From contig CAWAIF010000003.1 in NCBI GenBank assembly GCA_963782055.1, positions 4,992,001 to 5,056,000 of the forward strand: a DNA stretch of 64,000 nt, given 5' to 3'. Made by a program: the position numbers and the translations under genes. Below, one piece after another: positions 1-64,000 of the stretch (positions within the stretch are counted from its first letter, which is position 1; each line of letters starts with the position of its first letter). This DNA comes from an uncultured delta proteobacterium. Lineage in GTDB: Bacteria; Myxococcota_A; Polyangia; Polyangiales; Polyangiaceae. Under the pieces are notes generated by a model. The model did not search any database, was not told where the DNA came from, and worked only from the letters and a program-made list of their open reading frames with translations.

Positions 1-1278
1 CGCCTCGGCGTGAGCGCCCGACGCGAGGCTCGCGCGGCCCATCTCGAACCGGAAGAACGCGTCGAGCAGGCCGGGCGCGCCAAAGAGCACCGCGAGCGTC
101 TCGCACGCCTCCCGCGCCCTCGCCCCGGCGGCGGCGTGCTGGCCCATGTCGTTGCATGCGCACACGGCGTCGTAGCGCGCGAGCAGCGCCTCGAAGTCCG
201 CGCCGCCGCGACAGGCGGCTGCCTCGTCCAGGGTCGCGAGCGCCTCCTCCAGGCGCCCCTCACGGCGCAGCGCCGAGCCGCGGAGCGCGAGCACCTTGGC
301 CGCGAGCGCGCCGCGCGGACCGTCGACGCGGATCGCCTCCGCGTGCGCCGCGCCGAGCTCGGCGTTGGCGGCCGCGAGGCGCCCCTGGTCCAGGAGCTCC
401 CCGGCGCGCCGGAGCGCGTCGAGCAACGCGGCGTCGTCCTCGCCGAACGCCCGGACGCCCGACCGCGCGACGAGGACCGTCGGGCCGCGTGAGGTCGACT
501 CGATCACCACGTCGAAGAAGACGTTGCGCCCACCGTGCCACGCGGTGCCCGCGCGCAGCGCGATCAGACCCCACGCGGGCTGGCTCACCCCCGGGATGGA
601 CGCCATCTCGGCGTAGCGCTCGGCGACGGCGGGGAGGAGCTTCGGCGGGATCGCGGCGATGGCGTCGGCGGCCTCCACCCACCGCGCCCCGTCCCACGCC
701 CGGAGCTCCGGCGCGTCGCCGAGCGCGATGCGCATCCGCGTCCACCGACCCCGGGTGAGCGTGAGCAGCAACATGTTCGCGAGGCGCACCACCGGCGGGT
801 CCGGCGACTGTCCCCCGTCCGGCGCGGGTGCGGCCGCAGGGGGCGCCGCCTCGCCGTGGGCGAAGACGGTGATCAGGGCTCCCACGATGGACTGCTCCGA
901 GGCCACCTCCACCTCCAGGTCGGCCTGCGCGGCGAACTGCACCGCCGCGAGGGCGTCGTGGTCGGTCGGGTCCGCCGCCGCGACGCGGAGCACGCGGCCG
1001 CGCCTCGCCACCGGCGCCATCCGCGTGCGAAAGAGGAGCTTCGCGCCGAGCGCGTGGCACGCCTCACCGTCCAACTCCCCACCCCAGACAGGGAGGCCGT
1101 ACGCGCACGACCGGGCCTCCACGATCGCATCCTCCGAGAGCGCGCCGCGCACCACCAGCGCCGCCGCCACGCTCGTGTCCAGTGCCCTGGCGGTGTGACG
1201 CGCCCATTCCAGCTCCTGCGGGTCGAGGCCGCCGTCGAGCAGGACCCGCTCGAGCGGCGACGGCACCGGGGACGCCAT
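1..1278 (-). CDS. GspE/PilB N-terminal-like (degenerate MshEN) domain fused to TPR-like helices; runs off the window edge
   Basis: Hand translation from ATG 1278 is open to position 1 (not in the ORF track): MASPVPSPLERVLLDGGLDPQEL...LRVAAADPTDHDALAAVQF...PPVVRLANMLLL...ALRREGRLEEALATLDEA. No Walker A motif in the visible part. Confidence 0.65.
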   Translation of the reverse strand, partial: MASPVPSPLERVLLDGGLDPQELEWARHTARALDTSVAAALVVRGALSEDAIVEARSCAYGLPVWGGELDGEACHALGAKLLFRTRMAPVARRGRVLRVAAADPTDHDALAAVQFAAQADLEVEVASEQSIVGALITVFAHGEAAPPAAAPAPDGGQSPDPPVVRLANMLLLTLTRGRWTRMRIALGDAPELRAWDGARWVEAADAIAAIPPKLLPAVAERYAEMASIPGVSQPAWGLIALRAGTAWHGGRNVFFDVVIESTSRGPTVLVARSGVRAFGEDDAALLDALRRAGELLDQGRLAAANAELGAAHAEAIRVDGPRGALAAKVLALRGSALRREGRLEEALATLDEAAACRGGADFEALLARYDAVCACNDMGQHAAAGARAREACETLAVLFGAPGLLDAFFRFEMGRASLASGAHAEA

Positions 1279-1339
1279 CACCCGATGGTACCGCGTTGTG
1301 CGACCGGCGCGCGCTTCGCATGGTGTACGCTCGGGGCCG

Positions 1340-1945
1340 ATGCTCGGCCCCCTCGGCGTCCGCGGGTGGACCCGGTGCGGGCCGCTGGTCGCGGTCGCCG
1401 CGCTCCCGCTCCTCTGCGCGTGCACCCGCGTCGCGCGCGTGCACGTGTCGGCCGCGGAGGTCGCGGCCGCACGCGACCGGGTCGCCCACAGCCAGCGGCT
1501 GGACCTCCTGACTGGCGACGGCCTGTTGCCGGGCGGGCCCTCCGACGTGCTGCGCGTCGACAACGACGACGGCACGCACGTCACCTTCCCTCACCGCGTG
1601 ACGCTGGCCGAGGCGCTGCGCTCCGTCCACGGCGGTGCGACGCTCTCCGTCCGGCAGAGCGACCGGACCGACGCCTCGTGGACCGCGAGCACCCTCACCC
1701 TGACGTCGCTCGTCCTGTTCGGCAGCACCACGCCGGCGACGATCGCGGGGGAGGCATACCAGCTGCTGCACGACGAGTCGCTGGACAACGCCATCCCCAC
1801 CCCCAAGCTGGGCTGGTACCGATCCATCCTGGTGTTCGAGGGCGTCACGCTCGCCGCCACCGTCATCGGCGCGACGTTCTGGCTGATCAGCGGGCTGGTC
1901 TTTTGCCACCACACCGACCTCGGCGAGGGCCACTTCCTCCACTGA
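1340..1945 (+). CDS. Hypothetical lipoprotein/membrane protein
   Basis: Lipobox-like LLCAC, C-terminal hydrophobic helix; TACGCT 8 nt upstream of ATG 1340. Confidence 0.6.
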   Translation: MLGPLGVRGWTRCGPLVAVAALPLLCACTRVARVHVSAAEVAAARDRVAHSQRLDLLTGDGLLPGGPSDVLRVDNDDGTHVTFPHRVTLAEALRSVHGGATLSVRQSDRTDASWTASTLTLTSLVLFGSTTPATIAGEAYQLLHDESLDNAIPTPKLGWYRSILVFEGVTLAATVIGATFWLISGLVFCHHTDLGEGHFLH

Positions 1946-1946
1946 A

Positions 1947-3425
1947 TCAGCTCGGGGTCCGCGCGCGGCGCTTGCGACCCAGGCCGCGACGCTCCAGCAG
2001 GCGGTAGAGGGTGACGGCGTCGACCCCCGCCAGGGCGGCGGCCCGGCGCACGTCGCCCGACGTCTCGGCGAGCAGGTCCTCCAGGTAGCGCCGCTCCAGC
2101 GGGGCCAGCCACTCCTCGCGCAGCTCCCGCAGACCGCGTCGCGCTGCGGGGGCGGGGGCGGGCGCCGGGGCGACGATGGACCGCGGCAGGTGCTCCGGCC
2201 GGATCTCCTGCCCTGCGCTCAGGATCACCGCGTGCTCCAGCGCGTTCTTCAGCTCGCGCACGTTGCCGGGAAAGTCGTAGCTCGCCAGCGCGGCGAGCGC
2301 CGCCGGCGAGACGGGGCCCGCGGGCAGCGCGTGCCGCTCCGCCGCGAGCTTCACGAAGACGTGCGTCAGCACCTCCAGGTTGTCCTTGTAGCGGCGCAGC
2401 GGCGGCAGCTCGAAGGTGATGACCCCCAGCCGGTAGTACAGGTCGTCGCGGAAGCGCCCCTCCTTCACCATCGCCGCGAGGTCGCGGTTGGTGGCGCAGA
2501 CGAGGCGCACGTCCACGCGCTCCGGCGCGCCGTCGCTACCGAGCGGCTGCACCTCGCCGTACTCCACCGCGCGCAGCACCTTGGCCTGGAGCATCAGCGG
2601 GAGCTCGCCGATCTCGTCCAGGAAGAGCGTGCCGCCGTGGGCCTTCTGCATCTCCCCGATCTTGTGCGCGGTGGCCCCGGTGAAGGCGCCGCGGCGATGA
2701 CCGAAGAGGGTGCTCTCCAGCAGCGTGTCCGGCACCGCCGCCGCGTTGACGATGACGAACGGCCGATCGGCGCGCCGGCTGTTGAAGTGGATGGCGTGCG
2801 CCACCAGCTCCTTGCCCGTCCCGCTCTCCCCCTGGACGAGGACCGGCGCGCTGGTGGGCGCCGCGTACTCGATGCGCCGCTCCACCTCCGTCCACTCCGG
2901 CGAGAGGCCCTTGATGAGGAAGGGGCGTCCCGTCGCCGCGCGGGTCGCGCGCTCCAGCGCGGCGCGTCGAAGGAAGCGCGCCGACGACGCCGCGAGCGCC
3001 TCCAGCTCCTCGACGTGCTGCTCGCTGAAGGCGCCCGGCTCGCGCGCCGAGACGGTCAGCACCCCGATCACGCGGCGCTGGTAGCGAATGGGCACCGCGA
3101 CGATGGACCGGACCTCGAGGAAATACCGCGCGTAGTTGGGGTCCCCGCGCGTGTCGGCGGCGAGGTAGGGCGCGTCGTGCTCCAGCACCCAGAAGGCGAT
3201 GCCGTTGGGGCGGCCGTCGCGGCGCCGCTCGAGCACCGCGCCCGGGAGGTTCACCACCAGCCCCTCGACGACGTGGAAGTGCACCACGAGCGCGTCGCGC
3301 TTCGCGTCCCGGAGAAAGAGCGCGCCGTTGCGCGCCCCGGTCCGCGCGAGGGCCTCCTCCATCAGCCGCTGCTCGATGGTCTCCGCCTCCGCGGCGTGCA
3401 GTCGGTGCTCCGAGCCTCGCGCCAT
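1947..3425 (-). CDS. Sigma-54-dependent transcriptional activator (GAF + AAA+ + Fis-type HTH)
   Basis: GESGTGKE Walker A, GAFTGA, LFLDEIGE, FRDDLYYRL, FPGNVREL, C-terminal HTH; N-terminal GAF (RSIVAVPI...IGVLTV). Start chosen at ATG 3425. Confidence 0.95.
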   Translation of the reverse strand: MARGSEHRLHAAEAETIEQRLMEEALARTGARNGALFLRDAKRDALVVHFHVVEGLVVNLPGAVLERRRDGRPNGIAFWVLEHDAPYLAADTRGDPNYARYFLEVRSIVAVPIRYQRRVIGVLTVSAREPGAFSEQHVEELEALAASSARFLRRAALERATRAATGRPFLIKGLSPEWTEVERRIEYAAPTSAPVLVQGESGTGKELVAHAIHFNSRRADRPFVIVNAAAVPDTLLESTLFGHRRGAFTGATAHKIGEMQKAHGGTLFLDEIGELPLMLQAKVLRAVEYGEVQPLGSDGAPERVDVRLVCATNRDLAAMVKEGRFRDDLYYRLGVITFELPPLRRYKDNLEVLTHVFVKLAAERHALPAGPVSPAALAALASYDFPGNVRELKNALEHAVILSAGQEIRPEHLPRSIVAPAPAPAPAARRGLRELREEWLAPLERRYLEDLLAETSGDVRRAAALAGVDAVTLYRLLERRGLGRKRRARTPS

Positions 3426-3449
3426 GGGATTGCGATGATTCCACTGGAC

Positions 3450-3470
3450 TTGCATTTCTGCAACAGTTGC
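3450..3470. promoter_or_regulatory. Putative enhancer (UAS) for the sigma-54 activator
   Basis: Overlapping palindromes TTGCA-TTTC-TGCAA (3450-3463) and GCAAC-A-GTTGC (3460-3470) in an AT-rich patch about 70-90 bp upstream of a -24/-12 motif. Confidence 0.5.
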
Positions 3471-3536
3471 TATCATTCGCACAACTACGGGCGCGCCGAC
3501 TCCGCGGTTTCCCGCGGGGAGCAGGAGGCGGAGGCG

Positions 3537-3552
3537 TGGCACGCGTCTTGTA
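3537..3552 (+). promoter_or_regulatory. Putative sigma-54 (-24/-12) promoter
   Basis: TGGCACG-CGTC-TTGTA versus consensus TGGCACG-N4-TTGCW; one mismatch (GC>GT at -12); divergent from the activator gene. Confidence 0.65.
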
Positions 3553-3566
3553 AAAGGCCGCGCATC

Positions 3567-3767
3567 ATGAAGGTGCCCGTCGTCCTCGAGCCCAGCGTCC
3601 GCACCGGACGCGTCCGCGCCTACTGCCCCGACCTGCCCGGCTGCTCCGCCGTCGCCGGGTCGGAGCCGGACGCCCTCGCCCTGCTCCGTCGGCGCATCGA
3701 GGACTACTTCGCCCGCTCCCCCCTGCGCGCCGCACCCGGCACGCGCACCACCACCGTCGAAGTCTGA
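3567..3767 (+). CDS. HicB-like antitoxin-fold protein (66 aa, no DNA-binding domain)
   Basis: MKVPVVLEP...RAYCPDLPGCSAVAGSEPDALALLRRRIEDYF matches the HicB N-terminal pattern (PDLPGC...G....EA); buried at the end of ORF 2190..3767. Confidence 0.75.
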   Translation: MKVPVVLEPSVRTGRVRAYCPDLPGCSAVAGSEPDALALLRRRIEDYFARSPLRAAPGTRTTTVEV

Positions 3768-3790
3768 AAGCACCGCACAGGAAGCTCGCC

Positions 3791-5071
3791 ATGAACCACC
3801 GCCTCGCCCTCGCCCTGCTCGCCTCGTCGCTCTTCTTCCCGGCCTGCGCCATGAACACCGGTGATCCCACGGCGTCCAGCTCCGGGGCCGCGCTCAGCAT
3901 GTCGGCGGACGACGCCGCGCGTGTGCTCGCGCTGGTCAACTACCCCGGCACCGACCGCACGACGCTGGACGACGCCGTGGGCCTGGACGCCCGCGCGGCG
4001 CAGAACATCGCGGCGTACCGCGCCGGCGACGACGGCGTCGTGCCGTCGGCGGACGACCGCTACTTCGGCGACCTCGGCGAGCTCGACGCCGTCCCGTACG
4101 TCGGCGACTCGGCCTTCCAGAAGCTCCAGGCCTACGCAGCCAACCACGCGGTGCCCGCGGCGGAGTCGGTGGAGGGCGTCTACTTCCGCGGCTGGCAGTC
4201 ACAGACGGTGGTGTGGGCGGTCGATCACCTGGACGAGGCGTCGCTCGACGCGGTGCTCGACTCCCGCGCCGCCAAGAATCTGGTGGCGGCCCGCCCCTTC
4301 TCCACGGTGACGGCCATGGGCCCGGTCTCGTACGTGGGCGGCAGCGCGCTCGCCAGCCTGCGTGACGCCGCGACCACGTGGTGGCCGCTGATGCAGTCCA
4401 ACGCCACCGAGAGCCTGGCCGGGACCTTCGACGGCGTCGCCTTCGACGAGCCGACGGCGGAGACGGCCCTGGAGATCGCCAACCAGGCGAGCGCGGCGCG
4501 GCTCACCGCGCATGGCGTGGCGACGCACCCCGCCGACCTGATGGTCGCCGGCCGCGCCTACACCACGCTCGCCGCGGTGGCGGGCGTCTCCGGCGTGGGC
4601 ACGGCGACGATGGCCGCCCTCCACGACTACGCGACGAGCGGCGACTGGGGCCAGGACCCCAACGCGTGCGTCGACGCCTTCCAGGCCGCGGTCTCGCCGC
4701 ACCTGGGCGATCTCTTGCTGATGAGCGAGAGCGATCGCCCGCTCGACCTCGTCTCGTACCCCGGCGCGGGCACGCAGGCGCCCACCGCCGACTCGGTGCT
4801 CGCCCTCGTCGGCGCGGAGGCGGGGAGCACCGCGGAGGTTCGCACCCTCGACTACTTCAAGATGGTGCTCGAGCCCTCCAGCGACAACGCCGACCCCAAC
4901 GCCGCGGCGGACGTGGTGGCGGCGATCGGGGCGCAGCTCACCGACGTCATCGTGGTGAAGGTGCACAAGCCCCAGAACGACCCCTACAGCGCCGAGGTGG
5001 ACATGTACGTGCTCGGCCGCACCTCCTGCGGCGATCTGGTGGGCCTCCACGCCATCGCGATCGAGACCTGA
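3791..5071 (+). CDS. Lipoprotein with three helix-hairpin-helix (ComEA-like) repeats and a C-terminal NuiA (nuclease A inhibitor)-like domain
   Basis: Lipobox FFPAC; repeats ending ELDAVPYVG / MGPVSYVG / VAGVSGVG; NuiA-like LLLMSESDRP and terminal EVDMYVLGRTSCGDLVGLHAIAIET. Confidence 0.8.
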   Translation: MNHRLALALLASSLFFPACAMNTGDPTASSSGAALSMSADDAARVLALVNYPGTDRTTLDDAVGLDARAAQNIAAYRAGDDGVVPSADDRYFGDLGELDAVPYVGDSAFQKLQAYAANHAVPAAESVEGVYFRGWQSQTVVWAVDHLDEASLDAVLDSRAAKNLVAARPFSTVTAMGPVSYVGGSALASLRDAATTWWPLMQSNATESLAGTFDGVAFDEPTAETALEIANQASAARLTAHGVATHPADLMVAGRAYTTLAAVAGVSGVGTATMAALHDYATSGDWGQDPNACVDAFQAAVSPHLGDLLLMSESDRPLDLVSYPGAGTQAPTADSVLALVGAEAGSTAEVRTLDYFKMVLEPSSDNADPNAAADVVAAIGAQLTDVIVVKVHKPQNDPYSAEVDMYVLGRTSCGDLVGLHAIAIET

Positions 5072-5152
5072 ACCGGTCGCAGGCGCCGCGGCCCTCCGCG
5101 CGTCGGGCTTCCCGGCCTGGAATGGATCTCCGCACCGACCCCGCGCGGGCAG

Positions 5153-5842
5153 TTGCCGCGCGGCGCCGGCGCATCGACCGCCCCTGCTACTGGATGGTGG
5201 CCATGCCCGAGGGCGCGGCGGGCCCGGCGCTTATGTCCTGCATGGTCGGCGCCCGCGGTGCTGTGGCCGTCGGTGCGCGCGCTGCGCAAGCGACACCCGC
5301 GCCTGCTGCCTCGCCTCCTCGTCCTCGACCCCACCCACCTTCAGGAGTCGCTGCTGCGCGGCGAGGTGGACGTCGCGCTGCTCGACCGGCCGCCGCCACC
5401 CAGCGCGGAGCTCTTCGTCGAGCGGCTCGGGCGGCTGGGTCACGGCATCTTCGCGCCGCCCGGTCACCCCCTGGCGGGCCGGCGCAACCTCGATCTGCGG
5501 GAGGTCGCGACGTACGCGTTCGCCGTCGCCGCACCGCGCGCCGACGATCCCGTGCCGCCCGACCGCTGGCCCGCGGAGATCCCGCGCGAGGAGCTGCTGC
5601 GCGTGGCGGACGTCGCCATGGCCGCCGACGCGTGCGCGGAGGTCGGCGTGCTGGCGGTCCTGCCCGATCTGGTGGGACGAGGTCACGCCGGCGGGCTCCG
5701 CCGCCTCCCGGTGGCGCTGCCGTCTGGCGCGGAGGCCGATCTCTATGCGGTGGCCCGGGCGCCGGCGGGCGGCGCGCACCATGCCCGCACCGACGCCGCG
5801 CTGGAGGTGCTGCGCGCGCGGGCGGGTACGCTCTCGACCTGA
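5153..5842 (+). CDS. LysR-type substrate-binding domain without HTH (start uncertain, possibly truncated)
   Basis: VLWPSVRALRKRHPRL...LLRGEVDVALL...APPGHPLA...GVLAVLPD. Confidence 0.6.
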   Translation: MPRGAGASTAPATGWWPCPRARRARRLCPAWSAPAVLWPSVRALRKRHPRLLPRLLVLDPTHLQESLLRGEVDVALLDRPPPPSAELFVERLGRLGHGIFAPPGHPLAGRRNLDLREVATYAFAVAAPRADDPVPPDRWPAEIPREELLRVADVAMAADACAEVGVLAVLPDLVGRGHAGGLRRLPVALPSGAEADLYAVARAPAGGAHHARTDAALEVLRARAGTLST

Positions 5843-5880
5843 CGTCGCGCGCCGAGGCCGAACATCGGTATGCTGGGCGG

Positions 5881-6585
5881 ATGAGCCGCTGGCGTGTCGC
5901 GTGGGGCCTTTGGATCGCCTTGCTGGTGGGCTGCGAGAACGCGCAGCCGGCGCAGCCGCCACCCGCCGCGCCGCCTGCGGTCACCACCACCGCGACGGCG
6001 ACCGCCTCGGCGCCGCCGGCCGCGAGCGACGCCGCCGCCGCACCGCCGCCCTCCGCTTCGAGCACGGCCGGCTCCCCGCTGCTGCAGCCCATGCCGGACG
6101 GCAGGAGCACGCCGGACCCGAAGGCCATGCTCGCCTCCGGACAGGCCGCGTCCCCGCTGGCGCTGGAGATCGCGCGCATGCTCGGGTCGGCGGCGCGCCA
6201 CGCGACGCGCTCCGGCGTCTGCTACGACGGCTCCGGCTGGGTGGTGGCGATCGATGAGGTCGCGCTCGATGGCGCGCCCCACGCCACCGCCGGCCAGACG
6301 TCCGTCGGGGTGCGCTACCGTGTCTCGCGCGTGGCAGAGCACGACACGCGCGGCTGCGGCGCCGACCCCGACTGCGCCTCGCCGAAGCCGATCGTTGCAG
6401 CTGAGCAGATGACCGTCGACTTCGCGCGAGCGGGGAAGAGGTTGCGCATGCGCGTGCCCGCGGAGGTGCCGGGCGTCCTCGGCGGCAAGGCTGGCCTGCC
6501 CGGCGCCACCCCGCTCTCCCGGGACCACGACACCGCCTGCTACGGTCACGAGCCACCCTTCGTCCCGGAGCCGATCTCCCCCTGA
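5881..6585 (+). CDS. Hypothetical lipoprotein
   Basis: MSRWRVAWGLWIALLVGC lipobox, Pro/Ala linker; TATGCT 6 nt upstream. Confidence 0.75.
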   Translation: MSRWRVAWGLWIALLVGCENAQPAQPPPAAPPAVTTTATATASAPPAASDAAAAPPPSASSTAGSPLLQPMPDGRSTPDPKAMLASGQAASPLALEIARMLGSAARHATRSGVCYDGSGWVVAIDEVALDGAPHATAGQTSVGVRYRVSRVAEHDTRGCGADPDCASPKPIVAAEQMTVDFARAGKRLRMRVPAEVPGVLGGKAGLPGATPLSRDHDTACYGHEPPFVPEPISP

Positions 6586-6629
6586 CCGTCTCGCCCTGAC
6601 GCAGCCGCCGTCGGCTATGCTGGAGCGCG

Positions 6630-8081
6630 ATGCGCTCCTTCTTCCTCCTCCTCGCGATCCCGGCGCTCGTGGCGTGCAGCACGCAGGACACGGGCTCCGC
6701 CCCGGACGACGCGGGGGAGCCCGACGTCGACACGCGCCCGCCCACGCCGACGGAGTGGGACCGGCCGGTCACTCGCCCGGACGACTCGCAGGCGGACGCC
6801 GACCGCGCGGCGTGCAAGTTCGCGCGCGGGGCGCTGGCGGGGGAGACGCTCGGCAAGAGCACGCCCATCGAGGACGACATCCCCATCCAGAACATCGTGT
6901 TTTTGGTGATGGAGAACCACTCCTTCGACAACTACTACTCGAAGCTTGCAGAGTACACGCATCGCACCAACATCGAGGTCGCGCCGGCCGACGCGTCCAA
7001 CCCCGACCTCGTCGACGGCGGCACCAAGACCATCCTGCGGCAGCACGCGCCCCACAAGTGCACGCTGGACACCGGGCACGGCTGGCGCGCCTCCCACCAG
7101 GAGTACGACGACGGCAAGAACGACGGCTTCGTCCAGGTCAACGAGGAGGGCACGCCCCTCGGCGCCGGGGAGCAATCGCTCTACTACTGGGACCAGAGCG
7201 ACATCCCCTTCTACTACCAGCTCTCCAGCACCTTCGCGATCGCCGACCACTACCACTGCTCGCTGCTCGGCCCCACCTGGCCGAACCGCATGTTCACCTA
7301 CGCGGCGACGAGCTTCGGCCGCACCAGCAACGACCTGCCGGACCTCTCCGGGTACCCCTTCCCCGACAAGGACGCGACGATCCTGGACGAGCTGGAGAAG
7401 CGCCACGTGGACTGGGGCGTCTACTCCGATGGCCCGTCCGGCGCGCTCACGGTCTACGGCGCGGCCGTCCTCTCGCGCTGGGGCCGGCGCGTGACGCACT
7501 TCGACTCCGACTTCTTCACCGATGCCGCCGCCGGCACCCTGCCGCAGGTGGCGTACCTCGACGCCAACTCGCTCTCGGAGGGTCCGGCGGGCAACGACGA
7601 GCACCCCCCCGCGGACGTGCAGATCGGGCAGAAGTTCGTGAGCGACGTGGTGCACGCCCTCTTCGCCAGCCCGCAGTGGCCGCACCTGGCGCTGTTCATC
7701 ACCTACGACGAGCACGGCGGCTACTACGATCACGTCCCGCCGCCAAAGGCGTGCCTGCCCGGCGATCACGCCCCCATCCTCTCCGACAAGGACCCGCCGG
7801 GCGACTTCGACCGCTACGGGTTCCGGGTGCCGTTCATCGTCGTCTCTCCGTACGCGAAGAAGGCGTACGTCTCGCACACGACCTACGACCACACGAGCAT
7901 CCTGCGCTTCATCGAGGCCAAATTCCGCGTGCCCGCGCTGACCGGCCGCGACGCCAACGCCAACGTGATGACCGACATGTTCGACTTCGCCAACCCGCCG
8001 TTCCTCACGCCGCCGGACATCCCCGCGCCGACGATCGACCAGACCGAGGCGGACTACTGCGTGGCGACGTACTCCAAGTGA
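6630..8081 (+). CDS. Phosphoesterase / phospholipase C (AcpA/PlcH family) lipoprotein
   Basis: MENHSFDNYY, GPTWPNR, DEHPP, TYDEHGGYYDHVPPP, GFRVPFIVVSP, YDHTSILRFIE. Confidence 0.93.
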   Translation: MRSFFLLLAIPALVACSTQDTGSAPDDAGEPDVDTRPPTPTEWDRPVTRPDDSQADADRAACKFARGALAGETLGKSTPIEDDIPIQNIVFLVMENHSFDNYYSKLAEYTHRTNIEVAPADASNPDLVDGGTKTILRQHAPHKCTLDTGHGWRASHQEYDDGKNDGFVQVNEEGTPLGAGEQSLYYWDQSDIPFYYQLSSTFAIADHYHCSLLGPTWPNRMFTYAATSFGRTSNDLPDLSGYPFPDKDATILDELEKRHVDWGVYSDGPSGALTVYGAAVLSRWGRRVTHFDSDFFTDAAAGTLPQVAYLDANSLSEGPAGNDEHPPADVQIGQKFVSDVVHALFASPQWPHLALFITYDEHGGYYDHVPPPKACLPGDHAPILSDKDPPGDFDRYGFRVPFIVVSPYAKKAYVSHTTYDHTSILRFIEAKFRVPALTGRDANANVMTDMFDFANPPFLTPPDIPAPTIDQTEADYCVATYSK

Positions 8082-8102
8082 GCGCCTCGGGCGCGGCGCG
8101 GG

Positions 8103-8729
8103 CTACATGCCCACCATGCGCATCAGGACACGCACGGTGGCCTCCACCTTCGCCGGCTCGGCGATCGCGGTGATGATGATGCCGTAGACGGCGCCCGCCA
8201 GGTGCGCGTCGTGGTTGACGTTGTCCTTCGCGCGGCGGGAGCTCCAGACGCTGTAGATCATGTACAGCACGCCGAAGACGATGCCCGGGACGCGCACCGG
8301 GATGAACGGCACGCCGACCTGCAGGTGGCCGTCGAGCAGGATGGCGCTGAGCATCACCGCCGCCACCGCGCCGGAGGCGCCGAGGGAGCTGTAGCGCGGC
8401 TGCTTCCAGTAGCGGATCAGCGTCGGCACGTGCGCGGCGACGACGGCGCTCACGTAGAAGGCGAGGAAGGGCAGGTCCCCGAAGGTGATCCGGACCCGGG
8501 CGGCGAAGCCGTACAGGACGTAGAGGTTCAGCGCGAGGTGCGTCAGGTCGGCGTGAAGCCAGCCGGCGGTGAGCATCCGGTAGACCTCGCCCCGGCGCAC
8601 GCGGTCGGCGTTGAAGATGAGCGCGCGCTTCACCGGCTCGCTCGCGAACCCGATGACGCTGACGATCGCCACCGAGATCATGATGAGGTGGGTGACTGTC
8701 AGCCCGTGGACGGCGGCGGAGGCATTCAT
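8103..8729 (-). CDS. Rhomboid family intramembrane serine protease
   Basis: WLHADLTHLALN, GASGAV, HDAHLAGA; several TM helices. Confidence 0.93.
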   Translation of the reverse strand: MNASAAVHGLTVTHLIMISVAIVSVIGFASEPVKRALIFNADRVRRGEVYRMLTAGWLHADLTHLALNLYVLYGFAARVRITFGDLPFLAFYVSAVVAAHVPTLIRYWKQPRYSSLGASGAVAAVMLSAILLDGHLQVGVPFIPVRVPGIVFGVLYMIYSVWSSRRAKDNVNHDAHLAGAVYGIIITAIAEPAKVEATVRVLMRMVGM

Positions 8730-8800
8730 TCCGCGGACGAGGGTAGCCGATCACGCTCCGCCCGGGAGCGTGCCCAGCCCGGCCGTGGTAGCGTCCGGGG

Positions 8801-9934
8801 ATGGACCGCGGGATCCGTCCAGCCACGCTGGCGATGCGCGCGCTGATCGGGGGTGCGATCGGGGGCGCCCTGGTCGCCTGCGTGGGCGGCGCGTCGTCGC
8901 CACCGAAGCGCAAGAGCCAGCTGCTGGAGTCCGCCGGCGCGCTGCCGGACGGGAGGACCTTCCCGTGGACGGTCAGCACCAACACCTCCCGCACCGCGTG
9001 GGTGTACGGCGCGCCTTCGGCACAGATCGAGATCCACGATGGCAGCGGGCTCGTCGCGTCCACGCCGGACGAGGGCCTGGGAAACCTCGACGTGGTGCCC
9101 TTCGACGTGGCGCCGGACCGCTCCGCCGCCCTCTGCGCCGCCACCGAGCTGCGCGCCTTCGACGGCGCGAGCTGGTCGGCCACGAGCTACGCTGCGATCA
9201 CCGCGGGCGGGGGCGCCTACCAGTGCGCCGCGCTGGCGACCCGCGCCCGGGGCGACGTCTGGATGATCCTGCAGCCCGACGCGTCGGTGGGCGTCCCGCC
9301 GCCGGATCGCCTCTGTCACCTTCAGACGGGGGCCTGGACGTGCGCCGACCTGCCGAGCCCTGCCCTCCTCGACACGCTGGTGCTCACCGCGCAGCACGTG
9401 TGGTGGCTCTCCGGCGCCGGCGACGTCCTCGCGGTCGATACCAGCCTCCCCGTCGCGCCGCTCGCCGCGACGACCGTCGCCACCGGCACCTCGGCGTCGT
9501 GGCTGCAGGCGGACCCGACGGCGGAGGCCGTCCTCGTCACCTACCAGACCACCCGCTTCCCCGCGCACATGTCCGCCGACACCCCGCCGGAGCACGTCGC
9601 CCTGGACGGCACACGCACGCCGTACGCGATGCACTCCCAGTTCGGTGGCTACGCCGACGTGTGGCTCGCGCCGGACGGGCGCGCCCTGGCGCTGGACGTG
9701 GGCCAGGGCACGAGCTGCTCGGGCGGCGGCGTGTACGGCTACACCACAGGCGGCGGCGGATGCAGCGTGGACTGGACACAGCTCGTCCTGTACCGGCTCG
9801 GCACCGGCGCGCCGGTGGAGGTCGCGCACGCGGACTACAGCGGCGGCGGCGGGGACCAGATCGTGGTCGACGTGGAGCGACCGGACGGCACGTACCTCTC
9901 GGTCACCGGCGATCCCTGGTACCGCTGGCCCTGA
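8801..9934 (+). CDS. Hypothetical lipoprotein, beta-rich (propeller-like)
   Basis: LVAC lipobox; TAGCGT 6 nt upstream of ATG 8801. Confidence 0.65.
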   Translation: MDRGIRPATLAMRALIGGAIGGALVACVGGASSPPKRKSQLLESAGALPDGRTFPWTVSTNTSRTAWVYGAPSAQIEIHDGSGLVASTPDEGLGNLDVVPFDVAPDRSAALCAATELRAFDGASWSATSYAAITAGGGAYQCAALATRARGDVWMILQPDASVGVPPPDRLCHLQTGAWTCADLPSPALLDTLVLTAQHVWWLSGAGDVLAVDTSLPVAPLAATTVATGTSASWLQADPTAEAVLVTYQTTRFPAHMSADTPPEHVALDGTRTPYAMHSQFGGYADVWLAPDGRALALDVGQGTSCSGGGVYGYTTGGGGCSVDWTQLVLYRLGTGAPVEVAHADYSGGGGDQIVVDVERPDGTYLSVTGDPWYRWP

Positions 9935-9966
9935 TCCGCACGCCCTGCTGCGAGTAAGATCCAGCC

Positions 9967-10758
9967 GTGGCCAGGCGATCGCGCTTCTTCTACGTCCGCG
10001 TCACCATCCTGCTGGCCACTCTGGTCGTCACCATAGGCTGGGCGGCGAAGGACCGGGCAGACCGCCGGGCGCGCAAGGACTGGGATCACACCCTCGCCAT
10101 CGCGGTCGTCGTCCTGCGTGACGGCGCGGTCGACCCGGCGGCGATCGACGCCCTGCGGCAGCGGCTGCCGGCGCTGGGCGACCGGATGCAGCAGGAGCTG
10201 CACCGCTACCGGCCGGGCGCGCCGCGCCCCTTCGAGTTCACGCTGTTCGGCCCGATCGACGTGACCGCGCCGCCGCCCGCGGCGAAGGGCGACGGCGTGC
10301 TGGACCTCGCGGGCCACGCGTGGGACTCCTGGCGCTACGTGCGCGGGGTGGATGCGCGCGCCGGCGTGACGGGCGGAGACTGGGACTCGCGCATCTACTT
10401 GACGGTGACCGCGCCGGCCAGCGACAGGCAGCAGTTCGTGGAGGGGTCGAGCGAGCAGAACGGCCGCATCGGCGCGGTGATTGTCGAGCTCGCCGACGGC
10501 ATGGTGGACTTCGCGCTGGCGGTCACGGCGCACGAGCTGCTCCACACGCTGGGCGCGACCGACAAGTACGACGACGCCGGCCGCACGCGCGCGCCCGACG
10601 GGCTGGTCGAGCCGGACGCGAGCCCGCTCTACCCGCAGCGGTTCGCCGAGATCATGGCGCACGGCCGGCCCGTCTCGCCGACCGAGACCGAGCCCATCGA
10701 CACCCTGGACAATCTGGCGGTGGGCCCGGCGACGGCGGCCGAGATCGGCTGGCGGTGA
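9967..10758 (+). CDS. Membrane-anchored putative zinc metallopeptidase (HEXXH)
   Basis: N-terminal TM, AHELLHTLGA, EIMA (Met-turn-like). Confidence 0.7.
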   Translation: MARRSRFFYVRVTILLATLVVTIGWAAKDRADRRARKDWDHTLAIAVVVLRDGAVDPAAIDALRQRLPALGDRMQQELHRYRPGAPRPFEFTLFGPIDVTAPPPAAKGDGVLDLAGHAWDSWRYVRGVDARAGVTGGDWDSRIYLTVTAPASDRQQFVEGSSEQNGRIGAVIVELADGMVDFALAVTAHELLHTLGATDKYDDAGRTRAPDGLVEPDASPLYPQRFAEIMAHGRPVSPTETEPIDTLDNLAVGPATAAEIGWR

Positions 10759-11481
10759 CTACGCCAGGTTGCGCGCGAAGAGGGCGAAGAGGCGCTCGAA
10801 GTGGCGCTCGGAGGCCGCACGGTCGTAGCGCGCGCCGCCCGGGGGCGCGAAGCCGTGCAGCGCGCCGGGGTAGCGCTCGATGCGGTGGCGGACGCCGGCC
10901 TTCGTCAGGGCGGCCTCCATCGCCTCGCGGTCGGAGGGAGGCGCGGTGGGGTCGTCGTCCGCCCAGCCGAGGTAGACCTCCGCCTTCACGCCCGACACGT
11001 TGAGGTGCGAGGAGTCCGGCTCGTCGGTCACGAACCACGCGCCGTGGAAGCTCGCCGCGGCGGCGACGCGATCCGGGAAGGCGCTGGCGACGGCCAGCGC
11101 GAAGGGCCCGCTCATGCAGTAGCCGACCACCCCGACCTTCCCCGCGGTGACGGGCTCCTTCGCGGCGTGCGCGAAGAGCGCCCGGGCGTCGTCGACGACG
11201 CGCGCCCTGGTGAGCTTCTGTCGCAGCTCGGTGCGGCGGTGCATCTCCTCGTCGCTCGCGCCGAACTCGCGGTACGGCTCGTCGGCGTAATACAGGTAGG
11301 GCAGGAAGACGGTGTAACCGACGCTCGCGATGCGCGACGCCATGTCGCGGAGCGACTGCCGCACGCTGGGCGCGTCCATCAGGAAGAGCACCAGCGGGAA
11401 CGGGCCGCCCTCCTCCGGGTGGAAGACGAAGGTGGGCATCGTCCCGTGGGGCGTGGTGACGTCGACGCGCTTCTCAATCAT
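10759..11481 (-). CDS. Dienelactone hydrolase family protein
   Basis: GYCMSG nucleophile, SFHG, YPGALHGF. Confidence 0.92.
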   Translation of the reverse strand: MIEKRVDVTTPHGTMPTFVFHPEEGGPFPLVLFLMDAPSVRQSLRDMASRIASVGYTVFLPYLYYADEPYREFGASDEEMHRRTELRQKLTRARVVDDARALFAHAAKEPVTAGKVGVVGYCMSGPFALAVASAFPDRVAAAASFHGAWFVTDEPDSSHLNVSGVKAEVYLGWADDDPTAPPSDREAMEAALTKAGVRHRIERYPGALHGFAPPGGARYDRAASERHFERLFALFARNLA

Positions 11482-11514
11482 GCGGGCGACCGTAGATCCA
11501 CCCGCGCGCGCCGG

Positions 11515-12525
11515 CTACGCCGAAGGCGACGGGCGAGGCTCGTCGGTGGGCGACGGCGCCTGGAGCGCGCGAGGGCGAGGCCCGGGCGCGCCGTGCGCAC
11601 GCGCCAGCACGCGACGCATCGCCGCGACGAAGCGGGTGAAGAGGCGCCGCAGCGGTCGGCGACGCGGTGGAGCCCGGAAGGCGACGCGTACGCGCGCGGG
11701 CTCCCGCTCCTCGGCGAGGAAGCGCTCCACGTCGCCGGTGAACCGCTCGGCGGCCTCCAGGTGCGGGAAGTGCCCCACCCGCGGGTAGCGCGCCAGGCTC
11801 GCGCCGGCGAGGAGCTCGCGCGCGCGGACGCCCTGCCTGACGGGGAGGATGGGATCACGGTCTCCCCAGACCAGGGCCAGGGGCGGCAGGTCGACCTCCC
11901 CGATGCGATCCCACGTCTGCACGCGCTGCCCGAAGAGATCGATGCACCCGATCACCGTCCGGTGGAACGCCATGCCCGTGCCGGGCGCGCGGTTCATCCA
12001 CGCCGCGCGCGCAATCTCCTCCGGCGAGCCGTTGCCGGCGACGCGCATCATCACGTGGGTGCCCGGGCCCATGAGCGGCTGCGCGAGAAGGCGGCCGAGC
12101 ACCGGCATCGACGCCAGGCGCAGCCCCAGGCTCACCTCCGGCCCGAGGCCGCCCGGCGCGACCAGCACCATGCGCTCGACGCGCGCCCGTGCGTCCAGCA
12201 CCAGCCACTGCGCGATCCCGCCGCCGAAGGAGTGGCCGACGACGTGCGCGCGCTCCACGCCGGCGGCGTCCAGCCAGCCGACCAGCGTGCGCGCGTACCA
12301 GTCCAGCGTGTACGGCGCGTCCGGCCTGCCGGACAGGCCATGGCCGGGCAGGTCGGGCATCAGCACGCGGAAGCGCGACGCGAGGCGCGGCGCGGCGAGC
12401 CGCCACGTGCGATGCGAGTCGGCGAGGCCGTGGAGCAGGACCAGCGGCGGTCCGCTCCCCATCTCCGACCAGGCGATCGACGTATCCGAGACGCGCGTGA
12501 CCCTGGGGGTGCCGAGCATGTCCAT
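11515..12525 (-). CDS. Alpha/beta fold hydrolase
   Basis: LLHGLADS, DLPGHGLS, GHSFGGG, GHFPHLE; start among ATG 12519/12525/12534. Confidence 0.9.
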   Translation of the reverse strand: MDMLGTPRVTRVSDTSIAWSEMGSGPPLVLLHGLADSHRTWRLAAPRLASRFRVLMPDLPGHGLSGRPDAPYTLDWYARTLVGWLDAAGVERAHVVGHSFGGGIAQWLVLDARARVERMVLVAPGGLGPEVSLGLRLASMPVLGRLLAQPLMGPGTHVMMRVAGNGSPEEIARAAWMNRAPGTGMAFHRTVIGCIDLFGQRVQTWDRIGEVDLPPLALVWGDRDPILPVRQGVRARELLAGASLARYPRVGHFPHLEAAERFTGDVERFLAEEREPARVRVAFRAPPRRRPLRRLFTRFVAAMRRVLARAHGAPGPRPRALQAPSPTDEPRPSPSA

Positions 12526-12555
12526 GTGATACATACGTGATACATCGTGACACAC
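12525..12555. promoter_or_regulatory. Three tandem direct repeats (YGTGAYACAY), putative regulator binding site
   Basis: TGTGATACAT (12525-34), CGTGATACAT (12536-45), CGTGACACAC (12546-55); 10-11 bp period, AT-rich, at the hydrolase 5' end. Confidence 0.5.
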
Positions 12556-12606
12556 CAGAGCGCAAGGGCTCTCGGGTGCGCGGCGTCGGTGAAGATCACG
12601 AGCGCA

Positions 12607-13383
12607 TCAGGTCCACGCCTTCTCCTCGAGCGCTCGCTCCGTCTTCGACGTGTCCACCCCGAAGTGCTCGAAGCCTGGCAGGACCACCTCGCGCACCGTG
12701 CTCCGGTAGATGGCGGCGACCGCCTGCGGTCCGAGGTAGCCCCAGCGCTCCAGCGAAGGCTCGTCGTCCCCGCTCGTCTCGGCCGGCTTCATGCCCGGGT
12801 TCATCGCACGCAGCACGGCGCCCGGGAGCGCGTCCGCGAGGCCCTGCAGGCTCCCGGCCCTCGCGCGCTCGGCGACGTACGCCCAGCCGACGCGCCCGTG
12901 GTCGAGCTCGTCGCGAAGGAGCGACTGCACCACGGCGCGGGCGACCGGGTGCGTCGTGCGCGAGAGCATCTCGGTGAAGGCGACGCCGGTGACGGTCTCG
13001 CTCACGCAGCACGTCTCCACGACGTGGAGCAGCACGCGCATGGCCGGCGGCAGCGCCTCGTACGCCGGCATCGTCGGCGTACCGCGGTAACGCGCGACGA
13101 CGAAGGGCTGTCCCCGGAGAGCAGACCACATGCGGGCGCAGATCTCGGCGTGGCGGACCTCGTCGTTGGCCGCGCGCGTGACGAGAGAGAGCACGACGGG
13201 CTCGCAGCCTTCCTCGGCGAGCTGGTGCGCGATGCGCGAGAACCCGCCCACGGCGAGGTGCTCCTGCTTGCTGCGGTGGTTCCACGACTCCGCGACCCTC
13301 AGGCAGCCCGCGCGGTCGGCCCCGGCATCGCGCGCCAGATCGTCCCAGGCGAAGTCCGCCGCCGCTCCTCGACCCTCCCGCAT
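12607..13383 (-). CDS. Ferritin-like (diiron) domain protein
   Basis: QEHLAVGGF, DEVRHA, CVSET, DELDHG (two ExxH motifs). Confidence 0.85.
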   Translation of the reverse strand: MREGRGAAADFAWDDLARDAGADRAGCLRVAESWNHRSKQEHLAVGGFSRIAHQLAEEGCEPVVLSLVTRAANDEVRHAEICARMWSALRGQPFVVARYRGTPTMPAYEALPPAMRVLLHVVETCCVSETVTGVAFTEMLSRTTHPVARAVVQSLLRDELDHGRVGWAYVAERARAGSLQGLADALPGAVLRAMNPGMKPAETSGDDEPSLERWGYLGPQAVAAIYRSTVREVVLPGFEHFGVDTSKTERALEEKAWT

Positions 13384-13444
13384 TCGGACAGCGTACCGGA
13401 CGGCGTGTGGTCGCGCACGGCCCCGGCGCTGCTACGCTGCAGTC

Positions 13445-13960
13445 ATGGGGAAGAGGGGGATGTACCGGGCCATCGTCCTTCGCGGGGCTTCGCTCGTCGG
13501 TCGCACGTCACTGGCGGTGATATGCGGCGCGTGCGGCAGCAGCGAATTGCCGGGGCCGGTCTGCAACCCGTTCGTTCTCCTTCAGTCGCCGTGTGGCTTC
13601 CGGAGCGTCACCACGACGTGCTCCGCCGGCCCGGCGCAGTGCGACGGCAACACGACCGCCTCGGACCTCTGCGAGATCGGCTCTCCCGCCGACCCGATCA
13701 AGGACGACTGCAGCGTCTCCGTGATCCTCCGGGACGGGAGCCGCCACGACTTCTCCGTCACGATCGATCACAGCGCCGGAGCGGCTTGCGTCAACGCACT
13801 GGTCTCCCCATCCGACAACAGGTCGCTCACGTGCACGGAGGAGGCAGGGACCGACGCCGCGAGCAACCCCGGCGACGGCGGTCAGGACAGCTCCGTCGAC
13901 GCGGCAACCGTCGACGCCGGCGCAGACGCCCAGGGCCCCACCGACGCGGGGACCGACTGA
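13445..13960 (+). CDS. Cys-rich secreted/lipoprotein, paralogue A
   Basis: YRAIVLRGASLVGRTSLAVICGAC leader, LQSPCGFRSVTTTC, acidic DAG-rich tail. Confidence 0.75.
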   Translation: MGKRGMYRAIVLRGASLVGRTSLAVICGACGSSELPGPVCNPFVLLQSPCGFRSVTTTCSAGPAQCDGNTTASDLCEIGSPADPIKDDCSVSVILRDGSRHDFSVTIDHSAGAACVNALVSPSDNRSLTCTEEAGTDAASNPGDGGQDSSVDAATVDAGADAQGPTDAGTD

Positions 13961-13961
13961 G

Positions 13962-14486
13962 ATGGCGCGATCGCAGCGACGCGCAGCCAGGCTGTTTCGG
14001 GCCATCGTCCTCGGCGGTGCCTCGCTCGTCGGAGGGACCGCCCTGGCGGTCATCTGCGACGCCTCCTGCAGTGGAGAGACCGCCGGCCCCACATGCAGTC
14101 CCTACGTCCACCTCCAGTCGCCCTGCGGGTTCCGCAGCATCACGACGACGTGCACCGGCGCGCCCGCGCGCTGCGACGAGAGCATCGACGCTGGCGCCTC
14201 CGCGTGGTGTCAGATCGGCTCCTTCGACGACCCGGTGACGAAGGACTGCACGGTCTCGGTGGTGCTGGGCGACGGCACGCGACACGACATGAACGTGAAC
14301 GTGGCGCCCAGCGGAGTGCCCGACTGCTCGACCGCGTTCTACACGCCCGCGAGCTTCTACTCGACGACGTGCAGGCCGCCCGAGCCGAGCGCCGATGCGG
14401 GGAGTGACGCCTCAGGCGACGCCGGAGCGACGGACGCCGGCGAGGCGGGCGACGCACACGGCGAGATGGACGCGAGCGGCGACTGA
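13962..14486 (+). CDS. Cys-rich secreted/lipoprotein, paralogue B
   Basis: FRAIVLGGASLVGGTALAVICDASC leader, LQSPCGFRSITTTC, DAG-rich tail; tandem duplicate of A. Confidence 0.8.
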   Translation: MARSQRRAARLFRAIVLGGASLVGGTALAVICDASCSGETAGPTCSPYVHLQSPCGFRSITTTCTGAPARCDESIDAGASAWCQIGSFDDPVTKDCTVSVVLGDGTRHDMNVNVAPSGVPDCSTAFYTPASFYSTTCRPPEPSADAGSDASGDAGATDAGEAGDAHGEMDASGD

Positions 14487-14490
14487 GGCC

Positions 14491-15312
14491 TCAGCCCCTG
14501 GCGGTGCAGTCGCGCACGAAGTCCTCGAGCAGGCGGTTGAACATGTCCGGCGCGTCCCACTGGACCGCGTGGCCAGCCTCCGGGACGTCGTGCACCTTGC
14601 CGCGCCACAGCGTCGGCATCGTGAGCCCGTCGAAGTAGTTCCGCTGCACGAGGCGGTCGGCGCCCGCCAGGATGGCGAGCGGGCGCTTCAGCGCGCCCAC
14701 CGCGGCGACCTCGTCGCGGATCTCGCCGCGGTTGAGGGCCGCCATGACCGCCGCCCGCGCGCGCCCGTCGCTGCGCGCGAAGTCCTCCAGGAAGATCTCC
14801 GGGATGGGCTCACCGGGCCGGAAGTAGAGCGCCAGGAGCGCGCGCACCTGCTCCGGCGTCGGGGACTCCTCGAACGCGGCACCCAGCGCCGGCTCGCTGG
14901 CGAAGGCGCGCGGGAAGTCGGCGCTGCTCGCGAGCGGCGGCGCCCCGGAGATCATCAGCCCGGCTGCCGCGCCCAGACGATCGCTCGCCTCGAGCACGAC
15001 GTGGCCACCCAGGCTCCACCCCACGACCACGCCGCCGTCCAGCGCGCCGACCTCGCGCGCCACGCCCACGAGCGCCTCCGCGTACCCGCGCGGGGTGTAC
15101 GTCCGCGCCGGATCGGCGGCGCGGCTGGAGTCGCCGTGCCCGGGCAGGTCCATCGCGACGAGGCGCAGTCGCTCCCCGAGCGGCGCGAGCTGCCGCTCGA
15201 AGCACCGGCCGGAGCACGAGTTGCCGTGGCAGAGAAGCACAGTGGGGCCCTCGCCCTCGGTCGTGCGCAATGCGATGTCGAGCTCCCCCACCCGGACGAA
15301 GGTCTTCTTCAT
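14491..15312 (-). CDS. Alpha/beta fold hydrolase
   Basis: LLCHGNS, DLPGHGDS, GWSLGG, AGHAVQW; start MKKTFV at ATG 15312. Confidence 0.9.
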   Translation of the reverse strand: MKKTFVRVGELDIALRTTEGEGPTVLLCHGNSCSGRCFERQLAPLGERLRLVAMDLPGHGDSSRAADPARTYTPRGYAEALVGVAREVGALDGGVVVGWSLGGHVVLEASDRLGAAAGLMISGAPPLASSADFPRAFASEPALGAAFEESPTPEQVRALLALYFRPGEPIPEIFLEDFARSDGRARAAVMAALNRGEIRDEVAAVGALKRPLAILAGADRLVQRNYFDGLTMPTLWRGKVHDVPEAGHAVQWDAPDMFNRLLEDFVRDCTARG

Positions 15313-15338
15313 GAGAGGGGGATACACGAGGCCGTACC

Positions 15339-15509
15339 CTAAATCGGCGTTCGTGATCCTCGAACGCCGATTTTCGCGAGCAAGGCGAGCGCCGCGTGGG
15401 GTGGGGCCCCGAAAAACCGCGTTTTTCGGGGCGGGGCGGGGCGGCGCGTGCCGCCCCGTGAGACAAGACCTGAATCGGACGAGCGCGATTCCGAATCGCG
15501 CTCGTTCAT
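15339..15509. repeat. ~170-bp multi-hairpin intergenic element, copy 1
   Basis: Close match to 38757-38921; stems AATCGGCGTTCG/CGAACGCCGATT, GCCCCGAAAAA/TTTTTCGGGGC, GGGGCGGC/GCCGCCCC, ACGAGCGCGATT/AATCGCGCTCGT. Confidence 0.92.
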
Positions 15510-15548
15510 TTGAATCAGCGTGCACGATTCGGCTGCACCGAATCGTGC
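15510..15548. repeat. Additional related REP-like hairpin unit
   Basis: TTGAATCAGCGTGCACGATT head resembles the element subunits; perfect 11-bp stem GCACGATTCGG/CCGAATCGTGC (15522-15548). Confidence 0.6.
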
Positions 15549-15853
15549 CGGGGGATGCTCATCCCCGCGCCGCCGAAGTGAATCAGTCGCCAGTCACGAA
15601 GGCCCGGAGGGCTCGGGACTGCCCGCTCCGTCCGCCTTGACCTCGGCGACCGCCGCCCCACCGGCGACCGCGGGCGCAGGATCCGGCGGCTCCTTCTCGA
15701 ACGCCTTCTTGCCGTACACGAGGAAGCGCACCGGATGCGCTGCCGCCCGCTCCGTGGTTCCCGACCGCGCGTTCAGGACGCGAACACCAGTGCTCCAGCG
15801 CCGGGCGAGTCCACGCTCGACACGCCGGCGCGATGGTCCGACAATCCTCCCCG

Positions 15854-17152
15854 ATGCGCCTCGCCTGGATGCTCCTGGTGCTCGCCGGATGTCATCACGC
15901 GTCGACCGCCGCGGCGCCCGACGCCGGCGCGCCGCCGACCGCAGCGCCGTCCAACGCCCCCAAGGCGCTGCGCAAGGCCGACTCGGCCATCCTGGTGGAG
16001 GTGCGCGAGACGAGCGACGCCGACGGCCGGCGCGGCGACGTGGCCTTCAAGCTCACGCGCGCCCGGGAGCGCTTCGGCTGGGACGGCAAGGGCGTTCCCT
16101 ACCCCGACTCGCTGGGCGAGCGCGTGCCCGACCCCGACGACAGGCGGACGTGCAGCTGCGACGTCACCGCCGTCTGCCCCCGCTGCGACGGCTTCCAGTC
16201 CAGCCAGCTACAGCGACGCAACGGCGTCGTGAGCGCGGCGGTGGTGGACGCCTTCATCGCCGAGGTGATGCGCCATGGCTGGGCCCCCGGCGCCGACGCC
16301 GGCGCGCCGCGCTTCAGCAGGCACCTCGAGAAGGTGCACGTCGCCATCGCCGTGCCCGGCGTGCCCGACCCGATCCACGTCTCCATCATGGACTCGCGCC
16401 ATCGCTGGTTGCTCGACGACCGTCCCATCGGGGGCGACACGACGAAGCTGGACGCCGCCTACCAGGCGCTCAGCAAGGCGCTGGGCATCGGCGACTGGCT
16501 CGCCGCGATGAGCCCGCCGGTCGAGACCTCCCTGCCGCCGGACTTCGCCGACCTGGCGAAGGCGGCGATCGTGGAGGTCCACGACTCCTGGAACGGCCTG
16601 GGGTCGACGCACGACGACGTCGTGCGGCTGAAGCGGCAGGGGAAGGCCTTCGCGTGGCGCGCCAAGATCGCGTCCTACCCCGGCTCGCTCGGGGAGAGCA
16701 CGCCGAACCCCTTCACGCCCAAGGAACGCGACAACCCGACGTGCACGTGCGACGTCGACGCCACGTGCCCGTGCGAGCATCCCGGCGGCGCCATCACTCG
16801 CAAGAAGGGGACCGTCCCCGCCGCGGCGGTGGAGGCGTTCCTTCGGACGGTGGCGGCGCACACCATCGACCCGGCGCCGCCCACGGCGCGCGCGCACTGG
16901 ACCGACGACTACCCGAAGGCCCACGTGGTGGTGTGGGTGACGCCCACCAGCACGCCGATCCACCTCGGCTTCCCGGATCAGCAGCGGCAGTGGCACGCCA
17001 ACGGCCTCGTCCTCTCGCCGGACCCCGCGCCTCCCGCGGCCGAGCAGCAAAGAGGCGTGCCCCAGACGCAGCACCAGGTGATCAACGCCTCCTACCAGGT
17101 GATGCTCACCGCCCTGGGTGAGCCGCATTGGGTCGACGAGTCCAGGCGCTGA
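15854..17152 (+). CDS. Lipoprotein with two tandem homologous Cys-motif domains
   Basis: LAGC lipobox; AILVEVRE..TCSCDVTAVCPRC..KVHVAI..PIHV versus AAIVEVHD..TCTCDVDATCPC..KAHVVV..PIHL. Confidence 0.75.
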   Translation: MRLAWMLLVLAGCHHASTAAAPDAGAPPTAAPSNAPKALRKADSAILVEVRETSDADGRRGDVAFKLTRARERFGWDGKGVPYPDSLGERVPDPDDRRTCSCDVTAVCPRCDGFQSSQLQRRNGVVSAAVVDAFIAEVMRHGWAPGADAGAPRFSRHLEKVHVAIAVPGVPDPIHVSIMDSRHRWLLDDRPIGGDTTKLDAAYQALSKALGIGDWLAAMSPPVETSLPPDFADLAKAAIVEVHDSWNGLGSTHDDVVRLKRQGKAFAWRAKIASYPGSLGESTPNPFTPKERDNPTCTCDVDATCPCEHPGGAITRKKGTVPAAAVEAFLRTVAAHTIDPAPPTARAHWTDDYPKAHVVVWVTPTSTPIHLGFPDQQRQWHANGLVLSPDPAPPAAEQQRGVPQTQHQVINASYQVMLTALGEPHWVDESRR

Positions 17153-17262
17153 CGCGCGACGCCCGGATGGCCTGCGAGCCGGGGTGTACTCCTGCCAAGC
17201 GACGCGGGATCCTGCGCGAGTGACAGTGGCCCACGCGGCCGGCCTTGGTGTAAATGTGGGCG

Positions 17263-17937
17263 ATGCTCCCCGACAGCTCGCTGCACCACGCCGCACGCCA
17301 CGCCGTCGCGATCCTCATCGCGGCGACCGCGATGGGTTGTTCCAAGGACCAGCCCGAGACCACCGCCGCCTCGGCCAGCGCGAGCGCCCCCGCGGCGCCG
17401 GCGCCCACGCCGTCGGCGAGCGCCGCCCCCAGCGCCACCGCCAGCGCGGCGCCGGAGCCGCACCATGACTGCCCCGCGCACTCGGAGGGCATCGGCTCCT
17501 TCGCCAAGCCCTGCGAGGCCAAGGGCAAGGAGCGGCTGATGACCGTGAAGTGGAAGAAGACCGACGACAAGGGGCCCAGCTTCTGGGTGAAGAACACCGG
17601 CAAGCTGACGATCCTCTACGGCAAGATCGCCGTCTACTTCTACGACAAGAAGGGCAAGCAGCTCGACGTCAAGGACGACGCCCAGACGCCCCCGGTGGTC
17701 AAGTCTTTCCTCACCTGCTCGGGCAACATCTTCTCCGGCGTGATGCACCCGAAGGAGAGCGCCGTGCTCACCTTCTCCTGCGTGCCCAAGTCCCTCATCC
17801 CCGACGGCACGGCGTCGATCGAGGGCGAGATGGAGGAGGTCGGCTTCGCCGACGCGGGCGGCAAGAAGAACGACTTCTTCTGGAGCAACCACGACCTCGC
17901 GCCGGAGCAGCGCCCGAAGGGCGGCATCAAGAAGTAG
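17263..17937 (+). CDS. Hypothetical lipoprotein
   Basis: AMGC lipobox, Ala/Pro linker, Lys-rich beta domain. Confidence 0.8.
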   Translation: MLPDSSLHHAARHAVAILIAATAMGCSKDQPETTAASASASAPAAPAPTPSASAAPSATASAAPEPHHDCPAHSEGIGSFAKPCEAKGKERLMTVKWKKTDDKGPSFWVKNTGKLTILYGKIAVYFYDKKGKQLDVKDDAQTPPVVKSFLTCSGNIFSGVMHPKESAVLTFSCVPKSLIPDGTASIEGEMEEVGFADAGGKKNDFFWSNHDLAPEQRPKGGIKK

Positions 17938-18028
17938 GCGGCGAGCCCTCGTCGGGCGCGCTCGCGTCTTCGGGAGCCTGCGACGCCGGGCCGCCAGGGG
18001 GAGACTCGACCCCCGACGCCGCGGCCCT

Positions 18029-18457
18029 TCACCGGGTCGCGAGCGTGTCGCTCTTGAGCACGTGGCCGTCGGCGTCCTGCACCTCGACCTCCATCTCGTG
18101 CGCGCCGGCCACCGGACACGCGCCCCACGTCTGCCAGCGAGGCGACTGACCGATGGAGAGGTGCTGCTTGACGACCTCGCGGCCGTCGCGCTTCCACACC
18201 AGGACGACGTCCTGCGTGTCGCTCGTGTTCTTGATCGCGAGCCAGTAGGTGACCACCGGCGCGTGCGCGGCCGCCGACGCGTCGCCGACCGGCTTGCCCC
18301 CGTCCACCTTGTCGGTGAACGCGCTGGAGACGACCGAGACGGTGCTGGCGGCGGCGGTCGCGGCGGGATCGTCGGCGTGGGCGGTGGCGCCCGCGAAGAG
18401 GGTGACGCCGGCGGCGGCGGCGGCTGCGAAGAGGGACCGGAGGGTGACGATGTTCAT
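18029..18457 (-). CDS. Secreted DUF2914-like protein
   Basis: Signal peptide ending AHA; WKRDGREV...LSIGQSPRWQTW motif. Confidence 0.65.
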   Translation of the reverse strand: MNIVTLRSLFAAAAAAGVTLFAGATAHADDPAATAAASTVSVVSSAFTDKVDGGKPVGDASAAAHAPVVTYWLAIKNTSDTQDVVLVWKRDGREVVKQHLSIGQSPRWQTWGACPVAGAHEMEVEVQDADGHVLKSDTLATR

Positions 18458-18762
18458 GCGGCGGGTGAAGAGCACGCCGCGTGCCGCCCGCAAGTGCGCG
18501 AAACCGGGTATCGGCGCGTGTCCACGCGCCCGCGGTGTGTGCGTTCGCCGCGCCCGCGCCCCAACCCGCAGGCTCACCCTCCCCGTGTGGCGCGCGGAGC
18601 GCGACACCGTGGGGAGGGGCGACACGCGCAGGGCTCGCGCGCAAGCTCTCGTGCGTGCCGAACATGTGCATCCTGCACACATCGACCGGCACGCGCGAAA
18701 GCGAGCACGAGCCCGAGCATGTCGCGGGAGGGGCCCCCTACTTCTTCACCCTCCTCTCGCGG

Positions 18763-20613
<1,851 letters not shown>

Positions 20614-20615
20614 GG

Positions 20616-24320
<3,705 letters not shown>

Positions 24321-24372
24321 CGACTCCTCCGCGGGGCCGGTTGCTCCCCTGCTGGGCGCGCGAGGGCGCCCG

Positions 24373-24390
24373 TGACTGACGTGTCAGTCA
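24373..24390. promoter_or_regulatory. Palindromic operator 1 (putative TetR site)
   Basis: Perfect 8-2-8 inverted repeat TGACTGAC-GT-GTCAGTCA. Confidence 0.75.
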
Positions 24391-24523
24391 GGGAGGCTAT
24401 AGGTCTTCGGGCCCGGCGGGAAGGACTTCCTGATAGCGCGAGAAACGCGCCCTTTGCGCCCATTCTGCCTTCCGATCGGCCGAGTCCCGTCGTCCCTGCG
24501 GGCGCTGGAGGGTGGCGGACTGA

Positions 24524-24539
24524 CTGACGCCGGCGTCAG
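24524..24539. promoter_or_regulatory. Palindromic operator 2 (putative TetR site)
   Basis: Perfect palindrome CTGACGCCGGCGTCAG sharing the core TGAC-N6-GTCA with operator 1. Confidence 0.65.
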
Positions 24540-24610
24540 CCCACCGGTCGCGCTCGCCGCGTGTCGGGCGACGGCTCCGCGCAGGCGCGGGGTGATATAG
24601 AGGTCGCGCG

Positions 24611-25189
24611 ATGGACCGCGAGAAGAGACGCCAGCAGATCCTCGCCCACGCGCGGCAGGTCTTCGCCAAGCACGGCTACCACGCGGCCAAGGTGGACGAC
24701 ATCGTGGCGGCCGCCGGGGTCGCGCGGGGCACCTTCTACCTGTACTTCGAGGACAAGCGCGCCATCTTCGAGGAGATCGTCGACCGGCTGCTGGTGCGCT
24801 TCGGCATGGCCATCGTGCGGGTGGACGTCGGGGGCGACGTGGGCGACCAGGTCAAGGGCACCATCCGCCGCATCGTGAAACTGCTCCTGGAGGAGCGGGT
24901 CACGACGAAGCTGCTGCTCTCCGACGCGCAGGGCGTCGACCCGGCCTTCGATCGCAAGATCCACTCCTTCTTCGAGCAGATGCGCACGCTGCTGGAGGAG
25001 TCGCTGGAGGAGGGCCAGCAGCTCGGCATCGTGGTCAAGGGCGACGCGCGGATGCAGACCGCCTTCGTCATCGGCGCGCTGCGCGAGGTGATGAGCCAGG
25101 TGGTGGTGCGCGGGTGGGACGACACCGAGGAGGAGATCGTCGACGCGCTCTTCGCGTTCCTCCAGGGCGGGTTGCTGGGGAAGAAGTAG
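24611..25189 (+). CDS. TetR/AcrR family transcriptional regulator
   Basis: FAKHGYHAAKVDDIVAAAGVARGTFYLYFEDK. Confidence 0.95.
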   Translation: MDREKRRQQILAHARQVFAKHGYHAAKVDDIVAAAGVARGTFYLYFEDKRAIFEEIVDRLLVRFGMAIVRVDVGGDVGDQVKGTIRRIVKLLLEERVTTKLLLSDAQGVDPAFDRKIHSFFEQMRTLLEESLEEGQQLGIVVKGDARMQTAFVIGALREVMSQVVVRGWDDTEEEIVDALFAFLQGGLLGKK

Positions 25190-25194
25190 GTCGG

Positions 25195-26070
25195 ATGGGG
25201 TCGGGGACAGCGCTGGGGCTGGTGGGGCTGGGGCTCCTGCTCGGGGGATGCCGGACGTCGCCGCCCGCCGAGGTGCATGGGGCGCCTGCTCGGCTCCTGG
25301 CAGGGGTGGTCGCGAAGAGCGCGGTGGGGGTCGTGGACGCGGGCGAGGCCGGAACGTCGGATTGCACGCATGCTTGCAATGGCGACGGTGGGCCCGGAAT
25401 CATGCGGGAACAGCGGGCGGACGTCGGGCCGCACGAGCTGACGATGCTGCCCGGCCGGTCGGTCTGGTATGCCCTTCCCCGCTACGAGGACGCGCACCGC
25501 CTCATAGCCCACCTTCACGGGCAGTGCGCGCCGCCCGTCTACTCCTGCGGCGAGTGGATCGACGCAGGCACCGAGCGGGGCCTCATGGTGTGCCCGACGG
25601 GCAACGCCCACTGCAACGACTCGGGCATGGGGCCGGCGATGTGGGACGAGTCCTTCCGGCTGATGGACCAGGATCTGGAGAAGGGGATCGCGGTGGTGAC
25701 GCGCAAGCTGGACGGCGGCGTCGCGCGGGACGACGAGGTGCTCACCGGCTTCTCCCGCGGCGGCTGGGCGGCGATCCAGATCGTGCGCCGGCACCCGGGG
25801 CGCTGGCCGCACCTCGTCATCGTGGAGGCGGACGTGACGATCACGCGCGCCATCCTCGACGCGGCCAAGGTGAGATCGGTGGCGATGGTCGCCGGCGAGT
25901 GGGGCACCGAGCGCGCGGGCGAGGAGAAGAGCGTGGAGGCGCTGAAGGCGACGGGCTACCCCGCCGAGCTGTTCGTCATGCCGAAGACCGCGCACCTGTA
26001 CTCGGAGGACATCGACGAGGTCATGGGCCGGGCGCTCGACTTCGTCTTGCGCGAGGGCCGCGCTCGATGA
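25195..26070 (+). CDS. Putative esterase-like (alpha/beta) lipoprotein
   Basis: LGGC lipobox, GFSRGG nucleophile elbow, C-terminal His (TAHLY). Confidence 0.7.
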   Translation: MGSGTALGLVGLGLLLGGCRTSPPAEVHGAPARLLAGVVAKSAVGVVDAGEAGTSDCTHACNGDGGPGIMREQRADVGPHELTMLPGRSVWYALPRYEDAHRLIAHLHGQCAPPVYSCGEWIDAGTERGLMVCPTGNAHCNDSGMGPAMWDESFRLMDQDLEKGIAVVTRKLDGGVARDDEVLTGFSRGGWAAIQIVRRHPGRWPHLVIVEADVTITRAILDAAKVRSVAMVAGEWGTERAGEEKSVEALKATGYPAELFVMPKTAHLYSEDIDEVMGRALDFVLREGRAR

Positions 26071-26747
26071 TCGACCTCCTCTACGGCGACCCGCACCTCG
26101 TCGTCGCGGACAAGCCGTCCGGGCTGCTGGTGCATCGCGGCTGGGACAACGACGACGACGTCGCGATGTTTCGCGTGCGCGACGCGCTGGGGCAGCGCGT
26201 GTTTCCCGTGCACCGGCTCGACCGCGGGACGAGCGGCGCGCTCCTCTTCGCGCGGACGCCAGAGGTCGCCGCCGCCCTGACGAGCGCGTTCACCGGCGGG
26301 CGCGTCGAGAAGTCGTACCTCGCGCTCGTCCGCGGACGTCCGCCGGACGAAGGGACGATCGACTACCCGCTCCCGAGGCGCGAGGGCGGGCCGAAGGTCC
26401 CGGCGGTGACGCGCTTCCGCGTGGTCCGGCGGTCGCCCGTCGACCGATGCTCGCTCGTCCTCGCGGCGCCCGAGACGGGGCGCCTGCATCAGGTGCGGCT
26501 TCACCTGCGTCACATCGACCACCCGCTCGTCGGGGACGTGAACCACGGGTCGGGTGCCATCAATCGCCACTACCGCGCCGAGTACGCGCTGCATCGCCTC
26601 GCGCTCCACGCGCTCCGCATCGCGTTCGTGCACCCGGTCACCGGCGCGCGCGTCGACGTCACGGCCCCGGTGCCCGACGACCTCGGGCGCCCGCTGCGAA
26701 TGCTCGGCCTCGCGTGGCCTCCCGAAGACTCGCACGAGGTCGCGTGA
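26067..26747 (+). CDS. RluA-family pseudouridine synthase (TruC-like)
   Basis: DKPSGLLVH, HRLDRGTSG, TGRLHQVR, HPLVGD; ATGA overlap with the upstream gene. Confidence 0.9.
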   Translation: MIDLLYGDPHLVVADKPSGLLVHRGWDNDDDVAMFRVRDALGQRVFPVHRLDRGTSGALLFARTPEVAAALTSAFTGGRVEKSYLALVRGRPPDEGTIDYPLPRREGGPKVPAVTRFRVVRRSPVDRCSLVLAAPETGRLHQVRLHLRHIDHPLVGDVNHGSGAINRHYRAEYALHRLALHALRIAFVHPVTGARVDVTAPVPDDLGRPLRMLGLAWPPEDSHEVA

Positions 26748-27406
26748 GCCGCCGCGACAACGCCCACCTCCGCTGCCCCCGCTGCCGGATGCACGGCAGC
26801 CTCTGCATCTGCGCGCTCATCCCGCGCATCGAGACGCGCACGCGCCTGGTCCTCTTGATCCATCGCCTCGAGCTGCGGAAGCCGACGAACACCGGGCGCC
26901 TCGCGGCCTTGTGCCTGCCCAACAGCGAGGTCCTCGTGCGCGGTCACGCCGACGCGGCCGCCGCGCCCTTCAAGCCCCGGCCCGGCGTGCGCAGCGTGCT
27001 CCTCTTCCCCGCCGGAGACGCCATACCACTCGACGCGCTGCCCCCCTCGCGGCTGCCCACCGCGCTCCTCGTGCCGGACGGGACGTGGCGACAGGCCTCG
27101 AAGGTGCGAAACCGGGTCGACGGACTTCGTGACCTGCCGTGCGTCTCGCCGCCGCCGGAGGCGCCGTCGACGTATCGCCTCCGCGCCGAGGCGCACGCGC
27201 ACGGGCTCGCGACGATCGAGGCCATCGCCCGCGCGATGGGCGTCCTCGAGGGGATGCACGTGCGGCGCGCGCTGGAGCTCGTGTTCCGGGCGATGGTCGA
27301 ACGAACGCTGTGGGCGCGCGGGGAGATCGCGGCGACCGACGTGACCGGCGGCATCCCGGCGGGCGCCTTGCGGCACGACCTGCGAAGCGGACTGCGGGCC
27401 GTCTAA
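26744..27406 (+). CDS. DTW-domain tRNA-uridine aminocarboxypropyltransferase-like protein
   Basis: CPRC...CIC, KPTNTG, LLFP, DGTW, LATIEA; GTGA overlap. Confidence 0.9.
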   Translation: MSRRDNAHLRCPRCRMHGSLCICALIPRIETRTRLVLLIHRLELRKPTNTGRLAALCLPNSEVLVRGHADAAAAPFKPRPGVRSVLLFPAGDAIPLDALPPSRLPTALLVPDGTWRQASKVRNRVDGLRDLPCVSPPPEAPSTYRLRAEAHAHGLATIEAIARAMGVLEGMHVRRALELVFRAMVERTLWARGEIAATDVTGGIPAGALRHDLRSGLRAV

Positions 27407-27437
27407 TCCAGGCGGAGCGCGGCGGGACGGAGGTCCC

Positions 27438-27923
27438 TCACCGGCGCACCGCGCCGCGGCGGCGGAGCGCGCGCTCGACGCGCTCCGGCAGCGACGGGCC
27501 GATCGCGAAGACGCACCACGCCTCGCACTCGTCCACGCGGGGGCGCACCGGACGCGCGGCGTCCAGGAAGAACTCGATGGCCTCCTCCAGCGATTCGTTG
27601 GCGTGCGAGGAGGTCCACACCACGTCGGCGGATCGCTCGGCGCCGTCGCGTCGCGAGACGGCCTCCGCGACGACGTCGTCGAAGCCCTCCTCGGTGAGCG
27701 CGCAGCCCGGTCCCCACGCGCACGCGAAGGCGAGACCCTGGTCGAGCGCGCGACGGGCGAGCGGCTCGACGTCCTCGGCGTGCTCGGCGGCCACGAGCAG
27801 CCCGAAGGTCGTGCACGACCATGGAAGCGCGTCCGGCCACTCGTCGACGTCCCGTGCGGCGATGACCCAGACGCGCCGACCGGAGTGTGGGTCGGTCCAG
27901 CGCTGCATGGGAGTGAGAAACAC
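27438..27923 (-). CDS. Hypothetical protein
   Basis: Protein-like composition (CAWGPGC, WTSSHANESLEEAIEFF). Confidence 0.65.
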   Translation of the reverse strand: MFLTPMQRWTDPHSGRRVWVIAARDVDEWPDALPWSCTTFGLLVAAEHAEDVEPLARRALDQGLAFACAWGPGCALTEEGFDDVVAEAVSRRDGAERSADVVWTSSHANESLEEAIEFFLDAARPVRPRVDECEAWCVFAIGPSLPERVERALRRRGAVRR

Positions 27924-28011
27924 TTCGCAGAAGGAGGCGCGTTCGTCGAGGGGAACTCTGCACGCCGCGCCAGGATGCCCCGCCCCCCCCCAACCGTCGC
28001 CCGCGCGCGGT

Positions 28012-28731
28012 CTACCGCTGAGCGGCGGCCCGCGCGAAGGCCTGCATGAGCGCGGTGGCGTGCGGCGCGTCGGCCACGCCGGCGCGGATGCGCTCGAACG
28101 GCAGGCCCTCGGCCTCGACGAGGTGGCGACGCGCGTCCATGTAACCGCGCATCACGTCGGCGTCGATCTCCGGGTGAGGCTGCACCGCCCAGGCGCGCCC
28201 CACGCGGAAGGCGGCGTTGGGATCCAGATCGGTCCGGGCGAGGCGCGTGGCGCCGGAGGGGAGGCGATCCACCGCGTCGACGTGCGTGGCGTTGACATCG
28301 AAGCGCGGCGGCAGCGCGCCGAAGACGGCGTCGCCCCGCGCGTCCTCGGTGGTGTGCAACGTCACCGTGCCGATCTCGCGGCCGCGTGCGTTGCGGGTCA
28401 CGCTTCCGCCGAGCGCCTGGGCCAGGAGCTGGTGGCCGAAGCAGATGGCGAGCACGGGGACATCGGCGGCCATCACCTCCCGCAGCCAGGCCTCGGTGCG
28501 GACCATCCACCCGGCGCGCTCGGTCACGCTGCTGGCCGAGCCCGTGAGGACGAAGGCTCCGGCCGACCGCGGGGAGGGCAGCGGGGCCTCCCCGCGGGCA
28601 TCGTGCTCGGCCCACGGGCCGGCCCACGCCCGGCCCACGCCGCCGCGGATCCAGCCGAAGAACTCGCCACGGCGGGCGGCCACCTCCGGCACGGCGTCCC
28701 CCATCCGAATGACCCATAGGGGGGTGTCCAT
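28012..28731 (-). CDS. Class I glutamine amidotransferase
   Basis: LTGS, ICFGHQ, HVDAV, QPHPE. Confidence 0.92.
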   Translation of the reverse strand: MDTPLWVIRMGDAVPEVAARRGEFFGWIRGGVGRAWAGPWAEHDARGEAPLPSPRSAGAFVLTGSASSVTERAGWMVRTEAWLREVMAADVPVLAICFGHQLLAQALGGSVTRNARGREIGTVTLHTTEDARGDAVFGALPPRFDVNATHVDAVDRLPSGATRLARTDLDPNAAFRVGRAWAVQPHPEIDADVMRGYMDARRHLVEAEGLPFERIRAGVADAPHATALMQAFARAAAQR

Positions 28732-28835
28732 CACAAGGAAGCTTAACACCGCGCGAGGACCGCGGGGACGTGCCACCGCGCGGCCGCCGTGATAAAGAGA
28801 CGAGCTTGCGGGGCGCCAGGCCCCGCGCCTTGGCC

Positions 28836-29702
28836 ATGAGCATCGACCGTCCGACGTCCTTCTGGCTGCGCCTGCTCAGGCAACGACGCGAGCGCATGTA
28901 CGAGGACAAGCTGGACCTCGCCCGGCCCGTCGAGTGGGACAGCCCGGAGGAGAGGGAGTCCGCCGTCGCCTTCTTCAACGCGGCGTTCCGTGCGGAGGAG
29001 TCCGGGCTGCGCCAGGCCCACGACCTCGCGGACGAGGTGGCCTCGTGGGACCCCGACCTCGCCGAGTGCCTGCGCCTCTACGGCGACGAGGAGGGCTGGC
29101 ACAGGCAGCTTCTGACGGAGTTCCTCGGCTACATCGGCGGCACGGTCCGGCCGATGGGCCCCACCACCCGCACCTTCTACAAGCTGTACGGGCGGGCCGA
29201 GCGCATGGAGACGATCGTCCTCACCAACCTCATGTTCGAGACCATCGGCTCCACCACCTACCGGCTCGCCCTGCGCACGGCCAAGGCGCGGCCGGCCGTC
29301 CGGCAGATGCTCACCATCCTGACGCGCGACGAGTCCTTCCACGTCCCGCTCAACGTCCACTTCCTGAGGCGCATCCTGGAGCGCACGCCCCGCACCGCGC
29401 GCCCCCGCATGCGCGCGATCTACCACCTGCTGGGCGCGAGCCTGGTCGCCTCCGCCGCCGCCAGCCGGCGCCGCGCCAAGCACTTCGACCACATCCCCTT
29501 CCGCACGCTCTCGCGTGCGTACGCCGAGCAGCTCGGCAAGCTCTTCGTTCACGCCGACGATCTCGGCCTCTCGCCCTCGCGCCTGCTGCTCGCCAGCGTG
29601 GGGCTGCGCCGGCGCGATCTCCAGGACACCAGCGACATCATCAGCGCCGATGCGGCGGAGGCGGCGGCTGACCGGACACGGGTCGTCGTGAAAGCCCTCT
29701 GA
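28836..29702 (+). CDS. Ferritin-like / diiron oxygenase-fold protein
   Basis: RAEESG, DEEGWH, FETIG, DESFH. Confidence 0.8.
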   Translation: MSIDRPTSFWLRLLRQRRERMYEDKLDLARPVEWDSPEERESAVAFFNAAFRAEESGLRQAHDLADEVASWDPDLAECLRLYGDEEGWHRQLLTEFLGYIGGTVRPMGPTTRTFYKLYGRAERMETIVLTNLMFETIGSTTYRLALRTAKARPAVRQMLTILTRDESFHVPLNVHFLRRILERTPRTARPRMRAIYHLLGASLVASAAASRRRAKHFDHIPFRTLSRAYAEQLGKLFVHADDLGLSPSRLLLASVGLRRRDLQDTSDIISADAAEAAADRTRVVVKAL

Positions 29703-29707
29703 CGAGA

Positions 29708-31897
29708 ATGTTGCTCCGGCGCTCCGCCCGCCTGCTCGCCGCCGCGATGGCCGCCTCTTCGGCACTCGCCAACGCCCGTTGCAGCAGCGAGCCTCCACCC
29801 GGGCCGGGCACCACCCGGGCGAGCGTGCTGGCTCACGACATTCCCGGCTACGACGCCCGCCCGCACACCACCTGCGTCGCCTTCCCCGCGCCGGCCGCGC
29901 CGGTGAAGATCGAGCCGGCGTTCGGGAGCTCGACGTTCACGTACCCCACGCGCGTGGTGCACCCCTCGTGGGGCGGCGCGCCGTTCTACGTCCTGGAGAA
30001 GAACGGCCTCATCAAGCGCGTGGAGGGCAAGGGCGACTCCGCGGTCGTCACCGTCTTCGCCGACCTCACCCCCCTGATCCCGATCGACGTCGACCCGAAC
30101 GAGAGCGGCGTGCTCGGCATGGCCTTCGACCCCAACTTCCAGCAGAACGGCCAGGTCTTCCTCTCGTACAGCCGCAAGTACACCGGCCCCGACCCCAACG
30201 TGCTCCTGCTGGGCGTCATCACGCGCGCCATCAGCAAGGACGGCGGCCTCACCCTCGACATGTCCACCCAGCAAGACGTGCTCGCCATCGACCGTCTCGC
30301 CATCGGCCACAACGGCGGCAACATCGCCTTCGGTCCGGACGGTTACCTGTACGCCGGCTTCGGCGACGGCAACTTCGGCGACTGGATGGGCAACGCCCAG
30401 AACGACGGCGCGCTGCTCGGCAAGGTGCTGCGCCTGGATGTGAGCGCCCAGCCCTACGCCATCCCCCCGGACAACCCCTTCGCGCAGGGAGGCGGTGCCC
30501 CGGAGATCTATGCCAAGGGCTTCCGCAACCCGTGGTGCTTCTCCTTCGACCCGCCCACAGGCGACCTGTGGCTCGGCGACGTCGGCCACGACAACTGGGA
30601 GGAGGTGGACGTCATCCACAACGGCGGCAACTACGGCTGGAACGTGACGGAGGGTGACCACTGCTTCGGCGAGGAGGACGACGAGTGCGACCAGGACGGC
30701 CTGACCAAGCCGCTCTTCGAGTACTCGCACCTCGATGGCGCCGCCATCACCGGCGGCTACGTCTACCGCGGCAAGGCGCTGCCCTCCCTCGCGGGCAAGT
30801 ACGTCTTCGGCGACTTCGGCTTCGGCACCATCTGGGAGCTCGACCAGGACGCGCTGACGCAGACGTACTTCAGCAAGGAGCTGCTCCCGACCGGCAAGTC
30901 CATCACCTCCTTCGCGACCGACGACGACGGCGAGCTCTACTTCACCGACATCGCCGGCGGCGTGGTCTACGAGCTGGTAGCCAACGACGTGACCGGCTCA
31001 CCGCCGCCCGGCCTGCTCAGCCAGACCGGCTGCGTCGACTCGGACGACCCGACGAAGGTCCCGCCCGGCGTCATCCCCTATGACGTCAACGTCTCCTTCT
31101 GGTCGGACGGCGCCGGCAAGGAGCGCTACCTCTCCGTCCCGGACGACGAGCACGCCACGGTGCTGCAGGACGGCGAGCTGGACCTCCCGGCCGGCTCGGT
31201 GCTGATGAAGACCTTCCTGCTCGGCGGCAAGCGCATCGAGACACGCCTGATGGTCCACCACGGGGACGTCGGCTGGGCCGGCTACACCTACGAGTGGAAC
31301 GACCAGCAGACCGACGCCACCCTCCTCGACGACGGCAAGGTGGCGCAGAAGAACGGGCAGGACTGGCTCTACCCCGGCCGCGCGCAGTGCATGTTCTGCC
31401 ACACCTCGGCCGCGAACCGGACGCTCGGCATGGAGCTAGACCAGCTCGACCGGGACCACACCTACCCCAACGGCCGCGTCGCCAACCAGCTCACCACCCT
31501 CTACGCCATCGGGGTGATCGCGCAGCCGCCGGACCCGCAGCTCGTGGTTCCCCTCGCGCCCATCGACTCCGACGCGCCGCTCAATCTGCGCGTGCGGAGC
31601 TGGCTCCACGTCAACTGCTCCAACTGTCACCGGCCCTCCGGTCCCGGCGGAGGCAGCGCGGACTTCCGCATCGACGGCCCGAGCACGCACCTCTGCAACG
31701 TGAGCCCCGTCGCCGGCGACCAGGGCGTCGCGGGCGCCAAGCTCGTGGTGCCGGGCGAGCCGGACCACTCGCTCGTGCTGCTGCGCGCGGGCACGCGCGA
31801 GTCGGGCAAGATGCCGCCGCTCGGCTCCTTCCGCGTCGACGACGAGGCGATGAGCGCGCTGGCCGGGTGGATCGCCGGCACGAGCGATTGCGAGTGA
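29708..31897 (+). CDS. PQQ-dependent sugar dehydrogenase (GSDH) propeller fused to a diheme c domain
   Basis: HNGGNIAFGPDGYLY..GDG, GFRNPW, GDVG, GGNYGW, ITGGYVYRG; CMFCH, CSNCH, MPPLG. Confidence 0.9.
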   Translation: MLLRRSARLLAAAMAASSALANARCSSEPPPGPGTTRASVLAHDIPGYDARPHTTCVAFPAPAAPVKIEPAFGSSTFTYPTRVVHPSWGGAPFYVLEKNGLIKRVEGKGDSAVVTVFADLTPLIPIDVDPNESGVLGMAFDPNFQQNGQVFLSYSRKYTGPDPNVLLLGVITRAISKDGGLTLDMSTQQDVLAIDRLAIGHNGGNIAFGPDGYLYAGFGDGNFGDWMGNAQNDGALLGKVLRLDVSAQPYAIPPDNPFAQGGGAPEIYAKGFRNPWCFSFDPPTGDLWLGDVGHDNWEEVDVIHNGGNYGWNVTEGDHCFGEEDDECDQDGLTKPLFEYSHLDGAAITGGYVYRGKALPSLAGKYVFGDFGFGTIWELDQDALTQTYFSKELLPTGKSITSFATDDDGELYFTDIAGGVVYELVANDVTGSPPPGLLSQTGCVDSDDPTKVPPGVIPYDVNVSFWSDGAGKERYLSVPDDEHATVLQDGELDLPAGSVLMKTFLLGGKRIETRLMVHHGDVGWAGYTYEWNDQQTDATLLDDGKVAQKNGQDWLYPGRAQCMFCHTSAANRTLGMELDQLDRDHTYPNGRVANQLTTLYAIGVIAQPPDPQLVVPLAPIDSDAPLNLRVRSWLHVNCSNCHRPSGPGGGSADFRIDGPSTHLCNVSPVAGDQGVAGAKLVVPGEPDHSLVLLRAGTRESGKMPPLGSFRVDDEAMSALAGWIAGTSDCE

Positions 31898-31978
31898 CCG
31901 GCCGCAGGTGACGCGGGAATCCGCGGGGAGGTTCGTGTGTTGGAGACACGAATCCCAGCCCACACGGAAACATCGCCC

Positions 31979-33418
31979 ATGCTGTATCGCAGTCTCGTCC
32001 TGTCCACCCTCGCCTTCGTTCTCGCCACCGGGTGCAACCACGCCGCTGCCGCCGCGTCACCCGGCGCCGTACCCTCCACGCCCGCGCCTTTCGCGTCGCC
32101 GCCGGTGCTCGCCGGCACGCCGGACATCGCCACGCTCGTGTCGCGCGTGCGCCCGGGCGTCGTGACGATCACCACCACGAAGGCCGTCAAGCTCTCCAGC
32201 GCGCCGATGCCCTTCCCCGGCGGCTTCGGCAACTTCTTCGGCGGGCACGGCTTCATGATCCCGCGGCAGGGCAACGGCGGAAACGGCGGCACCATGGAGC
32301 AGCACGCCGCCGGCTCCGGCTTCATCGTCGACGCCGCGGGCCACGTCATCACCAACGCGCACGTCGTGGAGGGGGCGGATGTCGTGAAGGTCAAACTCGA
32401 GGATGGACGCGAGCTCGACGCCAAGGTCGTAGGCCGCGACAAGCGGATGGACGTGGCGCTGCTGCAGCTCCAGGGCGCGAAGGGCCTTCCGGCGGTCTCG
32501 CTGGGCTCGAGCAAGGAGATGCGCGTCGGCGACTACGTCGTCGCGATGGGCAACCCCTTCGGCCTGGGCGACACGGTGACGATGGGCATCATCAGCGCCA
32601 AGAGCCGGGAGATCGGCGCGGGCCCCTACGACGACTTCATCCAGACCGACGCCTCCATCAACCCCGGCAACAGCGGCGGGCCGCTCTTCAACCTGCGCGG
32701 TCAGGTCATCGGCATCAACACCGCGATCAACCCCAACGGCCAGGGCATCGGCTTCGCCATCCCGGTCGACGCGGTGAAGGAGATCCTGCCGCAGCTCATG
32801 ACCAAGGGGCACGTCGACCGCGGCCGGCTCGGCGTGGTGGTGCAGCCGGTGGACCAGCCGATGGCGCAGGCGCTCGGCCTGAGCAAGCCGGCGGGCGCGC
32901 TCGTCGCGCAGGTGCAGAAGGGCAGCCCCGGCGAGAAGGCGGGCATCCAGGCGGGCGACCTGATCCTCGCGGTGGACGGCACGCCCATCGCGCGGGAGCA
33001 GGACCTTCCGCGCATCGTGGCCCGGCACGCGCCCGGCGCGCACGTGTCGGTCAAGGTGCTGCGCGACGGCAAGACTGTGACGCTCGGCGCGACGCTCGAC
33101 GAGCTGAAGGAGACCGCGACGACCGGCGACTCGCAGGACGACGACGGCTCGACGGCGCCCGCGCCCGGCAGCCTGGGCATCGCCACGCGCGACGCCCCGG
33201 ACGGAAGCGGCGCGCTGGTCGGCGGCGTGCGGCCGGAGTCGCCGGCGGACGGGCGGCTGCGCCCGGGCGACGTCATCGTGCAGGTGAACCACCACCCGGT
33301 AACCAGCGCGAGCGATCTGGAGGCGCAGGTGAAGGCCGCCCCGAAGGACCGGCCGGTGGTGCTGGAGGTGCGCCGCGGGAGCGACACGCACTTCGTGGCG
33401 ATCCCGCACGAGCCCTGA
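31979..33418 (+). CDS. DegP/DegQ (Do family) serine protease with two PDZ domains
   Basis: GSGFI, TNAHVV, DVALL, QTDASINPGNSGG. Confidence 0.95.
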   Translation: MLYRSLVLSTLAFVLATGCNHAAAAASPGAVPSTPAPFASPPVLAGTPDIATLVSRVRPGVVTITTTKAVKLSSAPMPFPGGFGNFFGGHGFMIPRQGNGGNGGTMEQHAAGSGFIVDAAGHVITNAHVVEGADVVKVKLEDGRELDAKVVGRDKRMDVALLQLQGAKGLPAVSLGSSKEMRVGDYVVAMGNPFGLGDTVTMGIISAKSREIGAGPYDDFIQTDASINPGNSGGPLFNLRGQVIGINTAINPNGQGIGFAIPVDAVKEILPQLMTKGHVDRGRLGVVVQPVDQPMAQALGLSKPAGALVAQVQKGSPGEKAGIQAGDLILAVDGTPIAREQDLPRIVARHAPGAHVSVKVLRDGKTVTLGATLDELKETATTGDSQDDDGSTAPAPGSLGIATRDAPDGSGALVGGVRPESPADGRLRPGDVIVQVNHHPVTSASDLEAQVKAAPKDRPVVLEVRRGSDTHFVAIPHEP

Positions 33419-33432
33419 CCCCGCGCGGGGAC

Positions 33433-33480
33433 AAAAGACGAGCGCCGCGCCCTCGCGAGGAGGACGCGGCGTTCGTGTTT
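33433..33480. terminator. Probable bidirectional intrinsic terminator
   Basis: AAAAG-ACGAGCGCCGCG...CGCGGCGTTCGT-GTTT stem between convergent genes. Confidence 0.6.
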
Positions 33481-33494
33481 CGTGCGCGCGAGCG

Positions 33495-33728
33495 TCAGGG
33501 GGTGCCGGGTGTGCCGCCGCCACCCGCGGGGCTACCCAGCATCGTGGTGGCGAGCTGGTTGATGTTGCTCGAGAGCTTGACGATGTTGTTGAGCGCGTCG
33601 ACCTGCGCCGGCTGGTCCGGCGGGCCCGGCGGCTTCTGGCCGTTGACCCGCTCGAGCGCGGCGTGGGCCAGACGCAGCGTGCCGACGATGGCCTGAAGCT
33701 CGAGGGTGATGACTTGATCGCTTGCCAT
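33495..33728 (-). CDS. Small hypothetical helical protein (77 aa)
   Basis: GGAGG SD before ATG 33728; MASDQVITLELQAIVGTLRLAHAALERV. Confidence 0.7.
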   Translation of the reverse strand: MASDQVITLELQAIVGTLRLAHAALERVNGQKPPGPPDQPAQVDALNNIVKLSSNINQLATTMLGSPAGGGGTPGTP

Positions 33729-33887
33729 TGAAGAGACCTCCATTGAGCGAGCCCCGAGGCCGCGCGCTGCCCTGCCCCGCAAGCTGCGGTGGTACTGCTG
33801 GTGGCTCGCCCGCCCCTGCGTCGACGACCCTGCGAGCCGGCCAACAGCGCCGGCCCGGCGAGCTCAGCCGATGCTAGCATCGCCGCC

Positions 33888-36347
33888 ATGGGGGACGGCA
33901 AGCCCTACGAGAAGGATGCGCGAACCCTGGGGCCGGAGGAGGTCGTGGAGACCTTCAAGGCCAAGGAGCGTCCCTCCGGTCTCGCCCCCCGGTCCAGCCG
34001 CGACGCCGCGCCTGGCCCTGACACCCGGGCACGGCTGGGCAACGCCGAGACCCTCCCGCCCCCGCGGGGCGAGCCGTCCGGCCCGCGCTACGTCCTCGTC
34101 AAGGAGCTGGGACGCGGCGGCATGGGCCGCGTCGACGAGGTCTTCGACGCCGCCCTGGGCCGCCCGGTAGCGCAGAAGACCGTCCTCGCCTCGTCGCACG
34201 CCACCCTGCTCGTCGCCGAGGCGCAGACGTGCGCGCAGCTCGAGCACCCGTCCATCGTGCCGGTCTACGATCTGGGCGCCGGGCCGGAGGGGCAGCCGTA
34301 CTACACCATGCGGCAGATCCGCGGCCGCACCCTGCGGGAGGTGCTGAGAGACAACGCCGACCCGGCCAAGCAACGCAGGACGCTGGTGCAGATGCTCAAC
34401 GTCTTGCGGCAGGTGTGCCTCGCCGTCGACTACGCCCACAGCCGCGGCGTGGTGCACCGCGACCTCAAGCCGGAGAACGTCATCGTCGGCGAGTTCGGCG
34501 AGGTGTACGTGCTCGACTGGGGCATCGCCCACCTGATGGAGGGGAGCGACGTGAAGCGTCCGGAGCTCGCCGAGTACGTGGCGGGGAGCCCGGGCTACAT
34601 GGCGCCGGAGCAGGAGGCGGGCGGGCCCATCGACAGCCGCACCGACGTCTACGCGCTGGGCGCCATCCTCTACGAGATGCTGACCGGCCGCGTGCCCTTC
34701 GAGGACCCCGGCTTCAAGGTCCCCCAGCACCCCGGGCTGGACGCGCCCCCGAGCGCGCGCAACCCCAACGTCTCCTCGTCCTTCGACAGCCTGGTCGCCT
34801 CCTGCCTGCAGCCCGACCCCGACGACCGCCTGCCCACCGCGCGCTTCGTCGCCGACGCCATCGACGTCTACCTGGACGGCGAGCGGGAGCGCACTCAGCG
34901 CGAGACCGAGGCGGAGCGCTACGCGTCGGAGGGCGAGGCCTCGCGCGATGCGTTCGTCGCCCTCCAGGACGAGAGCAAGCGCCTCGCGCGCGAGGCCGAC
35001 GCCGCGCTGGCGGAGGTCCCGCGGTGGGAGAGCGCGGGGGTGAAGACGCCGGCGTGGGAGAAGCAGGCGCGCGCGCGCGAGCTCGCCGGGGAGGCGGCCC
35101 GCGCTCTCGCCCGGGCGGAGACGGCGTTCATGCGCGCGCTCGGCCGCGTGGAGAACCACCGCCGCGCGCGAAGAGGGCTCGCCGGGGTCTCCTTCCGCCA
35201 GTTCGAGGACGCCGAGACGGCCGGCGAGGCCGAGCGCATGGCCCACTACCTGGACGTGGCGCGCGCGTACGACGACGGCGATCTGGCGCTAGAGCTCGCC
35301 GACGAGGGCGAGGTGACGGTGGTCTGCGAGGAGGAGACGGCGCGCGTCGTCCTGGCGCGCTACGAGCCACGCGGACCTCTGCTGGAGCTGGGCCGGGAGA
35401 AGGAGCTGGGGTGGACGCCGACGCTGCGGCTGCGGCTGCCATCGGGATCGTACCTGATCGTCGCCAGCGCCCCGGGCGGCCGGCAGGTGAGATACCCACT
35501 CCTGTTGCGGCGCGCGCGACGCCACACGGTCCGCCTCCGGATGCCGCGGCCCGACGAGCTGCCGGAGGGGATGGTGCTGATCCCGGGCGGTCCCACGGCA
35601 GGAGCCCTGCAAGACGAGCGGCTCCGCGACTTCGCGATCGGACGCTTCCCCGTGACCTTTGCCCAGTACGCCGCGTTTCTCGACACGCTCCCGGACGCCG
35701 CGCGTGCTGCACGCATGCCGCCCGTGGAGAGCGCGAGCATCCTTCGAGGGCCGGACGGGGCGTGGCACGTGACCGAGTACTGCGTGGAAGGCGAAGGCCG
35801 GAAGCGCATCGCAGGCCGGGAGCTGGACGTGCCGGCGGACACCGTCTCCTGGTACGACGCCCAGGCGTACGTGCAGTGGCTCGCCGCCAAGACGGGCTTG
35901 CCGTACCGGCTCCCCACCGACGCGGAGTGGGAGAAGGCGATGCGCGGCGCCGACGCCCGCCCCTTCCCGATGGGCACGCGCATGGACCCGAGCTTTGCCA
36001 AGCTGCGCGAGTCGCGCCCGGAGGCCTCGCAGCCGGAGCCGGTGGGCGCCTTCCCGCTCGACGAGTCGCCCTACGGCGTGCGCGACATGGCCGGCGGCGT
36101 GGGCGACTGGACCTCGACGATGACCGACGGAGCGCGTCCACCGCGCCGCGAGGAGGAAGGCACGGCGGCGGACAACCGCGAGGCGGTGTGGCGCGGCGGA
36201 AGCTGGAGCTCCACTCGTCCCGGCACCGAGATGCGCTACACGCAGATGCTCCATCACCGCGTCGGCTGGGTCGGCTTCCGACTCGCGCTCTCCCTCCGCC
36301 AGCACGGCAGCTCTGACCTCGTCGTCGAGCCCATGAAGCGTGGCTAG
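33888..36347 (+). CDS. Ser/Thr protein kinase with C-terminal FGE-sulfatase (SUMF1/EgtB-like) domain
   Basis: LGRGGMGRV, HRDLKPEN, DWG, GSPGYMAPE; FPVT..QY, RLPTDAEWEKA, SPYGVRDMAG, RGGSW, GFRLA. Confidence 0.93.
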   Translation: MGDGKPYEKDARTLGPEEVVETFKAKERPSGLAPRSSRDAAPGPDTRARLGNAETLPPPRGEPSGPRYVLVKELGRGGMGRVDEVFDAALGRPVAQKTVLASSHATLLVAEAQTCAQLEHPSIVPVYDLGAGPEGQPYYTMRQIRGRTLREVLRDNADPAKQRRTLVQMLNVLRQVCLAVDYAHSRGVVHRDLKPENVIVGEFGEVYVLDWGIAHLMEGSDVKRPELAEYVAGSPGYMAPEQEAGGPIDSRTDVYALGAILYEMLTGRVPFEDPGFKVPQHPGLDAPPSARNPNVSSSFDSLVASCLQPDPDDRLPTARFVADAIDVYLDGERERTQRETEAERYASEGEASRDAFVALQDESKRLAREADAALAEVPRWESAGVKTPAWEKQARARELAGEAARALARAETAFMRALGRVENHRRARRGLAGVSFRQFEDAETAGEAERMAHYLDVARAYDDGDLALELADEGEVTVVCEEETARVVLARYEPRGPLLELGREKELGWTPTLRLRLPSGSYLIVASAPGGRQVRYPLLLRRARRHTVRLRMPRPDELPEGMVLIPGGPTAGALQDERLRDFAIGRFPVTFAQYAAFLDTLPDAARAARMPPVESASILRGPDGAWHVTEYCVEGEGRKRIAGRELDVPADTVSWYDAQAYVQWLAAKTGLPYRLPTDAEWEKAMRGADARPFPMGTRMDPSFAKLRESRPEASQPEPVGAFPLDESPYGVRDMAGGVGDWTSTMTDGARPPRREEEGTAADNREAVWRGGSWSSTRPGTEMRYTQMLHHRVGWVGFRLALSLRQHGSSDLVVEPMKRG

Positions 36348-37599
36348 CCTCGCGAGCCCGGCGCGCCCGCGCCCGCGCGGCATCCTGCTCGCCCTCACCC
36401 TGCTCTACGCGGCGCAGGGCGTGCCCTACGGCTTCGCCAGCGAGTACCTGCCCGTCGTGCTGCGGCAGGCTCACTACTCCCTCGGGCAGATCGCCGCCGC
36501 CGGGTGGCTGCAGCTCCCGTGGCTGCTCAAGATCTTCTGGTCCACCGCCGCAGACCGGCGCGCCATCCGCGCGCGCAGCCGCGGGATCCTGCTCACGTTG
36601 CAGGTCTGCCTCTTCGCGTCGCTCGCCCTCTTCGCGCTCGCCCCGCTCACCGCCGCGCCGCGCATGTGGTTCGGTCTGACGTTCGTCGCCGCGCTCCTCG
36701 CCTCCACGCAGGACATCTTCGTCGACGCGCTCGCGGTGCGCTCGCTCCTGCCCTCCGAGCGCGGCTTCGGCAACACCGCGCAGGTGGCGGGTTACCGCCT
36801 GGGCATGCTCGCCGGCGGCGCGGGCCTGCTGCTCCTGGTGGCGCCCGTCGGCTACCGCGCCGCCGTGCTCTGCTGCGCGGCGCTCGTCCTGTTCGCCAGC
36901 GTGAGCGCCTTCTTCCTGCGTGACGAGGACGCCGCGGCGCCGTCCGGAGACGGGAGCGCGGGGCGCGAGCGGCTGCCCGTCCTCCGGCTGCTCCGCCACA
37001 TGTTCTCGCCGCGGGTGTGGCCGATCGCGGTGATCGCCCTCACCTACAAGCTCGGCCTGCACATGGCGGCGGTCCTCATCAAGCCCATCGTCGTCGACGC
37101 GCACTGGAGCGATCGCGAGATCGGCCTGGCGGTCGTGACGCTGGGGACGACCGCCGGCCTCACCGGCGCCGCGCTGGGCGGCCTGGTCCACCGGCTCGTG
37201 CAAGAGCGGCGCGCGATGATCCTCGGCGCGCTGGTTCAGGCGGTGGTGTGCCTGCCGCTCCTCGTCGCGCTCCACTACGGCCTGCCGAAGGCGTGGACCA
37301 CCGCCGCCATCGCCACCGAGCACTTCGTGAGCGGCCTGGGCACCACCATCCTCTTCGCCGCGCTGATGAGCGCGACGCGCCGGGAGGACGCCGGCCTGCA
37401 CTACACCCTGCTCACCAGCGCCAACGCGCTGGCCATCGGCGTCGGCGGACAGGTCGGCGGCCTGCTCGCCGATCGGCTCGGCTACACGCACACCCTGGAG
37501 ATCGCCGTCCTCGTCTGCGTGGCGCCGCTCGCCCTGCTCGGCAGGTGGGACGAGGCGGCGAGCGCCTCCGCGGACCGGCCTTCGCTCAGCCCCCGATGA
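36340..37599 (+). CDS. MFS transporter, AmpG/RhtX-like
   Basis: LYAAQGVPYG, LPWLLKIFW, ASTQDIFVDA, GYRLG; about 12 TM helices. Confidence 0.9.
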   Translation: MASLASPARPRPRGILLALTLLYAAQGVPYGFASEYLPVVLRQAHYSLGQIAAAGWLQLPWLLKIFWSTAADRRAIRARSRGILLTLQVCLFASLALFALAPLTAAPRMWFGLTFVAALLASTQDIFVDALAVRSLLPSERGFGNTAQVAGYRLGMLAGGAGLLLLVAPVGYRAAVLCCAALVLFASVSAFFLRDEDAAAPSGDGSAGRERLPVLRLLRHMFSPRVWPIAVIALTYKLGLHMAAVLIKPIVVDAHWSDREIGLAVVTLGTTAGLTGAALGGLVHRLVQERRAMILGALVQAVVCLPLLVALHYGLPKAWTTAAIATEHFVSGLGTTILFAALMSATRREDAGLHYTLLTSANALAIGVGGQVGGLLADRLGYTHTLEIAVLVCVAPLALLGRWDEAASASADRPSLSPR

Positions 37600-38305
37600 C
37601 GCACGCGGCGAAGAAGGCGCGGTGCTCGTGCCGCACGGCATCGACGAGCTTCTGCGCCATCACGTCGGGGTGACGGCTCGTCGCCGACGCGACGGTCGCC
37701 TCGGGGACCTCGTGGCTGACGAGCACGAGGTGGTCGCCGGCGTGCAGCGACCACGTCGCGCGCCCCGAGGGCGACGCGGCGTCCTCGAAGGCGGCGATGA
37801 CGCGTGTCTGCACGTTGGCGACGCCGCCCGTCGGCCAGCTCTCCTCCCGCGCCTTCTGCAAGAGCGTGTGCGGCGCGGTCCGCGCGATGACCGCGCCGTG
37901 GCGCAGGAGCAGCGCCTGATGCTCGCCGATCCACTCCGCCACCGCACACGCGCCGTCCGTCGCGACGCACAGCAGGCTCGCGGCGGGGCCGCCTCCGATG
38001 TTCTCCACGTCCAGCGGGAGCGCCGCCGCCTGCGCCGGGAAGGACTCGCGCACCGCGGCGAACGCGGCGGCGAGGCGCTCCGGCAAGGCGAGGCCGCGAG
38101 CGGCGTCGGCGCGCCACGCGCGCTCCAGGATCTCCAGAACGAGGCGCGACCCGGGCGCCCAGCACACCGACAGGCCGTTCTCGTACCCGTTGGCGATCGC
38201 CACGAGGAGCGGGCCGTCCTCTTCCTCCACCACCCTCACCACGTCGTCGGCGACGAGGCGCACGATGGGGCGGACGTGGAAGCATGACGCGGCACGGGCG
38301 AGCAT
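37586..38305 (-). CDS. PP2C/PPM-fold protein with degenerate catalytic motifs
   Basis: LLVAIANG (usually ADG), WIGEHQA (VGDSRA), PHTL, VQTRVI, GDHLVLVSHEV (LxSDG). Confidence 0.6.
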   Translation of the reverse strand: MLARAASCFHVRPIVRLVADDVVRVVEEEDGPLLVAIANGYENGLSVCWAPGSRLVLEILERAWRADAARGLALPERLAAAFAAVRESFPAQAAALPLDVENIGGGPAASLLCVATDGACAVAEWIGEHQALLLRHGAVIARTAPHTLLQKAREESWPTGGVANVQTRVIAAFEDAASPSGRATWSLHAGDHLVLVSHEVPEATVASATSRHPDVMAQKLVDAVRHEHRAFFAACVIGG

Positions 38306-38316
38306 TCCCTCTGATC

Positions 38317-38379
38317 CTAGATCAGCGGTCGCGATTCGCGAACGCGAACCAAGGGGGGCCCGCCGAACTCGGGTTTCTC
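38317..38379. repeat. Diverged partial relative of the multi-hairpin element
   Basis: CCTAGATCAGCGGTCGCGATTCGCGAACG versus CCTAAATCGGCGTTCGTGATCCTCGAACG (23/29 by hand count); the following GGGGCCCGCCGAACTCGGGTTTCTC resembles GGGGCCCCGAAAAACCGCGTTTTTC. Confidence 0.5.
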
Positions 38380-38441
38380 CCGCTCGAGGCGCGCCAGGCG
38401 TCGCCCCTCTCGGCGGCGAGTGGTACAAAGGTCGCGGCGCG

Positions 38442-38735
38442 ATGACCTACGACGACTTCGTCCACTCGCTCGACCGCCCCTCCCCGCCCCCCGGGCTGGA
38501 CGCCGCGCTGCGCGCGCTGTGGCTGGCGCGCAAGGGGGACTGGGGCGGCGCGCACGGCGTGGCGGGCGACATGCCCGGCGCGGTCGGCGCGCGCATCCAC
38601 GCCTACCTCCATCGCGTGGAGGGCGACCTCTCCAACGCCCGCTACTGGTACCGCCAGGCGGGCGTGGCGCCGGCCACCGGCACGCTGGACGAGGAGTGGG
38701 AGGCGCTCGCTCGCGACTTCGCCGGCGGCGGCTGA
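38442..38735 (+). CDS. Small conserved hypothetical protein (TPR-like)
   Basis: LRALW..KGDW..AH...HAYLHRVEGDLSNARYWY. Confidence 0.85.
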   Translation: MTYDDFVHSLDRPSPPPGLDAALRALWLARKGDWGGAHGVAGDMPGAVGARIHAYLHRVEGDLSNARYWYRQAGVAPATGTLDEEWEALARDFAGGG

Positions 38736-38756
38736 TCTCGACCGGCGCATCGCGCT

Positions 38757-38921
38757 CTAAATCGGCGTTCGTGATCCTCGAACGCCGATCTTCGCGAGCA
38801 GAGCGAGCGCCGCGTGGGGTGGGGCCCCGAGGAACCGCGTTTTTCGGGGCGGGGCCGCGCGTGCGCCCCGTGAGACAAGACCTAGATCGGACGAGCGCGA
38901 TTCCGAATCGCGCTCGTTCAT
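38757..38921. repeat. ~165-bp multi-hairpin intergenic element, copy 2
   Basis: Same orientation as 15339-15509; the right hairpin extends CTAGAT...ATCTAG into the downstream gene's stop codon. Confidence 0.92.
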
Positions 38922-40820
38922 CTAGAAGGGACGACCGCGCCCGTCTCCCTCGGCGAGCTGCAGGAGGCCGCCGCACGCGCCCGCGCCGAGATCGTGCGTC
39001 TCTCCCGGATCGGCCGCGACGTCGAAGCAGCTCCACGCGCTGTCGCCCTGGTGCGCGAGGAGCTTGCGGGTGCCGCGCATCGCGCCCCAGTTGCGGAACC
39101 CGCACGTCCACAGCGCGGTGCAGTTGGTCAGCACCACCGGAGTGTTCACCGGGGAGCCGCCGCGCAGGAGGCTGTGGCCGGGCATCGGCCGCTCGAGCGG
39201 CGCGAGCGCAGGATCGTCGTACACGCCCATGAGATCCAGGAGCGTCGGCAGCACGTCCAGGGTGGTCAGCGGGGTGTCGTGCAGGGCGGCGAGGTGCGCG
39301 CGCTCGGCGCCCGTCAGCGTGCCGGGAGGCGCGTCGATCCACGCCGGGATGCGGATCTCCTCGTCGAAGACGGTGAGGGTGTGGCCCTGCTGCCCGTGCT
39401 CGAGCAGCTGCTCGCCGTGGTCGGACACGAAGAAGGTGACGGTGCGCGCGCCCTCCGCCCGGGCGTGGAGGCCGCGCAGCAGCCGGCCGACCGCGATGTC
39501 CTGCAGGTAGACGGCGTCCTGGTAGCGATTGCGCAGCGGCGTGTCGTGGATGAAGGGAGACCGCGCGAGATCGATCTTGTAGGGCTGGTGCGTGTTGGAC
39601 AGGTGCACCACCGCGACGAAGGGCTCGGGCAGGTTGTCGAGATCGCCGAGGACGTAGTCGACCAGCTGCCCGTCGTCCGAGCCGACCTCCATCGTCGCCG
39701 CCGGGTCCAGCTCGGTCGCGTTGATCGTGCGGTCCAGCGGGAGGCCGGCGAGCCACAGCCCGGAGTTGGCGAAGAGGAGGTTCTGCGAGGTCCAGTACGC
39801 CGTGTGGAGCCCGGCCGCCTTCGCGTACTCCCAGAGGAGCGGCATGGAGTGCAGCTCGGCGCGGGTGGCGGTGGGCACGCGCCCGCCCCACATGATGCCG
39901 AGCGAGATGGCGGTGGTGGAGTCCAGCGCGCGCATCTGCGTGAACGGCAGGCGGTCCTTCGCGGCCTCGTTCGAAAAGGGGGTAAAGACGCAGTGCGGAT
40001 CGTAGGCGACGCACGTGGACTGCGCGCGCACGCTCTCGGTCACGATGAAGAGCACGTTGCGCTTCACCGGAGGGCGGGCGACGAGCGGCGGCACGGGGGT
40101 GGGGGTGCGTGGCCCGGGATGCGTCTGGTCGACGAGCTTGTCGTGGTCCCAGCGCGCGAGGGAGAGCCGTCCCATGGCCGACACGTACAGGACGTCCGGG
40201 GGCGCGTCCTGGGCGGCGCCGACCCTGCCGAAGAGGGTGAGCACGAGCATCACGGTGGAGAGGTCCAGCGCGAAGAGCGGAGCCCTGCGGCGCCGCCGCG
40301 CGACCTTGCGGCCGACAATGGGCAGCGCGAGCGCCAGGAGCACGGGAGGCAGGAGCGTCTCGCCGAAGTGGTACCGGTCGCTCCAGAGCTGCTGGCCGAC
40401 GCTGGGCAACATGCTGGTGCCCACGAGCGCCGCGCGGCCGTCGAGGTACGCCCGGTAATGGGCGAAGGCGTACGCCTGACCCCCCACCGCGATCGCCGCG
40501 CCGGTGAGCAGCAGCAGGCGCGCCCACCAGCGCATCGCGCCCGCGCGCACCATGGCGACGTAGACGAGCGCGCCCCAGAGCGTGGCGCCGCACGCGGCCC
40601 ACTCGACGTAGGAGATCGCCTGGCTCGCGTTGAAGTGGTCGATCTGGGCCCACCGCCGCGCGAGGTCGAAGAGGACGATGGCCACGCCCGGCGCCAGCAT
40701 CACGGCCCACACGGCCACCCGCCTCGCCCACCGGAGCGCGCGCCTGCGGCGGGAGGACGCCGCCGGGCCGCGGGAGCCGGCGAGCCCGGTCGCCCCGGTA
40801 CGGCGAAGCGGGGACATCAT
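38922..40820 (-). CDS. Membrane-bound alkaline-phosphatase-superfamily (sulfatase-like, LtaS/EptA-type) transferase
   Basis: About 5 N-terminal TMs; NVLFIVTESVR, DSTTAIS, HLSNTHQPY, SDHGE, HTLT; no CxPxR. Confidence 0.85.
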   Translation of the reverse strand: MMSPLRRTGATGLAGSRGPAASSRRRRALRWARRVAVWAVMLAPGVAIVLFDLARRWAQIDHFNASQAISYVEWAACGATLWGALVYVAMVRAGAMRWWARLLLLTGAAIAVGGQAYAFAHYRAYLDGRAALVGTSMLPSVGQQLWSDRYHFGETLLPPVLLALALPIVGRKVARRRRRAPLFALDLSTVMLVLTLFGRVGAAQDAPPDVLYVSAMGRLSLARWDHDKLVDQTHPGPRTPTPVPPLVARPPVKRNVLFIVTESVRAQSTCVAYDPHCVFTPFSNEAAKDRLPFTQMRALDSTTAISLGIMWGGRVPTATRAELHSMPLLWEYAKAAGLHTAYWTSQNLLFANSGLWLAGLPLDRTINATELDPAATMEVGSDDGQLVDYVLGDLDNLPEPFVAVVHLSNTHQPYKIDLARSPFIHDTPLRNRYQDAVYLQDIAVGRLLRGLHARAEGARTVTFFVSDHGEQLLEHGQQGHTLTVFDEEIRIPAWIDAPPGTLTGAERAHLAALHDTPLTTLDVLPTLLDLMGVYDDPALAPLERPMPGHSLLRGGSPVNTPVVLTNCTALWTCGFRNWGAMRGTRKLLAHQGDSAWSCFDVAADPGETHDLGAGACGGLLQLAEGDGRGRPF

Positions 40821-40910
40821 CAGAAACCACCAAATTACCACGGCGCCACGCGGGAGGACGCGAAAGGTCGCGGCGATGGCGCGTGGCTGGCGCACGAGTA
40901 CGCTACGCGC

Positions 40911-41192
40911 GTGACAGGCGCTCTCCAGCACGCGGACGGCGACTCCGTCGCGCGGTGCATCCACTGCGGCGCGAAGGCCGCGGGGCCGTGCGCGTCTTGC
41001 CGTCAGCCCGTCTGCGGGGACTGCTCGACGCTGACCGAGGGCGGCGTGCGCGTGTGGGCCATATGCCTCGAGTGCGACCGCCGCAAGGGCCGGAAGCTCG
41101 GGGGCGCGTGGCTCGGCTTCCTTCTCTGGCTCGGCGCGATCCTCGTCGGGCTCGGGGTCGTCACGTGGGCCCTGGCGCGGTTCGTCGGGTGA
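40911..41192 (+). CDS. Small B-box/Zn-finger membrane protein
   Basis: CIHC..CASC..CGDC..CLEC plus C-terminal TM; GTG start with TACGCT 6 nt upstream. Confidence 0.75.
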   Translation: MTGALQHADGDSVARCIHCGAKAAGPCASCRQPVCGDCSTLTEGGVRVWAICLECDRRKGRKLGGAWLGFLLWLGAILVGLGVVTWALARFVG

Positions 41193-41314
41193 TCGCCTCG
41201 AGAGACGGCGCGCCGTGACGGGTGCGGGGGACGCCTTCCCTCCCGTGCTCGCTCCGGGCCGCTCCGCGCCATGGTTCTCATGAGACCCATGGCTCGGTAG
41301 TATCAGTCGGCCCC

Positions 41315-42295
41315 ATGCCGTCGGTGCGCTGCGAAGCCTGTGGTCTTTGCTACTTCGACCACAAGGGACAATGCCCCCGCTGCGGGTCGACCGCCTCGTC
41401 TCCGTCCGATCCTTCCAGGCCGGAGCGCGCGCCGGACGCGCACCCGAAGAGGCGGCTCGTCGTGCCGATCCTCGTCGGCGTCCTGGTGGCGGCCGCAGGG
41501 CCCGTGTCGATCGCCACGATCCGCACGACCTCCTACTCCACGCTGGGATCCCAGGCGCGCGCGATGGGCGTGTGCCTCGGTGTGGGCGCGCTCGTCGCCG
41601 CGGCGCTCGTGGTCTGGTTCACGCGTGCGAGCCGCCGGGGGCTGTTCGTCGCGCCCGCGATCCCGACTGCGCCATACCGGAGCCGGCCCGGTGAAGCGCT
41701 CGAGCGCACCCTCCAGGCGGCCACGCCGGCGCCGCAGGCGGCAGGCGGACTCGCGTTCGAGACGAGCCTCGGCGGGACGCCCACCAGCATGCGCCTCGGA
41801 CCACGGGTCTTTCTCTTCTGTCTGCTGTGCGCATCGGTGACGGCGACCTGCTGGTGTAGCTGGTTCGCGTGGAACGAGCGCGGCGCGAGCCCACGGCACC
41901 TCGACTGCGAGGTCTCGCACATCGGCCCGATCCAGTCCGCCCAGGGCGGGTCCTACGCCGATGTCCGGTTCTCGTGCCCGCTGCCGGACGGCACGACGCT
42001 GGCGGACGAAGCGCCGGCGAACGTGCCGGACGACATCGAGTCGCTCGACTCTCGCGGGGCCACGGTATCCATCGAGGCCATGCAGGGGGCGCACGGCCTC
42101 TGGTACATGAAGGTCGGCCAGTCGCTCCCCGGCGTCCTCGTGTCCGACGCCAAGAAGAAGCGCTCGCTGGAGAGCGTCCTCCACGGCTCGCCGTCGGCGA
42201 AGCTGATCCCGCTGACTCCCGAGCAGCGCCAGGACATGGACAAGGTCTTCGAGAGGGCGCGCGAGCAGCGGGACCGGCAGGGCACCGCGCGCTGA
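41315..42295 (+). CDS. Hypothetical membrane protein with N-terminal Zn ribbon
   Basis: CEAC...CPRC and three hydrophobic segments. Confidence 0.7.
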   Translation: MPSVRCEACGLCYFDHKGQCPRCGSTASSPSDPSRPERAPDAHPKRRLVVPILVGVLVAAAGPVSIATIRTTSYSTLGSQARAMGVCLGVGALVAAALVVWFTRASRRGLFVAPAIPTAPYRSRPGEALERTLQAATPAPQAAGGLAFETSLGGTPTSMRLGPRVFLFCLLCASVTATCWCSWFAWNERGASPRHLDCEVSHIGPIQSAQGGSYADVRFSCPLPDGTTLADEAPANVPDDIESLDSRGATVSIEAMQGAHGLWYMKVGQSLPGVLVSDAKKKRSLESVLHGSPSAKLIPLTPEQRQDMDKVFERAREQRDRQGTAR

Positions 42296-42385
42296 GGACG
42301 AGCGCGGCGAGCTCGCCCGTCCGGGAATGGTTCGGGCTTGCGAGGCGTCTTCGGAGCAGGGACGGCCGGAGCGGCCGGGAGGGCG

Positions 42386-42685
42386 ATGGGCAAGGTCGGA
42401 CTTCAGCACATCGCGGGCCGGACGCTGAGTGGCCTCGGGATCGTCGCGCTCGTCGTCTTCGTCGCGCTCGCCGCGTTCGGCGCGCTCGTCGTCTTCCAGA
42501 TCGCGCACGTCGTCGCGCACGGCGACGACGAGACACGCCTGAAGGCCGCGGCCGAAGCCCTGGCCTGTCCGTCCGACGAGATCACGGTCGAGGGATCGCG
42601 CGCGAAGGGCTGCGGCAAGGAGTGCACGCTGGAGACGTACGGCTCCTCCGCGACCTGGTTCAGCTCGTATGTCTGTCGTCGGTGA
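42386..42685 (+). CDS. Small hypothetical membrane-anchored Cys protein
   Basis: GGAGG SD, TM helix, LACP...AKGCGK motif. Confidence 0.65.
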   Translation: MGKVGLQHIAGRTLSGLGIVALVVFVALAAFGALVVFQIAHVVAHGDDETRLKAAAEALACPSDEITVEGSRAKGCGKECTLETYGSSATWFSSYVCRR

Positions 42686-42718
42686 AGTCGGCACGCACGC
42701 GCCATGGCGCGCCGGAAG

Positions 42719-42961
42719 CTACTCGTTCGCGCAGCAGTAGACGACGTAGGTCCGGAAGGGTGAGGGATCCGACAGCTCGGTGCACGCGTGGGAGAGCTCG
42801 TCGGCGCGCTTCGCGCCGGTATTCTCGTCCACCTTGAAGGCGTACGGCTTGCCCTGGACCGTCTTGCATCGGTAGTCGAGATCGCGCGCCCTCGCGGTCG
42901 AGCAACCTGCCGCGAAGAGGGCGGCACACGTCACGGCGAGGCACGTCACGACACCGCGCAT
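42719..42961 (-). CDS. Small lipoprotein (80 aa)
   Basis: MRGVVTCLAVTCAALFAAGC lipobox, four more Cys; TATCTT 6 nt upstream. Confidence 0.7.
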   Translation of the reverse strand: MRGVVTCLAVTCAALFAAGCSTARARDLDYRCKTVQGKPYAFKVDENTGAKRADELSHACTELSDPSPFRTYVVYCCANE

Positions 42962-43138
42962 TCGCGGAAGATACCACCACGAGCCACGATGCTGTCGCCC
43001 GCGACCCGGGCGTGACCCCGGCGCGGTCCGCCTGCTGGGGCCGTGCACCGAGTCCGCGCGTGGCTGCCACTGCTGTCGGCGGCAAACCGCGGGGCGAAAA
43101 AGGTCGACGAAGAGCAGCGGGCCTGGGTATGCAAGGCC

Positions 43139-43831
43139 ATGTCCAAGGCCGCCACCAAGAGCAAGCCCGCGAAGAAGACGTCGAAGGCGACGGCAGGCAA
43201 GCGTGGGTCGACCGCGAAGTCGAAGCCCGCGAAGTCGAAGCCTGCCTCGAAGACGAGGCCTGCGCGCGACCCGAAGGTGACGTCCAGCAAGAGCGACCCC
43301 AGGGCGGACACCTCCAGGCTCGCCGCGGCGCTCGTGGCCCTCGGCTACGACGAGCACGTTGCGAGGCGAGAAGCCAGGGGTCCTGACGCGCGCCGGACCG
43401 CGGTGCGCGGCGCGGTGCTGCGCCTGCTCTGGAAGCTCGTGATCGACGAGGACGCCAGGGTCGGCGGCGAGCCGCGCTGGATCGAGAGCTGGATGCGCTG
43501 GCCAAGATCGCAAGACGAGCCGCTCGATGGCGTCGCGGCGGCGATCGAGCGCGTGCTCGCGTCCGGCGCCGACCCCGACGACCTCACCGACATCGTGCGC
43601 GCGATGCAGTACGACGTGGTTTGGAACTTCTGCGACCTGCTCGATGGCGAGGGCGTCGCGGAGCTTCGCGAGCGTGTCCCTGGACTGCCGGAGATGAGCT
43701 GGCGCCTGTACGCCGTCGACGAGGACGACGATGGGGAGGCCGCGCCCCTGTGGCCCATCGAGTCCCTTCACGAATCGATCGGCAGCTTCGACCCTGCCGG
43801 ACGCGAAGGCGAGCCGCGCAAGAGGACGTGA
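43139..43831 (+). CDS. Hypothetical protein with Lys/Ala-rich (histone-like) N-terminus
   Basis: MSKAATKSKPAKKTSK...; acidic helical C-terminal domain ending LHESIGSFDPAGREGEP. Confidence 0.75.
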   Translation: MSKAATKSKPAKKTSKATAGKRGSTAKSKPAKSKPASKTRPARDPKVTSSKSDPRADTSRLAAALVALGYDEHVARREARGPDARRTAVRGAVLRLLWKLVIDEDARVGGEPRWIESWMRWPRSQDEPLDGVAAAIERVLASGADPDDLTDIVRAMQYDVVWNFCDLLDGEGVAELRERVPGLPEMSWRLYAVDEDDDGEAAPLWPIESLHESIGSFDPAGREGEPRKRT

Positions 43832-44025
43832 CCTGGCGTCCGCAGGTCGCCGGCGGCGACGCCGAGTGGCACCGAACGCTCGAGATACCGTTCGGCTTGT
43901 GATGACTGCGGCCACTCCGGCCGCACCCTCCGCGTGCCGTATCGCGCGGCGGTCGGACCCCGGCCGCGCTCCACGTCGTGTGCTCGCGTCGTCGCGACGC
44001 CGGTGGCGCGCGACGCCTCGGGGGC

Positions 44026-44769
44026 TCACGACGCGTCGCTCAAAAACTTTCGCATCAGTGTCTTGCGCTCGCCGGAGTCGAAGACAATCTCGACTTTGTC
44101 GCCATCGGCTCTCACCACGGTGCCCGCGCCGAACTTCGGGTGACGAAGGCGCACGACGGGCGCGGCGCGCGGGCGATCGTCGACGACACGCACGACGAAC
44201 GACTCGTCGATGGCCCGCGCGTCGTTCGCCGCCGCGTCGAGCGCGCGAAGCCAGCGCTCGCTGCGACCGTAGCGCCGGGCGAGCCGCTCGCGGACGAACG
44301 CGGACAGCTTCGTCGGCGGCGACGCGCTCGACGCGTCGACGGCGCGCACGTCCGGGTCGCCTTCGCGCATCGCCTTGCGCGACGTGCAGAGGAGCGTGTC
44401 GAAGCCGAGCATCGCGCCCGGCGCCATCGCCTCTTCTGCGAACGAGCCGACCGCCAGCCACCCGCGCGGCGCGCCGAACTCGCCGGCGCAGTCGCGCGTG
44501 GGCGCCGCGAGCGACGCGATGTGGAGCCCGGTCGCGCGAACCAGCAGCGGGACGCGCAGCACCGCGAGCGTCACGACGTCGAACGGCAGCACCACGTCCA
44601 CATCGCGCTCGATGCCCTGGAGGTACACGAGGCTCGCCTCGCGCGCTTCGGGTGCGAGCTCCGCGCGGCTCTCGGGCACGTGCTCCGAGAGCGCGCGAAG
44701 GAGCCGGAGGACGAGCGCCAGCCCGTCGCTCGGGGGCAGCGGTCCCTCGCGCAGTGGCTCGGCGCTCAC
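44026..44769 (-). CDS. Hypothetical protein with C-terminal PcrA/UvrD-type Tudor-like domain
   Basis: RLRHPKFGAGTVV...KVEIVFDSGERKTLMRKFL; GTG start with TATGCT 7 nt upstream. Confidence 0.65.
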   Translation of the reverse strand: MSAEPLREGPLPPSDGLALVLRLLRALSEHVPESRAELAPEAREASLVYLQGIERDVDVVLPFDVVTLAVLRVPLLVRATGLHIASLAAPTRDCAGEFGAPRGWLAVGSFAEEAMAPGAMLGFDTLLCTSRKAMREGDPDVRAVDASSASPPTKLSAFVRERLARRYGRSERWLRALDAAANDARAIDESFVVRVVDDRPRAAPVVRLRHPKFGAGTVVRADGDKVEIVFDSGERKTLMRKFLSDAS

Positions 44770-44950
44770 GCACCCGAGCATACCGCGGGTCGGTTCACCC
44801 GCGAAGCCAGCGCATCACCGCGCGATCGCGCTGGCGTGTCCCGTGCTCATCCTCCTACGACTGGAGCCGATCTCGAGGCGTCCACACGTCTGGGGGATAC
44901 CGGTCGTCGTCAGCATCGGCGTCGCCGGGTCTGGCCTCGGGAGCCCGCGT

Positions 44951-46718
44951 TCAGAGCGCGAGCGGGTGCGGGTAGACGAACGGGACGTATCCAGGCTTCG
45001 GCACGCCGTTGTAGAAGTCTCGATTCTCGACGATGTGGAGCGTCGTGCGATCGGCGCCGCCGTCCGGGACCGTCCCGTACCCCCCGACCACCAGAAAGCC
45101 GCCGACCGTCCCGAGAAAATCGTTACCCCAGGAGTACGTCGGCGAAAGCTCCTGGTTCGTCGTCCTGCCCGTCTGGTCCTTGCACGGGTAGCCCTGCATC
45201 CCCTGAAAGTCACCGTCCACGGCGCCGTCGACGTGCGGCAGGCCATTGCAGAACGAGGCGTTGGCGGTGTCGGCGCCGGCGCCGAAGAAGCCATCGCTGC
45301 TGCGGTAGTTTCTCAGCTGCAGGAACGCGTTGTACGTGCCGTATTGCTGTGTCGCCCCGGGGCCGTTGGAGATCTTGTTGTCGAACACCACGCCCGACCC
45401 GGAGCGCGACTCGCACAGGAGACCGTGCGGATAGTCGGGCTCCGTCTCGCCCGTGGGCGAGCTGTTGACCATCGTGTTGTCGTAGATCTCGTACTGCATG
45501 GTCCCGCGGATGCTGCTGTCGAAGCCATGCCACCCGAGGTTTTGCCCGAACACCTTGCTGTGGCGCAGCACGAGGCGCGCGCCTTCGTAGGCGTCCTCGG
45601 GGCCGTTCGCGGTGTTCGGCATGTCGAACGTGTCGTCCTCGAGGAAGAGAGCGCCCGCCGTTCCGAGGCTCGGCGGCCTCGCCCACGAGTCGTTCGGGTC
45701 GCTCGTGCGCTGCGTCGTGTCTCCGACGATCGCGACCTCGGTCACGGACCCGGCGGTCTTGGACTTGCTGAAGTAGTCGTGATCGATCAGGCCGTACACG
45801 GCGTAGACGTGCATCCCGTAGGTCTGGAGGTTGACGAAGTTCGCGTGATCGACGCGCACGATCGCGCCGACGTCGCCGCCGACCTGCACGGCGCCGGTGC
45901 CGGACTTGGTGTTCTGCGCGCCGTCGAAGGTGAACCCGGTCACGCGGACGGACTTGCCGGCGGGTATCGCGACGGCCAGGGCGTACCCGCCGCTCAGCGT
46001 GTACTGGATCGTCGTGACGTCGACGCCGGCGCCGGCGAGGGTGACGGCCTTGCCCGTCGCCGGCTTGGTGGTCGAGGGTTGCGCCCCGATGGTGACGGCC
46101 TTCGTCCAGGTGCACGTGCCGGCGGGTACCTGGACGGTGTCCCCGTCCTTGGCCTGGTCGAGCGCCGACTGCACGTCGGCCGAGGAGCAGCTCGCCGCCT
46201 GGATGGTGTTGCCCGCGACGAGCCCGGAGAGATCGTAGCCGGATTCGATCCGGGCGGCACTTGAGCGTGCCGGACGCGTATCCCGGGACCATGAGCGTGG
46301 TCATCGAGCCGAGATCCGCGCCGTCGCAGGCCTCGCCCGCCTCCATCACCCCGTTGGCCGACGGGCCGGCCATGGCGGCCTTCGTCTGGAAGAGCGCGTC
46401 GACGACCGTGTCGGCGGCGACGGTGATCGTGCACGTCGGCGACGATCCCGAGCACGCGCCGCCCCAGTTCAAGAAGACCGAGTCGCTGCTCGGCGTGGCG
46501 GTGAGGGTGATCGAGTCGCCGACGGCGAGGCCCGACTGGCTCGCGCGCTTGCAGGTCGTGTCGCAGGAGATCGACCCACCGGTGACGAGGCCGGAGCCCT
46601 CGTACGATTTCTCGAGGGTGACCGTGAGGCCCGATACGCCGCCGTCAGGCGGCGTTGACGAGCCGGAGTTGCCGCAAGCCGCGAGGAGCAGGACCACGAG
46701 GCAGGCCGTTCGCCGCAT
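44951..46718 (-). pseudogene. Lipoprotein (InlB-B-like repeat + Cys-rich repeat + beta-helix domain) split by a +1 frameshift near 46244-46247 (real or sequencing error)
   Basis: LAAC lipobox; LTATPSSDSVFLNWGGACSG; NGVMEAGEACDGADLG...GTLKCRPD continues in another frame as SGYDLSGLVAGNTIQAASCS..VQSALDQAKDGDTVQVPAG. Confidence 0.75.
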
Positions 46719-46857
46719 TCTCCCTCCGTATCACGGTCCCCCGGCGGCCTCTGGTTACTTGTGGTTACATGCCCCAGCGCGCGGGAGGGGTGCACGACCG
46801 AAGCGCAGCGGTCGTGGTGTAGTGAACCCGGGGGGGCACAGCCGATGGAGGTCCGAG

Positions 46858-49800
46858 GTGGCGCAACGGTTCGAGCTGGTCGACGGGAAGTCGTCGAAGT
46901 TCTGGGAGGTGGAGCTCGTGGGGAGCGAGCTGCACGTGGCGTGGGGACGCATCGGCACCCGCGGCCAGTCTCAGGTGAAGCCTTTCGCCGACGAGGCAAC
47001 GGCGAGGGCGGCGCGAGACAAGCTGATCGCGACGAAGAAGGACAAGGGGTACGCGGCGGTGGGGGCCGACACGAAGGACGCCCCCGCGAAGAGCCCCGCA
47101 GCGAAGAGCCCCGCAGCGAAGAGCCCCCCCGCGAAGAGCCCCGCAGCGAAGGGCCCCGCAGCGAAGACCGGGCGTGCCGCTCCGACGAGCCCGGCGCCCG
47201 GGAGTGCCACCAGCGCCGGGCCCATCCCGCAGACGCCAGCAGACGACGCGCGCCCGGCACTGCCGGACGAGGACACGTTCGTCCTGCCGGATGCCTGGGC
47301 CAGACGTGTCCACCCGTGGCGCGGGCGCCGGAGCGACGGCGGCGCGACGACTCTGAACGGCAGCAGTTGCTACCGCAAGCTCCACACGCAATACGTGAAG
47401 ATGCAGCCCAAGGTGCAGGCGGCCTTCGGCAGGAAGACCGGCCGCCCCGACCTGCTCCGACGCATCGACGCGCTGCTCGGCACCACCGAGACGCACGTGC
47501 CGGACGACGTGGAGCTCGAAGCGGCTGCCGCCGTCGTCGTCGCGTACCCGGAGGCCGACAGGCGGAACAAGCCGGCCCACATCGTCGACTACTGGGTCGC
47601 CGCCGCCGGATACGTCTTCGCCACCGACGCGGCGCTCGAAGCGCTCGGCTTCGCGATGAACATCGTCTACGAGCTCGGCCGACCTCCGGAGGTCACCGGC
47701 CCGAAGTGGCGCAAGGAGGATGTCACGGTCCTCGCGCGGCTGCGCGAGCTCCTCGCCCAGGCGGACGAGGCCGACTACCTCGCGGCGCGTGACGCCGCAG
47801 CCGCGCGACGCGCGGGCGGCGACCGCATCGTGCGCGTCGCCACCTCGTACCTCTTTCCCACCGAGCAGGGCTGGGTGGAGGCCGACGTGGACCTGCTCTC
47901 CCAGGGCCGGACGACCGATTCCCGGGAGGTGGCCCTGGTCGCGTCGGTGATGCGCTTCGATCAGCTCGAGCGGCTCGGCGTCATCGCGCAGCCGCGCGGC
48001 ATCGTCGTCCAGACCTACGGTCTGCCCGACTGGCTGCCCTCCGTCGCCGCGGGGCTGGGGGCCGAGGCGGCCCGGGCGTGCAACGTCTGGCTCGACACGG
48101 CGTACGTCGACGCCGCCACGAAGCGTCGTCTGCTCGAATGCCTCGCCTTCATCCCGAGCGACGAGGCGATGGCCTGCCTCATCGATCGGCTCGACGAGCA
48201 ATACGTCCTGCCCGCCCTCACCGAGGCGACCGACCGCTTCCCCCGCCGCGCCCTCCGGCTGCTCGGCGCGCGCACGACCGACGGTGGCAAGGTCCACGAC
48301 AAGGCGCGCTCGCTCCTCGAGGCGGTGGCCCGGAGGTGGCCGCAGGCATTCGACGCCGTCCGCCCGGAGCTGCCCGAGACCGCGATCGCGGCCGTCGACG
48401 CCGCCGCCGAAGCGCACGCGCGAAGGCCCGACGCGCCCGCCGAGCTCCTTCCGAAGGTCCTGGTCTCGCCCGCCTGGACGTCCGGCAAGAAGGCGCCGAA
48501 GGCCGCGACCGTCACGGGCCTCCACGTGCTGCCCTACGAGGCCCGCATGACGTGGGAGGAGGGCGAGGAGGCGGCCTGGGCCAAGCGGCGCGCCTACTAC
48601 ATCCCGCCGGGCATCAAGGAGTGGACCCCGGCGAAGTGGAAGGACATGCACCAGGCGATCCGGACGGGCAAGATGCGGCCCTTCGAGGCGGGCCAGCTCC
48701 TCGTGCTCGGCCCGGAGGACGTGGCGCGCGCAGCGCTGGGCGACTGGGTGCCGGGCGACCCCTGGCACACGAGGCAGTGGATGGCGTCTATCGTGGCGCG
48801 GCACGGGATCGACGCGCTCGCGCCGCTCACGGCCTTCGCCGCAAGCTCGCTCAAGGACGCCGTCCAGTTCTTCGGGCCCTTCGACGCGCCGGCGCTCGCG
48901 CCCTGGGCCGCTCAGGCCCACGCAGGTCTCAAGTCGGCCCGGGCAGACGCCCAGGCGTGGCTCGTTCGCCACCCGGAGGCGGCGACGGTCGGCCTCTTGC
49001 CCGACGCCGTCGGCGGCTGGCCGAGCAAGGCGCGCGACACGGCCGAAGCCGCGCTCCGCTTCCTCGCCCAGCACGGACATCACGACGTGGTGATGGCCGT
49101 CGCCCGGCGCTACGGCGAGCCGGCGGCCGCGGCCGTCGAGCAAACGCTGTCGATGGACCCGCTCGACCTCCTGCCGGCGAAGATGCCCACGATGCCGGCG
49201 TTCTGGAACCCGAGCGCCCTGCCCCCTCCCCTGCTCCACGATCGCTCGCACCAGCTGCCGAACGCGGCCATCGAGCACCTCGGGACGATGCTCGCGATCT
49301 CTCCACCGGGCGAGGCCTATGCGGGCCTCGAGATCGTGAAAGAGGCGTGCGACGGGCCCTCCCTCGCGCGGTTCGCCTGGGCTCTGTTCGAGGCATGGCG
49401 AGCGGCGGGCACGCCGTCCAAGGAGAGCTGGGCCTTCACCGCGCTGGGCGTCCTGGGCGACGACGAGACCGCCCGCTCCCTCGCACCCATCATCCGCAAG
49501 TGGCCCGGCGAAGGAGGGCACGCGCGCGCCGTCATGGGGCTCGACGTGCTCGCCGCCATCGGCTCCGACGTGGCGCTGATGCACCTCTTCGGCATCGCGC
49601 AGCGCGTGAAGTTCAAGGCGCTCAAGGAGCGGGCGCGCGACAAGATCCAGGAGATCGCGCGGGCCCGCGACCTGACGCCGGAGGAGCTCGCCGATCGGCT
49701 GGTGCCGGACCTGGGCCTCGACGAAGGCGGCTCGATGGTCCTCGACTACGGCGAGCGCGCCTTCACGGTGGGCTTCGACGAGCACCTCAAGCCCTTCGTC

Positions 49801-50628
49801 CTGGACGCTTCGGGCAAGCCCCTCAAGGTGCTGCCCAAGCCCGGCAAGCAGGACGACCCGGACAAGGCACCCGCCGCGTACGACGCCTTCGGCGCGTTGA
49901 AGAAGGACGCCCGGACCGTGGCGAAGGACCAGCTCTTGCGTCTCGAGCTGGCGATGTGCGGGCAGCGCCGGTGGCCGGCCTCCCTGTTCCGGCAGTTCTT
50001 CGTCGCCCATCCGCTCCTCATCCACCTCGTGCGGCGTCTCGTGTGGGCGACCTACGACGGCGACGGGCGGGTCGAGGCGACGTTCCGGGTCGTCGAGGAC
50101 AGCTCCTTCGCCGACGCGAACGACGAAGCCTTCACCCTCGACGAGAGCGCGACGGTCGGCATCCCCCACAGGCTCGACCTCGACGGGGCGGTCGCTGCGC
50201 GGTGGGGGGACGTCTTCGGCGACTACGAGATCCTGCAGCCCTTCGTCCAGCTCGGTCGCGACATCCACGCGCCGACGAGCGACGAGAAGAAGGCGACCAG
50301 CATCGCGCGGGTCAGCGGCACCACGATCCCCACCGGCAAGGTCCTCGGCCTCGAGACGCGGGGCTGGCGACGCGGCACGCCGCAGGACGCCGGCATCGTC
50401 GGCTGGGTCGAGAAGGAGCTGCGGGGAGGTCACCGGGCCTACCTCGCGCTCGAGCCGGGCATCTTCACCGGCTACATCGAGGAGTCCCCGGAGCAGAAGC
50501 TGGGCGAGGTGTACGTGGGCTCGGGCGACCATGTGGTCTGGAACCATGAGGGCACGGTGCCGATCGGCGACCTCGACCCGGTCGTCTTCAGCGAGCTGGT
50601 GCGTGACCTGGCGCAGCTCACGGAGTGA
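46858..50628 (+). CDS. WGR-domain + DUF4132 (MolR-like) protein
   Basis: SSKFWEV...WGRIGTRGQ...KGY; ELADRLVPDLGLD, RLELAM...RRW, HPLL..LVRRLVW, DYEILQPF.QL.R; GTG start with GGAGG SD. Confidence 0.9.
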   Translation: MAQRFELVDGKSSKFWEVELVGSELHVAWGRIGTRGQSQVKPFADEATARAARDKLIATKKDKGYAAVGADTKDAPAKSPAAKSPAAKSPPAKSPAAKGPAAKTGRAAPTSPAPGSATSAGPIPQTPADDARPALPDEDTFVLPDAWARRVHPWRGRRSDGGATTLNGSSCYRKLHTQYVKMQPKVQAAFGRKTGRPDLLRRIDALLGTTETHVPDDVELEAAAAVVVAYPEADRRNKPAHIVDYWVAAAGYVFATDAALEALGFAMNIVYELGRPPEVTGPKWRKEDVTVLARLRELLAQADEADYLAARDAAAARRAGGDRIVRVATSYLFPTEQGWVEADVDLLSQGRTTDSREVALVASVMRFDQLERLGVIAQPRGIVVQTYGLPDWLPSVAAGLGAEAARACNVWLDTAYVDAATKRRLLECLAFIPSDEAMACLIDRLDEQYVLPALTEATDRFPRRALRLLGARTTDGGKVHDKARSLLEAVARRWPQAFDAVRPELPETAIAAVDAAAEAHARRPDAPAELLPKVLVSPAWTSGKKAPKAATVTGLHVLPYEARMTWEEGEEAAWAKRRAYYIPPGIKEWTPAKWKDMHQAIRTGKMRPFEAGQLLVLGPEDVARAALGDWVPGDPWHTRQWMASIVARHGIDALAPLTAFAASSLKDAVQFFGPFDAPALAPWAAQAHAGLKSARADAQAWLVRHPEAATVGLLPDAVGGWPSKARDTAEAALRFLAQHGHHDVVMAVARRYGEPAAAAVEQTLSMDPLDLLPAKMPTMPAFWNPSALPPPLLHDRSHQLPNAAIEHLGTMLAISPPGEAYAGLEIVKEACDGPSLARFAWALFEAWRAAGTPSKESWAFTALGVLGDDETARSLAPIIRKWPGEGGHARAVMGLDVLAAIGSDVALMHLFGIAQRVKFKALKERARDKIQEIARARDLTPEELADRLVPDLGLDEGGSMVLDYGERAFTVGFDEHLKPFVLDASGKPLKVLPKPGKQDDPDKAPAAYDAFGALKKDARTVAKDQLLRLELAMCGQRRWPASLFRQFFVAHPLLIHLVRRLVWATYDGDGRVEATFRVVEDSSFADANDEAFTLDESATVGIPHRLDLDGAVAARWGDVFGDYEILQPFVQLGRDIHAPTSDEKKATSIARVSGTTIPTGKVLGLETRGWRRGTPQDAGIVGWVEKELRGGHRAYLALEPGIFTGYIEESPEQKLGEVYVGSGDHVVWNHEGTVPIGDLDPVVFSELVRDLAQLTE
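47086..47167 (+). repeat. 15-bp coding tandem repeat (about 5.5 units, AKSPA)
   Basis: GCGAAGAGCCCCGCA units at 47086, 47101, 47116 (variant), 47131, 47146 (variant). Confidence 0.9.
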
Positions 50629-50729
50629 TCGCGGCGCCACGGTTGTTCGCGCCCGATCGCGCTGGCGTCCCGCCGGTGACGGATAGGCGGCGCGCTTGGT
50701 TAAGCGGGCCCGCCGGCGAGCCGTAGTCC

Positions 50730-51886
50730 ATGCAGGAGGCCACGGCGATGCGGCTCGAGACGCGGATGTACACAAGGGCGGCAGGCTGGTCCGCGCCGCT
50801 GCCCGCCGAGCTGGACTCGGAGGCCACGGTGGTCCTGGCCTTCGGCGCCCCCTCCTTCCGCGACGCCCCGGCGGCCCTGGGCGAGCTGCGCCGCGCGCTG
50901 CCGCGCTCCCGCGCGCTCGGATGCTCCACGGCGGGGGAGATCCTCCAGGACCGCATCCACGACGAGTCGCTGGTGGTCGCGATCGCGCGCTTCGACGCGG
51001 TGCGCGCCCGTACGGCGTCCGCACCCATCGCGCCCGGGAAGGCCTCCTTCGCGGCGGGGCAGGCACTCGCCGGGCAGCTCGCCGCACCTGGCCTGCGCGC
51101 CGTCTTCGTGCTGAGCGAAGGACTTGCAGTCAACGGGAGCGAGCTGGTGCGCGGCCTCCAGGTGGGTCTCCCCGCGGGCACCAGCGTCACCGGGGGTCTC
51201 GCGGCGGACGGGACGAGCTTCGGCCGGACGTGGGTGCTGGACGGAGAGGGTCCCGCGTCTCACCGCGCGGTGGCGCTCGGCCTGTACGGCGACCGCCTGC
51301 TCACCACCCACGGGTCGAAGGGCGGCTGGGACATCTTCGGGCTGGAGCGGCGGGTCACTCGCTCCGCGGGCAACGTGCTCTACGAGCTGGACGGCAAGCC
51401 GGCGCTGGCGCTCTACAAGGACTACCTCGGAGATCGTGCCACGGGCCTGCCCGCCACGGCGTTGCTCTTCCCGCTGGCCGTGCGGGCGCGGACCGGCGAC
51501 GAGAAACATCTCGTGCGCACGGTGCTCGCGGTGGACGAGGAGGAGCAGTCGCTCACCTTCGCCGGGGACATCCCCGAAGGGTGCCTCGCGCAGCTCATGC
51601 GAGCGAACTTCGACCGGCTGATCGACGGGGCGCACGGGGCCGCGAAGCTCGCGCAGGTGCAGGAGGGCGACGGCCCGGTGCTCCTGGTCGCCATCAGCTG
51701 CGTCGGCCGGCGCCTGGTGCTGGGGGAGCGCACCGAAGAAGAGGTGGAGGCCACCCTGGACGTGCTGCCGCGGCCCGCGACGCGGCAGGTCGGCTTCTAC
51801 TCGTACGGGGAGATCTCCCCCTTCGCCGCCGGTGGCTGCGACCTGCACAATCAGACGATGACCCTCACCACCTTCTCGGAGCGCTG

Positions 51887-51887
<1 letters not shown>
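50730..51887 (+). CDS. FIST N/C domain sensor (NosP-like)
   Basis: GCSTAGEI, VNGSELV, GGLAAD, ISCVGRR, GFYSYGEI, LHNQTMT. Confidence 0.92.
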
Positions 51888-53935
<2,048 letters not shown>

Positions 53936-54007
53936 AGGCGCTTGCACGCGGGTGGAAGCCGCGCCGCCCCCTTTCCCTGCCGGCGGGGCTCAGGCTAGGC
54001 TCCGCCA

Positions 54008-54601
54008 ATGCCCCGAGCGACGCTCCTCTTCGCCGCCGCCGTCCTCACCGTCGCCGCGTGCGCGAAGGACCCGCCCGGGACGGTCGCGCCGCCGGCGTCG
54101 ACCACCACCAGCCCGCCTCCGAGCGCTGGCGGCGGCGGGTGCGGCGAGCTCGGCGGCGCGTGCTCGCCGGAGGGCGCGTCGTGCTCGCCGCAGCCGATCG
54201 GTGGCGGATGGTCGCACGCGCTCCGTTGCAGCGGCGGCCGGTGGACCGAGCTCGAGATCGCGCCGCTGCCGCCGCCCCACCCGTCCACGACGTCGCCGCT
54301 CTCGCGGAGCGCGTCCGGCTCCGCGCACGCAACCCGCTCGCTCCCGAAGCTCGACGCCTCGTGCAACGCGGACGCCGATTGTGTGGTCTTCGACGAGGAG
54401 CTCGCGGACGCCCCTCCGACGACGTACGCGTGCTGCGGGGGCTGTACGCAACGCGCCGCGAGCAAGACGTGGCACGAGCGGTTTCGGGCGGCGTGCGCGG
54501 CCGCGCCGCCGCCGATGTGCCCGCCGATGGGTTGCGCGCAGCTGCCCGTGCGCGCGGCGTGCGTCGCGCACCGCTGCAAGGTCGTTCCCGCGGGGAAGTG
54601 A
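54008..54601 (+). CDS. Cys-rich lipoprotein
   Basis: VAAC lipobox; CNADADC, CCGGC, CPPMGC, CVAHRC. Confidence 0.75.
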   Translation: MPRATLLFAAAVLTVAACAKDPPGTVAPPASTTTSPPPSAGGGGCGELGGACSPEGASCSPQPIGGGWSHALRCSGGRWTELEIAPLPPPHPSTTSPLSRSASGSAHATRSLPKLDASCNADADCVVFDEELADAPPTTYACCGGCTQRAASKTWHERFRAACAAAPPPMCPPMGCAQLPVRAACVAHRCKVVPAGK

Positions 54602-54754
54602 TTTCGGTCGACGGAGGCCGCTCGGACGACCCGGGCGCGGGCGCGGGTCCAGCGGCTACGGCCGAGGTGCCCCGGACGCCCCACCAGCCCCACTGGAGGG
54701 CGACGTTTTTCGTAACCCGGCCGCGCTGCCTCCCCACTGCGACCGGGAGAAACC

Positions 54755-55594
54755 ATGCGACGCCTCATCTACCTGTGCGCCTTCGGCGTGACTCTGCTGG
54801 GCTGCTACCTCGGCAACAGCGCTACGACGGGGGATCCTCGAGGGGGCGGGACGACGCCATACGACGGCGGAGGCGGCTCCTCCCTGCCCGGGGACGTGCC
54901 CTGCGACGTGGCGAGCGCGGTGGAGCTCTGCCAGGCGTGCCACGGCCCGACGCCGGCCGGGGGCGCGGCGATCTCCCTCGCTTCGTACGCGGACCTCACG
55001 GCTGACTCCCCGCAGTACCCTGGCCAGACGGAGGCGCAGCGCGCCGTCGCCCGCATGCAAGGCAACCCGTCGGCGATGCCGCCGGCGCCGGCCTCCCCCC
55101 CGCCGCAGGCGAACATCGACGCGCTCAACACCTGGATCGCCGCGGGGTACCCCAAGGGCACCTGCGGGGGAGCGCAGTCGGTGTGCACGAGCGGCAGGAC
55201 CGTGACCCTCAACGAGGGCCGGGACATGCAACCGGGAGCGGCGTGCATCACCTGCCACCAGGGCTCGGGGGGCGAGGCGCGGATCTACACGTTCATGGGC
55301 ACGGTCTATCCCACCCTGCACGAGCCGGACAACTGCGCCGGCGCGTCCTCCTCGTCGTACGCCGGCGCGCAGGTCACGGTCATCGACGCGCACGGCAACA
55401 CCTTCTCCATGACGCCAAACAGCAGCGGCAACTTCATGGGCTCGCCGACCTCCTTCACGATGCCCTTCACCGCGAAGGTCACCTACCAGGGCCGCGAGAT
55501 CGACATGACGACGCCGCAGACCAGCGGCGACTGCAACGCGTGCCACACCGAGCAAGGCGCGAGCAGCGCCCCGGGGCGGGTCGTGCTGCCGTGA
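54755..55594 (+). CDS. Triheme c-type cytochrome lipoprotein
   Basis: LLGC lipobox; CQACH (+MPP), CITCH, CNACH. Confidence 0.9.
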   Translation: MRRLIYLCAFGVTLLGCYLGNSATTGDPRGGGTTPYDGGGGSSLPGDVPCDVASAVELCQACHGPTPAGGAAISLASYADLTADSPQYPGQTEAQRAVARMQGNPSAMPPAPASPPPQANIDALNTWIAAGYPKGTCGGAQSVCTSGRTVTLNEGRDMQPGAACITCHQGSGGEARIYTFMGTVYPTLHEPDNCAGASSSSYAGAQVTVIDAHGNTFSMTPNSSGNFMGSPTSFTMPFTAKVTYQGREIDMTTPQTSGDCNACHTEQGASSAPGRVVLP

Positions 55595-55634
55595 GCTGAG
55601 GCCAGGGCTCCGCGGCTCGTTCGGGGGCGCTCTG

Positions 55635-56381
55635 CTAGTGCTTCTTCTCGAACTTGTCGGTGTAGATGCTGACGTAGATCCCCTTGTGCGGGACCGCCGG
55701 CGGGATCTCCACCGCGACGAGCACCTTGCCGACCTTGCGCACCTCGGTCGTCGACGGACCGCCGATACGCCAGCCGTTCGTGGCCAAGGAGAGCGGGTAC
55801 TTCGCCTTCGCGCTCAGGCCGCGCACGTAGTCGTAGAGTCCCCCTTCGATCTGCGCCTCGTCGCCGTCGTTCTTCAGCAAGCTGGCGAGCTCGATCGTCG
55901 CCGCGAGCATCGCGGGCTTGTCCCCCGGATCGGTCGGCTTGATCGTCGAGATCCAGGCGAAGCGATCGCCGCCGCGCTTGCCCACCGCGAGCGCGGAGAG
56001 CTCGACGTTCTTCTGCAGCGACTGCGCCGCCGGAAAATCGTCGGAGAGGCCGATGCTGAAGCCGAGGTAGCTGCCGGCGTCGTCGAGCGAGCCGTCGCGC
56101 TCGCCCTTGTCGAAGCCATCGGCGAGGCACCACAGGCGGTTCGGGCCCGTCTTCGTGGGGCAGCCGGCGGCCTTCGAGAGGGCGCTCATCAGACGGGGGA
56201 CGATGGCCTGATCGGTGATCGGGGCGACGGTCGCGGTCGCGGTCGCCGTCGCCGCCGTCGCGGTCGCGATGCTGGTCGTGCCGCCGCCGTCGCTTGCGTG
56301 CTTGTGGCCCTTGCAGGCGAGCACGCCGGCGAGCAGGAGGGTGGCGGCAGCCGTGACCGACAGGCGCTCGGGAATGCTCAT
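55635..56381 (-). CDS. Hypothetical lipoprotein
   Basis: VLAC lipobox, Thr/Ala linker; ATGA overlap with the lipocalin stop. Confidence 0.8.
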   Translation of the reverse strand: MSIPERLSVTAAATLLLAGVLACKGHKHASDGGGTTSIATATAATATATATVAPITDQAIVPRLMSALSKAAGCPTKTGPNRLWCLADGFDKGERDGSLDDAGSYLGFSIGLSDDFPAAQSLQKNVELSALAVGKRGGDRFAWISTIKPTDPGDKPAMLAATIELASLLKNDGDEAQIEGGLYDYVRGLSAKAKYPLSLATNGWRIGGPSTTEVRKVGKVLVAVEIPPAVPHKGIYVSIYTDKFEKKH

Positions 56382-57016
56382 TGGGTCCTTCGTCTGCGGA
56401 CCGTGAGGGCGAGCAGGCCGGCCATCGTCAAGATCAGCCCCGCGCCGTCGTGCGCCCCGCCGGCGCCGCCGGCGTCGCAGCCGCTCGAGGGGGGTGGAGC
56501 CGGCGGCGGCGTGCTGTCCTGGTCGGTATACTCGATCTTGGTCGTGTCGAAGCCGTCGTCGCTGGCGAACTTCAGCGCCGCGTCGATGTCGCTCTGCGCC
56601 ATGTGCTTGTCGCGGGCGAGGATCCACAGGTACTGCCGGGACGGGTGGCCGACGACGAACCAGCTCTGGTCGGGGGCCATGTACAGGACGTCGTAGTCCC
56701 CGAGGAAGCCGCCCAGGTCGATCTTCAGCCGGCCCTGCTCCGAGGGGTTGGAGGCGTAGAGCGCCGCGGTGGACGTCAGGTGCTCGCCGTTGGCCAGCAC
56801 GCAGTCGTGCACGACCCCCATCTTGGACGAGTCGATGGCCTTGTACGTCGCCACCGTGTGGCTGCAACCCTGCTCGGTGGGCCGCGGCAGGTGGGCGATC
56901 TCGTACCAGGTGCCCTGGAGCTGAGCGAGCTTCACGTCGGGCGCCACGTCGAGCGGCGGATCGCACGCCGCCGTCGCGAGCGCCACGCAGAGGAGAGCCA
57001 CCTTCACGACGTTCAT
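56378..57016 (-). CDS. Bacterial lipocalin (Blc-like) with C-terminal MYXO-CTERM-like tail
   Basis: TAAC lipobox, GTWYEIAHLP, SRQYLWILAR; SSGC...LILTMAGLLALTVRRRR. Confidence 0.9.
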   Translation of the reverse strand: MNVVKVALLCVALATAACDPPLDVAPDVKLAQLQGTWYEIAHLPRPTEQGCSHTVATYKAIDSSKMGVVHDCVLANGEHLTSTAALYASNPSEQGRLKIDLGGFLGDYDVLYMAPDQSWFVVGHPSRQYLWILARDKHMAQSDIDAALKFASDDGFDTTKIEYTDQDSTPPPAPPPSSGCDAGGAGGAHDGAGLILTMAGLLALTVRRRRTQ

Positions 57017-57522
57017 GCTCGCCTCCTCCTTCGCCGAAGGATCACGCCGCCCACGAGCAGCGCCGCGATCGCCGGCACCATCGGGCCGGTGCCGCCCGGC
57101 GACGCGCCGCAGCCGTAGATCACGACGTCGCCCGTGTTGCCGCCGCCGGCGGTGCCCCCGTCGCACTGGACGTTCGCGTTCGGGTCGTTGCACGCCTTGA
57201 GCTCGTCGGTGTCGATCAGGCCGTCGCAGTTGGTGTCGATCTTGTTCGACGTCATCTGGGTGAGGGCGGCCTGCAGCGACGCCTGGTCGTACTTCACCAG
57301 GCCGTAGATCTGCATCTGCCGGCCGAACGGCTTGGTGATGGTGCCCGCACCGCCTGCGTTGTTGGTGTGGCACACGTTGCACTGGGGCACGCACGAGACG
57401 CCCAGGTCCGACGCGATCGCCGCGGGGAAGTCGGGCGTGGCCCGCGCGACCGCCGGCGTCAGCAGGAGCGCCGCCGCGATCGACGCGAGCACGAGGGCGT
57501 GGCGGGTCGGGGAGGCGGACAT
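57013..57522 (-). CDS. Monoheme c protein with MYXO-CTERM-like sorting tail
   Basis: Signal ending ARA; FP...CNVCH...GGAG..TKPFGR; DTNCDGLID; YGC...AIAALLVGGVILRRRRRR. Confidence 0.85.
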   Translation of the reverse strand: MSASPTRHALVLASIAAALLLTPAVARATPDFPAAIASDLGVSCVPQCNVCHTNNAGGAGTITKPFGRQMQIYGLVKYDQASLQAALTQMTSNKIDTNCDGLIDTDELKACNDPNANVQCDGGTAGGGNTGDVVIYGCGASPGGTGPMVPAIAALLVGGVILRRRRRRA

Positions 57523-58787
57523 CAGAGGTACCCGTGGAGCTGGAAGAGGAAGGACGTCACGTCGGAGCGGGAGGACACGCCGGCGATGGACTGCTGCACC
57601 CAGTCGAAGCGGAAGTCGAAGTGGGGCGCGAAGAACCACCAGACCCCGAGCCAGCCACCCACCGACGTGGACACCTGATCGAAGGACGGGTTGTAGAACT
57701 CACCGGTGGCGAGGATGTGGATGCCCTGGAACACCTGCACGTCCGCCTGGAGGTAGCCCACCGTGCCGAAGTGGTTCTCCGCCTGGCCGGAGACGAGCTC
57801 CGAGTTGAAGAGCAGGTCCGCCTCCGCGAGCAGGACGAGCGGCTCCACGGGCGAGACCCGGGCGAACAAGCCGTGGGCCTGGCGCCACGCCGGTCCCGGC
57901 TGCACCGCGGGGTTCATCTCCTTGCCGATGAGATCCGTTCGCGACTCGTCCGCGTGCGTGATCTCGGAGCTCACGCCGAAGCCCATCTTCTCCGCGGCGA
58001 GCCACTCGAGGTAGGCGGAGCCACCGCGCTCGTGCGGGCCGTCCCAGCTGCTGGCCCCGTGGATCTGGTAGTTGCCGAGGATGGCCATCGCCTCCCCGCG
58101 GAAGTGCTCCCCGGTGTACGCGAGGGAGAGGCCGTGCTCCTGCGCGGCGTTGATGTCACTGCGCGTGGCGACGCGCGCCCAGAGCGTGTGCTCCACCGAT
58201 CTCAGCCCGAAGGGCACGTTCATCCTGCCGAGGCGCAGCAGGAACTGGTTGTCCGCGCCCAGATCGACGCCCATCCAGTACTGCCGCGCGACGATGGCGC
58301 CCCAGTCGGCTGGCTGGTTGGTCACCGAGGCGGCGAGCGCGCCGCTGTCGCGATTGTAGCCGATGCTCCCGTTCAGGCGGAACCGGCCGAACTTGAGCTG
58401 CGCGGACTGGTCGGCCTGCATCAGCACGACGCGCGGGGTCGCGTACCCGGACGAGCTCGTCCCGTTGACGTACAGGAGCGTGCGCACGTCCGTCTGCAGC
58501 AGCAGCTGATCGGGCAGCGTCACGCCGCCGAACAGGAAGTTGCCGAGGGTCCCGGGGTCCTCAATCTTCCCCTTGTAAGGCGTGCGGAGGACCACCTCCT
58601 CCATCCCGCGGCCGTACTGCGTGAGGATCCCCGAACCGGATGGGTCCGCGTGGCACGTGTTGCACGTGTTGTAGCCCTCGCGGATCATCCACGGGAACGC
58701 GTGGGCGGTGCGGCTGGACAGCACCACGTACAGCATCACCGCGAGCGCACCGAGGGCGCGCAGCACCAGTTGGGTCGACCGAGTCAT
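57522..58787 (-). CDS. Cytochrome c-porin fusion (Cyc2-like architecture)
   Basis: Signal ending AHA, then FPWMIREGYNTCNTCHADPSGSGILTQYGR; alternating beta-strands; LGRMNVPFGL; C-terminal FQLHGYL. Confidence 0.8.
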   Translation of the reverse strand: MTRSTQLVLRALGALAVMLYVVLSSRTAHAFPWMIREGYNTCNTCHADPSGSGILTQYGRGMEEVVLRTPYKGKIEDPGTLGNFLFGGVTLPDQLLLQTDVRTLLYVNGTSSSGYATPRVVLMQADQSAQLKFGRFRLNGSIGYNRDSGALAASVTNQPADWGAIVARQYWMGVDLGADNQFLLRLGRMNVPFGLRSVEHTLWARVATRSDINAAQEHGLSLAYTGEHFRGEAMAILGNYQIHGASSWDGPHERGGSAYLEWLAAEKMGFGVSSEITHADESRTDLIGKEMNPAVQPGPAWRQAHGLFARVSPVEPLVLLAEADLLFNSELVSGQAENHFGTVGYLQADVQVFQGIHILATGEFYNPSFDQVSTSVGGWLGVWWFFAPHFDFRFDWVQQSIAGVSSRSDVTSFLFQLHGYL

Positions 58788-59109
58788 GCGTGCGTCGAAG
58801 GCTTTGGAGGGGCCTCTCCCGCTACTCCGTGGCGTTGAACTCCACCTGCACGTCCACCCCGGGCTTCACCGTGATGCCAAGAGACGAAGGGGTCGGGGTG
58901 CCGCAGTCGCGGATGTCGAGGCGAACCGTCCCGAGCTCGCGCAGCGTACTCCGAGTCCTGCCGAGGGTGTAGTGAAACGTTCTCGCCTTGGACTTGCCGT
59001 GGAGTCTTCGCCATCCTTCCATCGCGTGGGCGCGAACCGGGTGCGCCCTTCGTGCAACGGTCGCCCAAGACGGAAGACCCCGCACAAGTCCAACACGCGG
59101 AGGGAGCGG

Positions 59110-60528
59110 ATGATGTCCAGGACGATTTCGGTGTTCATTGCAGGACTCGTCACCTTCGCGCTCGGGTGCGGAGCGGAGACCGCCGCGGGCAAGATCGGCC
59201 CTGTCCCGGTGCCCCCCACGCCGCCCCCCCCTGTCGTCCACGGTGTTGCGGCCACGCAGTTTCGCGCGGCCATGGCCGCCTTCATCGCGCACGACACCGC
59301 GAGCCCGCCGTCGTGGGACGCCGCGAGCTGCGCCGAGGTCGCCCGGATGTTCGACGCCTCGGCCTCCTCGCACGGCAAGTTCCCCGAGGCCACCTTCGAC
59401 GCCGGCCTCGCCTACCAGCGCTGTCACGACTCCAGCGCGGCGCTCGAGCACTTCCAGAAGGCGCTCGCCCAGGACGCGAAGTTCCACCCCGCGCGCGTGC
59501 AGGTCGCCCTCTACCGCTACAGGGCGGATGGCAACATCGACACGGCGATCGCCCAGCTCCACCGAGCCGTCCTCGACGCCCAGTTCCGCGACGTCGCCGC
59601 CCTCGTCAACCTCGCGATGCTCCAGATGCAGCGCGGCGCCCCCACCGCCGGCATCCGCTGCAGCGACGACATGGAGTGTGCGAAGACGAACCTCCAGCGC
59701 GCGCTCGCGATCGACGACAGCTACATGCCTGCGTTCAATCAGCTCGCCCTCTTCTACCTTCAGCAGGCGAAGGCCCGCGCCGGGGAGAGCACCCATCGCG
59801 GCGGCCGCAGCGTCGCCACCAGCGTGTCGACGACGAAGCGCGCCGACGTCCAGCAGCTCGAGCTCGCCGCGCTCGTCTGCTCGCAGGCCATCCGCAAGAG
59901 TCCCGACTACGCGCCCATCCACAACACCGCAGGCCTGATCCAGAACGAGCTCGGCTCCATCAACGGCGCCGTCGCCGAGTTCGCCACGGCCGCCCGCCTC
60001 GACCCGGGCTTCTTCGAGGCGCGGATGAACTACGCCGCGGTCAACCTCTCCTTCCGCGGCTTCGGTCAGGCCGAGAGCGCCTACAAGCGCGCGCTCGCGC
60101 TGCCCGGGCACGAGAAGGACTACGACGCGCACCTCGGCCTGGCGCTGGCGCTGCGCGGCCAGATCACCGACGCCAACTACGAGGCGCAGGTCGCCGCAGT
60201 GCAGTCGCAGCTCGACACGTGCAAGTCGGTCGACCCGAGCCGCCCCGACGCCTACTTCAACGAGGGCATCCTCACGCAGGAGTACAAGGCGAAGGCAGGG
60301 ACCAGCGCGGACGCGACCATCGCGTCCCTCGAGGCGGCCATCGCCAGCCTGACCGACTTCGTGGCGAAGGCCGCGGGGAAGCCGGCGTACGACGGCGCGG
60401 TGAAGCGGGCGGAGGAGCGGATCCAGGACGCGAGGGACACCATCAGCTTCCTCCGGGTGCCGAAGCTCACGCCCCAGGCCGGTGCGGCGCCCGGGAGTGG
60501 ATCGGCTCCCACGCGCGCCGGCGAGTGA
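59110..60528 (+). CDS. TPR-repeat lipoprotein (possibly GltE/AglT-like)
   Basis: ALGC lipobox, GGAG SD; many TPR units (FDAGLAY, HNTAGLI, HLGLALAL, YFNEGIL). Confidence 0.8.
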   Translation: MMSRTISVFIAGLVTFALGCGAETAAGKIGPVPVPPTPPPPVVHGVAATQFRAAMAAFIAHDTASPPSWDAASCAEVARMFDASASSHGKFPEATFDAGLAYQRCHDSSAALEHFQKALAQDAKFHPARVQVALYRYRADGNIDTAIAQLHRAVLDAQFRDVAALVNLAMLQMQRGAPTAGIRCSDDMECAKTNLQRALAIDDSYMPAFNQLALFYLQQAKARAGESTHRGGRSVATSVSTTKRADVQQLELAALVCSQAIRKSPDYAPIHNTAGLIQNELGSINGAVAEFATAARLDPGFFEARMNYAAVNLSFRGFGQAESAYKRALALPGHEKDYDAHLGLALALRGQITDANYEAQVAAVQSQLDTCKSVDPSRPDAYFNEGILTQEYKAKAGTSADATIASLEAAIASLTDFVAKAAGKPAYDGAVKRAEERIQDARDTISFLRVPKLTPQAGAAPGSGSAPTRAGE

Positions 60529-60597
60529 GCTGCATCGAGAACGGAGGGCGATCGCGCGTGCCACCAGGTTCCGAGACACGTAGCCTGGACGCGCGAC

Positions 60598-60624
60598 GAG
60601 GACCTCCGTCGCACGGAGGTCCTC
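60598..60624 (+). promoter_or_regulatory. 12-bp hairpin that sequesters the downstream SD sequence
   Basis: GAGGACCTCCGT-CGC-ACGGAGGTCCTC; GGAGG (60615-19) lies 8 nt before ATG 60628. Confidence 0.6.
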
Positions 60625-60627
60625 CGC

Positions 60628-61560
60628 ATGTCGAGCAACGCGTACACGACCCAGCTACGCGCCCTGATGTGTCCTACCTGCGGCGCGCCGGTCACGATGT
60701 CACCGCAGGGCGGCACCTACCAGTGCGGCTACTGCCGCGCCGTGGGCAGCGTCGGCGCGCGCAACGACGCGCCCCAGCAGCGGCCGCCGCCCTCGCCCGC
60801 CGAGGAGCAAGCGCGGATCGCCAAGCTGCGCTTCCAGTACGAGCAAGGCCCCCAGGCGAGCCCCTACACCACCTTCTCTGCGCCCACCGACGTCACGCAC
60901 CTCGCCAAGCTCCGGCCGCCGCATAGCTGGGGTCCGTGGTTCGAGGCGTGGAAGTACGCCGTCGCGCTGCTCGCGCAGGACCCGAGCGCGCACAACCAGA
61001 AGCGCGTGGCCTGGCTGGCGCAGCTCACGACGACGGGCATCCTCGATCTGTCGACGAGCGACCCGGTGCGGGCCCGCGCCATCCGCGAGACCGCGCTCGA
61101 GCTTTTGTCCGACCCGGGCCACAAGCACCTGATCCGCTGCGCCCTCAGCCGCGCCGCGTGCCTGCAGAGCGACCTGCCCTCCGCGGAGCAGTGGCTCGCG
61201 GCGTGCGACCCGTACCCCGGCAACATCACGCTCGACACCGACTATCGTCTCTCGGCTTCGTACCTTCACGTCGCTCACGGTCGCGCGGGCGCGATCTTGG
61301 AGACCCTCGGCAACCAGCCGGGCGCCGTACCGATCGACTACGGGCGCGACATGCTCGCCGGACTGCTGCGGGTGCACGCGTGCGAGGAGCTGGGCTACCC
61401 GCAGGCGGCGGACGGCCAGCTCGGCTGGCTGTACGAGCAGGAGAAGCAGCTCGATGGGCCCATCATCCTGTCGATCCTCAAGGCCAACGCGGCCCTCAAC
61501 CTGTGCCGGCGCACGTGCGCGCGACTCCGGATCCGAGATCCCGCAGTGAGCGTCGGGTGA
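60628..61560 (+). CDS. Hypothetical protein, N-terminal Zn ribbon + helical repeats
   Basis: CPTCGAP...CGYC; GGAGG SD. Confidence 0.8.
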   Translation: MSSNAYTTQLRALMCPTCGAPVTMSPQGGTYQCGYCRAVGSVGARNDAPQQRPPPSPAEEQARIAKLRFQYEQGPQASPYTTFSAPTDVTHLAKLRPPHSWGPWFEAWKYAVALLAQDPSAHNQKRVAWLAQLTTTGILDLSTSDPVRARAIRETALELLSDPGHKHLIRCALSRAACLQSDLPSAEQWLAACDPYPGNITLDTDYRLSASYLHVAHGRAGAILETLGNQPGAVPIDYGRDMLAGLLRVHACEELGYPQAADGQLGWLYEQEKQLDGPIILSILKANAALNLCRRTCARLRIRDPAVSVG

Positions 61561-61613
61561 GCCCCGGCGAGCCCGATGTGCCTCACGACGCGGCGACGAA
61601 GACGTCGACCCAT

Positions 61614-62916
61614 TCAGCGCGCCAGCACCGTCCCGAAGCGCGGCGCGGGGCTGATCACGCCGCCGGCGGGCACCTCGGTCTTGCCGCTGCGCGAGTGGAG
61701 GACGACGCGGCCCACCGCCCCTCCCCCGCCGCATGCGTACCGGGAGGAGAGACCGCCCGGAGCATCGTCACCCTGACCGGCGGGGCCCTCCAGCAATCCG
61801 CCGCGACCGCCGTCGGTCCCGGCAGTGGTCGCCTGCGCCGCGCCGAGAATGCCGTCCGCTCCCCCGGCGCCGCACCCGCCGGCACCCCCATTGGCCGCGG
61901 CCGCGGCGGCCGGGGTCACGTCGATCACCGGCGCCTCCAGCAGCGCCATGCCGCCGGCGCCGCCACCGCCCTTGCCTCCGGTCGTGCCCACGCCGCCGCA
62001 CCCGCACGCGTCGATGGACGCGCCCAGCTCCAGCGTGTCGCCCGCCACGAGCTGGACGGCCCCGCCGCCGGCGCCACCCGCTCCCTTGCCCTGCGAGCCT
62101 CCGCCGCTGCCGCCGAAGATGGCGAGCAAGCCGCCGTCGAGCGACGGAAGCGGCGCGCCGCCCTCGCCTCCGGCGAACTTGAGGATGGATCCGCCCGCGC
62201 CGCCGGCCGCCCCGTGACCGGCGCCGCCTCCGCCCGCGTAGCACGAGACCCCCATCGAGTCGCAGAATCCCACCCGCGCCGTGCCCGCCCGGAGACGGGC
62301 CTTGCTCCGCGCCGTATCCGCCCGGGCCCGGCGCACCGGCCTCGCAGTCACCGCGCACCGTCAGCGGCCCCTCCAGCAGCATCTTCGTCGCGGCGAGGAT
62401 GGCCGCGGCGCGGCTCCCGATCACGGTCACGTGGGTCGTCTTCGCGATGAGGAGCGAGCGGAAGCCGAAGATGCCCAGCTTCGGCGAGGGCACCGTGAGC
62501 CGCGAGTCGTCGAGCTGATCGGCCAGGCGGAAGGTGATGCCGCTCGCGGCGTCCACGCCGACGCCCGGCGCGCGCACCACCGTGGCGCCGCTGGAGATGG
62601 CGCCGTCGTCGGTGTCGATGACATAGCCGTCCGGCGAGGTCCACGTCGCCTCCGCGGTGGCCGGCTCGTAATCGGTGGGGTCCGCGACGCCCGCGGGGTC
62701 GATCTCCCTGCACCGCGGCGAAGGGTCCGCCACGCAGCCGAGGGGGCACGGCTGCACGCCGCCGTCACACGCCTTCAGCCCCGTGGCGTCGGCGGTGCAC
62801 GCGACGCCGCACGGCGTCCCGCCGTCCTCGCCCCGGCCCAGGTCGTCCAGCGAGGTGATCAGGCTGCACCCGACCAGGCCCGCGGCGACCGCGCTCAGAA
62901 GGAGCCCCCAGCGCAT
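61614..62916 (-). pseudogene. Gly-rich Cys-containing lipoprotein split by a +1 frameshift at the G run 62269-62271 (real or sequencing error)
   Basis: MRWGLLLSAVAAGLVGC...GGHGAG continues in another frame as GFCDSMGVSCYAGGGGAGHG...GGSGGG..GGAGGGAVQLVA. Confidence 0.75.
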
Positions 62917-63016
62917 CCCGCGAAGGTAGACCCGCCGTGGGGTGGCGTCGAGGGCGGCCGAGCGTCCACCTTCGCCGCGGTTGGCGCGCCGTCCGGCGCG
63001 TTGGTATCGTCGGGGG

Positions 63017-63586
63017 ATGAAGGGCGTGTCTCTGCTCGCGACCGCGCTGCTCGCCGGCTGCAACGCGTACGCCTCACGGCCCCCCGTGAACGCGGTGAAG
63101 GACGCGCCCATTGCCCACTTCGCGCGGGTGCGCGACGGACTGTATCGCGGCGGGCACCCGTCGGCGGCGGGGCTGGACTACCTGAAGGCGCACGGCGTGC
63201 GGACCATCGTCGACCTGGAGGTCGCCGACCTCGTCGAGGCCTCTCCCGGCGCCATCCACGACGAGGAGCGCGGCGCGAAGGTGCGCGGCATCCGGTGGGT
63301 GCACGCGCCGATGAGCGCCTTCGAGCCCGCGCTCAGCGGTCGCTTCGACGCGCAGGTGGACCGCCTGATGACCGTGCTGGCCGACCCGCACGCCGGACCG
63401 GTCTACGTCCACTGCCTGCACGGCCAGGACCGGACGGGCCTGGTCATCGGGCTGGAGCGGGTGATCGTCGAGGGCTGGACACCCGGCCGCGCGCACGCCG
63501 AGATGGTCCGCGACGGCTTCCACACGGCGTTCGCCGGGCTGGATGGCTACTTCGAGCGCAAGACCCACTCCGAAGCGGACCGGTGA
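63017..63586 (+). CDS. Protein-tyrosine/dual-specificity phosphatase family lipoprotein
   Basis: LAGC lipobox; LYRGGHP, GVRTIVDL, HCLHGQDRTG. Confidence 0.92.
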   Translation: MKGVSLLATALLAGCNAYASRPPVNAVKDAPIAHFARVRDGLYRGGHPSAAGLDYLKAHGVRTIVDLEVADLVEASPGAIHDEERGAKVRGIRWVHAPMSAFEPALSGRFDAQVDRLMTVLADPHAGPVYVHCLHGQDRTGLVIGLERVIVEGWTPGRAHAEMVRDGFHTAFAGLDGYFERKTHSEADR

Positions 63587-63639
63587 CGCTTCGCGATCAG
63601 GGCCGCTCGACGCGGCCTCGATCGGTGCGGAGGCCCGGG

Positions 63640-63999
63640 CTACGGGGGCAGCGCCGAGAAGTCATCGTAGGTGTAGACGCCGGTGGCGCCGTTCCCGCCC
63701 GAGAACCCGACCGCGCCCGGGGTGTCGATCCGCTCCGGGTCGGAATCGGACCACGACTGCTCGGCGATGAGCGTCCACTGGCTGTTCGCGTCGAGCGCTT
63801 CGATGGTCGCGCTCAGCTGGACGGGGTCGGTGCCGGCGGCGCCGAGCGACAGGCGATAGGAACCTCCTTCGTGCAGCACGGGTGAGATGGCGACCGCCGC
63901 CAGCTGGGTCTCCGCGGCCGCCCCGGTCTGCCGGGCGATCCAGGCCAGCGCGGGATCGTCCTCGATGTAGAAGATGTAGCCGTCGAATGCGTCCGGGGT
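63640..63999 (-). CDS. Hypothetical beta-sandwich protein, C-terminal part (start outside the window)
   Basis: Frame open from the window edge: DPDAFDGYIFYIEDD...YRLSL...GAVGFSG...YDDFSA. Confidence 0.65.
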   Translation of the reverse strand, partial: TPDAFDGYIFYIEDDPALAWIARQTGAAAETQLAAVAISPVLHEGGSYRLSLGAAGTDPVQLSATIEALDANSQWTLIAEQSWSDSDPERIDTPGAVGFSGGNGATGVYTYDDFSALPP

Positions 64000-64000
64000 C

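Follow-up and report, generated by a model that had tools for sequence, protein, structure and literature searches.

NuiA is familiar from inside the cell, where it protects against the nuclease that the cell itself makes, and in the PspF/PspA, NifA/NifL and HrpS/HrpV pairs an activator is modulated by a protein tied to it; PspA, for instance, acts back on PspF. In Anabaena, NuiA is the cytosolic self-protection partner of NucA, according to PMC13522737, and NuiA's C-terminal residue forms an inhibitory metal bridge (PMC2790893). For the S. pneumoniae HicB the E47A substitution abolishes HicA neutralisation (residue roles from PMC6159526), and with ComEA of V. cholerae the G60E mutant cannot be transformed and K63A shows a drop of ~250-fold. 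The GAF-AAA-HTH activator PexR of Myxococcus xanthus recognizes a UAS of the form CACCG-n6-CGGTG, targets ahpC/katB and carries His/Cys/Asp metal ligands (PMC12754779).

The locus considered here lies in a window of 64,000 nucleotides from an uncultured member of the Polyangiaceae, and its sigma-54 enhancer-binding protein, small ORF, lipoprotein gene, sigma-54 box and palindrome are all real and kept across Myxococcota. It is best read as a GAF-sigma-54 switch of its own that drives one exchangeable envelope lipoprotein together with a near-leaderless HicB-derived partner, the payload in this genome being an orphan exported nuclease inhibitor. In its mechanistic form, to which we assign a probability of roughly 0.4, the GAF activator would fire the divergent sigma-54 promoter to produce two proteins, a HicB-derived regulator of the switch and, at the surface, a lipoprotein that blocks the nucleases of other microbes with its NuiA domain. 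A search of the literature found no description of this switch or cassette, and this myxobacterial sigma-54 activator, with its clear predicted binding site and swappable lipoprotein outputs, is uncharacterised. The carriers are kin that were collected by similarity to the query, and the carrier counts given below are therefore not independent.

The activator (492 aa, positions 1947..3425, minus strand) combines GAF (PF01590, 1.3e-14), Sigma54_activat (1e-63) and HTH_8 domains, and its AAA+ module with an intact GAFTGA motif, its sensor domain and its HTH place it in the sigma-54 enhancer-binding class. It is a distinct orthologue family, with members in 20 of 401 genomes of the phylum (E<=1e-30). 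Its GAF domain matches generic GAFs in the PDB and has no Cys, either in the query or in the consensus of 23 aligned GAFs. Upstream of the divergent genes lie a predicted UAS palindrome, CTTGCATTTCTGCAAC (site 1, 3449..3464), of the type GTTG[CA]A-N4-T[GT]CAAC, a second site 21 bp further on (3470..3485) that is degenerate here and better kept in relatives, and a predicted -24/-12 promoter, TGGCACGCGTCTTGTA (3537..3552, plus strand), which has GT rather than GC at -12 when compared with the consensus taken from PMC12754779. Both palindromes and the sigma-54 box recur together in an alignment of 25 loci, so that conservation supports the sigma-54/GAF control, and the arrangement of activator, palindrome and -24/-12 motif, that an earlier note had proposed; the activator's predicted target carries both the box and the upstream dyad. 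In a weight-matrix search of the genome for other members of the regulon the window came out on top (44.6 vs 35.9), but it had itself been used for training and site 2 was offset by one base; a strict double-site pattern had no match.

The predicted transcription start (~3563) falls ~4 nt upstream of the ATG of the small ORF, making the message near-leaderless. Of 30 rows with the HicB N-terminal-domain gene (some being duplicates), 29 have 26-29 nt between GG and the start codon, as against a promoter-to-start distance of 44-77 nt at 10 of 11 promoters that lack it; the UAS-type palindrome also occurs at 9 of these 11. The activator adjoins the small gene in 22/22 loci, and in 12 of 13 that came from an independent genome search, but in a quick tree of 43 rows with long outgroups the small gene is missing at 16, indicating that it is not essential to the activator. 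In one genome (G233) the operon of small gene and lipoprotein lies ~2.5 Mb away from the activator.

The lipoprotein gene (3791..5071, plus strand) begins with a signal peptide (3791..3847) with the lipobox FPAC; Cys19 is invariant in 77/77 relatives, with lipobox variants occurring, and the Ala at +2 presumably directs the protein to the outer membrane. Its C-terminal domain (4661..5071) is a true NuiA homologue, scoring 3.9e-11 against PF07924 (43.8 bits vs a cut-off of 22.1) and superimposing on 2o3b with Z 16.3 and rmsd 2.4 over 126 aligned residues (2o3b_B, 4.9e-10). None of the 77 relatives departs from the SESD motif, whose Glu we take to be the inhibitory E24, or from the terminal ET, and the C-terminal Thr is free in each. 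NucA (PF01223) was not found in any of six carrier genomes of 53-98% completeness, nor were PF04231 and PF13930 found in the window's own genome, and neither a nuclease or hicA family nor a conserved fourth gene appeared among 70 selected flanking and payload ORFs, a subset of the flank ORFs. The orphan status noticed earlier from the window thus extends to the genome for NucA, and the failure to find NucA in 6/6 carrier genomes suggests that the predicted targets are likely foreign nucleases.

Between the signal peptide and the NuiA domain the structural model (pLDDT 92) places three repeated (HhH)2-like modules (aa 39-120, 121-203 and 207-285; 3905..4645), for which HHH_3 gave a Pfam match just under its cut-off (7e-6) and the structure matches were TEFM-N (Z 8.8) and ComEA 2duy (Z 5.5, also 9e-5). 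The three HhH repeats and NuiA-like C-terminus of the earlier note, and the ComEA fold, are thus borne out, but the repeats are acidic, with median net charges of -6, -2 and -3, and the residues that ComEA needs are replaced: the Gly60 equivalent is Asp in 72/77 in both modules 1 and 2, and the Lys63 equivalent is Ala in 74/77 and 73/77. Tethering of the inhibitor to DNA, as first suggested, is accordingly doubtful. These residues also weigh against the view that the locus belongs to a DNA- or nucleotide-handling regulon, in which the GAF domain would sense breakdown products of extracellular DNA, the HhH modules would bind DNA through an invariant Arg, NuiA would shield DNA for uptake or the matrix, and the alternative payloads would process nucleic acids. 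Consistent with it, the Lys62 equivalent is kept as Arg (72/77 in module 1, 77/77 in module 2), the second hairpin retains V-G, and the payloads found elsewhere include an LTD-amidohydrolase and a metallo-beta-lactamase lipoprotein with motifs that we take to be ComEC-like (a weak Pfam match). The HhH module, with 1,848 representatives, moreover fuses promiscuously: it is joined to PLD, LTD and UDG domains, but equally to P-domain, RCC1, GH25 and subtilase. A DNA-handling role is conceivable, though doubtful.

The lipoprotein is the part of the cassette that varies. Downstream of the small gene it may carry NuiA, other domains or a metallo-beta-lactamase, or be missing; the pair of activator and small gene persists across six payload states, and among seven or more exchangeable payloads NuiA is one, DUF1508 lipoproteins and P-domain proteins being others. 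The constant core is the regulator and promoter, usually with the small gene, and the definition of the cassette by two inhibitor folds is therefore unsupported; within the three-gene neighbourhood the small gene keeps to the activator as the lipoprotein changes. As the DUF1508, LTD-amidohydrolase and P-domain payloads are non-inhibitors, the cue may be something other than nuclease attack. That a payload domain termed 'ECS' is a remote NuiA is unsupported, with a profile comparison probability of 0.3% and no usable match in Atlas or Pfam. The combination of small gene and NuiA in one operon occurs in only 3 of the 20 genomes picked by the activator, and 12 of 28 HhH-NuiA genes stand without the cassette. 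Both counts would fit a general envelope-stress output inducing whatever lipoprotein lies downstream, with the NuiA fold as a surface domain that binds metal or protein and has ceased to inhibit nucleases, and with a small ORF that may act in cis through translation coupling or bind RNA; the small proteins are indeed basic (net positive in 29/31), and dsRBD folds match the model at Z ~5. Such an output appears improbable, as the invariant NuiA positions are exactly the inhibitory ones, including the free C-terminal Thr in 77/77, and in 10/10 pairs of relatives the small ORF differs mostly in the third position of its codons, pointing to constraint at the protein level.

The small protein (66 aa, 3567..3767, plus strand) did not match the HicB Pfam family, but 24 of 31 family members gave sub-threshold matches to PF15919 (best 1e-3), and the top structural matches of its model were the HicB N-terminal domain of 6g1c and TTHA0281 (Z 6.7, modest). 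In this model it has the beta-beta-beta-alpha partial RNase H fold of the HicB N-terminus (COG1598/UPF0150), in agreement with its original description as HicB-like. Family members are 63-67 aa long and lack a C-terminal RHH or HTH DNA-binding domain, which is not decisive against a HicAB function, as short HicBs linked to HicA lack one too. With the HicA-blocking positions located through their spacing and an alignment with 6g1c rather than by direct alignment to the S. pneumoniae HicB, the E47-equivalent Glu is found in 0/31 cassette proteins vs Glu or Asp in 17/17 non-cassette HicB-like proteins, the blocking Ser/Thr is replaced in 27/31, and the +15 position holds Arg in the cassette proteins vs Ala in the others; Arg43 is invariant in the family. 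The ORF is flanked by the activator and the lipoprotein gene with no adjacent hicA, and a genome-wide search found a single HicA-like ORF with a GSH motif, ~1.69 Mb away and without a HicB-like neighbour, which could be a target of the small protein in trans. That both orphan inhibitors of the locus work, NuiA tethered to DNA outside and the small protein as a cytoplasmic antitoxin neutralising HicA-type RNases in trans, as the earlier note had it, agrees with the fold, this unpartnered ORF and the Asn and Glu still present in the most divergent cassette member (L106), but is very unlikely, as the blocking residues are replaced, HicA was not found in three of five other carrier genomes (G005, 98% complete; G208, 93%; G310, 53%), leaving the anti-RNase partner unsupported, and the small gene persists where NuiA is absent.

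The 66-aa protein, antitoxin-derived and without the toxin-blocking residues, instead likely helps control the switch. Under the preferred reading of an activator-driven switch with an exported NuiA, a small-molecule or protein cue would relieve inhibition by the GAF domain, and the activator, bound to the tandem palindromes, would fire the promoter. The near-leaderless first gene would yield the small protein, which may in turn feed back on the activator, by analogy with PspA on PspF; predicted complexes of it with the GAF domain scored 0.38, 0.31 and 0.13 in three runs that straddle the mark of 0.32. The lipoprotein would be exported, probably to the outer membrane, where the acidic HhH modules may serve as a spacer or scaffold presenting NuiA; the free Thr at the C-terminus of NuiA would bind the metal in beta-beta-alpha nucleases that arrive from prey or competitors. 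The fullest version, in which a domesticated antitoxin domain regulates a sigma-54 activator by feedback, and this activator drives, from a near-leaderless message, a nuclease inhibitor that would be the first to be exported, inducible and orphan, as a shield against prey or rival nucleases, is tentative and, taken whole, rather unlikely. An exported orphan NuiA, if such it is, would be immunity between microbes in a new form, and broad nuclease inhibitors might be obtained from it. In addition, the small-protein family makes the move of an antitoxin fold from toxin control to signalling open to test, and the cassette gives a handle on unexplained domains such as the DUF1508 lipoproteins, the acidic HhH modules and two unnamed domains.

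Among known systems, the PspF/PspA, NifA/NifL and HrpS/HrpV pairs resemble the locus in the proposed logic only and have no sequence or fold relation to the query pair. ComEA (V. cholerae; T. thermophilus 2duy) shares the (HhH)2 fold and the envelope location, but the query has three acidic modules with Asp and Ala at Gly60 and Lys63, and of the GIG hairpin, Lys pair and basic surface it keeps one Arg. The HicB of HicAB (B. pseudomallei 6g1c, S. pneumoniae 5yrz) and the short UPF0150/COG1598 proteins have in common with the small protein the N-terminal partial RNase H fold, the PxxPGC motif and the terminal strand; unlike the HicAB antitoxins, it has no DNA-binding domain or adjacent hicA, its Ser/Thr and Glu are replaced, its family has an invariant Arg, and it is the first gene of a sigma-54 operon. 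PexR is likewise a GAF-AAA-HTH activator of Myxococcota with tandem palindromes and a divergent sigma-54 target (PMC12754779), but the query activator, whose GAF lacks Cys (the PexR metal site being compared by description), differs in its UAS and targets lipoproteins rather than ahpC/katB, ruling out that it is PexR. The Anabaena NucA/NuiA pair (2o3b) is matched in fold (Z 16.3), SES motif and C-terminal Thr; in contrast to the Anabaena inhibitor, the NuiA described here, for which no NucA was found, is fused to a lipoprotein and predicted to be exported and inducible.

In the window, the activator gene (1947-3425, minus strand, 492 aa) and the small gene (3567-3767, plus strand, 66 aa) were delineated from the sequence and the ORF list; the former matched Pfam GAF, Sigma54_activat and HTH_8, and Pfam returned nothing useful for the latter. 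The lipoprotein gene (3791-5071, plus strand, 426 aa) matched Pfam NuiA above the cut-off (3.9e-11) and HHH_3 just below it (7e-6). None of the 25 NCBIfam matches listed was an equivalog above cut-off, and existing database labels on the parts read 'nuclease A inhibitor family protein' and 'predicted RNase H-like HicB family nuclease'. The genome spans 7.58 Mb at 97% completeness, and the named relatives are Myxococcota. Downstream (5100-5842, plus strand) lies a LysR substrate-binding domain (3.8e-19) without an HTH match and with an MDLR-like start in another frame just upstream, probably a LysR pseudogene; an ORF with an MshEN domain and a TPR-like C-terminus (1-1278, minus strand) lies outside the cassette.

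Payload surveys and an activator tree indicate that the unit is a switch for one interchangeable lipoprotein. Among the 13 best loci from a small-protein profile search of 401 genomes of the class, the sigma-54 box was present at all 13 and the activator at 12, with HhH-NuiA (7), HhH joined to a different domain (2), HhH alone (1) and MBL (1) lipoproteins as payloads and no lipoprotein at two. A GAF-profile search of 401 phylum genomes picked out 20: HicB-N plus NuiA operons (3, one in trans), lipoproteins with four DUF1508 domains (4, three confirmed by Pfam), LTD-amidohydrolase lipoproteins (2), HhH-only payloads (3), an HhH-P-domain gene fused by deletion to the start of the small gene (1), an ECF sigma factor (1), no clear payload (2) and distant loci without the box (4). 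Across 43 activators, a quick tree places every row that we labelled HicB-N within one weakly supported clade (SH-aLRT 82), where 27 of 31 rows carry HicB-N, a remnant and the trans case included, against none of 12 outside; HicB-N was likely gained once and retained across payload swaps.

The four-DUF1508 (YegP) lipoproteins (L162, L165, L167, L169) share the activator and UAS; export of DUF1508, described from stress-induced genes (bioRxiv 10.1101/2024.11.21.623966), is unexpected. Elsewhere NuiA is replaced by an unnamed domain, roughly 160 aa long, that contains an ECS motif and three invariant Cys and is unmatched in Pfam or Atlas (L041, L048, L064, L066, L068; also L040, L077, L078), or by another unnamed acidic helical domain (L060, L099), and a segment resembling the latter is apparently inserted before NuiA in L030, L057, L058 and L061-L063.

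An alignment of 25 loci contains two palindromes of the form GTTG[CA]A-N4-T[GT]CAAC, at a spacing of about 20 bp, together with a GGCA[CT]-N5-TGC box; from this conservation the promoter is predicted to be sigma-54-dependent. Of 30 rows for small-gene promoters, some of them duplicates and one without a located start, 29 place the GG 26-29 nt upstream of the start, so a leader of only 1-4 nt is predicted. HicB-less promoters have purine-rich leaders and a spacing of 44-77 nt in 10 of 11, with 18 nt in the degenerate L042. At L159 (about 6900-7270) an intact UAS and box are followed by short tandem repeats and hairpin-rich sequence with no clear gene; this may be a payload that has decayed or a small RNA.

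Filtering 63 loci for non-duplicates that have an HhH lipoprotein and 700 nt or more of upstream sequence left 49. A complete NuiA-type gene occurs in 28 of these, accompanied by small gene and activator in 15, activator only in one and neither in 12; in seven further loci, the small gene and activator go with a different payload or one that is cut off. The activator accompanies the small gene in 22/22 loci. Carrier records include ones from Polyangiaceae, Kofleriaceae, Polyangia and Myxococcaceae, and the distribution is patchy, the lipoprotein being matched in one of six other same-genus genomes. In L031 (6824-8269) the small ORF is in frame with the lipoprotein and the intervening stop is absent, reflecting either a fusion or an assembly error.

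The NuiA-like C-terminal domain proposed in the earlier note was borne out by the Pfam match and by the lipoprotein model (pLDDT 92), which superposes on NuiA 2o3b_B with Z 16.3 and rmsd 2.4 over 126 residues (Foldseek 1e-6). All 77 of the 77 aligned full-length relatives, picked from 120 listed of 279 matches, carry SESD and the terminal ET without variation; the Glu of SES presumably has a functional role in NuiA. The residue at the C-terminus of NuiA makes the metal bridge to NucA (PMC2790893), and Anabaena NuiA is cytosolic (PMC13522737). With controls matching, the NucA family PF01223 was found neither in this genome, where the earlier note had suggested a search for nucA, nor in five other carrier genomes, and this genome yielded no PF04231 or PF13930 match either. 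Because fold and invariant motifs are kept and these families were not found, the domain looks functional, without a recognisable self target. Our leading reading, at a probability of about 0.4, is that a cue releases the activator, the sigma-54 promoter fires, the HicB-derived protein feeds back and the lipoprotein presents NuiA at the envelope, where it would likely counter foreign nucleases.

A DNA- or nucleotide-handling regulon is a possible alternative, on which the HhH modules bear. The earlier claim of ComEA-type DNA-binding repeats holds for the (HhH)2-like fold (TEFM-N Z 8.8, ComEA Z 5.5; 2duy 9e-5) but is weakened by residues and charge. For V. cholerae ComEA, the G60E variant abolishes transformation, K63A lowers it about 250-fold and K62/63A loses DNA binding (PMC3879209). 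By our own motif-register mapping, the G60 position is Asp in 72/77 for each of modules 1 and 2, K62 is Arg in 72/77 and 77/77, and K63 is Ala in 74/77 and 73/77, respectively; module 3 is without this motif, and the net charge of the three modules has medians of -6, -2 and -3. DNA binding is therefore doubtful, yet is kept as a possibility because the Arg is conserved. A generic envelope output is rather unlikely. The module, with 1,848 family representatives, behaves as a general lipoprotein module: among 146 of the best 150, fusions were to P-domain (13), NuiA (9), LTD (7), PLD (7), amidohydrolase (6) and, once each, RCC1, GH25, subtilase and UDG. Another lipoprotein encoded in the genome combines these modules with an end that is P-domain-like (L137:7159-8271, minus strand; G000:C3 about 3,040,600), and in L021 and L023 an HhH/P-domain-like lipoprotein gene directly follows the NuiA gene.

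That the cassette pairs a DNA-tethered NuiA with a cytoplasmic antitoxin against HicA-type RNases, as first proposed, is improbable. The small protein does have the HicB-N fold (HicB-N and UPF0150 structures ranked first, at Z 6.7, with dsRBDs at about 5; Atlas 0.92; DUF1508 structure 6q2z was a weak match), and its gene differs among loci mainly by third-position changes. Thr33 and Glu47 of S. pneumoniae HicB cover the His of HicA, and neutralisation is lost with E47A (PMC6159526; review PMC11594946). Transferred by spacing and the 6g1c alignment, the Thr33 position in 31 cassette proteins is Ala (26), Ser (4) or Gly (1), and Glu47 is absent from all 31, each with Arg as the next residue. The 17 non-cassette HicB-like loci of the same search, two spurious pattern rows excluded, have Ser, Glu/Asp and Ala at these three positions throughout. 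Judged by motif, a HicA-like ORF adjoins 10 of these 17. Against a loss of the antitoxin role, the divergent member L106 retains Glu, and the search for hicA gave one HicA-like ORF in this genome (L092:1474-1950; G000:C3 about 6,682,500), with a GSH motif and a Gly-rich tail; it is preceded by a TPR-like ORF and by a gene resembling sigma-54 activators, and a HicB-like neighbour was not found. HicA was not found in three of five other carrier genomes. On the leading reading, the HicB-derived protein, made from a near-leaderless message, would likely feed back on the activator, as linkage and residue change suggest.

A literature search, most subscription papers being outside it, listed none that treats a NuiA lipoprotein of myxobacteria or links a HicB-like protein with a sigma-54 activator; the cassette is real and conserved, and apparently undescribed. 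The closest characterised regulator to the activator is PexR, whose UAS and targets, as described in PMC12754779, differ, as its ligands probably do.

Follow-up and report, generated by a model that had tools for sequence, protein, structure and literature searches.

Organization of the locus

The window (the whole 64,000-nucleotide stretch of DNA that was analysed) contains a run of four minus-strand genes, present where the original prediction had placed them and joined by overlapping stop and start codons (TGATG at 57522, ATGA at 57013–16 and ATGA at 56378–81). Gene 1 (57522..58787; 421 aa) encodes a signal peptide, a monoheme-c module with CxxCH at residues 42–46, and a predicted 16-stranded outer-membrane porin. 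Gene 2 (57013..57522; 169 aa) encodes a signal peptide, a monoheme-c domain (CxxCH at residues 48–52), a DxDxDG-type Ca-loop and a YGC plus MYXO-CTERM tail. These two genes form the conserved core, and the heme motifs originally quoted for them are correct. Gene 3 (56378..57016; 212 aa) encodes a Blc/TIL-type lipocalin with a lipoprotein-like signal Cys and a MYXO-CTERM tail. Gene 4 (55635..56381; 248 aa), a lipoprotein gene of no known family, is translationally coupled in the window. GC3 is 0.94–0.96 and codon scores are positive in all four genes.

Two other features were absent from the original description. A YceI C-terminal remnant (58822..59016, minus strand) of about 64 codons lacks its 5' part, has a decayed codon score and shares 58% identity over 64 aa with the intact YceI of another locus, L001. 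A convergent triheme lipoprotein gene (54755..55594, plus strand) encodes a class I cytochrome c domain and a diheme domain.

No sigma-70 promoter was found at the operon, and terminator signals were only at chance level. One 255-nt RNA contig, 100% identical to the window, covers 58589–58843; it derives from one soil RNA library (run share 0.06, one run) in which DNA carry-over is possible, and cover is confined to this interval.

The four genes had been presented as a single operon, but they are not conserved as a unit. Gene 4 adjoins gene 1 in 1 of 66 loci, that of the window itself; it is a passenger and was rejected as a part of the system; gene 3 is an accessory, and a YceI-family partner had been overlooked. 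Genes at the loci compared were detected by six-frame HMM searches; a genome-trained gene caller missed genes in some loci.

Gene 1, a predicted heme-capped porin

The CxxCH of gene 1 (C42–H46) is present in 118 of 120 sequences (the query and 119 listed matches), the exceptions being one truncated sequence and one variant. Of 96 deeper relatives of full length, 94 have it too. The AlphaFold2 model is a 16-stranded barrel (pLDDT 91) that matches the porins PorB, OmpT, OprP and OprO in structure comparison, so that both the conserved heme motif and the beta-barrel anticipated for this gene are upheld. A PDB sequence search with the gene 1 profile gave no match. The signal peptide was judged by eye and from the N-terminal helix of the model.

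Covariation positions the heme module over the periplasmic rim of the barrel. The module is predicted to cap the periplasmic opening of the pore, close to the invariant His418, with Met123 and His200 further out. All three residues are invariant across the three gene 1 subgroups; they are also kept in distant relatives without any gene 2 and are thus not specific to the gene 1/gene 2 pair. Axial ligands can be proposed here from conservation and covariation, and Met123, His200, His418 and the N-terminal amine provide concrete candidate residues for how such hemes are ligated. Neighbours of the distant relatives often include cupredoxins, diheme cytochromes and Rieske proteins, and in one case YceI. 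An apparent YceI–gene 1 fusion (P0257), in which a signal peptide lies internally and the C-terminus is derailed, is probably a frameshift read-through and was set aside.

Co-inheritance of genes 1 and 2

Gene 2 lies directly downstream of gene 1 in 71 of the 75 core loci with enough flanking sequence, the other four having no adjacent gene 2. The 71 include 19/19 loci left out when the gene 2 profile was built, and the same order is seen in 5/5 further loci. Strong gene 1 matches occur in 40 of 401 Myxococcota genomes (approximately 10%) and strong gene 2 matches in 39, all within the 40; in the sole genome with gene 1 but without gene 2, gene 1 is at a contig end. Genes 1 and 2 are therefore a co-inherited, near-obligate pair, and the co-occurrence in other genomes on which the original prediction depended is found. 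No description of a gene 1/gene 2 system was found in the literature searched.

Gene 2 and its heme module

All 71 gene 2 copies examined contain CxxCH. The claim that one heme domain occurs in both core genes holds in part: similarity is shared over 25 aligned columns outside the signal peptides (HH probability 95), and with CxxCH held fixed only 1 of 100 shuffles of the module reached the score of the gene 1/gene 2 alignment, but what is shared is a motif of about 25 residues only. Weak matches of NF041762 (diheme GEGP) to 39 of 97 gene 2 copies, far below the cut-off, were likewise taken as a shared motif and not as family membership. In a comparison of the gene 2 model with solved structures, which looked for a class I cytochrome c fold among others, Foldseek gave no match at E≤0.001, and the best VIA-align Z score was 2.9 in a list dominated by the transmembrane tail; these results are no sign that the fold is new or different.

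The MYXO-CTERM tails attributed to genes 2 and 3 pass the TIGR03901 cut-off of 20 bits narrowly (22.5 and 21.1 bits, respectively). MYXO-CTERM proteins reach the cell surface via the T2SS (PMC11980579). The host genome carries eight Rce1-like genes (matched at family level, not by a myxosortase-specific model), a GspD above cut-off and cytochrome c maturation genes. As far as the literature was searched, gene 2 is the first candidate heme protein among MYXO-CTERM substrates. If its product is at the surface, the two hemes would lie on opposite faces of the outer membrane and the gap between them would be about one membrane width, far beyond the range of approximately 14 Å for direct heme-to-heme electron transfer. 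This distance problem would be removed if gene 2 instead remained in the periplasm, with a lipidated or uncleaved tail holding it in the inner membrane, and connected that membrane with the gene 1 heme from within, since both hemes would then be on one side. The marginal MYXO-CTERM scores, a match at E≤0.05 in only 28 of 97 gene 2 members, and copies in which an internal tail is followed by a diheme lipoprotein are consistent with such an arrangement. It is nevertheless very unlikely: the tag Cys (Cys138) is 99% conserved and accompanied by a transmembrane helix and an Arg cluster (63/71), and the MYXO-CTERM proteins tested are surface-bound, with internal tags proposed to be processed too (PMC11980579).

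Many gene 2 cores lack an obvious sixth ligand. Histidine outside CxxCH is absent from 42 of 76 cores, five lack both His and Met, and only 56% carry Met at position 70. This is what would be expected of an open heme site, and suggests that the hemes could be separate catalytic or sensing centres (peroxidase-like, NO-binding or gating the pore by redox state) with no wire between them; the membrane-width gap, too, argues against a direct wire. Gene 2 further pairs with a lipocalin in operons of two genes that have no gene 1 in their vicinity, and its heme module recurs at the N-terminal side of DUF1549/1588-like proteins and in one Temptin_C protein. However, all six genomes with lipocalin–gene 2 operons carry gene 1 elsewhere, and relatives in which gene 2 is fused to diheme and triheme domains suggest an electron relay. 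Together with the near-obligate adjacency to gene 1, these observations make independent centres rather unlikely.

The Temptin_C protein is a myxobacterial CxxCH protein that passes PF24784 (41 bits against a cut-off of 27); its alignment with the gene 2 profile spans 69 columns (probability 96). PF24784 itself matches 0/97 members of the gene 2 family and nothing in the window's own genome, so the link to gene 2 is transitive only. Temptin is a mollusc pheromone protein, for which we know of no report of heme.

Accessory partners

The commonest third partner is a gene of the quinone-binding YceI family, directly upstream in 42 of 78 loci with the window remnant counted; it is absent from 32 loci and broken in the window. 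The copies of loci L001 and L003 belong to Pfam YceI, and a paralogous locus of the window's genome has an intact YceI and a second gene 1. In most crystals of YceI proteins the ligand is an octaprenyl compound or ubiquinone-8, and one member of the family, BcnA, is linked to cytochrome b561 in defence against lipid peroxyl radicals (PMC9113575).

Gene 3 belongs to Pfam Lipocalin_2 (E 1.5e-31; 109.8 bits against a cut-off of 24) and its best solved relatives are plant TIL and Blc; it scores 71.9 bits with the Blc subfamily model NF007786, below the cut-off of 267. Only 3 of 69 core loci have a lipocalin in the neighbourhood of gene 1, which had suggested a purely local association. This was overturned by a search from the lipocalin side, in which the lipocalin adjoins gene 2 in 10 of 29 loci and in two gene orders. 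Five of the six operons with the lipocalin preceding gene 2 form one clade (five in the tree, support 95) and were thus counted as one event; the gene 2 tree was built by a quick method and 41 of its 73 inner branches are open. Of six same-genus relatives, only one links the lipocalin to this locus. The lipocalin is a recurrent accessory of gene 2.

A triheme or diheme lipoprotein like that of the window occurs in 14 of 78 loci, against approximately 0.01 expected per 13 kb, and in relatives its diheme domain is fused to gene 2. The redox context originally proposed is supported. Which of the two roles that the original prediction had left as alternatives, electron transfer or heme/ligand handling, belongs to the locus is a matter of inference.

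Proposed mechanism

From gene content and structural models, we tentatively favour a relay, to which we give a little less than an even chance, in which genes 1 and 2 would take electrons from a quinol bound to periplasmic YceI and pass them through the outer membrane to the outside. It is weakened by the membrane-width gap between the two hemes, by the loci in which YceI or an adjacent gene 2 is absent, by the rarity of a lipocalin close to gene 1, and by the presence of Met123, His200 and His418 in relatives without gene 2. YceI would ferry an isoprenoid quinol through the periplasm and so reduce the heme of gene 1. The electron may then cross the pore through the Met123/His200 site or aromatic residues and reach the gene 2 heme, whose sixth position could be completed by a partner or by its own N-terminus, or be open for substrate. 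The likeliest sink would be a lipid-soluble oxidant, such as a lipid peroxide or quinone, presented by the lipocalin. Such a system would parallel, at the outer membrane, the defence against peroxyl radicals by YceI and cytochrome b561, and would give YceI a testable physiological role as a periplasmic quinone shuttle. The parts are split in this genome, with gene 1, gene 2, the lipocalin and the YceI remnant in the window and the intact YceI and second gene 1 at the paralogous locus.

The same components could be arranged for transport of heme or a hydrophobic ligand, with the surface lipocalin and gene 2 capturing a cargo that the porin passes to YceI in the periplasm. Lipid-binding barrels would then flank the pore on both sides, the conserved His357, His389 and His418 of gene 1 cluster at the periplasmic rim, and several close relatives have a divergently oriented FecR/ECF sigma pair. 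Against this, CxxCH implies a covalently fixed heme and not a cargo, the closest folds to gene 1 are general hydrophilic porins, and no recurrent TonB-type or ABC partner was seen among the neighbour clusters inspected. Transport is thus an unlikely role.

The boldest reading, possible but doubtful, is a lipid-phase conduit. YceI as a soluble quinone carrier would replace a periplasmic multiheme wire, the heme-capped porin would span the outer membrane with an internal Met/His site, and a cytochrome anchored by a sortase, its minidomain related to temptin, would, with the surface lipocalin, reduce or oxidise external hydrophobic substrates. If true, predatory aerobes would possess a trans-outer-membrane redox system of a new class, and the heme module of Cyc2 and animal temptin would both trace back to a single ancestral heme-c minidomain.

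Comparison with known systems

In MtrCAB and MtoAB, an outer-membrane barrel is paired with a surface cytochrome delivered by the T2SS, and a multiheme (decaheme) wire runs inside a large barrel. The locus resembles these systems in having an outer-membrane barrel and a predicted surface cytochrome, but differs in its two single hemes, MYXO-CTERM anchoring and a barrel with a fused heme; with one CxxCH per core gene and 16 strands, it has no multiheme wire of the MtrCAB type.

TraAB, a kin-recognition adhesin without heme motifs, offers another parallel. In myxobacteria, the gene for a MYXO-CTERM protein (TraA) overlaps that for an outer-membrane barrel (TraB), and internal-tag fusions are known (PMC11980579). 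The gene order is reversed relative to genes 1 and 2, and no sequence similarity to TraA or TraB was seen in family scans of the window genes.

A further parallel is BcnA/LcoA, in which a YceI gene is linked to a membrane cytochrome (b561) gene and a quinone shuttle is proposed (PMC9113575). The YceI linkage described above is similar, but the cytochrome here is of c type, is fused to an outer-membrane porin and is encoded downstream of YceI; it is accompanied by a second cytochrome with a surface tag and, in some cases, by a lipocalin of the Blc type. No cytochrome b561 partner was present among 78 selected neighbours scanned.

Gene 1 had been called Cyc2-like, a label that is taken to indicate iron oxidation. 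In architecture the name is apt. Gene 1 shares with Cyc2 and Cyt572 a signal peptide, a single N-terminal CxxCH and the same spacing from an AxP..R start (10.1101/228056; PMC13692758; PMC13741234); a relaxed AxP/A...R spacing is kept in 99 of 118 homologues. The predicted 16-stranded barrel is OprO/P-like, the length of 421 aa compares with a criterion of at least 365 aa, and the heme is predicted on the periplasmic side. Cyc2 is defined by AXPXFAR[Q/K][T/Y] upstream of CXXCH and PXL downstream (10.1101/228056). Each of these motifs is found in 0 of 118 gene 1 homologues and 0 of 94 deeper relatives, so that gene 1 is better regarded as a sister family than as Cyc2. It differs further in a PSGxG loop after the heme His, in the invariant Met123, His200 and His418, and in its partners, which are a surface-tagged monoheme protein and YceI and not cupredoxins and periplasmic cytochromes.

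The possibility that gene 1 is a divergent Cyc2-type oxidase, which would take electrons from Fe(II) or some other reduced metal, in the pore or on the cell surface, and pass them inward, draws on this architecture, on the resemblance of its N-terminus to the sequenced N-terminus of Cyt572, and on a transitive profile link through an intermediate group C (99.7, then 92.8) to a strict-motif family, which is myxobacterial and not a validated oxidase. Direct profile alignment to that family covers only the N-terminal 77 columns (probability 91), however, and leaves the barrel unaligned. The window's genome has a separate strict-motif Cyc2-like gene followed by cupredoxin-like genes; no NCBIfam model matches its product or gene 1. 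In addition, the one named cultured carrier of gene 1, Labilithrix luteola, is an aerobic heterotroph. With both defining motifs missing as well, a metal oxidase is improbable. The outward relay proposed here is open to testing in L. luteola. That a branch without the motifs combines the Cyc2 architecture with other partners, in 40 of 401 Myxococcota genomes, indicates that monoheme porins probably do more than oxidise iron.

Anatomy of the locus

The four minus-strand genes are present, with overlapping stop and start codons, as originally predicted: a heme-porin (gene 1, 57522–58787), a monoheme protein with a MYXO-CTERM tail (gene 2, 57013–57522), a lipocalin with a MYXO-CTERM tail (gene 3, 56378–57016) and a lipoprotein (gene 4, 55635–56381). 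Just upstream of gene 1 lies a 64-codon YceI remnant (58% identity to the intact YceI of another locus, L001), and a convergent triheme lipoprotein gene (54755–55594, plus strand) is part of the locus. The place of the missing 5' part of YceI is occupied by a divergent TPR lipoprotein gene (58708–60528, plus strand, start probably near 59107), which resembles GltE at 54 bits, far under the cut-off. By eye, the plus strand also carries a large WGR-domain/DUF4132-like protein (46261–50628) and, at 50730–53935, a FIST-domain-like protein and then a PAS hybrid histidine kinase.

Conservation of the module

Of 104 loci examined, 78 reached a gene 1 score of 250 or more and were kept; 26 distant loci were set aside. 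Gene 2 directly follows gene 1 in 71 of the 75 loci with enough flank, as judged with a gene 2 profile built partly from the surveyed loci; held-out loci from other classes behave likewise (19/19), as do five of five later loci, chosen for having lipocalin–gene 2 operons. YceI is directly upstream in 42/78 loci (the window's remnant counted) and anywhere in the locus in 46/78, and a diheme domain is found in 14/78, where about 0.01 per 13 kb is expected in the window's genome. The proposed four-gene unit thus stands for its first two members but not for the others: counted from the gene 1 side, the lipocalin is present in 3/69 loci and gene 4 in 1/66. Gene 4 matched no family in the family scans, and its relatives, in 7/151 genomes, are unlinked to the locus.

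Amongst 401 genomes, in which kin are not independent and carriers cover at least six families, gene 1 was detected at E<1e-80 in 40 and at any level in 80, and gene 2 at E<1e-20 in 39 and at any level in 91, mainly through tail matches. All 39 strong gene 2 genomes fall within the 40 strong gene 1 genomes (hand count). In one family (L055–L060 and L073), the pair is preceded, in the same orientation, by DUF1592/DUF1588 and DUF1552 genes.

The module, whose core is YceI, the heme-porin and the surface-tagged monoheme protein, is real and strongly conserved, a variant of the cytochrome-porin kind; its anatomy is firm. A paralogous locus in the same genome (L003, G000:C3:1826351–1828373, minus strand) has an intact YceI, another copy of gene 1 (51% identity), no gene 2, and divergent FecR/ECF sigma genes; it complements the window, whose YceI is broken. 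Proteins for cytochrome c assembly are also encoded in the genome, as are Rce1-like proteases and GspD. Over its whole length the genome has 141 coding-like CxxCH ORFs, and it contains a cluster of large multiheme ORFs (G000:C3:3612000–3630000), with up to 26 CxxCH motifs in one frame and 13, 10 and 5 in others (counted with overlap).

The module is apparently undescribed. No description was found in the literature, mostly outside subscription journals, on Cyc2/cytochrome-porins, Myxococcota/Polyangiaceae, MYXO-CTERM/myxosortase, YceI, temptin and TIL, nor in the accessible parts of PMC12442345, PMC13692758 and PMC10654088; Cyc2 tree and HMM files and MYXO-CTERM substrate tables may list members. 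Full-text literature yielded no paper on Labilithrix with cytochrome and extracellular electron transfer, none joining YceI with Cyc2, and one review for MYXO-CTERM with cytochrome. The available portion of 10.1101/2023.06.07.544157 mentions no heme protein.

The heme-porin

Gene 1 (421 aa) matches no family over the cut-off (top Pfam match Porin_O_P, 15.7 bits). Of 8000 scored candidates, 502 matched it at E<=0.001, and its profile gave 367 matches at E<=1e-30 to cluster representatives. Named matches are annotated as hypothetical proteins and come from Polyangiaceae, Labilithrix, Polyangia or unclassified 'Deltaproteobacteria'; the closest Atlas clusters are unnamed and for the most part Myxococcota. 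The CxxCH is conserved in 118/120 sequences (gene 1 and 119 homologues among the matches listed). The expected beta-barrel is borne out by AlphaFold2, which predicts 16 long strands (counted by hand; mean pLDDT 91). Foldseek with this model returned general porins, OprP and OprO. Ligand transport, a rival reading of the module, is unlikely.

Covariation in 316 sequences, not independent of the alignment underlying the structural model, couples Ala47 to Gln130, Asp175 and Arg137, and pairs Glu63 with Tyr420, Thr69 with Phe353 and Arg68 with Ala387. Because the covarying barrel residues are periplasmic ends in the strand topology as read, the heme module is predicted to cap the periplasmic mouth, close to His357, His389 and His418. 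Met123, His200 and His418 do not vary, either within the family or among 24 distant relatives that belong to two other groups. The sixth heme ligand is likely to be one of these three or the N-terminal amine, which serves as a heme ligand in cytochrome f.

The surface-tagged monoheme protein

CxxCH is present in all 71 locus copies of gene 2, a DxDxDG-type loop in 54/71 and an Arg cluster in 63/71; beyond the CxxCH, neither His nor Met is conserved. The core was modelled with pLDDT 85–98, and 23/97 gene 2 sequences match TSP3_bac. The heme module said to be common to genes 1 and 2 reflects a real likeness, but a short one (25 columns, probability 95); its score was matched by 1/100 CxxCH-fixed shuffles, and an unrelated CxxCH control gave 54.

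Diheme proteins of the DUF1549/1588-like kind carry the gene 2 module at their N-terminal side, and it recurs in one CxxCH protein that passes Temptin_C. The former include secreted proteins of 450–525 aa (L184, L186–L190) with a DUF1549/1585/1588-like region; the latter is from Myxococcota (L192:3609–4478, minus strand). As it has CxxCH and passes this Pfam family, it suggests that temptin may derive from a bacterial heme-c minidomain. A diheme domain is fused behind the gene 2 tail at four loci (L045, L047, L050, L053) and two later ones (L250, L251), and a different, triheme domain at L046. The layout is gene 2, an internal MYXO-CTERM, a second hydrophobic segment with Cys, then the diheme or triheme domain; these are candidate polyproteins cut by myxosortase.

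The tails of genes 2 and 3 scored 22.5 and 21.1 bits with the MYXO-CTERM HMM (cut-off 20), in line with the original prediction. MYXO-CTERM proteins are cleaved and then displayed at the surface via the T2SS (accessible text of PMC11980579). A periplasmic gene 2 product, sharing a compartment with the predicted gene 1 heme module, is distinctly improbable.

The lipocalin

Gene 3 is a lipocalin by family scan, with plant temperature-induced lipocalin and Blc as best solved relatives. A lipocalin-side survey found 29 loci in 25/151 genomes (L244 being the same DNA as L001), with gene 2 within 1.5 kb in 10/29: four are gene 1–gene 2–lipocalin and six lipocalin–gene 2. Five of the latter six, those tested, form one clade in the gene 2 tree, and each of the six genomes carries gene 1 at another place. 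In same-genus relatives the lipocalin is linked to the locus in only 1/6, which counts against its linkage.

Proposed mechanism

According to the available part of PMC9113575, the ligands of YceI proteins are for the most part octaprenyl compounds or ubiquinone-8; together, BcnA and cytochrome b561 defend against lipid peroxyl radicals, by way of a proposed quinone cycle. We tentatively favour, at somewhat under an even chance, an outward relay in which quinol-loaded YceI would give electrons to the porin heme, whence they would pass to the surface heme; the final acceptor would most likely be lipid-soluble oxidants presented by a lipocalin. The chief difficulty lies in the distance, as two hemes placed on opposite faces would need an intermediate. 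That the two hemes are instead separate catalytic or sensing centres, a reading that avoids this difficulty, is rather unlikely for genes so consistently adjacent.

Comparison with Cyc2

The definition of Cyc2 in Keffer et al. (available text of 10.1101/228056) rests on AXPXFAR[Q/K][T/Y] and PXL motifs. Both are absent from the gene 1 family (0/118) and from 94 deeper relatives (0/94). The genome has a separate gene with both motifs (495 aa; L152:8022–9506, G000:C3:4246021–4247505, plus strand), followed by a carboxypeptidase-regulatory/cupredoxin-like lipoprotein gene and an azurin-like gene. It has 978 relatives, the named ones Myxococcota; 59 of the 120 matches listed form the alignment of this strict family. 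Direct profile alignment of the strict and gene 1 families covers the first 77 columns only. An intermediate group aligns with the gene 1 family over the full length (99.7) and with the strict family over 345 columns (92.8).

Neighbours of distant gene 1 relatives are often cupredoxins, diheme cytochromes and Rieske proteins, and YceI once. Two further monoheme-porin groups (L130–L142; L088–L091 with L143–L149), up to four per genome and without gene 2, have PSCyt1-like, cupredoxin, diheme or Rieske genes beside them. Among their upstream partners, several match PSCyt1 but lack CxxCH.

The original description of gene 1 as Cyc2-like holds for architecture, but not for the defining motifs or for direct barrel alignment to the strict family. 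A Cyc2-type oxidase with inward electron flow, which this architecture would allow, is improbable in a family without those motifs. The sequenced N-terminus of Cyt572 (accessible part of PMC13741234) resembles the start of gene 1, and the motif spacing of Cyc2 equals that of gene 1, although both defining motifs are absent in gene 1. Since, in addition, direct alignment is N-terminal only and longer alignment is obtained only via the intermediate group, gene 1 is, on sequence grounds, a distant sister of Cyc2, of the same build but not a member.
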